From: Amoeboaphelidium protococcarum X5
Taxonomy: Eukaryota; Fungi; Aphelidiomycota
Assembly (NCBI GenBank): GCA_023515725.1
Contig: JALDTO010000136.1
Span: forward strand, 261,321 to 325,320
Direction of reading: 5' to 3'
Length of the DNA: 64,000 bases
Part shown: in pieces, positions 1 through 64,000 of the stretch
Position numbering within the stretch: the stretch's first letter is position 1
Layout: every line of letters starts with the position of its first letter
Notes under the pieces: generated by a model
The model's database searches: none
The model's input: the letters and a program-made list of their open reading frames with translations, nothing else
What the model was told of the DNA's origin: nothing
Position numbers and translations under genes: made by a program

Positions 1-1042
1 GACGTAATGACCCTGAACTATTCTACGATGAAAAGAATCTGCGTGGAGGTTGGAAGTGACCACCTACGCCGGCATTGGAGAGAGATTCACCGCCGCTTAA
101 GCCGTAGGCAAGCGCTACTTGGCCAATAGTATGGCGGTGTCTGACTTGGAGGGCTCATTGTTCAAGATCCCTCCCCTGCTCCTGGTCGCGGTTAGTCTTA
201 GCGTTTCATTAGATTCGCTGTAGAAGACGATACGCATAGGAGAGCTGTAGAATTGCGTAACAGACTTCCAGCGTTCCGCACAAATGACCTGGCTACTTTG
301 GCTCTCCCTTGGCTGCAGGAGTTGGACACCCAGAGACGGCTCCAACTTCAAGATAGCAGAATTATCTTACGAGATTTTGAAAGAGACTTGGTTGACAAAT
401 ATAGTGGGTGCACAATCTATGCGATTTATCATAATACCCTGAAAGAGTGGTTGAGGGTCAGATTTGAAACTTATATCAATAGAGTTTTATGAAATATTTA
501 ATTTTTAATTTTCATCGTTGTCCCAATTTGATCCGATAAATTTGAGCCAACGACTACGGCATGAATGAAGAAGGACAGGCTATGGCAGATTTGAAACATT
601 CAGTACAAACGACATTTTTACATTAAATTAAAATTCATATTTAATAGTATATGATACTGTACTAATATTAATTGTTGCGGGAAAAGAAAAAGGTTATAAA
701 TAGAAATAACTAAAGTAAAAAATTACCTCTATCTCAGTGTCAATGCAAATGTGCCTTGCACTCCAGTTGCAAGATTTTTTTATCTGATCTCGCATGAAAC
801 CAAATGTCCGTAAGAATTTGAATCTAAAAAAAAATTAGAAGCGCTTTAAAAAATAAACATCATTTTGTTATTCAAGACCATCAATCAACTTTCTTTTGCT
901 CCAAAAGTTTATGCAGCAGACTTAAGACCTCGTCATATCTCTTCTTATCCGTTTCTCTCTCCTCGTCGGCCTTCCTATACTCGTCAGCTATCTTCCACAA
1001 TTCCTTTTAAAGTCAATGCTACTAACAAGTTGTGAGACTTTA

Positions 1043-1120
1043 CTTTCCAATTCACTTACTCTTGCCACAATCGATTCCGAATCGCTTTCCAATTCACTAA
1101 CTTTTGCCACAATCGATTCC
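1043..1120. repeat. two-copy 42-bp tandem repeat
   Basis: ctttccaattcact...ttgccacaatcgattcc begins at 1043 and again at 1085; on the minus strand it encodes ESIVA[KR]VSELES twice inside an unidentified ORF. Confidence 0.8.
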
Positions 1121-2580
1121 AAATTGCGGCTTTCGGTTGATGGATGAGTCGCCTGAGCTATTGATGATAGGGGATTTCTAAGGTTGACACTCAATTAGAC
1201 AGATTTTGGATTGACAAAGTCCCCAAAAAGCTCTTTGAGCTGTCGGTCTAATTAGATGATTGTGCTGTGTTGAGACGCGCCCGGCACCTTACGCGTCACA
1301 GTGGAGCCTTTGTTGGTGCAAACTGTTTCAGAGCACGTAATAACTTTCCCACGCTCTCTCTTTTTATTCTCTGATTAGTTCTCATAAAGCATGGGTGCAG
1401 CCATTATGGGTTAGCACTAAGCATCTGGTATGCCATTACGAGTAGGCGCATATCTGAACGAGTTACCCGGTGCAGAGAGCAAAAAGCGAGAGCCACCGGT
1501 AAGGTGTCTTCTACGAGTTCCCAATCGTCTACGAGGAAGGAGAAGTAGTACTTCCTGTCGTGATCTAACCAGATTATCAAATCCTGGTTCTTGGTGAATC
1601 TTGTAATCAAGGGGCTGGAACGTTAAGTAATGCCGCCTTTTCTATTCTAAAGTTTTTGATCAGATATTATCAAATATAGATCAGTTGTCACTTAGTTATC
1701 TTTCACCTTTAATCTATTTGCTGATATCACACTTCCTACCCTGTTATGGACAGTGTAATTAATGTAAACAGGAGTATCATCCAGTATAGAAAAGCAGCGC
1801 AATTCAGATAGATGGGGAGGACAACGGCCTTGAATCGGATCTCAAATAATCTGCATTTTAAATCAGCATATCACAACGCCCAGGGAGCAATTGAAAGATT
1901 ACTTCACCATCTCAGAGTGACTCATATTAGTCGTGTTCTAAAGGAATCATATAGATACACCAGTATATTAAAGAATTTGAAGAGTGACTACTACCATTAT
2001 AAATAATAAGGATTGGGGTGATATGTAACAAGAAGTTCTATACTTACTACAAACACAAATCTGGAGCAGGAATATAACAAGACACCAAGTCAAACACGGG
2101 CTCTTTTATTTCGTATAAAGTCTTTAGATAATGCTCATCAAACATGAAAAACAAAGATAGATTCTAAAATACAAATTTATACCACTGATGCATCACCTCA
2201 TCGCATCTACTCAGTGAGCACCGTCACAACGACACGTAATCACAACGGCTTATAACTATTTCTCGACGAAATTCGATCCTGGTGATAACTCAAGCATTCG
2301 TGCGAATATAATGTTTCTGACCAGTATGGAGTCGATTACTTTAGAAAAGTTCAGCGGGCGTCAAAATCATGCATTGTCATTTTCAAGCTTAGTTTGAATC
2401 CACATGCTCTGATTAAACAGGAGCAGTTGATTTCGAATCAAAATTCAGGGGCTTTCTTGAGCCCGATAACATCATCCAGTGTCGACGCCTCTCTTTCACT
2501 CTCACTCTCTCTCGATCGCTTATCATCTATAAACAGCTTTGCACATAATTTGCGCATAATCTAATTAACAATTGCACACA

Positions 2581-3258
2581 ATGAAGATTTCGCTAATCAG
2601 TTTAATGACCATGGGAGCTATGGGCTCTTATATCAAGTTTTAGGAGGCTTTGGGCCCAATCGTTGAGCTAATGGAGCAGGACGCGTCTTCTCCTGCTGCG
2701 GTGGCATTCCCTGGTGGATCCCGTCCAAAGCCACCTCAAATGTGCTGGAAATCATTTGGCAAGGCTGTCAAGTCTCAGTGTGCTGCCAACGAAGAATTCT
2801 CTGCTGGTGCGTGCTATCCTGCTTGTAAGGAAGGCTATAAGGGATTCGGTCCTTACTGTGTTGCCCCAAAGCCTACCGACTCTGCTGGTCTGGATACTTA
2901 TGAGCGCGTCGCCACCGTCAAGGATCTGCCAGTGTCCACCACTGCTGTATGCCCAGCCAACATGCTGATGGCCACCGATAATGAGACGTGTATTTCTGCT
3001 CAGTGCCCAGCTGCAGTTCCTTTTGATTGTGCACTATTTTGCTCCAAGAATGCTTACACCTGTGCTGTCCAGATGGGCGGCTTCGGTACTGCACTCTTTA
3101 ACATTATTAAGGACGTATCTTCCGGAAACTGGCCTTCTGCCATCAACAAGGCTCAAGCTCTGTACCAGCAGGTCAGAGCTATCCCAGCATGTGCCGAGAC
3201 TGCCTAGGCTCAGTCCAACGACATTCTGGTTGAATTTATTCAGCTGTTCAAGAACTGA
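2581..3258 (+). CDS. secreted cysteine-rich protein (225 aa)
   Basis: ATG 2581, hydrophobic N-terminus MKISLISLMTMGAMG, TAG at 2641 and 3205 read as Gln, TGA 3256-3258; many Cys, motif CYPACKEGYKGFGPYC. Confidence 0.75.
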
Positions 3259-3562
3259 TCTTTGTTCTAATAAAATTATCACTTGAAATTGTTTTTTATT
3301 TGTTTCTTTAAAGCACCCAAGTGTTACGTGATTCGTAAAGCGCACATCGGCATGCCTGCTCTGATCAGTCTATTCACCCGTTTGGTAAATCGACATTTCA
3401 GTTTCACTTTCGCTCTCAAAGTTTCTTCTCTTCCTTTGTTTAAACTACCAAGAGCCAATTACTATCAACTTTGTGATTGCAGGCGAATTATAGTTTCATC
3501 TTTACTAATAAAAGTTTATCTGAACATCCCACTGACTATAATAGAACTGCAATATACATAGA

Positions 3563-4546
3563 ATGACTTTGAAAAGGCGCTTGATAAGTTTGATATTGCT
3601 TGTGCTGTTTGTTACTGTTATTGTATAAGTGTTGCGGATTGCATTCTACTTTTATACTCTGATATACTTTCCATATGACAATTTTTAAATACCGTTAGAT
3701 ATTGATATTAGGTAATGGAATGCTGAGAGAACTTCCCCTGGTGGCCGACACAACAATACTAGATACATACCCAAGATTATACATTAAATGTACAAGTAGA
3801 ATCACTCGCTACCTCTCCACTGGGAACAGGCACGGTAATCGTGTGAAAGTATGTACTAGCCTCTCGGATATGAAGTCAAGCTGTGGACAGATGATGAACT
3901 GGATCGCTTCATGCTATTAAATTATCCTGATGCTTATCATGGTCTTTTCTAAACATATAGATATTAGATTTAGAGAATAGATGCTGTGCGATATTTCCTA
4001 TTGTATCATTATGGAGGAATATATCTTGATCTTGATATTGGATGCAAGAAGGATATCACTGATTTACTCTACACGATCAACTTGTAACAACCAACCGCTG
4101 TACTTCCAATGACTGCACCGTTTGGCGTCAGCAATGATCTAGTAATATCTCCGGCGAGACATCCATTTGCCAAGCTGATGATGGATCAGTTGGAATCACA
4201 CAACTATGATCTAATGCTGAAAAGTGTGACTGTTCTGCTCAGCACTGGTCCCGCGTTCGTTGATAGATGTATTAGATTATACGCTATGCAGTACGGTTAT
4301 CACAGTGGCCTCGCTATTCTTCCTCATGAATGGTATGGCTCTCATGTCAATTCACATTTTTATCACGTCACTGGTAATAGCTGGCATGAGAAGGATTCCA
4401 CCATGATGAATTACTTGAATGAGCATCGGTTCACATCATTCCTCATGATTTCACTCTCTCTCACGTCTGTCTGTCTCTTTGGGTTCCTCCTATGTACAAA
4501 ACGTAGAAAGTTATCTAATTTTGAACGGAAAGTGAACGTGATTTAA
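3563..4546 (+). CDS. GT32 glycosyltransferase, SUR1/CSG1-like mannosylinositol phosphorylceramide synthase
   Basis: N-terminal TM, IPKIIHQ (Q=TAA), IQRIDAVRYFLLYHYGGIYLDLD, STGP, GNSWH, C-terminal TM plus basic tail. End placed at TAA 4544-4546; next in-frame TGA is 4817-4819 inside the retroelement, so the 3' end is uncertain. Confidence 0.85.
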
Positions 4547-4566
4547 ACATTGATAATCTCCTTAAT

Positions 4567-5735
4567 TGTTGGATTTTCTTAGTAAAGTATGTAGTGCTGT
4601 TAAGCTTGGTGTTTAACCTCAATTAGAAAGAGAAGATTGTTAATCAAGACCTGTGTCACTATCAGTGGTCAGACTTGTCACGCTTGCTCTTACGGTGGAA
4701 CTTTAAAGGAGCAGTGCCATTCTTGTGCTTATCAAGCCACCACTTAAGATGATCCCTCTCAGTACCAACTCCGTCGAAGAAACAGCGTTCCTCAGAATGA
4801 CCTGACATACCACAGTTGACGCACTTACGCTTCTTGGCCTTATCATCAAGACCAGACTTATCAGTCTTGCGCTTGCGTTTCTTGACGGTGACTGACATGG
4901 CAGTAGACTCAGCAGACGTTTCATTCGACGAACTAACTGACTTAAAATTTAATTCGGAATACTCTTCACAAAGATCACGTAACACATTAGCACAGCTCAT
5001 ATTCTCACCAGCTGTAGCTTGCTAATCAATGGACGCCTTGGGATACCACATTTTAGTAAACCGGAGTCAAACCTCTCCTCTTATGGAAGCTTCGCAAGGA
5101 AATCCAGACACAGCTACGTTTCTGAAATTACTTAGCCACCAGAGAGCGTCATTTGATATCGAATGCGCATAAGATCATTGAAGAATACCACAGGTCCTTT
5201 CAGGCTATCGAACTTAAGATTATGATATCGACGATTTAAGCGACCTTGTGCCTCCATCGTATCAGACGCGTGCAATTCTTTCAGCTTGTTCAACAGCAGC
5301 TTAACATTGGATATATTGCGTACCGTCTCAACTTGGGGTCCAAGTGATTTTTAATCACCCCAACGAGTGTGTTGTTATTAACAACTACTTACTCAATCAT
5401 GTTGATGTACTCTTCATCCAGCGCATCTTGTTTCAGTCGACCTCTCAAAACGCGCCAGTTTTGCCTTTTAAACATAGATAAGGTCTGGATATTCAGTAAG
5501 AATTTACTAGCAGTGTTCATCCAAAAGAGAGAGTCATATCCCTTGGTTAGCATCGCATTTTGAACACTGTCCAGCCAAGGCCAGTAATTGCTACCAACGA
5601 AGGATATAATGGTAGCACCACTGTTTGATCACTTATCGTTCATAATTATTGTACAGGAGAATACGTGCTGATTTTAGTAAAATATGAGAGAATAAACGTA
5701 TAGCTCAACCGCACTCATATTTTACTAAATCAACA
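4567..5735 (-). mobile_element. degenerate gag-only Ty1/copia-like LTR retroelement
   Basis: ends TGTTG...CAACA, flanked by TTAAT at 4562-4566 and 5736-5740; minus strand has copia gag-like FVGSNYWPWLDSVQNAMLTKG and a CCHC knuckle CVNCGMSGHSEERC; internal TGA and frameshifts; no pol. Confidence 0.75.
4662..5643 (-). pseudogene. retrotransposon gag remnant with zinc knuckle
   Basis: ATG 5643 is followed by an early TGA and frameshifts; open C-terminal part 4662-5000 has CX2CX4HX4C. Confidence 0.7.
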
Positions 5736-5862
5736 TTAATATTTCACACTATGCCTGTAAGCTTGAATGAATGGCAGAAATCATTTTAACTCGCACGGTT
5801 TAGTTTTCGAACGTTTCCTTCATCAATAACGAAATTTATAAAATTGATACGCAGAGGTGAAA

Positions 5863-6696
5863 ATGTATTTGACGCGCGTGTTGAGATAGTAATAGTAACC
5901 AATGCTGTAATCAGTCAAAAATATCAGTAGTGGAATGCGCATGATATTACCTTCGTTTACCAGAAGCCCGACTGTGCAAGCTTTTGTGTATGAATTCAAT
6001 AATACTCAGCCGGTTGGTGTCGCTCTGCTGCAAAAGTCAGTGTTTGCGGCACCTATTCGCTCCGATATCATGCACAAATGCGTCGTGTATTAGCAAGGAT
6101 AAATGCGCGGACTGGTCAAGGCACCATATGCTGATATCAATGATAGATACTCTCCAGTGGGAAAGTCGCGTAATGAAATGGGATTCAGTGGCAGGAAGAT
6201 CCTGAAGTAGAAAGGCAACGGTAGAGCGAGATAAGGCACCAGAGGAAGCCCTTCGCGTTTTGAGTCTGGTCTTGCATTTCCCAGGAAGTTTATAGATTTT
6301 AGGATTGAATTGCCTAATAAGGTGCAGCAGTTTGGTCTTAGAAGCTCCCTGTCTAGCAAGTACGCGTAGGATCAGTTGCGACTCGTTGATGGATTATAGA
6401 GATACATGGCGTCATCTACTTTCGGTGATCATAAGTAATTGTTGCGCTAAAGTCTACCACTGACAGATGGTAAATAATCAAGTAAAGATTCATCTCTGGA
6501 CAATTCTAAATTATTGTACGTGTTGGGCGATGCTGCTATGGTAGAAAAGGCTTCTGGAATATTGCCTGAAGATTATAAAAGACTGCAATTCAAGACTGCT
6601 CAAGATCTGACTGCATATGATGTTCTGTGTCATGACTATTTACTCTTGTCGCAGGAAGCACTGCAAGTACTAGAAAGGAAATTACACGTGTACTGA
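5863..6696 (+). CDS. MRPL4: mitochondrial ribosomal protein uL4m
   Basis: VFAAPIRSDIMHKCVVY, SGRKILKQKGNGRARQGTRGSP, LPNKVQQFGLRSSLSSK; presequence-like N-terminus; TGA stop. Confidence 0.9.
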
Positions 6697-6734
6697 ATTG
6701 AATAGACCAGTTTATTATATCATAATCTTATTTA

Positions 6735-9700
6735 TCATTTTGATTTCAATTTGAGATTGTAAAACGTAAAGCATTGCTGCATCTTCACAAGCTCCCGATT
6801 GAATGAGATGTTAAGGTCTTTAATAGTATCATTAGCAATGGCAGGTAATGTCGCCGTGCTCTGTGAACCATCGTAATTACTTTCCAAATGAGATGACAAC
6901 TTTTACTAACTGCTCTGCTAGAATGCATCACCGGTACTAGAGATGTCTCTAACTTTACCTTCAGTTTGCAGCAGTGACTAAAAGAGATTCAAACGATCAA
7001 AACTTTCCAGAGCTTTAAAGCATCTTAATACGACAAAAGTACCAATAACCAAACTATCATTAAACAGATGATACTCTAAAGAAAGACTTTTACCATCTCT
7101 TTAAGACAATAATTATCGCGAGTTACGAAATTGCAGAATCAAAGAATGGACCATCAGTAATGCGGCCAAGTAAGCAACTTCTTTGCAATCATACGAACCA
7201 AGTTCCAGAATACTTTTCAAGTTCTAGCTATAAGTCAAATTCATAACAGGGTCGTTATGGTTCTCCAAAGCACCAGATTGATCTATGATTGCAAATAATG
7301 AGAATGTATTACCAATCTTGTTAATCAAAGATGCATACTTGGTCAAATGAGGTTCTACTTTATGCATTAAAGACAACAGCATATCATAGGGAACTTTCAT
7401 ATCGTACTCAATACACTTGTCATTGTACTACTTTGCAAACGACAGAATGCAACTGTACAAATACTCATCACGTACCAAGTCACCAATCGACTAAAGTGAT
7501 TAGTCCATAGTAGAATAAAGCGCTGACAATAACGTGTTCTTTATCCCAGAGCCATGTATTCTTGAACAATCATTAATGTCGCAACTACTTAACACTGTCA
7601 GATTACCAGCCTGATGTGACTTTGAGACAAAGCTTTATGATACCCAGTCAAACTAGAAATCATTCAAAAACTATTCCAATTTACCATCAACAATGATTTA
7701 ATAGATATCAGTGTCAACCGAGTAGAAACTCTCAAGTTTAGGCAGTCCAGAAGGCACTTTGTTTATATCTATTCCATACTGAACCAGTGCCAATCTCTTC
7801 ATCTCTGTGTATATCTCTGCATCTTTGGGAAATGACATTTGATAATCATAAAACGATCTCACCATACACTATTCCACTTCTTATCTCAGAAATATACAAT
7901 GATCTAATCTCGTGATAAACTGTTCATTGTCAAATACACCAAATACAAAATCAATATCTTGTTTAAAGTCAGCATTAAAATCACCCAAGACAGCCGTGAT
8001 ACGTAATTCATTTTCAATCTCCAAACTAATAAACTTGACAAAGTCTTTCCACAGCAGCTAAATGGACCTCCAAAACTAATCAATAATTTAAACTTTAACA
8101 TCCTAGTGAAGATGTACACAAGACTGTTTCAAATATTCACCTGACTTACGCGCAACTGAAAGCATATCAGGCAGTAAAGCGCACACTTTCATATCTCTCT
8201 AGGATTATTGAAATAAAGCATCAATGATTACATTATTAAAATAGAAAACTTCTGCCAGATCAGCGCTTGACTCAAGTTGAGATGTGAAAGCCATAAATAG
8301 TTCCAACCGAGAGAGCAGCAATCTAAACTACTACACCAAGCTCTTTTTCATCACCTCAAGTCCAGATATTAAATCAAATCCAAATTTAATAACATCTAAA
8401 GTAGCAAGAGAAGGATTGTTATAAAGGCAGGCAATCATCAGATCCAGCAGTTGACTGTACTTGGCATTCTTTGAGGAATTGGATACATTCTTCTTGACTT
8501 GATAAAGCAATACGGCCAACTAAACGGATAGATGTCTTACAATGTACACTTGATATATTACCAATTAAGAATTACTGATAAAACCATGAACTTTTTAGAG
8601 AATCTAGACTAATTCACATAACCGCACAGCATTCTCATAACTAATAGGCTGTTGACATGCACAATGAAGACCAATAAAGTCGCACACAGTCTTTTTAATG
8701 AGTACACAATATCTCAAAGCTTCCATATGAACTAGCTGCTTAGAGTCCAGATAATCTTACGCCGAAATATTACTAGAAGGCTTTCGAGACAAATGCATTT
8801 AAAGAGAAGCCACGCGTTTCTACCACTCTGAGACTGATTTACGCAAATCATCATCAGAGAATTGACAACATGCACGGAGTAGATTCTAACACTATTCCGC
8901 AGTGATTTTACTCTTTCTAAATAGGAGTGGACACTGTTGCATTAAAAGTTCATACGTAACTAACGGGACATCCTCGCGCAGATGCAAGTACGGAAACTTG
9001 GCACAAATCTCAAGTAGAGCCTTGTTGATCTTTGCATTCTTATACTGGAGCGATGGATACAATTGCCATAAAAGTAGAACCAACTACACGGCACCAATAA
9101 GACGCAGACTCTCATCAACAGAGATTGTAACGGCAGATTTGGACTAGAGCAATGATGCCATGATGGAGCAACTGGTCTGCAACAGCGACTCGGCCAACTT
9201 TACATTTCCCAGCAGTTCAAGCATTGGATCATTAGCTGATTGGATATCATCAATAGTAAACAACTAAGCAGTGCATTTTATATAATCAGCTCTAAATAGA
9301 CGTTCATCAATACTCACTACAATGGACCGAACACTTTAATTCTACATCAACTCTGGCTTTGCAATCTACCAGCAAGGACGCAAGTAATCATTAGAGATGA
9401 CCAGTTCTTCCACAATCAATTAAATATTCATTAAATCCATCAATGTCTTCAACAAGTTAATCGGACGCGTCAACTGACCAAAGTCAAACTTGTTCTTATG
9501 TAGAGCATTCAAATGCAGCAGTAAGTCTTTAATGGTTACGCGTATATCCTTCACCACTTCGGCTAAATCTTCCAAAAATGGTAAATACTACCACATCATT
9601 CCATATGTCACCTCTTTATCAATTTCACTAATACTCACATTAGGTAATCCCTCTCCAAAAAGTCTTAATCTACCATACAATCCAATAGCAGTAATCTTTA

Positions 9701-9821
9701 ACTAAGAAGCTGCAGTCATTGATTTCGAGACACTAAGCACACACCCGCATGCTTAATCTTGCTCATAATCACCAAATTAATAAGGATTCGACAATGATTA
9801 TTTCAACTAAATTTGACTCAT
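6735..9821 (-). CDS. WASHC4: WASH complex subunit 4 (SWIP/KIAA1033)-like, about 1028 aa
   Basis: N-terminal LRLFGEG...YLPFLEDLAEVV...LLLHLNALH and C-terminal NDSLVIGTFVVLRCFKALESFDRLNLF resemble WASHC4 blocks (LLFYGEG..FLQELS; DDGFAMGVAYILKLL..FDSLHWF); start and stop are in one frame; middle not checked codon by codon. Confidence 0.7.
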
Positions 9822-10133
9822 CCTAAATCTCCAAATTTATCGAGTTTGAGGTACTGATAAGTAATCTCTGAAAATAACAAAGCTCTGGTATAAACAATAA
9901 AAGCTCTCAAAGGGAGAAAGAGACAGAGTAATATAAAGAGATAAAGAGAGAGAGAGAGTAAATGAAGAGTTGCTTCCAGCGCGCCGCTCTTTCAAACGAT
10001 CCGATGCGATCCGGCTCTTCGTTCCCGTCTTTGTCTCTCTCTCTCTCAACAAACAAAAATAATTACCTCATCATCATCATACCACTTAGTCATCGATTTA
10101 TCTGTACGTTTGGCATAGTTTATTATTAGTAGA

Positions 10134-10925
10134 ATGTCTTCTTAAGAACTGAGCGAATTAGCGAGGTAGACTGCGCAAGTGTCATTGAAGAGTAGTAGGT
10201 CGATGACTAATGCGCAGATTAATAGACTCGCGGACAATGGTGCAAATAATAATAATGATGGTGGTGTTGGTGGTAAGATTCGTTCATCTTCCGTTGAGCC
10301 GGATGGTCTCTCTTGGCCGAGCATTGGAACGCGGGAACGTCTCACGGAATCTGAAGACTAGCGGTAGGAGAGAATTAGGTAGATTGCTGCGTGTGTGTCT
10401 ACTATTTTACGGCTGATCGGCGAAGATCCAACCAGGGAGGGATTGTTAAAGACACCAGAGAGATATGCCAAGGCTCTGATGTACTTTAGTATTGGCTACG
10501 AGTCTAGTGTGACTGATGTGGTAAACGAGGCCGTGTTCATGGAGGAGAATGATGAGATGGTCATTGTAAAGAATATAGAGATATTCAGTCTATGCGAACA
10601 TCATATGGTGCCATTCATGGGCAAGGTTAGCATTGGTTACATCCCTAACAATAAAGTGATTGGTTTGAGCAAGTTGGCGCGTTTGGCCGAGATGTTTAGT
10701 CGTCGGTTGTAGGTGTAGGAGCGTCTCACCAGGCAGATTGCAATGTCTCTGATGGACACTTTGAATCCACAAGGAGTTGCCGTCACGATGGAAGCTTCTC
10801 ATTTATGCATGGTCATGCGTGGTGTGTAGAAGCCGCATTCCTCAACCATCACATCATGTATGCTGGGTGTATTTAGATCAGACTCTAAGACTAGAGAAGA
10901 ATTTCTCACATTGACGCGTAAATGA
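10134..10925 (+). CDS. FOL2: GTP cyclohydrolase I
   Basis: [42 protein letters not shown] (both Q=TAG, 10710 and 10716), [11 protein letters not shown]; TGA stop. Confidence 0.97.
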
Positions 10926-11182
10926 TATTCCTACTATACTATGTCTATTCTTGATTGTTTCGATTTTTCAGGTTCTGATTACATTAAGTTATGTAAACAA
11001 GAGTACATTACAACTGCTATACACTGTGCTTGAAAGATCAAATGCCTTTGCCTCGTTTCAGCACGCGCCGTGTAAAGTCTCTGAATATTGTTTTCTCTCT
11101 AACGGATCAAGTTTGAGGGATAAAGTTTAAATTGTTTCACTTGATAAAACGAAAATCATTTATATTAGGTTCACACTTCAGT

Positions 11183-11551
11183 ATGGGCAATATTGCTGCA
11201 GGTATAGCGGATGCTTAGAAAAAGAATATGGAGGCTCAGTAAAAGCAAATGATTGCTATGCAAATGGCTGCCTCTAGAGACTTGTGCATGTGGATTGGTG
11301 GTGTTTGGTCAACTCTACTGGCTGGCGCAATGATAAGCAGAAATAAAATGGTTCTTGCCCCACTTAGTGTCGTATCCGTAGTCCTTGCATACAATTTAGA
11401 TATGGCATATGGTGGTAAAATGGAAAGAATCAGGGCTGAACACTATCGCATTATCAACAATGAACAGCATTGGTTCAACCTGAAACAGAATGATCTGAAA
11501 CTAGAACAGAAAGTGAAGAGTGAATTATTAGAGCAAAAGAAGTAGTAATGA
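11183..11551 (+). CDS. PLGRKT/C9orf46-like small membrane protein
   Basis: MIAMQMAASRD..W, hydrophobic segments, LAYNLDMAYGGKMERIRAE; ends TAG TAA TGA. Confidence 0.75.
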
Positions 11552-11609
11552 CTACTGTACTTTGTATAGTGAGTATATAAAGATTATTATTAATTAGCTT
11601 ACGAAACTA

Positions 11610-12443
11610 TCATTATTACTATTAATTTAACTGGACCTGTTCTTGTTCAAGCAACTTGGTGTTCTAGTCCAATTACTCTTTCAACACTTGTAACATGGCC
11701 TTTCGCAATTGAACAACACTCTCCAACTTGGTTGGATCCTACTTGAGTATGGCAATCTTATTGGTGGCTTCAATCAACTTTTAATACTCAACACACGAAG
11801 CCTATTACTATTACTACTGCTTAAATGATGAAGATGATGCAGAAGTGTCAGATTCAGCTTTTCGCTTCTTAGAACTACCAGCGGCGGAAGAGGATGATAT
11901 TGATGATGCGGAATCTTGACTGCTATTGCTTAGCGGAGTACTAGAAGCGCCAGGCTATACTTGACTCAATCCACCAGCTAATGACTAAATATACGCGTCA
12001 TTGAATATTTTTCGCTCCTACCATACATTAAATAGCCGTTATACTTTTTAAACTATCGAGTCCACTTTCTTTGCATATTCAGCGTGATTCTATGATCTCA
12101 ACTGCTACCACTGCGAATAGAGCTTCTGCATGATTTCAGGTAGAATAGGTCTAAGAGCATCAAAGAACTCTGGACCCTTATTACGACTAGTCTGCAAAAT
12201 GTCGTTCACCAAATACAAGAGATTTATCTAACTAATCAGCTTATTTTTCGCGTCATTCAGTAAGACATCCTACCATATCTGAGCAATTATAACCGCTTTT
12301 CGTCGATAGAACACTAGATACGCAGAAACTGTCTGAATCTGCGCAGTGCTATCATTAAGCGAATTCATTTTCTATTTGCACTGGTCTTCCCATGACGGGC
12401 GCTTAGATTCATCGTTAGTATTTTACAGTAATTACTCAGACAT
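11610..12443 (-). CDS. RNA polymerase II CTD-interacting domain protein (Rtt103/RPRD-like)
   Basis: LNDSTAQIQTVSAYLVFYRRKA..IAQIW, LLYLVNDILQTSRNKGPEF; ends TAA TAG TAA TAA TGA. Confidence 0.85.
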
Positions 12444-12652
12444 CTCTCCTATTGTTATATCAATCGCAACAATATGCTGAATTGCTATGTTACTTTCTCT
12501 CTAGTTCAAAGCGAATAAAAAGTCTCGCTGAAGGTGTTTCTGAACGCGTCGTTGTTCATCTGCTCGTCTAAAACAGTTTCATCAATGATAAAAATAGACG
12601 CGTCCTTTATAATTGCTGTTGTTATAACATTGACTATGTGTTAGTTATCGAA

Positions 12653-13741
12653 ATGGCACCGGATAATTTAAACACTGAATAATTGAAGCAAGAAATCAGA
12701 TACGAGCTGAAGCGAATTAAGTATCCTATCACTTTAGATGATTTCATTTGGAAAACCATTGTGCTTCAGGACGTTAATGGACCGTGTCCACTGATTTCAA
12801 TTGTGAATTACCTAGTGATTACGGATAGATTTGAGTTTAAGGATGAACAATTAAAGCGTGGTGTCAGTAATTTAGAGTTATACGAGGTTATTATTCAGCG
12901 AAAGTATTCTAATCAGTCAGTTATTATTGATGTTGATGCTTCCATAATGTTCTCCGCTGAAACACTAAGTTAAGGTTTGCATGTTAATCCTGATATATAC
13001 AATGTGAGTTGCTTCGAGCCAACTAATGAAATTAAATTCTTTTAATCTCTTGGTGTAAAGGTTGTTCATGGTTGGCTTATTCCTAAATGTGGTGGTCTTG
13101 ATCAAAAGTCCTTCTTGTTCTATGATGAGGCCACTATGATGATTGTACAAGGCCAGGATGCTGAAGAAAAGTTACAAAAACATTACGGCATCTCTTAGTA
13201 AGTTGAAGATGGTAAATAAGATGCTTTACAAGCTCTGACTGATGAGCAGATTGAATCGTGTGAGTCCTAAGTGAAGTTGGCTCACATCGTACAAATTGCA
13301 CTTGATGCATCACGGTCTTAAATCACGGTTGAAGGCATATCTGAGCTTTTGCAATCTTTACAGCCTTTTGAACCAGCTGTATTATTTAGGAATAATCATT
13401 TCTCGATTATAGTTAAAGTTCCCATTCCAGGATAGGATGAGGAATGTAGATTGATCAATCTAGTCACAGATGCTGGGTATCGTGAGAGTGATATAGTGTG
13501 GGAAGCCATCATGACCGAAGATGGTGACACTCAGTATTTAGATCATCGTCTAATTCCTATTAATACGTTCAAATCTGTACAGAGTTTATCGGAGGAGGAG
13601 CAGGATAGGATTATCGCGCAAGAGCTGGCTCAACGCGAATAAGATCAGTATCAGGCTGAGTAATAGAGGCGTGCTAGATAGAATCAACAGAGTCAGTCGG
13701 CAACCTCCTCCAATAAACGCGATAAATGTTCAGTGATGTGA
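12653..13741 (+). CDS. MINDY1/2-family deubiquitinase with C-terminal CaaX
   Basis: QDVNGPCPLISIVN, VVHGWL, LFRNNHFS, LVTDAGY, MIU-like QDRIIAQEL; ends DKCSVM-TGA. Confidence 0.92.
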
Positions 13742-13836
13742 TGAAATAACTTAAAAGTAGAACCATAGCTGCAATCAAAACATTTCTATTTCTATTTTCT
13801 CTTTAAATCAAATTTGTTCTAGACCAACCGGAGTGA

Positions 13837-15006
13837 TCAAACATTGTTCGTTGCGGCAGGCTTAGACTCCTCAGAAGGTTGTGGCATTTCAGTGCCGTCA
13901 TAGTTTCGCTTGTAATATTTATCAAAATCGTCAGTTGTCTGAATCTTTGCTGCGGTGTACAGCTCCTTCTCAGGTAGGATATTCAACATTGCAATTTCCA
14001 CAATGAACACTGCGACTCGCGTCAGAGCCAGCGAAGCCACTAGATTAACAAGCAACGCCATGAAATCAAATTTCCCAATAGATCCAGTCTACTACACTAC
14101 AATTCTCAAACCATGACGGTTTGCGATAGTGATGGTATTACCATTAGCATTGTACAGAGGTTCTTGCCATTTGAATTCAGTCTAATCAACAGGTTTAACC
14201 TGGTAGGTGTACTTCAACTCACTAGGATTTGACTCACGTACACCATAATTGATGTAAATGATAATCACTTTCCCGTCAAAACGAATAGTTGACGAAGTAC
14301 CTGGTGCAAGACTTGACTGATCAAGCCCCTGTGATCCCAGACCGGCAGCTTGAATTATTTCAGCCAAAGTGACAATATCTCCGGGAGAGTTGACATCAGC
14401 AGGAAACTCCTTGATGACATTTCCATTCTAATCAACCAACTTACCCGGCATCTACTAGGTACGTTAAGCAACTCCAGTCTCTTTACCCAGTACCACATGA
14501 TCAATAAGCATGGTATAAGATTCAATATCAGCAATGTAATACGGAGTAGACGGTTGTGCTGTGGCAAGACAGCTAGGATCTGTAGGTGGAAGATTCTGCG
14601 CAATCGAAGGCGATGCACAACCAGGAGGATAAGTGAGGTTAAAAAGACTCACTCTGGTGGTTGCCAGCAATGAACCATCTTCCAGAGTTGGAGCAACGAC
14701 ATCACTTGGCAGGTAGGCGCATCTAACAGAAGTGCTGCAATAAGTCAACTGAGAAGGCGACTTGATTGTACTCGGAGCCTTCAAGTTCATACGCACACTA
14801 CCAGAAGACGGCGGTTCAATGCTCAGGTATTTCTGATTCAAAATTATGGATATTATGATATACAGGAAGATTGCCAACGTGGATACATAGTAGAAGGCAC
14901 CCAGACGCGCATCTCTGATCTTTACAATCTTGATCGTGGAATATGCAAGAGCATCATCCCAATCGGCAATGCCAAGTTTCTCCTACAACTCGTTTATGAA
15001 TCCCAT
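13837..15006 (-). CDS. P2X purinergic receptor (ATP-gated channel)
   Basis: YSTIKIVKIRDARLG, TM1, HGLRIVVQQTGSIGKFDF, TM2, ELYTAAK; 389 aa; TGA stop. Confidence 0.9.
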
Positions 15007-15517
15007 ATTCAATGTTTATCTCAAGTGTATATTGTGAAAGGTGTACAATAGCAGAAATGGGTTTCATATTTATATATACTTAGCCTGTTGTTATCGACAA
15101 GGTCACCAACTGTCAGTCACCATACCAACAAATTACCGGATCTATTCAGCTAGTCGTCAAGTCAATCAATGAGACTGTCGCTGAAATCACACGCGTTTCA
15201 ACACCCGAGTACTGTATATAAGTATTGCATTCTATAATTGACCATGTAATAAAATAGCTGCGTATTATCCATAGCATTTTAGTCCTCATTATGATCCACT
15301 GAAACGTGCTGATGATTTGATACGATTGATGCTACTAAATTAGCGGTCGACCTGAGAACACTGCATGCAACATATGCACCAAGCTCTGCAAATCTCAAAC
15401 TCGGATCATCTCCTCGTTCTCAAAGAGAACTTCCACTTCAAAGCGACAGGTTAAACTCACACCCCTTGTCCAATTTACAAATTAAATTACATAAATAAAT
15501 AAAGTGCAACTTACTAT

Positions 15518-16405
15518 ATGAAACTATTCGTGGGATTGAGAGCACACCGCAAGTCAGTCACGTAAAATGAGGATTCACTGCGGACGATTGTTTCAAAGGT
15601 GGAGAGTTGTGTTGGGCATTTATCAGATGTCTTTGTACAGTTGAAAGATTATGCTTTAAATGTGATGTTGTATATAGCAATTGATGGAGCAGATTTAAAA
15701 CTTTATGAAGCTCTCTCTACGATGAGTACATCCACCGGAATACAATGTACAGTGATCAAAGTCTTGCCGTTTGAAAGTAGTGTATTTACTCCGGCTCTAA
15801 ATCAGCTGCTCAATCACGCATTGTTATCAAAGTGTCAACTGATCTATTATCAAAGTTTGGAAGTTGAAATCACACCCCGTGGCCTGTTGCAACTCATCAA
15901 CTGCGTATAAGAGGACAGTAAAGTTCTCTGTTGTGGTGCGGCTCTGAGCGGTCATGAATATCTCGATTCAGTAGGATCAAGTCATAACGTACAATTCAAG
16001 GGAACCACTATACCATGGAATACTTGTTGCGTGTGGAATGTCGCGAAATTGGGAATAACCGGTTTTCTACCCGTCTCTGATGGTCATCTCTAGGTGTTGC
16101 AATGTAGTTAATAAGGCGATAATAACACGCTGCAACACGTGTCCAGCGAAAGACTAATAGGAATGGGCGGCATAGAAGAAGGTAGTGTTATTGCTGTGCA
16201 TCATCGCCTAAATCAATCAATCGCCGTTCTGAAGAATTTGGCGCCGACAGACGTTTCATGGAACACTGGGAGTTTTGGCTCTGATTAGACGCGCGTAAAG
16301 TATCACCAAGACAAGATGGCAAGCAAGAATGAACGTCTTAGAATCCATTTGAAAGTTCTAGGCATAAGCGAAGATTAGTTATCAAACGCCGTTAGACACT
16401 AATGA
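15518..16405 (+). CDS. hypothetical protein of unknown function (295 aa)
   Basis: continuous frame with TAR=Gln; motif-like blocks FTPALN, QSLE, GAALSGH, PWNT, GGIEE, HQDKMASKNER; ends TAA TGA. Confidence 0.75.
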
Positions 16406-16469
16406 TAGAATAAATCCAGCGATTGTCAGTAAAAGAACGGTCAAGTATGAAAATTGTAAAAGTATTCAT

Positions 16470-17399
16470 TTACATCAATGAGCAAAACGAATCATCACTC
16501 CATCTGTCTAAACCCCCATTCTTACGCCTTATTTGTTCAATCAATCGATAATCTTCGGGACATATAGTTCCCATCTAAGGCATCTTTGTCCACAATGACT
16601 ATGCTCTCCTTGAATGGAAATAGTAATCTTGAGTTGCATCGTGTCTAAGAATAATTTTAATCTACTCATCAGTTTCCATATCGATTAAAGACGCGTTAGT
16701 CACGCCTCTGACTTTATTAAGGATGGGCAGCGACGTGGCGGGATGACACTTGAGGAATCCACTAACATTGTAAACTTTATCTCTTACAATCAGCCAGCAA
16801 GAATGTTCATGATTATGAGTAGCAATTTCTTTCAAGGATAACTGCTACTTCACAACTATAGAATCAGCATTATATGAGACTTTATTAAATAAAGGTAATA
16901 GCCATTAATTTTTATTATTATGATGAGCGGCAGTAGATCTTTAATTAAAGTCCACAGATTTGGAATATTCTTTACGATCCAGCATTGATCCATTCCGCCT
17001 TTATTTCGGCGATAGTTAAATCTAGCACTATATATGTGGTGCTTAATCATCTTGCTTATGCAAAGACACCAAGTCAGCGGTCTAATTCTTGGTTGACAAC
17101 GTCGGAGCTGATTAAGATGCGACTTGCGAATGGATACACAAACAATCTCTCGGATGGGATATGAGCGGACAATCCGCAAATCCTTTCACATCATTAGATA
17201 GTTATCTCGTGCATCGCCTATTGGAATCAGTTTTGGTAGAATTTTTATTGTTATTACTGAGCCGCCTACTAGGTAAATCTTCAATATCCTCAATCATGAC
17301 TATATGTCTATTAAAGTGTGCGAATATAAAAGAGAAACGCTCATTTTGAAAATCACTGATCGCAGGCAAGAAAACTTCCTTTTAGCATCTGCTGCCCAT
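16470..17399 (-). CDS. cytochrome b5-like heme-binding domain protein with C-terminal CaaX
   Basis: EIATHNHEHSCWLIVRDKVYNVSGFLKCHPA...DATQDYYFHS; ends DDSFCSLM then TAA 16470-16472; start uncertain. Confidence 0.75.
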
Positions 17400-17787
17400 T
17401 CACACGTTTCTAATTATTCTGGGATCACTAACTTGAGTGCGTTTATCACGTCATTTTTTGCATTCATTTAATTTTTTTCTCTATACAATACACCATATAT
17501 CAAGTGTACAGTGAAAATGGATTGAATTTATTTGTTTCACATGATGTATTTAAGAAGTTGAGTGTCACTTGTTAGTGGCTCATTGGCGTCTGTTAGTTTT
17601 GGACTTACGTACATAAGACACCCACATAACACTATTTATGGGCTTGTCATGTATTAGGATAATGCTTCTTTATATTTGTCTCAACAACCAGAAGGTATTT
17701 GGAAGCCTCATAATAAACCACACGCCAAGTCAGTTTCTCGCTTGTTTTCTAACGCCTCTTCCCACACATTTAGATCAGTTGAATACA

Positions 17788-18489
17788 ATGTCTACATCTA
17801 CTACTTTAAGTTTATCAGTTCTAGTACTATCATTGCTCTTATTGATGTATCCTTTTGTTTAAATACTGCTTTATGCAGTCAAACATGGTCACAATGCCTT
17901 GGCAATATGGAACTATACCTCTGTCACGCTGAGTCGCTATTATCCACGCGTAATTATAAGTGGTTTAAGTTCAATTCTTCGAATGTGGTTCCGCTTAAGT
18001 AAAGATTTATTTGAAAGTGATGTACACTGCGTATAGTCTGTCATATTCAGTCGCGTCCTGTTGGTGAATGCTAATCCATACTCCAAGTCGGCAATGATGT
18101 TTGTCACGCGTCTGCATTACAATCAGTCGACTGAAACTGGTAATTGTCATGTTGTGCTCCGTGCTCTACCCACCGACGTGTCATCCAGTATTGGTAATCC
18201 GTTTAAAAGTGTCCATGCCGCTTGTATTGCGTTATTGGGTGAAACTTGCTGTGGATTGGCCTTATTCACCACTCTGGATAGGAAGTCTCGCTGCATAGTC
18301 AGTCAACTCAATACTGAGTACTATGCTAAATCGAGAGGTATTGTTCATGCGGTTTGCTCCGTGAAAAAATTGCAATAAAGTGGATAGTTGGAAGTTGTTT
18401 GCGTTATTACATCGTAATCTCGGGAAAGTGATGTTTAACAAAAGGTTGCTAAATGTACAACTGTTTGGGAATTGAAGGTTGACTAATGA
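17788..18489 (+). CDS. PaaI/hotdog-fold thioesterase (DUF4442-like) with N-terminal TM
   Basis: NPFKSVHAACIALLGETCCGLA, EYYAKSRG; ends TAA TGA; alternative in-frame ATG at 17638. Confidence 0.8.
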
Positions 18490-18649
18490 CTTCTTGATTA
18501 TATAATGTCCGTAGATCGTATCTCCTACCATCACAATATAATACAATTTCAAATTTTGGTCACCTGTACAAAGTAAAACTTTGACTATAATTAATCACGA
18601 CATTTCAATTCCTAAGTCACTCATTATTAGTTGGCTATCAATCAGCAAA

Positions 18650-20332
18650 TCAATGTTTAGCCTTCTTCTTGGCAGGACTCTAGCCATCAACTTCTGCAGA
18701 GTGGCCATTAGCAAATTAACTCTCAGTCACTCCTTTACCCATGGCGGCAGTGGAAGCCACACCTCCCTGCACCACCTTGATCATCTCATCGTAGTAGTTG
18801 GCGCCACTCCACTTCTAGTGCTGCAAAGTCTCGACTCCATTCTCACGCTCCTTACGCTGAATGCCTTCCACGTAAGCCAACATTCCGCGCTTAGCATAGT
18901 CTCTTGCAAACAGATCCACACCCAGAGCATTAGAGTGGAATCCACCCAGAGTGATAAACTGCCACACAATGCCCAGCTTACCCAGATCCTTAATGAATGT
19001 CTCAATCTGCTAGTCATTCATACCGGCAGCATCCCAATTGAAAGACGGGGAGAGATTGTACGCCAACATCTTATGAGGATTCTTTGCCAGGACACCAGCA
19101 GAAAACTCTTGTGCCTGCTCAAAGATCGGCTTCTTGGTCTCCATCCACAGCAAGTCACCATACGGTGCAAATGCATTAGCACGGTTGATAGCACACTTGG
19201 TACTTCCCTGGTAGCGATAGTATCCCTCACGTGTGCGCGGAGTGTCCCAGTTCCACTAAACTTCCACATTCAGCAATGACTTTGCCAATTTGCGAGCATC
19301 AGCATTAGATAAGCCAGCCGATTAAGTGTTCCATTTGGTGATCAAATCATTCACATTAGCCTGCTTGCTCTACTTGGCAGCCTCCACCACAGCCTCACCG
19401 AAAGTCTTCAGACCAGCCTACTCAATCCACTTGTCTTCAACAGCCTACAAGTCAGCACCAGACTTTCCTTGCTATTCAGCCTCGTTCATCACCTGGACCA
19501 GAGAAGGCAATTGTGTGTTGGTTGCACCAATGATAAATGCGTGATCACGATAGTCAATGTTGGAAGTCAACAACGTGGCAGCCTCGGAGTCAGTTCTTGC
19601 AACCAGAATAGTCTCAACACCCATCACATCCAACTACAGACGCATAGCCACCAGACGATTGATGTGCTCAGAGATTGGGACCAATACTTTACCAGCCATG
19701 TGACCACACTTCTTGGTGCCAGCAGCCTGATCCTCGATGTGCATACCAGAGGCACCACGCTCCACCATCATCTTGGCCAACTTCATATTAGCAGTGATAC
19801 CACCATGACCAGTATCTGCGTCGGCAACAATAGGACGCAGGAAATCAATTGGCTACTGCTTAGCTCTCTCCTCCTTGCTCAGAGACATGCGATCTTGAAA
19901 CTGCTTACGGTCATGAAACTACTGAGCCAGCCACAGATGTTCAACCTTGTTTGGTACAGTGTCCATAGGATAGTCAGCCAAATCTGGGCCAGGCTCATTG
20001 GAAGTAGATGCAGTGGATGAACACTACCAACCACTAACGTACACAGTTTCAATATACTTGGCCATCTGAGCAACCTGGATAGGATCCAGTGCACCGAAAG
20101 TGTGACTTGCAGTCTTATTAGCATGATGCTACTTCAGCAAGGACCACAGCTTCTTTGCCTGAGTGTTGGATGCATACTCCTACTTGAATGTGCCTCTCAA
20201 CTTGGCAACCTACTCTGCAGTATACGGACGCTTGATACCCTTGAATCTATCAGATTCCCACCACTTTTTAATCTGAGACACCTATTCATGGAAAGCCTTC
20301 TCCTCCTACTCAACGTACTTATTAGTAGCCAT
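18650..20332 (-). CDS. ICL1: isocitrate lyase (long, fungal/plant type)
   Basis: [47 protein letters not shown]; ends AKKKAKH-TGA. Confidence 0.97.
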
Positions 20333-20855
20333 TATTAAAAAATCACTTGATGGATAAAAGATAGAGTAATGTTATATCTTGTATTTACCAAACGGACCAG
20401 AAAGTGTTGTTGTAACAAGGAAAGAAGAGAAAGTCGGTCGGAAATCCTGTCAGTTTCAGTTCAGTTTCAACGGCCAAAGGGACAGTTGTTGATCCCGCGA
20501 GGAGAGATTGGCCGACTACGACGTCGTTCTCTCGACACTAGATCAACTAGTTTTCAATTCGTCAAATTCATACCGGCTATATCACGCAGCGTGAGAGTTA
20601 TATGAGTCATTTGTTTCACTTATTTCACTTGAATTTACGGCCATTAAGTCATCCAAACCTTATTGATCATCACGCGTGCTGATGTTTGTCAGAACTCCCT
20701 TAATTATGAAAGTAGTTTGTTGATTAGCTTAAGTACTTTGGAGAAGAATTATAAAATTTGAGGTTACGCGTACAAAAAGACTTTATTTGCACAGTAAGCT
20801 AATAATTGCAATTCAGGAATCAATAAAACTTCATAAACATTATTCAAACATATAA

Positions 20856-21329
20856 TCATTCTTCAGTAGCATTATTAAGTGTTGTAGTGTACTTCTTTAT
20901 ATTCTCATCTTTGACAATGCTAGATATTTTAACAGCAGGTGAAAATTACATTCCCAGGTTCTAAAGTACTCGATTGACACGTAGATCAAAATTCCACGCA
21001 TTGATGTACCGTCGCCCCTTAAATAGTGACAGGAATCTGCTGATGGAGAAGAATGCATCTGGCACTACATGATCCTCAGCTCCACTCTATTAGGTCCATT
21101 TAGCAGAATTAATGACTGATGCAAACGTGGAGGTGGATGGAGTCGTCCTAGTAGACGGACACGTCGGCCCAGTCCATAATATGATCAGGAGTAGGATGAA
21201 CGTACAGATGAACATACAAGACTCGAAGGAATAGTCTTTTGATGGTGCAAAATATGGCCTTGTCCGCCTGTCAATATAAGAATAGTATCCAAAATATATA
21301 CAAGCAATTAGAGTGGTACAAAGTAGACC
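20856..21329 (-). CDS. hypothetical membrane protein, last exon only; 5' structure unresolved
   Basis: about 157-codon open frame with two hydrophobic stretches ending EE-TGA; preceded by a possible GTAAG...TTTGTAG intron. Confidence 0.35.
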
Positions 21330-21591
21330 TACAAATCATAATACCGTTGCTTAAACTGAATGCTTCGAATTTCGATATCTTACATTGCCAATACTATTTC
21401 TACTGACGCAATAATCCTTATTGATGCAATAGCCTCTATTCAAATATTCGTAAATCATCTAGTTTTTATTTTTATTTCATGGAGTATGTTAACGTCATTA
21501 CGTAAATTTATATGCTGGTTTAAAACTGGTTTATTGAAGTGGAAGAAGAGGATTTTTCTCTAACGAATCACATTTAATCACTTCAAATGAG

Positions 21592-22512
21592 TCAAAAATC
21601 ATCTTTCAATTACTCAAGGTGCTCCATCATCATCAGTTTCAAGTCGCGCCAGTATAAAGTTTAATTTCTGAGGTATTGCGTATGTGATTCGATCAGCTCA
21701 ACTTCATCAATGTCCTCTCCCAGTTGAGGATTTCTTACACTGCACAAGGCCTCGCGCAAAACTTGTCTCTTGATTTCTTCTTTTGTACGAGGTTATGAAC
21801 TTTTCTTCTATGCATTGGCTATCTACTCCTTAATGAGATGTTTATAGTCCAACAGATTGCAATTGAGTATTTTCTCAAGGTCATACTGTATCTTATGAGC
21901 ATAAGAACTTTATACAGACGCGACATAAGCGTCGATCAACTTGTAACAGCTGTCTAATTCTCGTCTGAGATCTTTCGCAACCATCTGCATGTCTTCAGAC
22001 CTTTTATTGATAAGGATTTGCTTGGTATCCACAGACTAATTCGAGATATATTGTTATTTTCGATCAACATGAGATTAATTGAATTAAACAAAGTTCCTCT
22101 GATTATCCAGGCAATGAACATCGTTAACCAGTTTCAACAACGTGTCATCTTGATATTTAAAACTGCCTGCTCCAGGTCGGCTCGGTAAGTTTTGTCGAGT
22201 GGACGCGTTTTAACTGGACGCCAAGACAGCATGAGTTAATTCAAACAAAATATCTACCAACATTTCAACGTGCCTAGGATCACCTCTTAAAATTAAGTTA
22301 ACATCAATATGATCCAAGTTCTCTTTTAATAACATGCTGAGCATATCCAGCTGGTTGCTCATCATATACTCACTCACACTCTCAATATCAAAACTTGAAT
22401 CCGTACCAGTGATACAGCATAAAATATCGTATACTAAACCAATAGTACTCTCCTCCGTGTAACACAGTCCAAATAACTGACACAAATACTCCAGCTTCTA
22501 CAAATAGCTCAT
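21592..22512 (-). CDS. hypothetical protein with possible DUF5745/CEP95-like N-terminal domain
   Basis: 306-aa open frame; LSMLLKENLDHIDVNLILRGDPRHVEMLVDILFEL resembles the DUF5745 pattern; helical C-terminus. Confidence 0.55.
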
Positions 22513-22763
22513 AATTATGTTCCGTCTATCGGCCTAACAATGACTGTAAATTAAAGACTATGGACAGAATAATCCTGTTTACAGTGCTGTAGATTGAATA
22601 GAGTAAAGTTCAAACAATTCCGAAAGTTTCAGAGCGAGAGAACGAAATACCAACTCATCAATTCTGTACTGTAATCTTTTTTAGTTAGCAACCTCTGATC
22701 ATAATTATCACAATTGGTCGATTTCATTGTAAAAATTTAATTGGCAAATTTATAAGTGACTAG

Positions 22764-23711
22764 ATGATGAAGGATTATTACGATATACTGGGTGTGCATA
22801 AAACTGCCACTAGCGAAGAGATTAAAAAGGCGTATAAGGAACTCGCTTTATATTATCATCCTGATAAGAATGTGGGTAATGGCGAAGATACTCGTACTCA
22901 GTTCCAACAGGTATCGGAAGCTTATGAAGTGCTGCGTGACCGTGAGCTGCGATCGAGATATGATATGTATGGACATGAAGGTATTAGGTAGACTAACAAC
23001 TCGGCTGGCGGCAATCCCTCGTAATAATCCTCATCTTAGTTCCAACCTCCTCAGTTTAATCCCGCTGGTGGTAATTTCTCTGCATTTTAAATGCCTCCAT
23101 TCAATTAGCAGCGCCCACCTAGTATGTTCACTGCCAGTGGATCTAGTGGATTTGGTCTTAATTTCAATCAGTTTGACAGTATCTTTGATCATGCTTTTGG
23201 TCCTAGTCGCTTTATGGATCCAGAGGAACTGTTCCGACAAGAATTTGCATAACATCACGATATCCTGCATCAGAGTATGTTTAATCAAGTGCCAATGTTT
23301 AATAACACGTTCGCTGCCTCTAGTGGATTCTTTAACCCATAATTCATGCAAGGCTTTGGTGATCATGGTCAACTAAATCGATTGCAGTTTTAAGCAGCAT
23401 CTATTGGTACAAGGAATGGAACGTAAACGTAATCTTATTCTTCATCGTCACAAGTTTAGACTCATACCAAGATTGTCAATGGCCAACTGCAGTACTCTGA
23501 AAAGACTGTCATTGATCCCAATGGAGTTAAAACTATTGAAAAGACGTATGCTGATGGACGGTTTGAGCGAAAGGTGTTCTAGAATGGTAATCTGATTGAG
23601 AGTAGTTCTCAGTAATAGCGACAATAGATTCAGGATGGAGGATCTTAAGCATCATCATCATCATCATCATCATCTATTCCCATTAAGCGCATAGATATCG
23701 ATCGTTAATGA
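22764..23711 (+). CDS. DnaJ/Hsp40 class B chaperone
   Basis: J-domain [27 protein letters not shown]-rich region; ends IDR TAA TGA. Confidence 0.92.
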
Positions 23712-23824
23712 AGAATATAAGATTGCATCAATTGGATTATACTCAGTAATGAACAATTAGTTATGGGGCAGTTGCAACAAGTGTTTTCAATATAATTAGA
23801 ATCAATAAAACTAGGTAATTTAAA

Positions 23825-24955
23825 TCAATCAGGTTTACTCTATTTCTACCACTCGGTCAAGTAAGCAGTGAACAGTTTCTCTGCATATTCAGAATCTTGA
23901 CTCAAAATTTCAATCATCTTTGATATAAACTACTCTTTAGTCAGAGGTTGAAGTGGAGCAGAGTTGGCACTTTTAAATTCAGACACTGAAGTCTTTGGTG
24001 ATAATTTGGATGCAGACGCCTTCAACACAGACGATGGGATATTGGACAACTTTTTCGGTTTAGGAGTAGATATTGTTGGTGCTGCCTTAGTAGACGCATT
24101 ACCACTCGAAATTTGTGCTTGATTCAACTCTGCAAACAGCTACTCTGGCAATTAAATAGTTGAATATGATTATTACTTTAACTACTATTCCTACTACTAC
24201 TACTCGGCATAGATTGGCTAATCTGCTGAAGATGAAGTCTTCTTCCTTCTTCTAGGAGTCTCTGGCAGCAGGAAATCAGAACCATTTTGCTGTAATGATG
24301 ATGAGGCAGAGGTGGACTCTACAATAGCAGATTTTGGTCTAATCATATTCATCAACATTGTCGAAGCATCCTCTTGAGCACTAGGATTCTATTTCTAGTA
24401 TTATTATTATTACTGTTCCTAAACCGAATCAGATTACGGCCTCATTATTAAATCTTTCAAATACTGTTCAGCCTCCACAGTGGTACCAAATGATTATCGA
24501 CCATGTTATTGTAACTATGGCTCCAAAGACTAATCATACAGACAGAATAATTTCAAATAATCAAAAAGCTTGGTACAATCTTATAACTCTTGTATGTATA
24601 AACCATAAATACGCACACCATCCTGGAATATCAGCATTTACTTATCTCCACCGCTGGAATACTGATTAAACTTCACCCGGGGATGAAGAGTGGTGGTGAA
24701 GTTCTCAGGTCCCAATCTATTCAACAGAACCAATCCATAGAATGGCTCCACACTCCTTTTGACCAAAAATAGGATGCCCTCACAATTTCTCTTGACAATA
24801 TCATTCTTCTTAGCGTCATACTCATATAGAGTGGCATTGGTGCACTTGTCCACAATGTCCATAATCTACAAATCTATTCTATTCAGAGTGGACATGTTAA
24901 CCTTATGAGCAATCTCAGCCTTGGACGGTGACTTTAAAGAGGTGACCTAATTCAT
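23825..24955 (-). CDS. DCP1: mRNA decapping enzyme subunit 1
   Basis: VNMSTLNRID, LYEYD, EGILFLVKRSVEPFYGLVLLNRLGPENF (EVH1 domain); Gln-rich linker; C-terminal FAEKLFTAY-like helix. Confidence 0.88.
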
Positions 24956-25239
24956 AATACAACAACTTTTAATAATTCTTGATAAAATTTAAAAATATTT
25001 TGAAATGAATAGGTGTAATCTTCTTCAAGTATATAGAATTTCCATATAGAGTACAATTAACTGCTTGGGAATGAAAGAGGAACGACAGACGAAGAGCCAA
25101 ATAGGACGAGCGCCTTCTTTTAATGGGCTTCGATAATTGAAAGTCGACAACGGCACTAAAGTGATATTATTAAATGCAAATATGAAGTAAAATTCAAGTT
25201 TAGTAAGATGGAATGATAAATAGATAATTTCAACCGCAA

Positions 25240-26683
25240 TCATTCAATGACATTGTCAACCATCTTGATGCCTTCCTTCTCCAGTTCGGCGATCAGAGGC
25301 TCACAAATCTTCATGGTCATTGGCGCAATGACTCCCTTCTCGGTCAACTTTCCATCCAAGATTTATTGGACAGCGATACCACACGGAATGCCGACAGTCT
25401 TTGCCATTGCAGTGTAACCACCAGGGACACCATACTCGATCATGGTGCTGTAGATGGTCTTCTTGGAGCCATCCTTGTTCTCAATGTCAAAACGATGTTG
25501 CAGGAACACCAAATCGCGTTCTCCCTCGCCATACGCCATCTTCTGCTCCAGTAATGCACACAAAGTATCCAGGTAATTTCCTCTTGGCTACACTTTAGCA
25601 TTATTGGATAGTAGACCGAGCCACTTTACACCATTCGCGATATTGTCCTGATTGAACTTGGACATCTTGGATACCTGGCCCTTGTCAAAGATTGCCTTCA
25701 GTAGCTAATCATCCGTAACACTAGAGTCCACTTACAGCATTTTACACGTCAACTGGCGCCAACTCAACTGAGCATCAGCACTCAGCCAACTCACTTGATC
25801 ATCTTTAAGGAAGCCCATGGACACCAGGACAGAGACAAACTCTGGGAATCCACTAAAGCGAAGAGTGCCGCGGACAACAGTCTCACACTCTGGAATGTTG
25901 TAACGTTCATTGTACGGCGTGGAGTCTCTGTTTGGGTATCCGACCAGGGAGAATGCTGGATACCCAGTGAAAATAGGCTGGGCAGAGTTCATCAATTCCG
26001 GTCCAGGAATTTCGACAACACGACCATCTTTCAAATATTTGGCAGTGTTACGCAAGGCCAACAACACTCCTCTGGATGACCAGCTAAACTTGTAGCCAAG
26101 CGGATTGTTGGAGCATTCAGGCGCTGGGAGTCCACCGCAGTAAGACACGAAAGACTTCAACTTCCCACCTTCTCTGTGGACTTGGTCGATAGTCTTGACC
26201 GCATACAAGTGATCAATTCCAGGATCCAGACCAATTTCGTTCATCACTGTGATGCCAGCTTTGATAGCATCCTGATGCAACTCGGCCATCTGCGGATTGA
26301 CGTAACTGGTGGTGACAACGTGCTTCTTGCTCTTAATAGCCGCCTTAATAACCTGTGCATGATGAATGTAAGGGATCAGCGAGATCACCAAATCGTACTG
26401 AGCAATCAAATTAGCCAGTTCGCTCTCATTATCCACATCGAAACTGATAGCCTTCACCTTACTCTCACCACCAAGCTATTTAGCCAGCTTCTGAGCATTT
26501 TCCAACTTTCTGCTAGCCACGGTTAACTTGTTTTCTACACACCACCGTAATGTCACTCAAATGAACTATTGATTGAAAGGCACGCTACAACTTACCAGAA
26601 CGTCTCAGCAAAAAATCAGCACATGGCTTGGCCACGTATCCACTGCCCAACAATAAAATTTTACGTTCGCCAGTATTGGTCAT
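25240..26683 (-). CDS. LYS9: saccharopine dehydrogenase (NADP+, L-glutamate-forming); intron 26535-26595
   Basis: ILLLGSGYVAKP, VVTTSY, NEIGLDPGIDHL, SYCGGLPAPECSNNPLGYKFSWS, TAMAKTVGIPCGIA; 61-bp GTAAG...GTGTAG intron restores the frame. Confidence 0.97.
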
Positions 26684-26886
26684 GTTGAATTTGTCACTTC
26701 AAATGTTCAACCTTTTGTTTTGGTGGTCTTTAAGGTATAAGACTGAGAAGACACATACGCGCGCGTAATTCTCAATCAACAGAGCGGTTCATCGATCAAC
26801 GCCAATGAACTACAACTACAACAAAGTACTTTGAAAAACTTAAATTTAAAATGTTCACGAGCAACAATTATATCTATTCAATCATT

Positions 26887-27240
26887 TCAATTATTCTTGC
26901 TATTCACAGCAACACGCTCTTTTAGATGCTTTAAAGTCTCCTTCTGCATCTGAGAAGGATCATCCATATTGGGCGTTCTATCAGCCTTCACCATAGCTTC
27001 ACTTTCAGATGCTGCACTCTCATCCCATTCATCTTCGTAAGCACCTGATTACTGTGACGAGTTGGCCTTTTTCATAGCTCTCTGCTTACTCTTCTCCAAC
27101 ACTTCAGGATCATTGTCAGACATATTGCTACCCGTACCTAACACTCTATGGCCAGCGGTAATTGTTCTCACATCAACTTTGTGACTCAATGTCATTCTCA
27201 CATTGGGTATAACTCTCTTGATAGAAGTCATCGCAGACAT
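26887..27240 (-). CDS. small putative mitochondrial protein (117 aa)
   Basis: basic presequence-like N-terminus, NDPEVLEKSK, WDESAASESEAMVKAD; TGA stop. Confidence 0.7.
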
Positions 27241-27732
27241 TGTCTTTTTAAAAGAGTCAGATATTGATAATGAAAAACTAGTTTAAAATGCGGTACAGAG
27301 AGTTGATAAATGAAGAGAAGATGATGATAACTTATAGGAGACTTCATCAAATGCCCATTTGTAACAGAGCATCATCATCATCATGATGGTGAATCATACA
27401 GTCAGTCGTAACACTCGCTGCTGATTGATAACTCTGCTGTCAACGCGCGAGTCAAACCAGATCGCCCGCGATGAAACAATCGACACGCGAACGACGAACG
27501 CGACAACCTTAGCGAGCATAATAGGTGCAAATTTAAATACCGACGGGCAGAGGAGAGAGACCGATGAGCGATAGAATAGAGAAAGCACACCCAACAACAA
27601 CGAGAATCTCTCCTCGCGCGCCTTGAGTAAGAATCTCGTTTTCTGGAGCCGAATTTTCTACTTTTTCTAACCTTTCATTTCCATAACTAATTTATACCAT
27701 TTATCATTGACTTAAACTATCAATTATTCAAT

Positions 27733-29049
27733 ATGAACGGAGATAGTCAAGAGGATTAGGATACGAAGAGAAATATTTAGATTTGGAAGATCAAGAAGCT
27801 GATGCACCATTTGGATAATTCAAAGGGAAACGGAACATCCATGGTGTCTATGATTATTCCACCTAAAGATTAGTTGAGCAGAGTGCAGAAAATGCTTTTG
27901 GATGAACAAGGTGCCGCCGTCAACATCAAATCCAGAGTTAATAAGCAATCTGTACTGGCTGCTATTACATCCGCTTCTTAGAGACTCAAGTTGTACAGCA
28001 AAGTGCCGCCTAATGGGCTGATTCTATTCACTGGTACCATCATTAATGAAGAGGGTAAGGAGAAGAAGATCACCATTGACTTTGAGCCATTCAAGCCGAT
28101 CAACACGTCCATGTACTAGTGTGATAATAGATTCCACACTGAGGCATTGCATGAATTGCTTGAGAATGATTCCAAATTTGGCTTCATCATCATGGATGGT
28201 CATGGAACGTTATTTGGTTCAGTGTCTGGTAGTGCTAGAGAGATTTTGCATAAATTCGACGTGGATCTGCCAAAGAAGCACGGACGTGGTGGTCAGTCTG
28301 CGATGCGTTTTGCACGTTTGCGTATGGAGAAGCGTCACAATTATATCAGAAAGGTGGCAGAGTTGGCCACGTAGTTGTTCATCAATGTAGATAGGCCTAA
28401 TGTGTCCGGTCTCGTGCTGGCCGGTTCCGCTGACTTTAAGACTGAACTGTCGCAGTCTGATTTGTTCGATCCGCGTCTGCAGCCTATCATTGTGAACATT
28501 GTGGATATCTCTTATGGTGGTGAGAATGGATTTAATTAGGCGATTGAATTGTCTGCTGATGCTTTGGCTAATGTCAAGTTTGTCTAGGAGAAGAAGTTGA
28601 TTTAGAAGTACTTTGAACTCATCAACTTGGATAGTGGAAAGTTTTGTTTTGGTGTTGATGACACGATGAAGTGTTTGATGGACATGCGTGCAGTGGAGCA
28701 TTTAATTGTGTATGAGAATTTGGAAATCACTAGATATGTGTGCCGTCACCCATAGACTGAAGAAGAGAAGGTGTGCTACGTGCGTCCTGATTAGGAGAAG
28801 GATATGTCGTTCCTGAAGGATCAAGTCTCTGGAGTTGAGTATGAAGTCGTGGACAAGATGTCTCTGGTAGAATGGCTAACTGAGCACTATCAGGAATTCG
28901 GAGCCAAGATGGATCTGGTTACTGATAAGAGTTAGGAGGGATCTTAGTTCGTGCGAGGATTTGGTGGTATTGGCGCCATCCTGCGATACAGAGTTAATCT
29001 GGAGTAGATTGCCATGTATGAGGATGAGGACATGTGGGAAGATGATTGA
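27733..29049 (+). CDS. SUP45: eukaryotic peptide chain release factor 1 (eRF1)
   Basis: GNGTSM, NIKS, Yx[36 protein letters not shown]; 438 aa; 14 in-frame TAG; TGA stop. Confidence 0.98.
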
Positions 29050-29111
29050 TTAAAGAATCTTGATATCTCTTTGCTGCCATCTGATTTTAAAGATTGAACA
29101 GTCACAATATA

Positions 29112-29256
29112 AAAAGTAAACTTTTAATTCACAGATACATTTTCAATTTATCATCATTTACAAGCAAATTCAAGTTGTACCATCACCAAGAATACATAGG
29201 AAATCACTTTTGAATTATATTCGCCACACACTGTTCAGCCTTCTTCATCTTGACGG
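29112..29256. repeat. copy A of a ~150-bp direct repeat (duplicate of the LRR-PP2C 3' end)
   Basis: aaaagtaaac...tcacagat...tcatcatttacaag...atattcgccaca..ctgttcagccttcttcatcttgac matches 30673-30825. Confidence 0.85.
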
Positions 29257-29358
29257 ATTAGAAGCATCGACTGTCGGTGAATCCCAGCTCAATAAACAAT
29301 TGAAATGCAACCCCCTTCGCTTCTGTTTGCGCAATCACACCAAGAATCGTTCAACTGA

Positions 29359-30528
29359 TCAAGATAACACGTCGTTCATTGCGGTGAGAACGTCAGAAGC
29401 AATCGGAACAAGTACTCCTTCCTCAAAATAAAATAGTCCCGAGTCTATCCACGGATTAGATGCCGACAGTTGCTTTTAATATTGATTGGTCACCACACAT
29501 GTCGCAAACAGCAAACTATCCTTATCAGAATGACGCTGGATGACACGCTTAACTCTTTCTGTGAAGTACTTCAAATTTGCATTTCGCACATTCACAGCAT
29601 TAATAGACGACCAAGTTGGGTCACCGTGCATACTCATATATTCCTGCTTCACCGCCATCAAAAGTCGCGGAACAGTACCTGTTAGCTTCAACAAATCTTC
29701 GTCACTCAATTGAGTGATAGGAGGCAGTAATCGCCTGTTACGATAATGGGTCACCATTGCCTGCCATTCTTCCTTTCGGTAGAGACTAATCTTCTTCGGT
29801 GCAAGTACGGCATCATAGTCTGAAAACATGCCAGAATTACTGAGATCAAACGAAGATGAAACCGCAAGCAACGTGAACCCCCAGCTTCCGTTAAATTTGC
29901 TAAAATGGCCAAATAAATTCTTGAGCAGTGGTTGTTTAATGCCGCCAGCTTCTTGCAAGCAATTCCACTGATCAATGCCCACAAATACTGGAACTTTACA
30001 TCGGCTCATGAATCCTAGGATGTTCATCAACTCATGGGTAGCTTATCCGGAATTGCGCACCCCATTCAGTGCACTTTCTCGTATGGTCTTTAGGCTGTCG
30101 TTGCTTTAGTGGTTATCGAGTAAGGGCGCGTTCATTTCCAGAATCATGTTCAGAATTTCAACTGAGACGCGCGTATCTTCTTGCTCATCAAACCGGGTAG
30201 TTGACGCAATATACAACACGAACCATGACCCTTTGACAATACAATCTCGAGCACATAAGTATAGCAAAAGCGATTTACCGACGCCTGCCGGCCCGACAAT
30301 GACTCTCTTTGAATAGCGCTGTAAATGTGCAGGAATCTCAACAATTCTTTGTACCTCATCACGTACCGCCTCCAACTCAGGCCTTCGAAGTACAGTAAGA
30401 TGTCGTTCCTCGCCAGAATCAAGTAGTAACGATGACGGTGGTGAGGATAGCACGTTCAACAAATCCACGCTTTCAAAAGATGCTGACATTACAGATTGAT
30501 TTTCAGAAGATAAAATATTCGCAATCAT
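29359..30528 (-). CDS. Crinkler-associated-like P-loop NTPase, probably truncated or degenerate
   Basis: LRRPELE, Walker A IVGPAGVGKS, Walker B VFVGIDQWN, LTGTVPRLL, DSGLFY; a frameshifted KGVAFQ remnant follows TGA 29359. Confidence 0.65.
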
Positions 30529-30672
30529 TTTTATCAGTAAATGGCCAACAGGGAAAAAAGACCGACTATATTAAGTTGTCACGTTCACTGATGAGATATA
30601 TGATCCGCTTCTCTAAATCTCTGTTAGTGTTAAAATTCTTACAAAATTTTGGTCTTTACTCCTCGAGCAATT

Positions 30673-30825
30673 AAAAGTAAACTTTAAAATCACAGATATA
30701 TTTTAATTCATCATCATTTACAAGTGAATACAAGACATACCATCTCTTTGTATCACCACCGCTACTAGACAGAATATCACTTTTTCATATTCGCCACAGC
30801 CTGTTCAGCCTTCTTCATCTTGACA
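30673..30825. repeat. copy B of the ~150-bp direct repeat
   Basis: last codons and 3' flank of the LRR-PP2C gene; matches 29112-29256. Confidence 0.85.
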
Positions 30826-33199
30826 GAGTTGGCTCTGAACAGAGGATTGGCCACCTTTGTTGCAGTCTTGTTGAAATTCTGATTCAAATCAACATCTGAT
30901 GTCTGAGGACCCTGGGCTTTCGACAAGTCTCCCTGGCTGGTGAGATTGTGGTTGGACTAAGGGACATTGGTTGGGACTTGAGTTTTTTGCTAAGGCGCCA
31001 GACTAGCTTGAGACTTCAACACCTCCGCCACTTGAGGAGCATTGGTATTCTTCTGCTTTTGTGTTGTATTTGGCTACTGGACAGCGTTCAAGTTGGCAGT
31101 AGATGCGGCCACCTTATTATCCTTGTCCCGTCTTGGATTAAAATGCAGATACACCACAATGGCCGAGATATTGTCTGTACTTCCTCTCTGATATGCCAAT
31201 TCACACAATTTCTTAGCTGCAGCTGAAGCACTATTCTAATTAAGCACGATAGATGTCACCTCCTTCAAGCCTTTCTACCATTTGGCAGCATTATCCTTAT
31301 GAACGATACTGTGCCTCTCAGCAACATCATCACCTTCACCGGCGAAAACGTCCCACAAACCATCACTACCAAGAATAACAAATCCATCATCCGCATCAAT
31401 AGGCGCCCAAGTCACATCTGGAATACAAGAAATGTACGAGCTCATATCCGAGTCACCAAGAGATCTGGTAACTTGACATTTACCATTAACGCGACCCTGC
31501 TCAATGAACGCTCCATGCAGAGACAGAACTCTTTTCTATTCTTCCGGCTCATTTGGTCGATGGTCTCTGGTCAAGAGTTGAGTTTTATCGGTTTTGATAT
31601 TATGCACCACCATTCTAGAGTCACCCAAGTTGATAGAGTATCGGATGTTATCATGGATGTACAATGCTACACAAGTCGTACCAGTGATGGTATTCCATGG
31701 TGCCATCTGTTTCTGACAATCCTGAAACGCTTTCTTGATCTCCTCAGCGCGAGTTTCGGGCGTCGCGACGCTCGGCAAAGCTTTAATTCTCTCGCTTATC
31801 AAAACGGGCAAGTTCTCCGATGCATAACTGGCAGCCTCTCTACCACCATGGCCATCGAATACTCCCCAAAAGTCTTCATATTGTGCAGATACTTGTGCTT
31901 ACTACTACTATTCAGCGCTCTCTGAACCAGTCTAATCTTGCTTCCTCTCTACAAATTTTCCGCGCATAGCCAGAACATCCTGCATCTCCGCACGTCGTCC
32001 CACAGAGATGGCGTAACCAGACTTCCACCTTGCCGATGCGGTGACTTGAGGATGGAATGGATCATTACGATGATCCTGATCACTCTAAGCCATCCACTTG
32101 TAGGCGGGACCTTGCTCATTCAACATTGCCAAATTCTTACCCTTCATTTTGTAAGTTTTCACACTTTCTCTGAACGTATTCAATTTGGTCTTGAACTGTC
32201 TCTTGTACAAACTCTTGACAACATCATCCATAATACCTTGCAAGACTTCGTTTCTTTCCAGGCATTTCTTCAATTATTCAGACGGCTGGTTCGTACCTTC
32301 AGCAGTCACAAGTTGCAATGAGGTTATCTTGGGACATACTTTTACCAATTACTCCCACTTTTACACAACTTCGGCAGACCACTGGTTATCAATGATGGAA
32401 ATTTTGCGAAGAGATGAATTCCTATACTCTGAATGAGCCAGAGGGTGAAGTGGAGGCAGAAACTTCTTCTTATCACCCAGTGGCAGTAATACGCCGGCAA
32501 AAATATTAACAACATTTAGATCATTGTTTGGCAAATGGCAGTCGTCCATTACCAATTACTGCACAGAATCGTTATATCTCAAACCATTAATCAGTATGAT
32601 CCTTAAAGTGTCAACAGATATCGAGGAGTAAGACAGGTTCAAATATACCAGAGTTTTAGACTCTCTCAAGTGCTCAGCAAGTAGACTGAAGAATGACTGC
32701 TCTGCATCACGGGCAGTATTTTCATCTGCAGCACTAACGAAATGATGATCTTTACTCTATTTCCTGTCTGTAGTTGTAAAGCAGCAATTAGATAGGTCCA
32801 ACTTCTGAATAGGAAATTTCTGTACTCCGCCGTCAGTCTTTGAAGACATCACCTTGAGGAAGGCCAGGAGACTCTCACTAGTCAACTACTTGTCATTCAT
32901 AAGCACATCATACATGACAACATTCTCAGGAATGGACTAAAAATACTTCTTCCAATGTGTAAGGCATCTCTAGTGAACAGCTGATGTGGTAAACACATCG
33001 ATCGCCTTAAAATTCTACTGCTTAGGATCAGCGGGACAGACAATGCTCTGATACTGAGTCTTGAATTGATGATACAATTGCTCAGCATCTACAACAGATG
33101 ATATCGTAATAAATGTAAAATAAATCACGACTACAAGATGATCATTATCATACCTTTGCTTTTGAAGTAATAGTGATCCAAAAAATCAAAAAATCCCAT
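30777..33199 (-). CDS. RNI-like LRR plus PP2C protein phosphatase; intron 33089-33153
   Basis: LDLSNC-type LRRs, then FWGVFDGHGG, GTT, NLGDSR, LTRDHRP, TRSLGD, LGSDGLWDV, GSTDNIS; 65-bp GT-AG intron. Confidence 0.88.
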
Positions 33200-33729
33200 A
33201 CTGATTGATATCTCAGGAGAATAGATCAGATAGATACTAACAAACTATCAAGAAAGAAAGAGCAGTGAATAACAAAAGATCGTTCAGTATTGTTCTTTCG
33301 ACAGAAGTTATTATTGTTGTTGTTTCAACTTTAAAACAAAGCGCTTTCTCCTGTTTAGCAACGGATAATTGGAAACTCTGCAACTCTATTTAATGAATTG
33401 AATGACAAGTGAGTTGTGCACTTTTATATCAAAACTCTGCGGTACATATTCGTTAATTAGATATTCTATATCATGTGAGTAATGTGTATTGAGAGAGCAA
33501 GAGTCCTAAATTTGATTAAGAATGATGTATGCGCGTTCGATCATCCTTGAAGAATATAATAGTCAATACTCTAGCTTGATAATGGGATTCTACGCATAAC
33601 GGTAGAAGTAAAGATTATACTATTTATTTGCTTAGCTAGAATGTCAAACTTGTACGCGTTGTATCTTCACATTCAAACATCAAGTCGAAGAAAGTTTAAA
33701 ATATTTTTCCATCTCAAATTATTGTAACA

Positions 33730-35379
33730 ATGTCGCGTATAGCGTAAGACCGGCGTCGATTTAATTCCGTTCTTTGTCTGTTCGGCATTGATCTTTTACT
33801 TTGATCACTCAGTTAATTAAGATTTAAACTTTGCAGCGGTATAACTATTAAAAAAGCATTTTAGAAGATGAACATGAATGAAGTTGGAAAGCATAATACT
33901 CGGCAAGATTGTTGGGTGGTCATACACGGGTCAGCGTATGATCTTACGTCATTTTTGGATGAACATCCTGGTGGATCGGCCATCATATTAAAGTATGCAG
34001 GTAAAGATGCTACGAAGGCGTTCGATAGTGTCCATCCACCGGACATTATTGAGAAGTTGCTATCCCCTGATCTCAATAAGGGACCTGTAAGTGATGCGCC
34101 ATCTTATAAGTCCGCGTCTGAAATTAATGCTAGTCAGTCTCAAGTCTCCGCAGCCGTAGCGTTTAAGCCTGACGTCAATTTGCCGCCACTCGATGCCATC
34201 CTTAATTTGACCGATTTTGAAGCTTGTGCTTAATAATTAATGTCCAAAGATGGATGGGCATACTATAGCAGTGCCGCTGATGATGAAGTTACTGCCCGCG
34301 AGAATCGATTGGCTTATCATAGAATATGGATGAAGCCTCGTGTTATGGTAAATGTCAAAGATGTTAGTGTCAAGACATCCATACTTGGTTATGAATGCAG
34401 TTTACCCGTGTATGTCACAGCGACTGCATTGGGTAGACTTGGACATCCTGAAGGTGAAGTTGTGCTGACGCGTGCTGCCGCTTCGCACAACATAATCTAG
34501 ATGATCCCAACTCTTGCTTCATGTTCTCTTGATGAAATAACTTCGGCTGCACAACCTGGTCAAGTTTAGTTCTTTCAACTGTATGTGAACAGTAACCGTG
34601 CTATCACTTAGAATCTGATTAAGAAGGCTGAGAGATTGGGATGTAAAGCTTTGTTCATCACAGTTGACGCTCCGACTCTGGCCAAGCGTGAGAAGGATAT
34701 GCGTATGAAGTATATTCGGACTCCACCAAAGGTTCAAGAAGGACATGAGATCTAGAGAAGTTAGGGCGCAGCGCGTGCTATTGGCTCATTCATAGATCCA
34801 TCATTGTGTTGGGATGATTTGAAGTGGTTTCGATCCATAACTGACCTGCCTATAGTGCTGAAAGGCGTCTAGTGTGCAGAAGATGCTTTATTAGCAGCCC
34901 AGCACGGCGTTCAGGGTATAGTGATATCTAATCATGGTGGTAGGCAGCTAGAGTTTGCAAGATCATCCATTGAGATTTTGCCAGAAGTTATGGATATATT
35001 GGATAAGCATGGTCTGAGGGACAAGATGGAAGTTTATGTTGATGGTGGTATAAGGCGGGGCACAGATATCTTTAAAGCCATTGCTTTGGGAGCTAAAGCT
35101 GTTGGAATTGGAAGACCGCTATTGTACGCAATGTCCACTTATGGTCAGCCTGGAGTGGAACATGCCTTGTAAATATTGAAAGATGAACTTGAAATGGTCT
35201 GTAGATTAATGGGAGTGACTGATATTAGAAAGGCCTCTCCCCAGATGCTATGTCTGAATTCTTTAAACCATCACACTACTGTTGTGCCAAAAGACTATCT
35301 AACTGATGCTCTTTATCAGCGCATGTAACCTCCATTGTAGCCATCAAAATCTTAAGTGAAAAGTAAGAGTAAGCTTTGA
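33730..35379 (+). CDS. CYB2: flavocytochrome b2-like L-lactate/2-hydroxyacid dehydrogenase with PTS1; probable intron 33744-33836
   Basis: b5 domain HPGG, FFQLYV, TVDAP, LKGVQ, SNHGGRQL, DGGIRRGTDIFKAIALGA; ends KSKSKL-TGA; alternative start 33868. Confidence 0.93.
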
Positions 35380-35822
35380 TAGTGATTGTGTCATATAACC
35401 ATCACTTTACTGTATTTATGAATTTTCTCATGTTTTACTCCACTATGTCATTGACAATCTCGTGTATTATCATCCATACATGATGCGCGTGTCCTTTAAT
35501 GGTTAGCGAGGTAATGGCCAGTGGTGATTTGATTGGCCCGTTAACTGTTTCAGGTGCAAAGGGACAATGCGCGCGAGTCTTAAGATATCTCCTGCGAGCG
35601 TGTGTAACAACATGCCCACTTGACTGAAATGCACAGGGGACAGGCAGTACATGAAACCTTGATCACCTGAATAACATTTTCTATCTCTTCTCTTCAATTT
35701 AGTTATCCGTTAATTTGTGAGTGACATTCAACAGTTATCCTGTTTAGCGCGTCTGATCTAATCATATCTTTAATACCTGCTCTGTAATCTTAAACATACC
35801 CCTTTGCCTCGTCTATAGCACA

Positions 35823-36182
35823 ATGATCTAAAACTAAACTTTGATAAATTCATCATCTGCCACCTGGACAATAGCTCAAGAATACCACCATCACCAGCAA
35901 TACATTCCAAAGCGTATTGCCAATCGTCCTCCTCGTATCAAGATTCCCCGTGTGAAATTTGTCATTCGATCAGTGAGTAGAAGCCGCTCTCAGCCTGTGC
36001 AACAGTAGGCATCGTAGCCAGCTGCTGTAGAAACTGCAAGTGGTGTTTAGAATGTACAGACTGAGCTGACTAATGGCTAGCCACTACTGAATAGAAGAGG
36101 GAAACAAGCTGCCTCTGACCAGAATGGCGAAAATACTCAACGGGAGCTGTGGAAGTGTCGATCGATGCCTCACCCTGCCTGA
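35823..36182 (+). CDS. hypothetical protein (119 aa)
   Basis: ATG-to-TGA frame with TAR=Gln, downstream of a CGCG-containing spacer; no family recognised. Confidence 0.45.
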
Positions 36183-36243
36183 GTTAATATAGACATATAG
36201 TCTATGATAATCCTTCGAGACTGATTTGATAGATTAAATAGAT

Positions 36244-37692
36244 TCATTACTTCACAAGCTTACATAATTCAATCCCTTTTTACACTTGATACTTGCACAG
36301 TGCCGGCGAGAGGAATATACTAATCAGCCCAGCGAAAGAGATGCCTAACGTGTCACTAACAGCCGCGGAGGCCATTGCGAATTCGCGACTGTCGCTCGAG
36401 TAATTCTGATCTGCTCCAAATCTCTATCGTATCTAATTAAAAGCATTAACATACGTGGATCCGCCCAGCAACCCTTCCCATAAAATCACAATGTAAATTA
36501 AGTATACAGATGGAATAAATCTGAATAGGGCTTCACTAATCAAGAAGATGAGCGTGCCAACTTGCAGTAGACTAAGAATCCAAATCTGACGAATGGGAAA
36601 CCACTCCACTGAGCTTCTACTGACTAGAACACCGATCTAGTATAGAAATTAATAGTACACATACGCGTCTCTTAATCGAGATATTTCATCCTAAGATGGC
36701 GACGGTGAAGCGTAGAGCAAGTTCGGACATACTCCCTAGTTTATAGTATACTCAGCCATAAATACCAGAAATAAAGGCAGCATGAACGGGACAAACATTA
36801 TTCGCAGTATCGATAACCTTTCATTTAAAGCCAGTTTACCGCTACCATTAGATACAGTTGATACGAACTATTACTCATCCACAATGTACATTCCATCGGA
36901 CGATTGTGGCTACTCTTCAGGTAATACTTGATAATCCGCTTATGATACTATAGCTCTCTTTAGATTGAAGAGTCCAAATAGTCGCCCGACTATCGTCTGA
37001 TCCGATGCGGAGCCAGTCCAATGTCGTAAAAGAATAAAGTAAGAGTACGCCATGAAGAGGGGTGCAATACTAGCAATTGCCAGTGTGATAGTGAGCGATA
37101 CTCTGAGCCAAGTAGTAAGAGCCAAATACGCCAGCGCTCCACCAACACCAGCCATTCCCGTTCCGGTAGACCATCCCGACAGAGCCATGGTGCTTAGCAG
37201 TTCACGACTATTATGATCATCGCGGTCTACAAATTGCGGAGCAGAAGTCAGAGATAGAAACGAAATCTCTCCCAGGCCGCTTGCAATGGATGCAAGGACT
37301 ATCCCAAATAATCGAATCCAGATATTGGGAATCCAGGCGACTACGTGCAAAGATATAAAACTTAGGGCGATGCATATGAATATTCTCAGGTCATAGCCCA
37401 CCCGGTGCATCATATGAGGAAATACAAATTTCACAATAAGCGATGGGATAATATCAGCCAGCAATATAGAACCTTCGCTCACACCTGTATTCTCTTGCTA
37501 CTTTATGATATCTTGTGCAGCACTCAGAAACACGACATAGGTGAAATTATTGATCAGACCGCATATTGCAAATCCAATGCGAATCTACCTTCTACTCAGA
37601 GGTGGGTCATTAGCAGGAACCTGATCAGTTTCTTCCACTTGGATATTGTCGCATTCATGTAAATTGGATATTTTTCGCATGCTCACAGACAT
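36244..37692 (-). CDS. BTN1: battenin (CLN3/Btn1) vacuolar membrane protein
   Basis: GLINNFTYVVFLSAAQDI, ILLADIIPSL, SGLGEISFL, GWSTGTGMAG, EYTINQG, WEGLLGGSTYVNAF; ends VK TAA TGA. Confidence 0.94.
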
Positions 37693-37830
37693 TTATTTTT
37701 CATCAACAGTGAATCTATTCCAATAAATTCAATCTGCAATTTCCAGATGAATTGAAGCTGTATAGACACGCAATAATTAGGAGTTAAGTGAAGGAGAGCT
37801 GATGATGCTGATCAAAAATTCTACAAAGAG

Positions 37831-39048
37831 ATGCGATCAAAGCGCGGGATCTCTATTGCGCAGTCTTTTCTGAGCGTAAAGTCTGCATATCTTAATAATT
37901 ATAGAAAGATCATGATAAATACGCGTATTGGTAGGAGATATCTTGCCAATGTCAGTAATGCTGCTTTAAAAAAATAAAAAATCTCCCCTCCGCAACTCTA
38001 ACAAAAACCATTAGAAAGTTATGAGGTTAACGCGTAGAAATTGATGCCGTCATAGATATTGAATCGTTATGAAGAGACGTATGACGCCAACTTGGCTGAA
38101 GATTTGGCAATTCTGGGGTATGATCACTTTAAGCACGCCAATCCTCAGTCGGCATATAGACGCATTCTCTAAGAGGTGAATTAGGATATTAATGCCCCAT
38201 TTGAAGAGAAGTGTTAGCAGTGGCGTATGTATTAGCTGAATTAGCTCGAGAACTTGGATGTTGGTAGTAAGTCTTCGGCTGCCAGCTCTAAAAAGAAATT
38301 GGAATAGAAAGCGTAATAGCTGAAGGCGGAGAAGTAACGCGTCAATCACCTGGATAAGCTATCGAAATATCTTGATATCTCTGCCTCTTCCTAGTCTGGT
38401 AATACATAGAGTATGCATAAACAGCTCAACCTTTACGAGACTTTGCCGCGTATCCAGAGTGTATCCATTGCGATGCGAATGCCCCAGGCTGTGGTGTAAT
38501 CAAAAAAAGTTTTGCTCTATGGAATGTTGGCACTGAACTTGTGCACTGGCTAGTAAGCGCAAATTATTTATGCCGGTGATAATGACACCAATGCCAAGTA
38601 GCGAATTAGATCTGGTATGCCTATTGGAGTCAGAGTGCGTATGACTGATTCTAAAGTATTCGGCGACTTTTTGGGCAAGTTTGCAGAGATTGTGTTGCCA
38701 AAATTGAGAGACTTCAAAGGCTTCGGTAAGACCACTTCCAATATCGGGCATCATGGCTTGAATGGTCTTCCATAGAGTACCCTCACCTTGAAAATGGACG
38801 CGGAGTCTTGGTAATCTTATCCAGAGATATCTCAAGCTTATTTGAAATTTCCTCATACTGGCTCAGTGGGATCTCTTCAGAATTATGAAATCTCTATATA
38901 AACTGTCAACACTCAATCGCCGGATGATATTAAACTGCTTCTGAGTGGATATAGAATTCCTTTCACTTTTATGGAAGATGCGCCAGAGTCGTTCCTGGAA
39001 GAGTTGAAGGCGCAAAATGCTCAGCTGGAGGAGATTCAGGACGTTTGA
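37831..39048 (+). CDS. MRPL7: mitochondrial ribosomal protein uL5m
   Basis: RYEETYDANLAEDLAILGYDH, RIRSGMPIGVRV, EIVLPKLRDFKG, LLLSGYRIPF; start may be 37912. Confidence 0.85.
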
Positions 39049-39167
39049 ATTTATAATTACTGACAGATTAATAAAAGGCCAAGACTTATAATTATCAAGT
39101 TATTGAGCAACTTCATTTAACTACAGTTTTTTATTATAATATTCAATCTTGGATAAAATTTAGCAAA

Positions 39168-40943
39168 TCACTCTTAATTACCGCGAAGTTTATCCTTCTC
39201 CTCCCGCTTGGTCTTTCTGTCCATGTTCTCCTTGTTGCGAATCTTGTGCTCTTCACGAGTCTTGTATTCAGTCTCTGCGACTATTTGGGATAGAAGATCT
39301 TTAGGAGCTAGATTATCAACGTGTTGGTGCAAGTTGGCAAAATGAGGTGCGCCTCTATTCTGATCCAATACGGCAACTTGGTTCAGATATTCTCGACTAT
39401 AATTACGCGCACCAGTGAGGAGGGATGAAGCACGTAACAACTCTCCTCTTATGAAATACAACGAGTCTCTTCCTACTGGGCGTCCCAAATTATGTCCCAC
39501 TTCAAAAGGATCTTCGATACAAACCCAAAATCTCTAGTACTGCTCCTTTGACTGCTACTACTACTATTATTACTATTTGGACTGCTCCGAGATTTCTTTA
39601 GTCTCTTTTGCAACATTTACATCAGACGGAGCACCATCCTAAACAAGCTCCTCTTTATCCTTTAACTCTTTCTGTTATTACTGTTAATCCAACAGAGGAA
39701 CCCAACCTTTATCGGCCTTAGTCAAGATGCCGCCCAGACGAATAGAAGCCACATGCTCTTTAAAGTCAAAATCAAATGCCCAATACTTTATAAATCCATA
39801 AAACAAAGATCCCAGCGATTACTCGTTAAGATTCTTGATCTTAATAGCTTCCAAATTCTCAAAGAAATAAGTGTCATATTATTCATCAGTGACCACTTGC
39901 CTCCACTCTTTATCCACCATAGTCGGATCACGAGATTCTGCAGTATTTACTTCAACATTCTAACCTTCTATCGGCACTAGCTCGTGGCCAAAAGTCTTTA
40001 CTGATATCAGTCGCTATGGTGTCTGACCATCAGCAGATAGCTTCTATAGATTGGGCAATACAGGTGGACTAACACCACACTACAGATAATGTATGACCAT
40101 CAATACGTACGCGTAAGATGACAAAGTTCCAGAGTAGGTGTCATTAATAGAACGCCGCTTAGACCAATACTTTACCAGGTAGACCAAATGCCTCAACCGT
40201 ACATCAAACATACTGTAAGCATGCAGTAATCTGGTATTATACACGGCCAAAGTATTCTAAAATCCCAGATCGACATTGATACCAGTAACAGCATCACGAT
40301 ACTTGATAATTGGAATACGAGTCTTTGTGAGAACTTTCACGTCCTGAAATCGTTTACTTTCAGCACTTGACAAACGCTCTCCGATAAAGTCAAGAATCAC
40401 TTGAGGGATAGTAAGAGGAGGCTATTGACGTGGAACCTTCATCTTCTCTTCCTCATCCTCACCATCACCGCTATCTCCTCCCTAATCTCCATCAACACCG
40501 CTTTTACTACCTCCAACAGCTACTGGGCCTTTAGTAGCAACATGCTCTTCATAATCGCGAACAGACTACTCATACTCTTCCCTAATCTACTTGCATTTCT
40601 GTAATCTCAGCTGCTCCATCTCAATCAGCTTAACATCGCTCAGGTCCATACACAAGTCCATATCGACAGAACCACGCAAGAAGAGTCCATTCGCAGCAGA
40701 GCCAAATTTGTGCAGTAGAATATTATCCGTCCCGAAGAGCGTACTAAGAAACTCATACAAATACAAGTACGTTCCATTCAGCTATTCCACCTCTTCAGCC
40801 GTGGGCTCAATCTCGCGAACCAACTGGAGACACTCTCGAGTGAAAGCACCATCGAGATAATGCTGCGGTGGCAACTTGTGATAATGATCATAATGTCCTC
40901 GCTATGGCTACTTCTACCTTCCAGAGCTAAAGTCTGCAGTCAT
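39168..40943 (-). CDS. Cid1-like terminal uridylyltransferase / non-canonical poly(A) polymerase
   Basis: [52 protein letters not shown]. Confidence 0.88.
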
Positions 40944-41658
40944 ATTAACAAGTTGATGGATTATATTCTGTGAGGTATAGGAATTACAGTGGTTTTATTC
41001 TACGGAAGTTAGAACAGAACGGTGTTTGCTTTAGAGGAAGGAAGAACGTAAACACGCGCGCGTAAGGATAGAAATGGTTTTATGAGCAACTTCGATTGAA
41101 GATAGAACGGAAGAATTTCAGAGAGTGATCGCGTCAGACCGGGTAGAAATGTTTTACCAGTTACTTCAAGTAGAAACTGCTAAAAGCAGAGATTCAACGT
41201 GTGCCACACAATATTTGACAAGAAAGGAATAATGATGTTTCACCATATGCATTACACTAAAAGAAAATTAATCCACTGTTTACCGCTCACTGCCTACAGA
41301 AGAAAGTCTCGTCTTGTAAGCTATTTGTTTCACTCCACTCGGCTTTCAAGATCAACAAAATATCCGCTCCTCGCTTGGCAACCACATTATCACTCTCCCT
41401 TCCCTCCTTTCTTAGTGATTATTATTAGGTGTCGTTGGTGTTATACATAAAGAAGCTGGAGTATATTCCTTCGTTCTCTGTTTCATCATTAACTCTCTAA
41501 AGCTCTCGTTGATATTCAGAATTGCTTAGTGTTAACTCATTGTTGGCACAATTACTCATACTACTCTGCATATAACATTGTTTGGGCAGACAATTTATTG
41601 ACAAGAATTATTTAATAGTTTTTTCTTTCTAATCAAATACATAGAATTAGTAGTTATA

Positions 41659-44562
<2,904 letters not shown>

Positions 44563-44710
44563 AATACTTAAGTATCAGTTTTCTTTCCTGAAATATATAT
44601 ATGTATTTAAAATCTAGCCAATAGATTTTAGTTTGAACCTTCTTTCACACTATGCCACTCGAAAATAGTAATGTAACATAGCTATAATGATCATTTTAAA
44701 TGCACTTGAA

Positions 44711-44870
44711 ACACGCGCGTGTGATTGAGAAACACGATGGAAAACACACGCGACTAAGAGTCAGGCGTCCACCATCAATCGGCAACCTTAATCAACCGAA
44801 CATGATTAAGGAGTCAAATTTCTGCAATCACAGCGAGGACCAAGACGCAACTTAGTCGAAACAACGCGTT
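44711..44870. promoter_or_regulatory. cluster of ACGCG (MCB/CGCG-like) motifs upstream of STE12
   Basis: acacgcgcgt, acacgcga and aacgcgtt within 160 bp; the same motif lies upstream of many other genes in the window. Confidence 0.4.
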
Positions 44871-44999
44871 TGAGAAGACAAATTCTTTTTATCGATACAG
44901 CGACAGCCATTGTACGTCACTTTCCATTGGGCCGACACGTTGCATAACCTCAATCTTTGGCATTTACTGCTATAATATATCACAATCATATATCAAGAG

Positions 45000-46925
45000 A
45001 TGGATTCAAGTGATTCTAAGGATCAAAAGGATTTATATCTGGCGCCACCTAGTCCAGCGCCGTCTAATATTTCCACCCCGGGTCTCCGACTGCGAGAAGG
45101 CGTTGTGGCGATGAGTTTGAGCGACGACGCTGTCGATCAAGTGGCTGAAACAGAAATGGAGTAGATGCTGGTGGAGGATCCTGATGATAATGTTAGTGCT
45201 CCTGGTGGAAGCTAGTAGACATTGGTAAAATCTGAACCTCGCGCTTCTGTCCATATTCCGCTGCAATTGAGTCAGACTACCGCTGACCACCCGGCTGTCG
45301 CTCAGTTTGCTATCAACGATCGCGATACTCGACTGTTCAAGATTCTTAAAATTGATCCTTAGCAGTTTTCCAAAGAGATTTATGCGGCAGATGAAGTTGC
45401 TCTCTAGACATTTCTAGATGATGCTCCTTCTATTGCTAATGAGCACAAATATGTCGCCTCTTATATGATCGATGATGGTGTTCGCGTTAGCTGTGTCAAC
45501 TGGAAAGGTCGCTGGTTCATCAGTGGTACTGATATTGTGAGAGTGCTCTTGCATCGATACACCTTGTATACTGGACGGAAGCCTTTCAATATGAAAAAGT
45601 TTGAAGAGGGGATCTTTTCTGACCTGCGACGCCTAACACCTCCCAAGGATTGTGTATTGGAGAATACCCGCTCTGATTTCTTGGTGTTCCTATTCGACCA
45701 CGACTGCGTGAGATCGAAGAAGAAGTAGAAAGTATTTTTCTGGTCTTCTTTCAAGAATTGTGTCGACAGTCTATTTTGTGATGCTCTGGAGCGTGAATTG
45801 GCGCGTATTGAAATGGCAAAGGCTGTGTCCATGTCTATCGATGAGTTTATCAAGAGTGGTGTTGTGCCTACTGGAAGCTCTGCATAGACTGATGTTCATC
45901 GTCGGCCGTTGCCTTTTGATTGGACACTGCTGGCTGAGTAGAGAGAAGATGTTGACGATAATGGTGGTCCTCTGTTGAAACCTCTGCTTTCTGTAGACTA
46001 AATCCATTACATAAGGAATGATATAACCGGACTATTTACTCGCCATCTTAGAGCCAGGTTGGTGGATAGACATGATTAGATTTCATCCGATGTTGTCTAG
46101 TTAGCTAAGCAGTTGATGCAAAGTAAATCATTTAAAGGAGAGCCAGTGCCCCAGCCATCGCCAGTCAAGAAATCCCCATCCACTGCTGCTCCTAAGAAGC
46201 CAAGAAAGACTGAAGTGCAAGAACTGTACGATGACACTGATTCTGATAACGACGGTGGATCTGTGATAAGGGCGCCTATTTCGAGGCGTGCACGTGCCGT
46301 CTAGAAGCCAAAGGCATTTTCATCTTCGCCGCCAGTCAGTCCTCGAGCTACTCCTAAGCCTACTGCTTAGTCAAGATATAGTACGCAATCTGCAGCTGCT
46401 ACTAGTCCGAACGCTAAATCGTTGCCGGCCACTAGCCCTTTGGTAAAGCATTCACCTATCAGTAGAAGCTCTACACCTGTAAATATGAGATTTACTCCTT
46501 ATGGTTATCGAAGAAGTCCATTTCCTTTCCCACCACGTTTGCCGATTCTAGATAGAAGTGGATCGGGTGGTTATGAGAGCTATATGGGTGGTAACAGGAT
46601 GGAAGATGATACTGGCTTCCTGAGTGAGACGTCCGGCGATGAGGAGTAGGAGGAGATGGGCAGTTAGCATAGTTATCTGCTGTCAGCCAGTGCTAGTTAA
46701 CATTCATCGTCCTCACTGATGTATGATGAGGATGTGGATCGCAGAATATCTCCTCGCAGAAGTGAACTATTTGTGGAAGACTCTTCGCTACGTGCTCTTG
46801 CTAATAGAACATATCCGTTGGGTCATGGCAATGTAAACAGTAATGATAATAACAGTACTAGTAATTAGAAACCATAAAATGAATTTGAAGCTGCTTATAT
46901 CCTGTTAGGAATGAATTAGAATTGA
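45000..46925 (+). CDS. STE12: STE12-like transcription factor
   Basis: STE domain VSCVNW...ISGTDIVR...KKFEEGIFSDLRRL...KKKQKVFFW...DALERE; long Ser/Pro-rich tail. Confidence 0.9.
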
Positions 46926-46988
46926 TTCAAGTTAAACAATAGACTTCATTACGTTCTTCACACAATTTTAAATTTTACCGCCTCAACT

Positions 46989-48914
46989 TCACGCTTTATT
47001 ATTATACTTGCTCAGCAACTCCTGCCTGTAAATGTTGTGAGAGTCTCCTTAGATATAAATTGCCTCTAACGACTGACTATTATCCTCAAAAACAACTTTA
47101 GGAACAGGTACATTTGAAGGCATATTCACCAGCTTGCCATTATCCTTGGACCATTTGCGCGTAAACTTTAGAATCCCATAATGAGACTTACAATGAAGAG
47201 AGTCTGAATCACTAAATTACTCGCTTACTTCTACTAATGTCTTTGACAGAAGTTCGGCAGGCAGTGTACCATCTGAATAATCGACGCCATCAGTTTACAT
47301 TCTAGACATCAGAGTTTGAGTCAACTTGATAGCAATTTTGGCCTATCCAGAATCAAAGAGGTGATCAGTGACTAGAGGTATAAACGGTATCAGAGCAACG
47401 TGTCCCATTACATGATTCAAACCGTCTAATTTTTAACGAGTATTGCATTCTTTCGCTTTCATATCCTGGCACTCAATTATATCAAGTAGACTGATTCCCA
47501 TTCTTGGCCTATACTCAAAGGAATTACAAGGCACTTAACCGGTAGACATTACCTTCCCAACAAAGTTTAGCCCTTGAAGATAAGCTGGTAAATCTGGCTT
47601 AAACCACAACTTGTTGTCTTTAATATAGTTAGTTAGCAAGCACGCGTCATCTATAAGATCTAATGGATTGGATTGTGATTGTTGATTGTTCATGTCATTG
47701 TTCTGATCATCATCTTCTTCAGCCGGCAGATTACTCAAAGCGTCCTGTTCGTCATTATCAGTATCAGACGGCGGAGAATCTTCCAAGTCTATTGTCACAT
47801 TATCTTCAACTTCCAACTCCTCTTCAATCGAATCCTCTTCAGCTTAAGGACCAACGAACCTTAATTTCTCGAGAGCATATTTACTGAAACTCTTAGATAC
47901 GATAGTGCAAATAATCTTCAGATGTTAGAAATTAAAACACTACTTCTTTGCATCCCAGACGCGTAGCTACTATTCTAAAGAGCCCTTTTAATTACGAAAC
48001 TTTATATAACCGTCATACAGTGAATTAATCTTTAGTCCTCTCACCTTGGGCAAGTAATCATTCCCAACTAGTAAACTGAGAGCAGCAAAATCCTTCAGCA
48101 AAGAGTCAGAATCAATTGGGTTTTAGCATTTATTGCGCATATCAATAGCCAATTCTTATTTAAACGACTTTAATGAAAATCTACCAAGAGTGCTTTTATC
48201 AGGAAACATGGTGGGATTATCAAAGTATACATCAGAGAATCGATCAAGCAATTGTGAATTCATCATCAATTAAACATAGATATCAGAGTCTGTGCCAACT
48301 ATAGCAACACTTTCCTGCTTCAAATCTTATTGGCGATTAGATGGGAATTTCTTATTTCCACCAGCCACCGTACTCAGCGACCGTAAATGCTTCAGAATTT
48401 TGTGCTCGCCTTCACCTGCAATAAGTGCAGAATCTATGTACATACAGAGTCCGGCATATTTGGCGCGTAATAAATGTTTGAAAGCATAGTATTCTAGCCA
48501 TAAAGCCGTCTAATTCATAATTCTCGTATATGGAGTAAATACAACGCCTTTGCTCTTCTATCCAACAGCATTCTTTCTAATATCAAGCATAATCTTATGT
48601 TCTCTCCCCAATCTCTGCACAAAGAATTTACTAACTGGGGCAACACCATCCATGGCTATGTATATAGACTTGTTCACATCATATTACTTAATAACACGCG
48701 TCAGACAAGAGAATAAGGATAGACAGATGCTCTTTTCACTTTTAAAGGCATGTAAAGGGATTTTATGCAGGAACGCATTGAGATCAATGTAAAGGTGATT
48801 GACAGACTGCCTGGCGCTCTATCTATTTTAACCATGTCCACTCTTTTGTGTATTAATGAAAGCTTTGGGATATTGCTATTTGAGCCACTTTCCATACTGA
48901 CCTTCAATTCCCAT
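46989..48914 (-). CDS. XRN-family 5'-3' exoribonuclease-like protein (short, 641 aa)
   Basis: MGI, HLYIDLNAFLH, YIAMDGVAPVSKFFVQRLGR, TPYT, AGEGEHKI, GTDSD, LVGNDYLPK. Confidence 0.88.
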
Positions 48915-49330
48915 CTCGATTTTAGTATAATTCAGAACAATAAATGATGATGTAATGGAAAGAAAGGTGGTAAAGATGAAAATAGTGGCGATAGAAACTA
49001 TTAGCATATTTCTTACGGCGAAAATTGTTACTAAAAGCGGTGAGTATTACCATATCTAAGTCGTATAGGTAAAAGTGATAGAAAAAGGCACTAGTATGAG
49101 TAATGAAACGAAGACGACGACGCATAAGTTTAGTTAGGATTGTTCTCTCGAGCGCAGCAACTAAATATCATCGCCAGAAGAAGAACCTTGAAACTACTTG
49201 TGCAGATCACTGAGAAAATTGGATAGTGCAGGAAGCGATTATAAATTTCTCTCTTGAAGTCCACTTTGTGCTTACTTTAGGCATACAGTACAATTCACAT
49301 AGAACATTGTTTGAACATCAACTCAAATTC

Positions 49331-49580
49331 TAGGCCCGGTCGGCCCGTTTCAGCGACGAGCGAGCGCGCGAGTGTTTCCTAATTGGGACGACCACTCACA
49401 CTCACGAAACATGCTCCAACTCAACACACTTTATAGAGTACCATCGATTTTAGTACCAATCGATAGATCGTCATCTGAAACGGCAGATGAGCTTATTCCC
49501 AAAGAAATTGATCTAGAACTGACGAAGTTGCCATTTGATGGTGCCCGTTTCACTCAAGCCCCGTTTCAGATCTGAAACCA
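49331..49580. mobile_element. possible solo hAT-like DNA transposon end
   Basis: starts TAGGCCCGGTCGGCCCGTTTCAG; CCGTTTCA recurs near 49345, 49545 and 49561, inverted near 49476; partner TIR and transposase not found. Confidence 0.35.
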
Positions 49581-51334
49581 TCGCACAATGTCCCACAATC
49601 AAACAATCCCACAATCCTAGTCCAATTCTCTTCTCCACTTTCATTATCAATCTTCGTCCAAGACCATTTTCTTATGGTAGATATCTCGCTGTGCATCCCA
49701 TCTGCAATGCTTATGCTACTTGATGGATGTCTCGGTATCCTTTGCTCATCGCTCGCTGGTGGTCATGCTATCTCTCGGCCTCTCCATGTGAAACGATCCG
49801 CTTACTGTCCTGCTCTGGTCGGTCCCAAGTCTGCTACACAACTATCTGAATGGTAACTGTTCATTGTTTGGGTATCTCTTTCTATCTCCTGCGATTCTCT
49901 CAAGTTTGGTTTGGTCTGGTCTGATGCATGATGTGTTTTGGTGGTGGCTCTCTTGCTCTCTCCCGCCTGAAAGCTTCCCTCAATCTCTCTGCTCTCTCAA
50001 GGCTTACTTTGGTTGCTTTTTACTCTCATGCTGCTACTCGATGAAATTTGGTAACAAGGCTGTTATACAAGGTTGATTGATAGCTCTCTGATGTTTCAAA
50101 ATGCTGCTGACGTTTTAGTTGCTGGACTACAAGGCTTCTACTCATTTGTCTCTTTTATCCGGTAAGCTTATTATACAGACTTGTACTGTTTTGTTTTATT
50201 CATTGCTACTGTATTTGTGTAGATTGTCGCTATTATGTCAGTTTAGAAGAAGCATTTAAGGTTGTAATCGAAGCTTCTCTCAATCTATGCAAGGCTCTGC
50301 AAGTAAAGTCACTCGTTTGGTGTTTCTCTCAGGTTGCATGTTGGATGAATTGCTCACTGGTCTGCTGAATACTGCTTAGTGTGCATGTGGTGTTTTGTGT
50401 CATATCTGGTTTAAAGTTCTACTCTATGTTTGCTGTTCACGTCTTTGCTCTTGCCTCTTACTCCAGGAAATAGAGGACTTCACAAGGTAGTCGTGTGCAA
50501 ATGCTCTATGAATAGCTGTTGTCATATGTAAAAAGCTAACTTCAAGATTTAGTTACACTGCTGCTCCGTGTTTCTAACACTGGCTCGACTGCATGTGCTT
50601 AATCATTTGACATAATTGCCCTACGAATTCTTTGTTAACTGCACAGCTGCTCCTTCGTGTCATCTATATTGTCTGCTTTTGCTACTACCGCACAACGCTA
50701 CATTTAGGCTTTGTTTATTGGGCCATTACTTCCATGTCTTCTGATCTATGTGATATTGCCTCTGTCGTAATATTGTTCTCCAGATGCTTTGTTTATTGGG
50801 CTTCTGTGTCATGACGTCAAATGGTTAAACTACTCTTTTTACTAACGTTAATTGATGATAAGAAACTTTCTTGATTGGTTGTTGGTTCTCTATGACGAAT
50901 GTATCTAGTGCGCTCTCTAAAATCTGAAATACTGGCTGTATGTTTTACGCAGTGTTCATACTGACTGGCCTGAACTTTGTAAAGATTTGGTCTTATATGC
51001 ACTGGATGTTAATATTTGCTCACAGTTACAAAAAATTCGCTATAAAGTGTATTGTTCATTGCTTTAAAAATTTGCTAGAGTGTAAAAAGGACCTTGTCTA
51101 TGGTCTGCACGAAACGATACCTTTCTCCTATCACTAAGTGAGTAAATAGTAAAGAATATCTATGAAAGATCTCTGCTTAATGATGGCAGTAGAAAGTCTA
51201 TAAATTATAAATTCACCCTAAATACTAATGGGTTTAAAGTTATCATTACATGGAGTCCTCTGCTCCATGAAATAAAAAGGTCGTCTAGCACCATTTGCAT
51301 CTCAATAGCTGGTTGAAGTTTCCTCATCGTGGTA

Positions 51335-51918
51335 GTCTCCGTCCTCTGGTTTATGTGCTGGTAGATGGAGCTTGTGCTGGTTCTATAGCGCTGGTTTGTA
51401 CCAAGGCAGCAGCAGAGGTCATGCTTGCCTTTCTATTGAACCGCAGCTACCAGTTGGGTTGATTTTCTTTTCTAATGGCTATTGAGAAGGCCAAATGGTT
51501 TAAAAAATAAAAAAGTTGAGCTCCCAGCTGGGCATCCTCGCATTGCTCTAGAAAATTAAAAATGGTGCCTTTAAAAGGACTGGTACAATCAGTTGTCGTG
51601 CCTGAAGCTAGAGAGCCTCACAGATGGAAATCTCCCTGTGAGTTGGCTCATCATTATGTAAAGAAGCCCTTATACTAATGGGCATGAGAATAAATTTGAT
51701 TTAGCACAGAGTCCCTCTACTCTGTGTCGTCTGGTCGCGTCTTGACTTGTCCTGTCTTCTATGCTTGCTAGAGTGTCTCCTCCTGGAAGTCTCCTTCTGC
51801 TGGTTCATTTGCTGGTGTTTGGAGCTCGAGCTGGTCCTGTAGTGCTGGTCTGTGCCATGACAGCAGCAGAGGTTATGCTGTCATTCTATTGGATCGCTGC
51901 TTCTCAGGTTGGTGATTA
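51335..51918. repeat. two diverged ~130-bp direct repeats (about 51335-51463 and 51789-51918)
   Basis: gtctcc...tgctggt...tggagct...gctggt...cagcagcagaggt.atgct...ttctattg shared. Confidence 0.75.
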
Positions 51919-52724
51919 CTCTGGCTATCTGGCGAAGAGGTGCTGGACGGGTCCTTGTCATATCAAAGCACTTATGGTCATTGAAGGGCCATGAGTAGCT
52001 GGGTGTTTGGTTAGTGGGCTGGTGTTGGCCGTAAAGAAAAGCTGGCTGGTTGGCTGGCTGGCGGAAGGAAGGGTGGGCCGGTGATGGCCATAGAAGAAAG
52101 CTGAGTGGGTGGTGGGTGGTGGCTGGTGAAGGCCGAAATTAGATGCCCGGCAAAGCTGGGTTTGGAATGGGCCAGTGGCCCTGGTGGTGTAAATTAAATT
52201 GGCGCGCGGGTCTCTCTTATAGCTGAATACCGACAAGGACTGCATAATCCCAATCTTTCTGGCCAGCTGTTGGATAAAAATCTTAATCCTAATGTACATG
52301 GACGTTGTCTGTGATGGCTGGCCTTCTAATGCTGAGAGTCCTGGTATTGCTAACTACTTGCATGCTTGACCCGCGCGCCGCCTTGGTATTGGCATTAAGT
52401 TTTAATGGCCCTATAAAAATAAATAATAGCTGCCAGTGCTAATGCCAAGGTGATAAAAAAAGTGAGCTGGTGGAAGAGGATAAAAGTTGAGTCTAGGTGG
52501 CCTTGCAGAGTTATATTTAAACTTGAGCACTTAATTGGCCCGACTCTGATTATTGATAGCTTCGTCCCTTCCTCTGCTGTAAGTCTCACCCCCTTATTTG
52601 GATGGTTGCTAATACAAGGCATGCTGTATTGCTCCATCCTCAGTGCTCTCACTCGTCTTGCTGGTCTAAAAATTGTATACCCTCATTGACTGGCTGGCGA
52701 GCTGTACTTAAAATTCCCAAATTG

Positions 52725-53077
52725 GTCCTCCTCCTCATAGCCATAGGTGCCGTAGTTTAGATTCATAGGCATCTCTGGCTGGTCCTTGTCATTGTTTGCA
52801 TGTGGCACCGCAGTTTATTTTTATTGGTGTCGCTGCAAGAGTCCTCCTCATAGCCACTGGTACCGTAGTTTAGATTCATAGGTATCTTTGGCTGGTCCTC
52901 ATCATCGTTTGCATGTGGCGCCGCAGTTTATTTTTATTGGCGTTGCTGCAAGAGTCATCCTCCTCTCCTCATCGCCACTGGTACCGTAGTCTAGATTCAT
53001 AGGTATCTTTGGCTGGTTCTCTATCATTGGTTGCATGTGGCGCCGTAGTCAACTTTCATAGGCGTCGCTGCAAGAGT
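52725..53077. repeat. three-copy ~115-bp tandem repeat
   Basis: units start near 52725, 52841 and 52953: cctcctcatagcca...ccgtagtttagattcatagg...tgcatgtggc...gctgcaagagt. Confidence 0.92.
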
Positions 53078-53715
53078 ATTACTGTGCTTCCGTAGTTCAT
53101 ATCATCTCTGTATTATAGTCATTCATTCATTGGAAGCACAGTAGAGTCATTAGATATTAGATTATAGATTTTTCCATTCGAATTTGTCAAGGCGTCTTTG
53201 TCTGCTCTGTAGTCTACAGTTAAGAGTTGGCTTGATCTCCTTGGCAAGAGTTTATATTATTATTCTTATTACATTGAGATGCATTGCTGCTGTGGTTCTC
53301 CTCACAATCGAGTTTGCCAGAAGTTCTGTGTTGGTGCGGTCTGTCTATAAATTCTATGATGGTCCTCTCTAGTACTTGGTAACACAGTCATCCTGTTGGC
53401 GACTCTATTTCTCAGCTGCATCCTCATACATTTATTAAAAAAGAAGGTGCTGCTCAGCGCTTAAGCAATGAATATAAAAAATCAGTAAATTTAATTACTA
53501 CCAACTGTATCTTTTCTTCATCCTTTTTGTTATTGTATTACAGCATTATACTTTGCAAGTTATAACAGTCAGCCAGTGCCTGCTTAACGTACGCGCGCCT
53601 CTCTCTCCGGCGCGCTTCAAACTTATAGGAAGCCACTCAATAGTTTTAATCTCGGAAAATTTCAAATTAAATTGCTTCACTTGTATAAACTAAAAAACAC
53701 CAATTGAGTATTGAT

Positions 53716-55476
53716 ATGCCAGATTAATGTGATCATCCAGTTCAATTTCATGGACTGTGTGCTGTATGCGGCTAGGAAGTGAGGGAACTCGATCAATTGA
53801 CTAGCGATAAGTCAGAGTATGAAACTTTTGCGATGGTACCCACTCATAGAGATATAAAGGTGACTAAGAACGAGGCATAAAAGATTGAACGTTAGATTGC
53901 ACAGCGACTGATGGAGGAGAAGAAGTTGTCGCTTATATTAGACTTGGATTAGACTGTACTCCATGCTTCCGTTAATCAGCGAATTGGAGAGGTTATTCAC
54001 AATGATCCTACAGTATAGTAATGGAGCGTTACTAAGGATGTGCATAGTTTTACTCTGCCGCATGATCCTAGACTCAGATACTACGTAAAGTTACGGCCTG
54101 GATTGTACGAGTTCCTGAAAGACATGTCCAAGTTGTATGAATTTCATATCTACACTATGGGAACGCGGTCTTATGCTGAGGCTGTCAGACTTATCATCGA
54201 TCCGCGCAATGAACTCTTTAAGGAGCGAATTCTAACAAGAGACGAAAGTGGAAGTAACATTTCTAAAGAAATCAAGAATATATTCCCTTGCGATTCCTCC
54301 ATGGTGTTAATTTTGGATGACAGGTCGGATGTGTGGAATTGGTCCGATAATTTGATCAAAGTCAAGCCTTATACGTTCTTTTACGGTACTGAGGACATCA
54401 ATGCTCCCGGTTAATAGACACCAGATAGTAAAGCGGACAAAGTACTCCCACCATATGTATCTGATAGCTCTAATGAATCTAATGATGTACCGGCTAATGC
54501 TAGAATGTCTTCTGAAGATTTAAGTGGAAAGTAGTTGTAAGGCACTTCCATTCCATCTCAAAATATGCGATTATCAAGTGGTAGAGCACCGTTTCCCAAC
54601 ATTGATGCTGATACTGAGCTATTCCAGTTGAAAGATATTTTAACATTTGTGCACGCTTAATTCTTTAGTGAAAGCTCAAGTGCCACGGACGCGCAAGTTG
54701 GCCATTAGAGAAATGCTGCCTAAATTCTAAAGGAGCGAAAGAGTCAAGTACTTGGCGGTGTGTCTGCCTGCTTTTCTGCCGTGTTTCCCACCAGCTTGAA
54801 TGATGGAACTACAGTTGATGTCACTAAATACCACGACTGGAAGTTGTTTTCATCTTATGGTGCGGTGTTGAGACCTGATTTCTCTATGACTGATATCACC
54901 CATCTGGTAGCTCATAATCCCGGAACTGTCAAAGTGGAGACTGTTAGAAAGCATAATAAAAGTGCCAAAGCTGAGGATAAAATATGGATTGTAACGCCGC
55001 AATACTTTCATGATTGTATTAGTACTTGGTAGCGTTTGTCTGAACTGGATTATTTGGTTATTTAGAATGATTAGTTATGTATTGGGCGACCTCTAAACTT
55101 GATTGACTCTGCTAATATTCCACAAAAGGCTCAATCTGCTTATAATGAGAATGGTGGCATTTAAGACGTAAATTAATCCCTTAAAAACGAGGGAGATGAA
55201 TCGGTATTGGATGATGACTATATTCTGGATGAAGATGCCCTGAATGATCTTGAATAAGAACTTTTGGATGAGCTAGAGTCTACAACCGGCAGTTTAATGG
55301 ATGAAGAGCCTGTATAAAAAGATGGTAGCGAATCCTTTAATGCTGACAATCATGATCAAGATGAGGAGGACCAGATTAGACCAAAGAGAAAAAAGGCCAA
55401 GAGATCATCAGATTCTCCTACAAGAGAACTACGATCTCGATCTAACAGTCCATCCAAGAGAATGCGTAAATAATGA
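53716..55476 (+). CDS. FCP1: RNA polymerase II CTD phosphatase
   Basis: CDHPVQFHGLCAVCG, KLSLILDLDQTVLHA (Q=TAG), YVKLRPG, YTMGTRSYA, ILDDRSDVW, BRCT THLVA..GTVKV; ends RK TAA TGA. Confidence 0.95.
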
Positions 55477-55584
55477 ACTCTCATTTAATGTATTTATTAT
55501 GAAATTTTAACTCAAGCATTAACTATCCGACTTGAAATTTCTTTAACCTCTTCTTCTTAATTTACGCGCCGATCGGATCAAATA

Positions 55585-56664
55585 ATGACATTCGACATTT
55601 TAGCAGAGTATAAATAAGTGTTGAGGGAGGAGCGATTATCTCATCCAATAGCTGCCGTGAAGGCTCTATTAAATTCTGTTCAGTACATTGCATATGGAAA
55701 TTCTGAAGAGAGTACGGAGGAGAGAAGAGAGCTGACAGTGAGTGAGTTGACGCATCAGATCAACATTTACATTAACTAGCTCAAGCTAGCCAATAGCAGC
55801 ATGAACTCTGCTGCATTTCTTAATAGAGGTGGTGCTTAGTAGAGCGGAGTTTAGCGAGGTGAATACCCATCTATCGCTGTCCTAGCTGGCATTCATATCT
55901 TTACGCGGATGATATCGCAATACTCGCCGTCAATGGTCAGCAGCCAGGTGGGAGCCTCATCATCAGTGAATCAGAGTCAATTGCAACTCAATGCACACGA
56001 AAGTCCTGCAGATTATATTATCCGTGTTGGATAAAGACTGGTATCAGTCCTGGAGTATCAACTTCCGCGCCTGATAAAGTATGCTGTCCCATTCATTGAA
56101 GAGGGGATGACTATACTCACTTTCGGATATAGCAGAAGTGTGATGGCTGTTCTACTCAAGGCTAAGGAATGTGTCAGATTTCGTGTGTACTGCTGTGAAA
56201 GTATGCCCTCAGCGACTGGTGTGGCGACTGTGCGGGAGCTTCAGTAGAACGGCGTGACTTCGCGTCTAATCACTGACACGTCTGTTGGATATTACATGCA
56301 AAATGTGGACGCGGTTCTAGTCGGAGCAGAAGCGATTGTCGAGAATGGTGGTCTTATCAATAGTATTGGAACTTACCAGATTGGTCTCATTGCTAAAGTG
56401 CACAAAGTTCCATTTTATTGCGTCGCTGAAAGTTGCAAGTTTGTGAAATGCTTCCCTTTAGACCAGTTTGACATTTATCCCGAACGGTCTGAAGTTGCAG
56501 AGATGGAAGCAGATCATCGCGACGATCAAGTCGGAACTTCTTTTAGTTAGGAGCAAGTTCCCGTAGTGGATTATACTCCACCTCAGTACATCACTATGCT
56601 TTTCACTGATTTAGGTGTATTAACTCCAGCTTCTGCAAGCGATGAAATTATTAAAATGAGTTGA
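55585..56664 (+). CDS. GCN3: translation initiation factor eIF2B alpha subunit
   Basis: [66 protein letters not shown]. Confidence 0.92.
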
Positions 56665-56824
56665 ATACATTTATACAACATTGTGGAATTCTCTGATTAT
56701 TTAACGACTTTATGTCGCGCGCTCTCCCTCTCTCATTCTTTGACTTTCTCAGTGGTTTACTTCTGAGTATTCGCTTGAAAGAAGTTTTATTGTATCACTT
56801 ATCTGTACTCTCAAATATATATAG

Positions 56825-57727
56825 ATGGACTCTGTTGCGCCCATTTTAGGAGTTCTGACTGCTACTGGAATTTACATTTCGCCTTTTCAATAAATTTATA
56901 GGCTGTTTGTAAGCAAGAATGTTCCTTCTGTTCAAGTTCTTGCCACTCTGAATCCAATATCTTTTGCCATGATGCCTTGTAACGCGCTAGCATGGACAAT
57001 GTACGGCCTCTTACCGATACTTAGAAATCCATATCTGTTTTGGAGTAATGTCATTGGCTGTCTGATAGGAATGTTCTACTTTATCACAGTGTTTCATCAA
57101 TTCAGTCTTTATCGCTGTACTGGTGCTCTTGGTGGTATTTCTGCTGCCGTTCCGTCCAAGCTCTTCCAAACCACAGCGAGGACTATGGTGATCCTCTTTA
57201 TGTCTGGTTTGAGTCTAATTTTGTTCGCTTCCTTTGCTGCTTTTATCTAGATACCTAATTCCGGGGTGGATGGTGCTGATTAAATAAGTAAGTAGATTAT
57301 GGGCTGGTGTTGCATTCTGATACTGGTCGTATTCTACGCTGCTCCAATGTCCACGCTGTTTCAAGTGCTTAAGAGCAGAGACGCGTCAGTCTTCAGTCTC
57401 CCATTACTAATCGCTAGTGTTATAAACGCTTGTCTCTGGACATTTTATGGATACTTTGGTCTCAGTGAGCCGGATCCTTATATTTGGTGTCCTAATTTGG
57501 TAGGTGTTTTGGTGTCGCTTGTCCAATTTGCATGTAAATTTGCATTCCGGAACTCTATACCATTCTCTAATCCGTACGGTGAGGTGGAAGGTGGTCAATA
57601 ATCGTCCGTAATTGGCGATAATGATCAATTCGCCGGAGATGATGATGAAAAGCTGAGTGATCCTTACCAACTCTCACCCACAAATAGTGTAAAAGTCAAG
57701 TAATCGCCTATATAAGGTGCAATGTGA
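56825..57727 (+). CDS. SWEET (MtN3/saliva) sugar transporter
   Basis: ISP, WTMYG, NVIG, FYAAPMSTLFQVLKSRD, LWTFYG, YIWCPNLVG; 7-TM pattern. Confidence 0.92.
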
Positions 57728-57811
57728 TATAAACTTTCAGATTACTAGGTAGTAAAAAAGTTAAAACTCCAAGTTTTAGCAAATTTATGGTATTATTACA
57801 AGGTATTATGC

Positions 57812-58498
57812 TTACATCACAACGCACTTCTTCTTCTGGCCCTTCTTTGCAGCTTTATCAGCAATGCCCTTCTTAATCTTGTACTCACGCACCTTTGCCA
57901 CCAGAGTGTAATAAGCTTCATCTACATTCTGCTTTGTCTTGGCACTAGTCTCAATGTATTGCATATTCCACTGTGCCGCCTTTCGCTGAGCCTCCTCCAC
58001 AGTCACCTTTCTCAAGTGAGCCAAATCGGCCTTATTACCAACCAGAAGCATCGGCATATCATTCGCCTCCCCACCACCGCTTGCATTCAGCACACGCAAA
58101 ATCTAATCTCTAAACTCACTCACATGCTAGAACGACTCATTCTCAGTGATACTGAATACCAGAGCAAACCCCTCACCACTTCTGTAATAATTATCCCGAA
58201 TCGCTGCATACTCCTCCTGACCGGCAGTATCGAGGATATCAACAACATTCTCCTCCTTCATATTATTACTACTACCATTCGACTGTCCAGAAGCACCTAC
58301 AGAACCAGACTACGCAAACTTCACAATAGTCTCTAGCGGAACCTTTTTTCGATACGAGTCAGCCTTGGTGGGTTCATACTCTTCAACAAAATCTCCATAC
58401 ATAAACTGGAGTGTGAGAGCAGACTTTCCCACTCCACCAGTACCGCACATTAACAATCTGGACACTTGCAAACTTGCCGCTTACTTTTCTTACGGCAT
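57812..58498 (-). CDS. RAL: Ral-like small GTPase
   Basis: [16 protein letters not shown], Ral effector loop [34 protein letters not shown]; ends KKKCVVM then TAA. Confidence 0.93.
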
Positions 58499-59220
58499 AT
58501 CTTATTACTATCTTTTATACTAACAACACTTGACACTTGACAGAAATATATATCAACTCAAAAGTAATACTAGGAGAATATTGATTGCAGAACAAAATTC
58601 ACTGTGTATGGAACAAAGATCAATTGTGTGAGTGAGTGAAAGAAACAACGGCGCTTTGTTTGACGAGTGGATTTCCTCAATCAAACGTAGGCTTGGCTTG
58701 CAGCTCCAAACAACAGTAATAGATCTGCTGATACGGATGGCTCAGTAACTAAAACTTATATGATTAAAATATTCCTGTAAATGACGCGTAATAAGTAATG
58801 AAAAATTGGTGATATCATGATGTAATATATGGGGCATAACTCTTAATCAACTTTTAAAAGTTCTTGAAGTCTGAGTGATAAAGAACAAATAGGAATGGGT
58901 TATTTAAATGATGAGCATTTATCGTTTTGAATTCTTAAGAAATTTCACCATTGACATTCTTTGCTGTAAGCACACTCTTTTGCGAATGTGAAACGAAAGT
59001 ACTGGAATCTGTTTTAGAACGAGTGACTGGAGAAGTTACTAAAGTTAGTTGCCCATTGAATGAAACAACCACACCCAGAGTGAAACGATCCAGCGACTAA
59101 AGTTTTGCGTTTCTTTATTTCTTTCTTCTCGCTGTTGAAAACGTTGCGTTGTTCTCGCTTGTTCTTTCACTTTCAAACCGAATAATAAGAATATCACAGT
59201 AATCGCGATACATTTTTACA

Positions 59221-60474
59221 ATGTTTACCACTCCATCTTTTGAAAGATAGTCTAACAGGTCAGATTAGGATACGTAGAATCAAGTGCCTGCTAGTCCATT
59301 TGTCAAGTCTTTCTTCATTCCCAACTCCACCTCAAAGTCAAAGTCTGCGCAAGATGTTGGTGGGCAGGACAAGTCCAAGATTTAGTCTCCATTTGCTGTG
59401 CAGAGTATAAATTCATCCTAGTAGAATCTGTAAGAGTAGAGGCAAGTCAAGTCATTCTATGATACGCTGGAATCCACCCCTAGATCTAGCAAGTCTATAG
59501 ATGGATCTCCCATGAGCCTGGGCACTCCTATCCATTAGTACTCTGCTCAAAAGTCGTTGGACCGAACGCCGCTCAGGTACAATATACCTGCATCGGTTGG
59601 ATTACATAGTGATGGGCAGTAGACGTTTAATAGCATGGATATGGATAATGTGCATAAGAAGAGAATTACCACTTTCGGTTTCCCTATTGAGAAGGCTGAG
59701 AAGGTGTTGCGAAAGTTGAGTGCTAATGTGAGAACTTCATCATCATCAATGGGATAAAGCTCGCCGTATAATAAGTAATCTCCTGGTGGTGGTGGCCTAG
59801 GCTAGAATGGAACTATTGTTGACTATGTCGTCAAGGATCGATGGATGCATATTGAGTTTTAATCTGAATTTTATGCCCAGATTGCACTCACAAAGAATGG
59901 TGAACTTATGGTCGATGGATATATTGTTGGCATTTGTCCGTACAGAGAATCTATAGATGATTAAAATTATTCTGTGCCAGGTACACCATCCGATCATACA
60001 ATGAGATTTTCTGATGCTATTACTGGGTCTGATAGGAAGAGTCCTATGAAAAGTAATAGATTTAAATCTTAATCTTATTCCTCTCCAAATGGACCTAGAA
60101 AGTATTAGAATGCAGATTAATTCTTGGAGACTCCAAAGTTTAAGGATTCTAATCATTGGCAGTTGTAGTAGTAATCATTTGATATGAACACTGATGGTGG
60201 CTTCGGTGGAGGTGTTGCTGATGTATCCATGGATTAATCGTCTATAGAGCCTTTCTAAAAAGCATAAAGTTAATAACTGCATTAATAAGGCCCGCTTGTT
60301 GCAAAGATGCAATAGACTCAATCTAGTTCAGTTGGTTGGAGCACTCTGGGGAATGATGAAAATTCCAAAATTAGAAATACCATCTACACTCTTCCTCCGT
60401 AACGACACTTGAACAATATTTAACCGTAGCAGTCGACTATTAGCAAGATTATCGAGACTGTCTTAGGCTGGTGA
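59221..60474 (+). CDS. NUP53: nucleoporin Nup35/Nup53
   Basis: RRM-like ITTFGFP...WMHIEF...AQIALTKNG...IVGICP; C-terminal amphipathic helix ISKIIETVLGW-TGA. Confidence 0.85.
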
Positions 60475-60696
60475 ATATATACAATGCTTAAATGCACTTA
60501 TGTCGCGGGAAGATCATATGATTATTGTGATTCTCATTATCTAAAAGCGCTATGGTCTGATTGGAGGATTAGGAGATTGTCTAATTTATCATTGATTGAT
60601 TAACAAGTATATGAACCATTTTCTACTTCTTTCTATAAAATATTTTCAGCTGTACTTTTACTATCGTCTCCTTACTTAAAATCTATCTGACTAAAT

Positions 60697-61857
60697 ATGA
60701 AACTATCCGCTGTGGTTGCAACCTGTTTGGTGCACTCTTGCCTGTCCGTCCCTTTCTGGATGGAGCGCGTCTTTGGCGGCCTTGACTCATACAATGGCAA
60801 TCTAAGACTTTTGTCTGATGCAGAAGGTCATGCTGTGTGGGCTGATCCTGAAGACTGGATTCTGCAGGGAAAGAAGTTTATTGATTTGACTGACCATCAA
60901 GATTTGGGATAGGATTCTGATTTAATTGAGTCGTTGGTGTCAGGTGCTGTTGACATTCCAGACAAGGTCACTCATTAGGATGAGGTCAAAGCCTTGCTGA
61001 AGAGTTATCCATTCTCGCTGGACCGCATGCGTGAGAGATTGACTGAATTGACTTCTTTTGAGAATCGTCATTACCGCAGCAAGACTGGTGTTGATTCCTC
61101 CAAGTGGGTGGAGGCTTAGTTGAAGACCGTCGCACGGGAGACTGGTGCTCCGGTGACGTTTAGGCGCTTTGATCACTCATTTCCATAATTTAGTCTAATT
61201 GCGAGATTGGAGCCTTCTAATTCTGTCAAGTCTCGACGTGTTACCTCTGATCACTCCAAGGTGCCGATTGTTGTGGTGTCTGCTCACTATGATACTGTGA
61301 AGGGATGGTTTGATTCGAGGCGTCCTGGTGCGGATGATGATGGTAGTGGTACGGTGACTGTCATGGAGATATTCACGCTCATGTGTGAGGCTCACAGGGA
61401 TGGGGAGTTGAATTTGAGTCACCCAATTGAATTCCACTGGTATGCTGGCGAAGAGGCTGGTCTTCTCGGTAGTTAGGATGTTGTGGCAGCGTACAAGAGA
61501 GACCGCGTTCCAGTGATGGCTGCTATCCACTTTGACATGACGGGTTATCGCGGTAAGACTGACGCGATCGGTATCATCACTGATAATGTTAACCCACAGC
61601 TGACCGGTTTCATGCGCAAAGTAATGCAGGAGTACACTGGACGCTCCATTGTGGAGAGCAAGTGTGGCTACGGCTGTTCCGATCACGCCTCTTGGAATAA
61701 GGCTGGCTACAAATCAGCTTTCCCTTTTGAGGGACATTTCAAAGAATCAAGTCCATACATTCACACATCGCGTGATACTGTTGCCAATATTGACTTTGAG
61801 CACATGAGCTCATTTGTCATAACCGGCATGTCGTTTGTGTTAGAACTGCTCTTGTGA
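60697..61857 (+). CDS. secreted M28 leucyl aminopeptidase
   Basis: signal peptide, FIDLTD, SAHYD, PGADDDGSG, YAGEEAGLLGSQ, DMTGY, CGYGCSDHASW, PYIHTSRD. Confidence 0.95.
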
Positions 61858-61955
61858 TTTTCAGGTATAAAAAATGTGTAGAGTTTTTGACTGATATTTA
61901 ATTTTGTCTCAATTGATGTAAATTTTCAGTGTAGCTCAACTTGAAACAAGCATCA

Positions 61956-62357
61956 TCATTCATCACACAACTCATTACAATTGAAGGGACGTGTTGATGG
62001 CGTCAGTTCTCTACAAAGCAATGTGCGCCTTATAAAAATAAGATTATATTTCAACCATTTTAAGTATATAACGCGCTTACTTACTTTCAGGCCCATGAGT
62101 TTTCTAACACTATTGTCAGCTAAAGTATTGCCATCATATGTATCATATAAAAACTTATCAATCAAGGCCGCTGAACAAAGAGCCGATAAAGTTGAGAATC
62201 CAAGAACTTACAATTCTTCTCGGAGAATTACTCTTTATTTAACGTGTCCCTTATCTAGGCTTCGTAATTAGTCACGGACCTTAAAATTGATATCGTATGA
62301 CATAGACAATCTTCCGGTCGCCTCTCTGACTATATCTTCGTGATGGCTCTCCTCCAT
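61956..62357 (-). CDS. hypothetical protein (133 aa; may contain an intron)
   Basis: ATG-to-TGA frame with TAR=Gln filling the gap between two genes; no family recognised. Confidence 0.35.
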
Positions 62358-62509
62358 TTCTTCCTGAAGATAGATTTTTTCTCTCCGTTGCAAGTGTTTG
62401 CGTTTGTGTGATTTGCTCACTGTGTATCGTCAAGGCGTTAAGGAAGCTTTCTATCTTTGTGACAAGCCAGAATTTGCCTAATAAAGCTCGGTTGACGATA
62501 AGTGGTCAT

Positions 62510-63820
62510 ATGATAGTTCAAAAACGCCGTTTCTAAAAGTTCAGTGTTTTAGCGGGCCTTATCGGTGCCTTGCTGCTATGGATACTCTTATCGGCTAATG
62601 GTGCTGATACCGGTATATCAGCTTTAAATAATCGGTGTGAACAGATGCAAAAATTGCAAGACATTCCCAAAGTGTACGTCTATTCTGTGCCCGACAGACT
62701 TTTGCTACAAGGTATACCTTCTAATTTTGCTTATGATTAAAGTCTTTGTCGATAGGATCCAGGATACTCGATCGAGTACGAATATCATACCCTGCTGAAT
62801 TTATCAGGTCCGCATGTCATCGTTACCGATCCATCATTGGCAGACGCTTACTTTATTCCCCACTACTCTACCTGCTTTATGCAGCATTGCTTTTTTGGGC
62901 GCTAAGAAGATAGATTTCCAGTGACTACGTTTGACTATGATAATGAGACGAGGACTTCAGAGTTTTGTTTACACGCCTATCCAAAGTACCTGCTAACCAT
63001 TGTAGATTATATACGTCTCCAGAGCCCGTTTTTTAACCTCTCCAAAGGAGCTGATCACTTCATGGCTGTTGGGCATGAGACTCTGGCCGAGTCGTTGTAT
63101 TTCCATTAACCCATTAAGGAGTATCTGCAGCATACTATTTTGCTGCAAGTCAATTCATTGCTCAGATACAATGAGAATAGCGGCCACGCCAATTTCAAAT
63201 CATATTCATTTGATCCTCATAAGGATATTGCTGTTGCTCCAAATCTGCACGATTAGTATATGAAGTATGACGTTCATTCAAGGCCTCCGCGCTAGGATAG
63301 GAAATATTTGGTCTATTTCCGTGGGCAGATTAATCATCAATATCCGCATTATTCACACGGGATTCGCCAATATCTTGCTAAACTGAATGACTCCAGATTT
63401 TTAATTGGAGAAGGAGCGCCTGCAGATGTTTATCTTCAAGAGATTATATAAGCTCGGTTTTGTCTGTATCCACCTGGCTGGACAACATGGTCCGGTCGAT
63501 TGGCTCATATTATCTACACCTCTTGCGTGCCACTGATAATAAATGATGGCGCCGTGATGCCTTACGAGGAGATTCTGGATTGGCGCCAGTTCTCTGTGAA
63601 ACTGAGTGAGTAGAAAGTGTCCAAATTGCCCGATATTATTGATCAGATTGAGAAATAATATGGTGCTTAGCTTGAACGTCGATTTATTGAGGCCAGAGAA
63701 TCTCTTGTCTACAATTATCCTCCACGTGAAGGTGACGCGCTCTTCATGGCCTTGCGAATTCTGAAAAAACGACTATTTAAACATAAGCATCTCGCCTTCG
63801 TTGATTTCAACACTGAGTGA
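62510..63820 (+). CDS. exostosin-family (GT47) glycosyltransferase
   Basis: type II TM, KVYVYSVP, TDPSLADAYFIP, SKGADHF, FDPHKDIAVAP, LVYFRG, ARFCLYPPG, CVPLII, MPYEEILDW. Confidence 0.9.
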
Positions 63821-64000
63821 AGATAGAAAGATTGGCAGAAGATGATAACTACATCGATAGTGTACTGTGTTATATATGTTCTAAATTTATTAACTTTATA
63901 CGCTTATCAACCAGCAGTATCACTCAGCGAGCAAATGCCCGTTGCAGTGCCTTAATCTCCTCTTACTTATAGGAGGTATTTGGAAGACAGTATGAAACTT

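Follow-up and report, generated by a model that had tools for sequence, protein, structure and literature searches.

Amoeboaphelidium protococcarum reads UAA and UAG (UAR) as glutamine, and this code has already been published, as cited in PMC5304391. Whether eRF1 needs to lose a stop codon before that codon is reassigned is still disputed, and the data come nearly all from ciliates. We analyzed a stretch of 64,000 nucleotides of contig JALDTO010000136.1 (positions 261,321 to 325,320, hereafter the window), which contains an eRF1 gene. The initial annotation had proposed that remodelling of this eRF1 is the molecular basis of the reassignment and that recognition of UAA may persist. Here we ask what eRF1 contributes to the reassignment and whether UAA is still a stop.

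The eRF1 gene, its homeologue, and the surrounding region

The assembly containing the window comprises 23.6 Mb in 346 contigs. Genome-wide duplications have been published for A. protococcarum (PMC10608142), and the homeologous blocks are approximately 90% identical. Long ORFs were found only with TGA as the sole stop. In 22 homeologous pairs, 46 of 69 changed TAA codons were opposite TAG, CAA, or CAG, and 64 of 79 changed TAG codons were opposite a glutamine codon. As in table 6, glutamine positions carry both in-frame TAA and in-frame TAG, and the usage of TAA and TAG follows that of CAA and CAG across genes. Conservation in the homeologue alignments stops at TGA in nearly all genes; UGA is the predominant stop and terminates the large majority of genes. 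The mitochondrial contig (C346), containing cob, cox1, cox3, and nad genes, several of them interrupted by homing-endonuclease-like ORFs, reads without reassignment of TAA or TAG. The mitochondrial cox3 of this assembly matches a protein labelled Amoeboaphelidium protococcarum at 100% identity.

The eRF1 gene encodes a protein with the three-domain layout of canonical eRF1 (human, yeast, wheat). Its N, M, and C domains carry the GTS, NIKS, YxCxxxF, and GGQ motifs, its overall identity to yeast, plant, and animal eRF1 is 62–69%, and it is distinct from pelota. The genome search for eRF1 paralogues that the initial annotation had proposed uncovered two near-identical copies and no canonical paralogue. 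There were four PF03463 matches in the genome, two of them pelota and two eRF1, and a search with the M domain likewise found just two eRF1 loci. A hidden canonical paralogue was ruled out, as both searches gave the two homeologues alone.

Table 1 Positions of the eRF1 features, gene ends, and stop-reading tRNA genes (window coordinates unless a contig is named).
Feature	Position	Strand	Remarks
eRF1 CDS	27733..29049	+	438 aa, intronless, 14 in-frame TAG as Gln, no TAA, TGA stop
N domain (stop-codon recognition)	27733..28167	+	human residues 1-142
GTS loop region	27823..27852	+	GTS 27832-27840 intact; flanked by R28K, I35V, L37M; S36 kept
E55 to V71	27904..27954	+	TASNIKS to AAVNIKS, plus F56Q, R68K, L69Q; E55, NIKS, R65, N67, S70, V71 kept
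Codon starts, F56Q / T58A / S60V / R68K / L69Q	27907 / 27913 / 27919 / 27943 / 27946	+	
Residues 122-131	28105..28134	+	L124M, L126Q (TAG 28117-28119), K130R; Y125, C127, F131 kept
Codon starts, L124M / L126Q / K130R	28111 / 28117 / 28129	+	
GGQ motif	28288..28296	+	catalytic Gln CAG here, TAG (codon 188) in C244 homeologue
TGA stop of eRF1	29047..29049	+	same in homeologue
TAA right after Ral CVVM CaaX box	57812..57814	-	next in-frame TGA 25 codons on
TAA after CSLM, cytochrome b5-like gene	16470..16472	-	kept in homeologue; weaker case
TAA-TGA gene end	23706..23711	+	kept in homeologue
Other TAA-TGA gene ends	11546-11551, 55471-55476, 18484-18489	+	
Other TAA-TGA gene end	36244-36249	-	
tRNA, anticodon CTA	C158:362956-363027 and C200:31431-31502		ARAGORN
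tRNA, anticodon TTA	C158:383536-383608 and C200:16432-16504		ARAGORN

The two eRF1 homeologues differ by 50 silent changes and one replacement, S366T, which lies outside the N domain, and the gene is under strong purifying selection. Run X5, which comes from another strain, supplies a 1149-nt contig that spans 27720-28868 without gaps and shows 31 differences from the window, silent except for S366T. Contigs of this run, whose library type is unrecorded, were found on genes and none were intergenic, which suggests an RNA origin. The metatranscriptome X14 contains eRF1 pieces identical to the window. The homeologue changes together with the X5 contigs and X14 pieces indicate an intact, conserved, and expressed gene. 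Because the homeologue has TAG for the GGQ glutamine and CAG for L126Q, the reading of both codons is fixed, and an active C244 copy requires UAG readthrough. The absence of TAA from the eRF1 mRNA was considered as autoregulation and rejected, as the homeologue has two TAA and the use of TAA and TAG follows that of CAA and CAG across genes. Database searches with uninterrupted pieces of eRF1, one at a time, found no close relative in metagenome contigs or proteins (best 75–83% on pieces), and branching was not resolved in the eRF1 tree. A literature search, which did not extend to the genome paper, found no published analysis of this eRF1.

The region around the gene differs from its homeologous block in several places. 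The ORF at 29359-30738 (minus strand) has no counterpart there, with the alignment skipping from 29257 to 30672 (window 29258-30670). An insertion at window 4567-5854 is missing from the homeologue and directly follows a GT32-like gene whose true end is possibly TAA. Conversely, approximately 5.7 kb within C244:140600-160400 is missing from the window near 22516-22659; two ORFs in this extra sequence have an identical C-terminus, which suggests a tandem duplication. The window also contains a P2X-receptor-like gene (13837-15006, minus strand) and an isocitrate-lyase-like gene (18650-20332, minus strand), both judged by eye from motifs.

Substitutions and retained residues in the N domain

We aligned the eRF1 pieces to human eRF1 (residue offset +3). 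All eight substitutions listed in the initial annotation were present (Table 1), and GTS (G31-T32-S33), E55, NIKS, S70, Y125, C127, and GGQ were intact as it had stated; S36, R65, N67, V71, and F131 are kept as well. Other sites that are otherwise invariant have also changed, namely R28K, I35V, and L37M adjoining the GTS loop, and E13Q, A53L, Q79S, Y96F, and T102N. Relative to five references, the N domain is altered at 19 of 98 invariant sites and the M domain at 7 of 91 (Fisher p=0.02), while the C domain is altered at 14 of 59 (N versus C p=0.55). Since the C domain is as changed as the N domain, part of the N-domain change reflects general lineage divergence. The acceleration of the N domain is real relative to the M domain, yet not confined to the N domain.

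The changes were then compared with non-redundant homologues, which include environmental sequences whose genetic codes are not established and hold no standard-code aphelid. T58A, S60V, and R68K were found in none of 41 and L126Q in none of 51. A degenerate Obelidium paralogue (P0118) carries T58A. L69Q is common (16 of 41, and also wheat eRF1), as is K130R (14 of 51), position 56 is highly variable, and L124M occurs in 4 of 51. Of the eight changes listed in the initial annotation, these four are not diagnostic, and of the rare ones S60V is tolerated in human eRF1, where positions 59, 60, and 64 are tolerant and S60V is among the mutants (PMC3632111). E55, Y125, and C127 are invariant across the homologue sets compared. 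The 15 decoding residues listed by Kryuchkova et al. are all kept except R68, which is lysine here, and all direct codon contacts are retained.

Published work assigns functions to several of these positions. In PMC3632111, T32, S36, and F131 serve A2, E55, Y125, and N129 serve G3 of UAG, S33 and S70 serve UGA, and R68A impairs all three stops; R68 supports the NIKS loop (PMC5681627). L124M is part of the QFM_F set of the UGA-only Stylonychia (PMC3632111), and T58 is altered and C127 retained in the UGA-only Paramecium (PMC5681627). The yeast mutant L123Q, equivalent to L126Q, has a mild effect, with readthrough of 4.4, 5.4, and 3.4% at UAA, UAG, and UGA, respectively, compared with 2.6, 2.6, and 2.4% (PMC4482090 Table S3), corresponding to 2.1x for UAG, 1.7x for UAA, and 1.4x for UGA (PMC4482090). 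No published assay of R68K or T58A was found in the literature search. The direction of the known effects fits a bias toward UGA. As each known single effect is small, any large effect would have to come from the combination. Variant-code eukaryotes typically have altered eRF1 motifs, and Swart et al. found that eRF1 substitutions do not map simply onto codes (PMC4967479).

The retention of E55, Y125, and C127 had been taken to allow for residual UAA recognition. This argument does not hold: because E55 and Y125 are assigned to reading G3 of UAG and C127 is kept in the UGA-only Paramecium, their retention says nothing on UAA versus UAG.

Stop-reading tRNAs and gene ends

The initial annotation had also called for a genome search for tRNA-Gln with UUA and CUA anticodons. 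Both were found (Table 1) and are related to tRNA-Gln. Because 63 of 1171 tRNA candidates were scored, the copy numbers are lower bounds (at least two CTA and at least two TTA). The tRNAs with CTA and TTA anticodons align with the nuclear tRNA-Gln(TTG), and this similarity suggests that they are charged with glutamine. In both, 27:43 is unpaired, leaving an anticodon stem of 4 bp, while that of tRNA-Gln(TTG) has five pairs, one of them G-U. For tRNA-Trp, a short anticodon stem raises readthrough (bioRxiv 2023.06.19.543857).

We examined gene ends for signs that UAA still terminates. The Ral gene ends in KKKCVVM-TAA. An AT-rich stretch containing four further in-frame TAA separates this end from the TGA, and KCVVM-TAA is conserved in both Ral homeologues as well as in a third locus. 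Ral requires a terminal CaaX. An intron restoring a CaaX ahead of the TGA was ruled out, as no splice from the GTAAG word works. Ral is the best single case for UAA termination. For the cytochrome b5-like gene, only introns of at least 386 nt across a convergent ORF would rescue the CaaX.

The codon preceding TGA was counted in 61 independent genes picked by a codon model, a small set in which genes were defined by ending in TGA and a few of the ORFs are doubtful. This codon was TAA in 7–8 genes, TAG in none, and CAA or CAG in 0–1. TAA at this position exceeds both its frequency inside genes (1.5%; p 4e-6 to 4e-5) and its frequency before TGA in 3' flanks (2.5%; p 1e-4). As TAA makes up 22% of internal glutamine codons, its excess over TAG, CAA, and CAG combined has a p of about 1e-4 to 1e-5. 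Enrichment of TAA extends over codons -1 and -2. Further from the end, TAA was not depleted in the 61 genes (1.3–1.9% at 6–30 codons, compared with 1.5% inside), and CYB2 has a sense TAA 14–15 codons ahead of its terminal SKL in both homeologues.

Genome-wide, K-C-a-a-X-TGA had 50 matches compared with 11 in a reversed control, approximately 14 of the 50 being repeat copies. An identical 18-nt word for K-C-A-I-L-TGA occurs about 10 times on at least 10 contigs (for example C136:376819 and C146:497965) and is probably part of a repeat element; its repetition inflates the CaaX-TGA counts. K-C-a-a-X-TAA was barely above the control (34 versus 28), and a narrower CaaX pattern was followed by TAA 6 times and by CAA 7 times. 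True HDEL was followed by TGA seven times and by TAA once. Across the genome-wide CaaX, HDEL, and GFGG counts, the TGA signal is clear and TAA is at background.

Other observations concern individual ends and contexts. In a peroxiredoxin pair (L027:2830-2840 and its homeologue L028), one copy ends in CAA-TGA and the other in TAA-TGA. At two loci (C52:4440-4457 and C142:73137-73154), an identical 15-nt sequence for KCSIL precedes TAA in one case and TGA in the other, a possible TAA/TGA swap at a CaaX end. Sense TAA is seldom followed by G (odds ratio 0.37, p 2e-6), as if strong stop contexts were avoided. This reading was rejected, because T|AAG shows the same deficit out of frame (odds ratio 0.41), which points to a nucleotide-level bias. 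In the coding sequence of the window and C244, TAAG is rarer than CAAG both in and out of frame, which may reflect splice-donor avoidance or mutation bias.

The Ral end and the TAA-TGA excess hint at residual UAA termination. The earlier proposal of residual UAA recognition is supported by the gene ends and not by the retained residues. It is the gene ends that speak for a difference between UAA and UAG, and the yeast L123Q data point weakly the same way. That UAA is dual, being glutamine inside genes and a stop at some ends, is possible, with a chance slightly short of even.

Explanations for the reassignment and known systems

The proposal that eRF1 is the molecular basis of the code is supported in part. 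This is the only type of eRF1 in the genome, and its rare changes at T58, R68, and L126 concern positions for which effects are known from mutagenesis or from UGA-only ciliates, but the proposal ignored the cognate UUA and CUA tRNAs. It is likely that eRF1 contributes to the reassignment alongside the tRNAs. The best explanation, which we consider probable as a whole, is that the eRF1 at 27733-29049 serves A. protococcarum as its functional class-1 release factor and would favour UGA, with its codon contacts kept and its second shell altered, acting together with the tRNAs. Residues around the contacts would have changed together (T58A, R68K, L124M/L126Q, and, adjoining the GTS loop, R28K/I35V/L37M). 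Most likely this would shift the pocket toward G at the second position, so that UGA is read well and UAG and UAA poorly. Inside genes, the weakened eRF1 would lose to the cognate tRNA-Gln(UUA) and tRNA-Gln(CUA), and the reassignment would have come about through the gain of the tRNAs and the weakening of eRF1 together. Recognition of UAA would probably be reduced and not abolished, and may, with about an even chance, suffice for a minority of genes, Ral among them. The full reading, with UAG as pure glutamine, UGA as the main stop, UAA as dual, and one eRF1 detuned by T58A, R68K, L124M, and L126Q, a set that ciliates do not show, is put forward tentatively. Against the best explanation, the single changes assayed in other eRF1s have a mild effect (L123Q) or none (S60V), and the C domain is equally diverged.

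The eRF1 could instead be strictly UGA-only (code 6), in which case the CaaX-TAA and TAA-TGA ends would be relic UAA stops that are now terminal glutamines, or artefacts of introns or tolerated extensions. TAA encodes glutamine near true ends, as in both copies of CYB2, without depletion at 6–30 codons, genome-wide K-C-a-a-X-TAA is near control, the peroxiredoxin pair exchanges TAA-TGA with CAA-TGA, and M-TAA includes a splice-donor-like GTAA word. We nevertheless find this somewhat doubtful: Ral needs its CaaX and no GTAAG splice restores one, KCVVM-TAA is kept in the homeologues and a third locus, and a neutral relic would be expected to drift to other glutamine codons, whereas TAA far outnumbers TAG, CAA, and CAG at codon -1. 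A still omnipotent eRF1, with substitutions by neutral drift and reassignment through abundant cognate tRNAs and context such as poly(A) proximity, a scenario put forward for Condylostoma, would agree with the Kryuchkova et al. residues being kept bar R68, with the equal divergence of the C and N domains, and with the 4-bp anticodon stem of the suppressor tRNAs, a feature boosting readthrough in tRNA-Trp (bioRxiv 2023.06.19.543857). This is unlikely, since no gene was found to end at TAG (at codon -1, 0 of 61), sense TAA and TAG near true ends are undepleted, unlike in codes with proximity-dependent stops, and the rare changes are concentrated where effects on specificity are known.

If UAA is still read and UAG is not, the two codons would be uncoupled at the release factor. 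If UAA is truly dual, a dual-meaning codon would exist in a fungal relative, which would represent a present-day intermediate in the reassignment of stops, and under table-6 annotation prenylated proteins, Ral for instance, would be given false extensions at the C-terminus. Should eRF1 simply be UGA-only, it would have reached an end point already known by a further independent route. Given the 62–69% identity, the few candidate changes, and the position of the lineage as sister group of fungi, a yeast chimera is a direct test.

The code is already known. The set of substitutions differs from the ciliate determinants. The UGA-only eRF1 of Stylonychia and Oxytricha (QFM_F: T122Q/S123F/L124M/L126F) shares with A. 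protococcarum UAR as glutamine, L124M, and a changed position 126. In A. protococcarum, however, T122 and S123 are canonical, position 126 is Gln and not Phe, the TASNIKS flank and R68 are also altered, and the origin is independent, in a fungus-related lineage. Paramecium and Tetrahymena (SIKD/DPQ; KATNIKD) likewise have UAR as glutamine, T58 replaced, and C127 kept; since NIKS, E55, and N129 are intact here, their determinants are absent. Of the QFM_F and SIKD/DPQ motifs, only L124M is found in A. protococcarum eRF1.

Condylostoma, Parduczia, Blastocrithidia, and Amoebophrya resemble A. protococcarum in that a codon may be both sense and stop, and the tRNA-Trp of Blastocrithidia has a 4-bp anticodon stem like that of the stop-reading tRNAs here. 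In contrast to Condylostoma-type codes, UGA stays a dedicated stop in A. protococcarum, S70 is kept, and the dual role would be confined to UAA and to a minority of genes. The depletion of the sense codon before true stops that a code of the Condylostoma or Blastocrithidia type would lead one to expect was not seen in the 61 genes. In Iotanema spirale and the rhizarian exLh, where only UAG is reassigned (T32G, L69A), UAA and UAG differ at gene ends, as they would here if residual UAA recognition holds. A. protococcarum differs from these in using UAA abundantly as a sense codon, for which it has a dedicated tRNA, and in retaining T32; its L69Q is a common variant.

Follow-up and report, generated by a model that had tools for sequence, protein, structure and literature searches.

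In the literature found, UAA doubles as a sense codon and a stop only in ciliates, one trypanosomatid and a relative of dinoflagellates, and in the ambiguous codes described there from alveolates and one trypanosomatid genus no dedicated stop remains. The aphelid Amoeboaphelidium protococcarum is listed as having a plain reassignment of UAR to glutamine (table 6) (PMC5304391; PMC11687900), for which the passage concerned in PMC11687900 cites Karpov et al. 2013. We analysed a window of 64,000 nucleotides from strain X5 (assembly GCA_023515725.1, contig JALDTO010000136.1, positions 261,321 to 325,320 of the forward strand), which contains a Ral GTPase gene whose C-terminal motif is followed directly by TAA. 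It is very likely that UAA in this organism is normally read as glutamine but terminates certain genes at their 3' ends, with UGA kept purely as a stop, because of the DNA pattern, its conservation and the poly(A) end found close behind the Ral TAA. The initial annotation of this DNA had proposed a dual UAA as in Blastocrithidia and Condylostoma; the dual meaning is supported, but the likeness is incomplete, as UGA is dedicated here and sense UAA is not depleted before stops.

The closest known system is the karyorelict code (table 27; Seah et al., 10.1101/2022.04.12.488043), where UAR encodes glutamine, UGA is the predominant stop, UAA is a possible stop in ~1-10% of transcripts and the 3' UTRs are ~30-43 nt long, and A. 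protococcarum resembles it in the reading of UAR, the predominance of UGA, the probable minor use of UAA as a stop and, for Ral, the short 3' UTR. In contrast, karyorelict UGA is itself ambiguous (Trp/stop) and sense UGA and UAA are depleted before stops, neither of which was seen in the aphelid genes sampled; the aphelid is also an opisthokont. In the model for Condylostoma magnum (table 28; Swart et al., PMC4967479) tRNAs decode these codons unless the tail bound by PABP is close, where eRF1 prevails, with a boundary at ~39 nt. The aphelid is similar in that UAA is very probably glutamine or stop by position, with cognate tRNAs and, for Ral, a probable termination near the poly(A), but Condylostoma has three ambiguous codons, no dedicated stop and proof from ribosome profiling, whereas terminal UAG was seen in 0/16 aphelid cases. 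Blastocrithidia spp. (table 31; PMC12153298) share with the aphelid the dual UAA (very probable in the aphelid), the use of UAG as sense only, and extra in-frame UAA codons and AU-rich sequence past the stop; they differ in that UAR encodes Glu, UGA encodes Trp, UAA is the only stop and eRF1 carries Ser70Gly, while the aphelid keeps Ser70. The code of A. protococcarum works like tables 27, 28 and 31 yet is a member of none of them, because UGA has not been reassigned.

The Ral coding sequence has 228 codons (57815..58498, minus strand), and clustering placed the protein together with A. protococcarum MIR68_010220 and MP228 proteins. A Ras domain, a polybasic tail and a CaaX box are present, the database matches are named Ral-A, and the stretch YEPTKADSY is presumably a Ral-type effector loop. 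The earlier description was confirmed: TAR is read as glutamine inside the frame (RD-TAG-IL), the frame ends KKKCVVM followed directly by TAA (57814-57812), and four more in-frame TAA precede a TGA 25 codons on (57737..57739, minus strand). The internal codons are TAA at 58492 and 58483 and TAG at 58312, 58129 and 58105; the additional TAA lie at 57808, 57787, 57778 and 57763; and the TGA, which is the first in frame, is past the poly(A) site. The CVVM box (57815..57826, minus strand), with the polybasic stretch before it, aligns to the terminal CaaX of relatives: its Cys is an invariant alignment column matching their termini, and a C-x-x-x C-terminus was found in 114/118 Ral/Ras-like relatives from other organisms (aphelid entries left out). 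Release would take place at the proposed terminating codon (57812..57814, minus strand), so that CVVM would be terminal and prenylated. The 3' UTR (57774..57811, minus strand; 31-38 nt) is AT-rich (0.77 in the first 30 nt) and holds the in-frame TAA at 57808, 57787 and 57778, and TGA in no frame. A convergent SWEET/MtN3 transporter frame (56744..57727, plus strand) has its TGA 85 nt from the Ral TAA.

The A. protococcarum genome is a hybrid of 23.6 Mb with duplicate copies (homeologs), two and ~90% alike for most genes. Five Ral alleles were compared, namely the window copy and its homeolog, the two copies of assembly GCA_023515745.1 and a contig from metagenome run SRR845265; a scan of metagenomes for further close aphelid Ral sequences found none. 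CVVM is identical and followed by TAA in 5/5 alleles, so that the homeolog, for which a TGA had been considered initially, and three further alleles keep the TAA. The frame to the next TGA is not conserved: it lies 25, 114, 115, 62 and 24 codons after the TAA, and the TGA at 57737..57739 is in frame in the window allele only. The distance varies because indels start ~35 nt past the TAA, and the stretch between the TAA and the A-run of the poly(A) junction is free of them. Purifying selection on the gene is strong (pN/pS 0-0.14), which speaks against the dying duplicate that had also been considered. The deposited Ral models have four different ends (QAQYVQ, QAQYLQ, AKVLI and FYYLVI), as is expected when a gene predictor is forced to reach a TGA.

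The probable end of the transcript was seen in contig 8 (838 nt) of run X10, which spans 57774-58591 without a gap or joint and carries 20 T beyond 57774 that are unmatched in the genome and correspond to poly(A) on the Ral strand. The junction lies at 57774..57780 (minus strand), the exact base being blurred by a genomic A4 run, and the tail thus begins 31-38 nt past the TAA, ahead of the first in-frame TGA. Internal priming is unlikely because the genome is not A-rich past the junction (only 3 A in the next 20 nt). We infer from the tail and the gene-shaped coverage that the contig is RNA, and our guess is that run X10 belongs to the study PMC8657485. This poly(A) end comes from a single contig in a single run of another strain, and the terminal TAA is known from the DNA alleles only. 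A contig of run X9 shows read-through into the convergent SWEET gene.

Other proteins with fixed ends, which the initial annotation had named as the place to look, gave the same picture. Among 16 readable prenylation ends the motif is followed by TGA in 13, by TAA in 3 and by TAG in none, so that two genes besides Ral have the motif directly before TAA; as TAA is 1.47% of internal codons, at least 3/16 has a rough binomial P of 0.0015. These and the other codon and stop frequencies are based on ~170 kb and the 16 prenylation-motif ends, and only stop-free pieces were used as queries in the protein searches. A Vps21-like Rab ends CGC-TAA in 5 alleles, with TGA 15-35 codons later, and the Cys motif (mostly CxC) is the end of 117/117 non-aphelid matches. 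A second Rab, presumably Rab21-like, ends CC-TAA in 3 alleles, with TGA 30, 108 and 164 codons later. A search of representative sequences for aphelid Rab proteins found none. All three TAA-ended genes (L018, L016 and L024) are under purifying selection (pN/pS 0-0.3 across Ral, the Vps21-like Rab and the Rab21-like gene), have a convergent neighbour with its stop 82-92 nt away, and have a second in-frame TAA 2-3 codons past the terminal one. TAA-N3-TAA was rejected as a sufficient stop signal, as it also occurs inside coding regions and is shifted in one Ral allele. In the deposited KAI3631747, KAI3650823, KAI3652258, KAI3635117 and KAI3646539 the motifs are spliced away or run past. With 3/16 prenylation ends in TAA and the Ral poly(A) ahead of the genomic TGA, the plain table 6 rule that all coding sequences end in UGA is very probably broken. 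A cytochrome b5-like gene with CSLM-TAA (16470..16484, minus strand; next TGA 158 codons on) is a candidate further case. The Rab2 matches are two in tandem, 732 nt apart (L009/L010, C132:45759-47000), which may be a duplication or an assembly artefact.

Inside genes, TAA makes up 1.47% of codons and CAA 1.31%, homeologs swap TAA/CAA in 16, TAG/CAG in 22 and TAA/TAG in 14 positions, and there is one tRNA gene with a TTA and one with a CTA anticodon per subgenome, the TTA anticodon loop lying within RF00005 matches on contigs C158 and C200 of G000. Judged from codon content and these swaps, UAA and UAG are glutamine codons inside genes. The tRNA(UUA) gene and the near-identical tRNA(CUA) gene sit 15-20 kb apart on C158 and C200. 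A single TGA was found inside 109 sampled family matches, compared to hundreds of TAR, and UGA looks like a dedicated, majority stop. No depletion of sense TAA was detected 2-20 codons before TGA (20/81 Gln codons versus 213/909 internal ones, P=0.79) in a small sample of 52 genes, with the distance measured from the stop and not from the poly(A). In Cdc42, Rab18 and CYB2 a TAA lies 24-33 nt before the TGA, and these genes must therefore read through it. The CYB2-like gene (window 33805-35379) ends SKL-TGA, with the TAA 24 nt upstream; if some ribosomes stopped at this TAA, the protein would exist both with its peroxisomal signal and lacking it.

It is very unlikely that UAA is always glutamine and that the mRNA carries UGA, either by A-to-I editing or because the RNA strain has TGA. 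The RNA contig does come from another strain, and TAA was read in DNA alleles only, but it is present in each of the five DNA alleles, which stem from three sources. Editing would also need to strike the terminal UAAs alone and in several genes, the RNA near the codon does not fold stably (z 0.79), and no match to A_deamin (ADAR/Tad1; PF02137) was found in the genome, in a search run without a positive control in which even Tad1 went undetected.

Similarly improbable is that UAA is always glutamine and that the proteins carry C-terminal extensions to a distant UGA, to a UGA made by polyadenylation, or with no stop at all. The Ral transcript would gain an in-frame UGA 11 codons past CVVM if it were cleaved just behind the TG at 57781-57780; this in-frame TG at the poly(A) junction is conserved, and the contig cannot tell cleavage at 57780 from cleavage at 57778-57774. 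However, CaaX prenylation is blocked by an 11-residue tail past the CaaX box, so the gain of such a stop would still leave the protein unprenylated, and the variable sites in the 11-codon tail alter amino acids. Stops are made by polyadenylation in Blastocystis (PMC4159000), where genes likewise lack a genomic stop where one is expected, but there the tail completes the stop directly at the C-terminus, while the Ral tail begins 31-38 nt past CVVM. In addition, neither Rab has an in-frame TG close by, their extensions are unlike in frame and length, perfect motifs exactly at the TAA are left unaccounted for, and one transition (TAA to TGA) would mend each gene.

A cryptic 3' intron linking the motif to a TGA is extremely unlikely. 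Deposited gene models do use introns here, and in each of the three alleles of the Rab21-like gene a GTTAAA donor spliced to an acceptor at a distance of 139-146 nt would yield CC-TGA, but the GAG that would serve as acceptor is purine-rich and lies antisense to the coding sequence of the neighbour, and the deposited models are mutually inconsistent, with the motif lost or buried. For Ral and the Vps21-like Rab no splice that brings back the motif exists: the earlier claim that Ral has no suitable splice holds over 400 nt in all five alleles, where no GT/GC donor within the motif yields CaaX and TGA. The Ral contig has no joint, and its poly(A) precedes the TGA, which answers the earlier concern over 3' splicing. 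An assembly error or a decaying duplicate, conceivable in a hybrid genome with duplicate copies, has next to no probability, as both homeologs, the second assembly and the metagenome all agree, pN/pS is low (about 0.05-0.1, with a range of 0-0.14 for Ral) and a transcript-like contig exists. None of these explanations accounts for all three TAA-ended genes.

Given the dual meaning of UAA, a switch by proximity to the poly(A) is reasonably probable. UAA and UAG would be decoded as glutamine inside genes by cognate tRNAs, and termination would mostly use UGA but, in a minority of genes, a 3'-terminal UAA. An eRF1 with weak UAA recognition would be outcompeted by tRNA-Gln(UUA) at internal sites and would win where the UAA lies at most ~40 nt from the poly(A) tail, helped by PABP and eRF3, and the AU-rich UTR and extra in-frame UAAs may function as an enhancer or backup. 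The distance from the Ral TAA to the tail (31-38 nt) agrees with the ~39 nt boundary of Swart et al. (PMC4967479), and AT content is 0.77-0.93 past terminal TAAs, 0.60 past sense TAAs and ~0.70 past TGA. The readthrough in Cdc42, Rab18 and CYB2 and the lack of depletion fit this model only if the UTRs are longer or termination at UAA is partial. The eRF1 gene lies in the window (27733..29049, plus strand) and has 14 internal TAG and 0 TAA. Its protein has AAVNIKS for TASNIKS and YQCDNRF at YxCxxxF, keeps GTS, E55, NIKS, S70 and GGQ, and differs from the human one by F56Q, T58A, S60V, R68K, L69Q, G73A, L124M, Gln at 126 and K130R. Of these, T58A, S60V, F56Q, R68K and Gln at 126 fit a reduced reading of UAR, and the substitutions in the stop-reading domain could mean a loss of UAA recognition. 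No second eRF1 was found in the genome: of the four eRF1_1 matches, two belong to the eRF1 pair and two to a pair that we take to be Pelota.

In a literature search covering papers other than the genome paper (Mikhailov et al. 2022), we found no report of a dual UAA for an aphelid or other opisthokont, in line with the earlier statement that no such report was known for an opisthokont with plain table 6; a prior mention is unlikely because the deposited annotation misses the TAA ends. This is probably the first ambiguous nuclear stop/sense code in an opisthokont, a stable 'ambiguous intermediate' despite a dedicated UGA, in which UAA may still end some 10-20% of genes and the cue works although other genes keep UAA among their last codons. 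A clean UGA stop together with a dual UAA in a relative of fungi is the predicted intermediate state of stop-codon reassignment, and comparing UAA-ended and UGA-ended genes in one genome could reveal what lets eRF1 beat a cognate tRNA. The organism, a parasite of algae, can be cultured, two genomes of it are public, and its eRF1 is similar enough for tests in yeast. The public A. protococcarum models would have wrong C-termini for the TAA-ended genes, and other 'table 6' genomes deserve equal scrutiny.

Some further observations concern the ends of genes. In 5/52 genes the codon directly preceding the TGA is TAA (P=0.001; window 18484-18489, 23706-23711, 36244-36249 and 55471-55476, and L007), a place where TAG, CAA and CAG never occur; these TAAs may be relics of former stops or parts of tandem stops that still function. 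In another 5/52 genes TAA comes directly past the TGA, and either codon could be the working stop. HDEL ends were rejected as a test set since they are mostly background (7 HDEL-TGA, 1 TAA, 2 TAG and 3 TGG), while PDI has HDEL-TGA in both copies. An HDEL-TAA at C181:138609-138623 and an HDEL-TGA at C273:29729-29743 (G000) have similar codons and may or may not be homeologs. Identical 18 nt that read KKCSIL precede TAA at one of two sites and TGA at its counterpart (C52:4437-4457 and C142:73134-73154, G000); this swap was not counted, as a silent change at a third codon position in a different frame would explain it just as well, and the sequence compared gave no verified case of homeologs exchanging TAA and TGA as stops. 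In a glycosyltransferase-like frame (window 4500-4819) several TAR codons lie past a hydrophobic segment and the frame runs on. Within 70 nt past the stop of 51 TGA-ended genes, TTGAA (21 versus 7.5 expected) and TGAATT (11 versus 2.8) are enriched, possibly as a polyadenylation or backup-stop signal.
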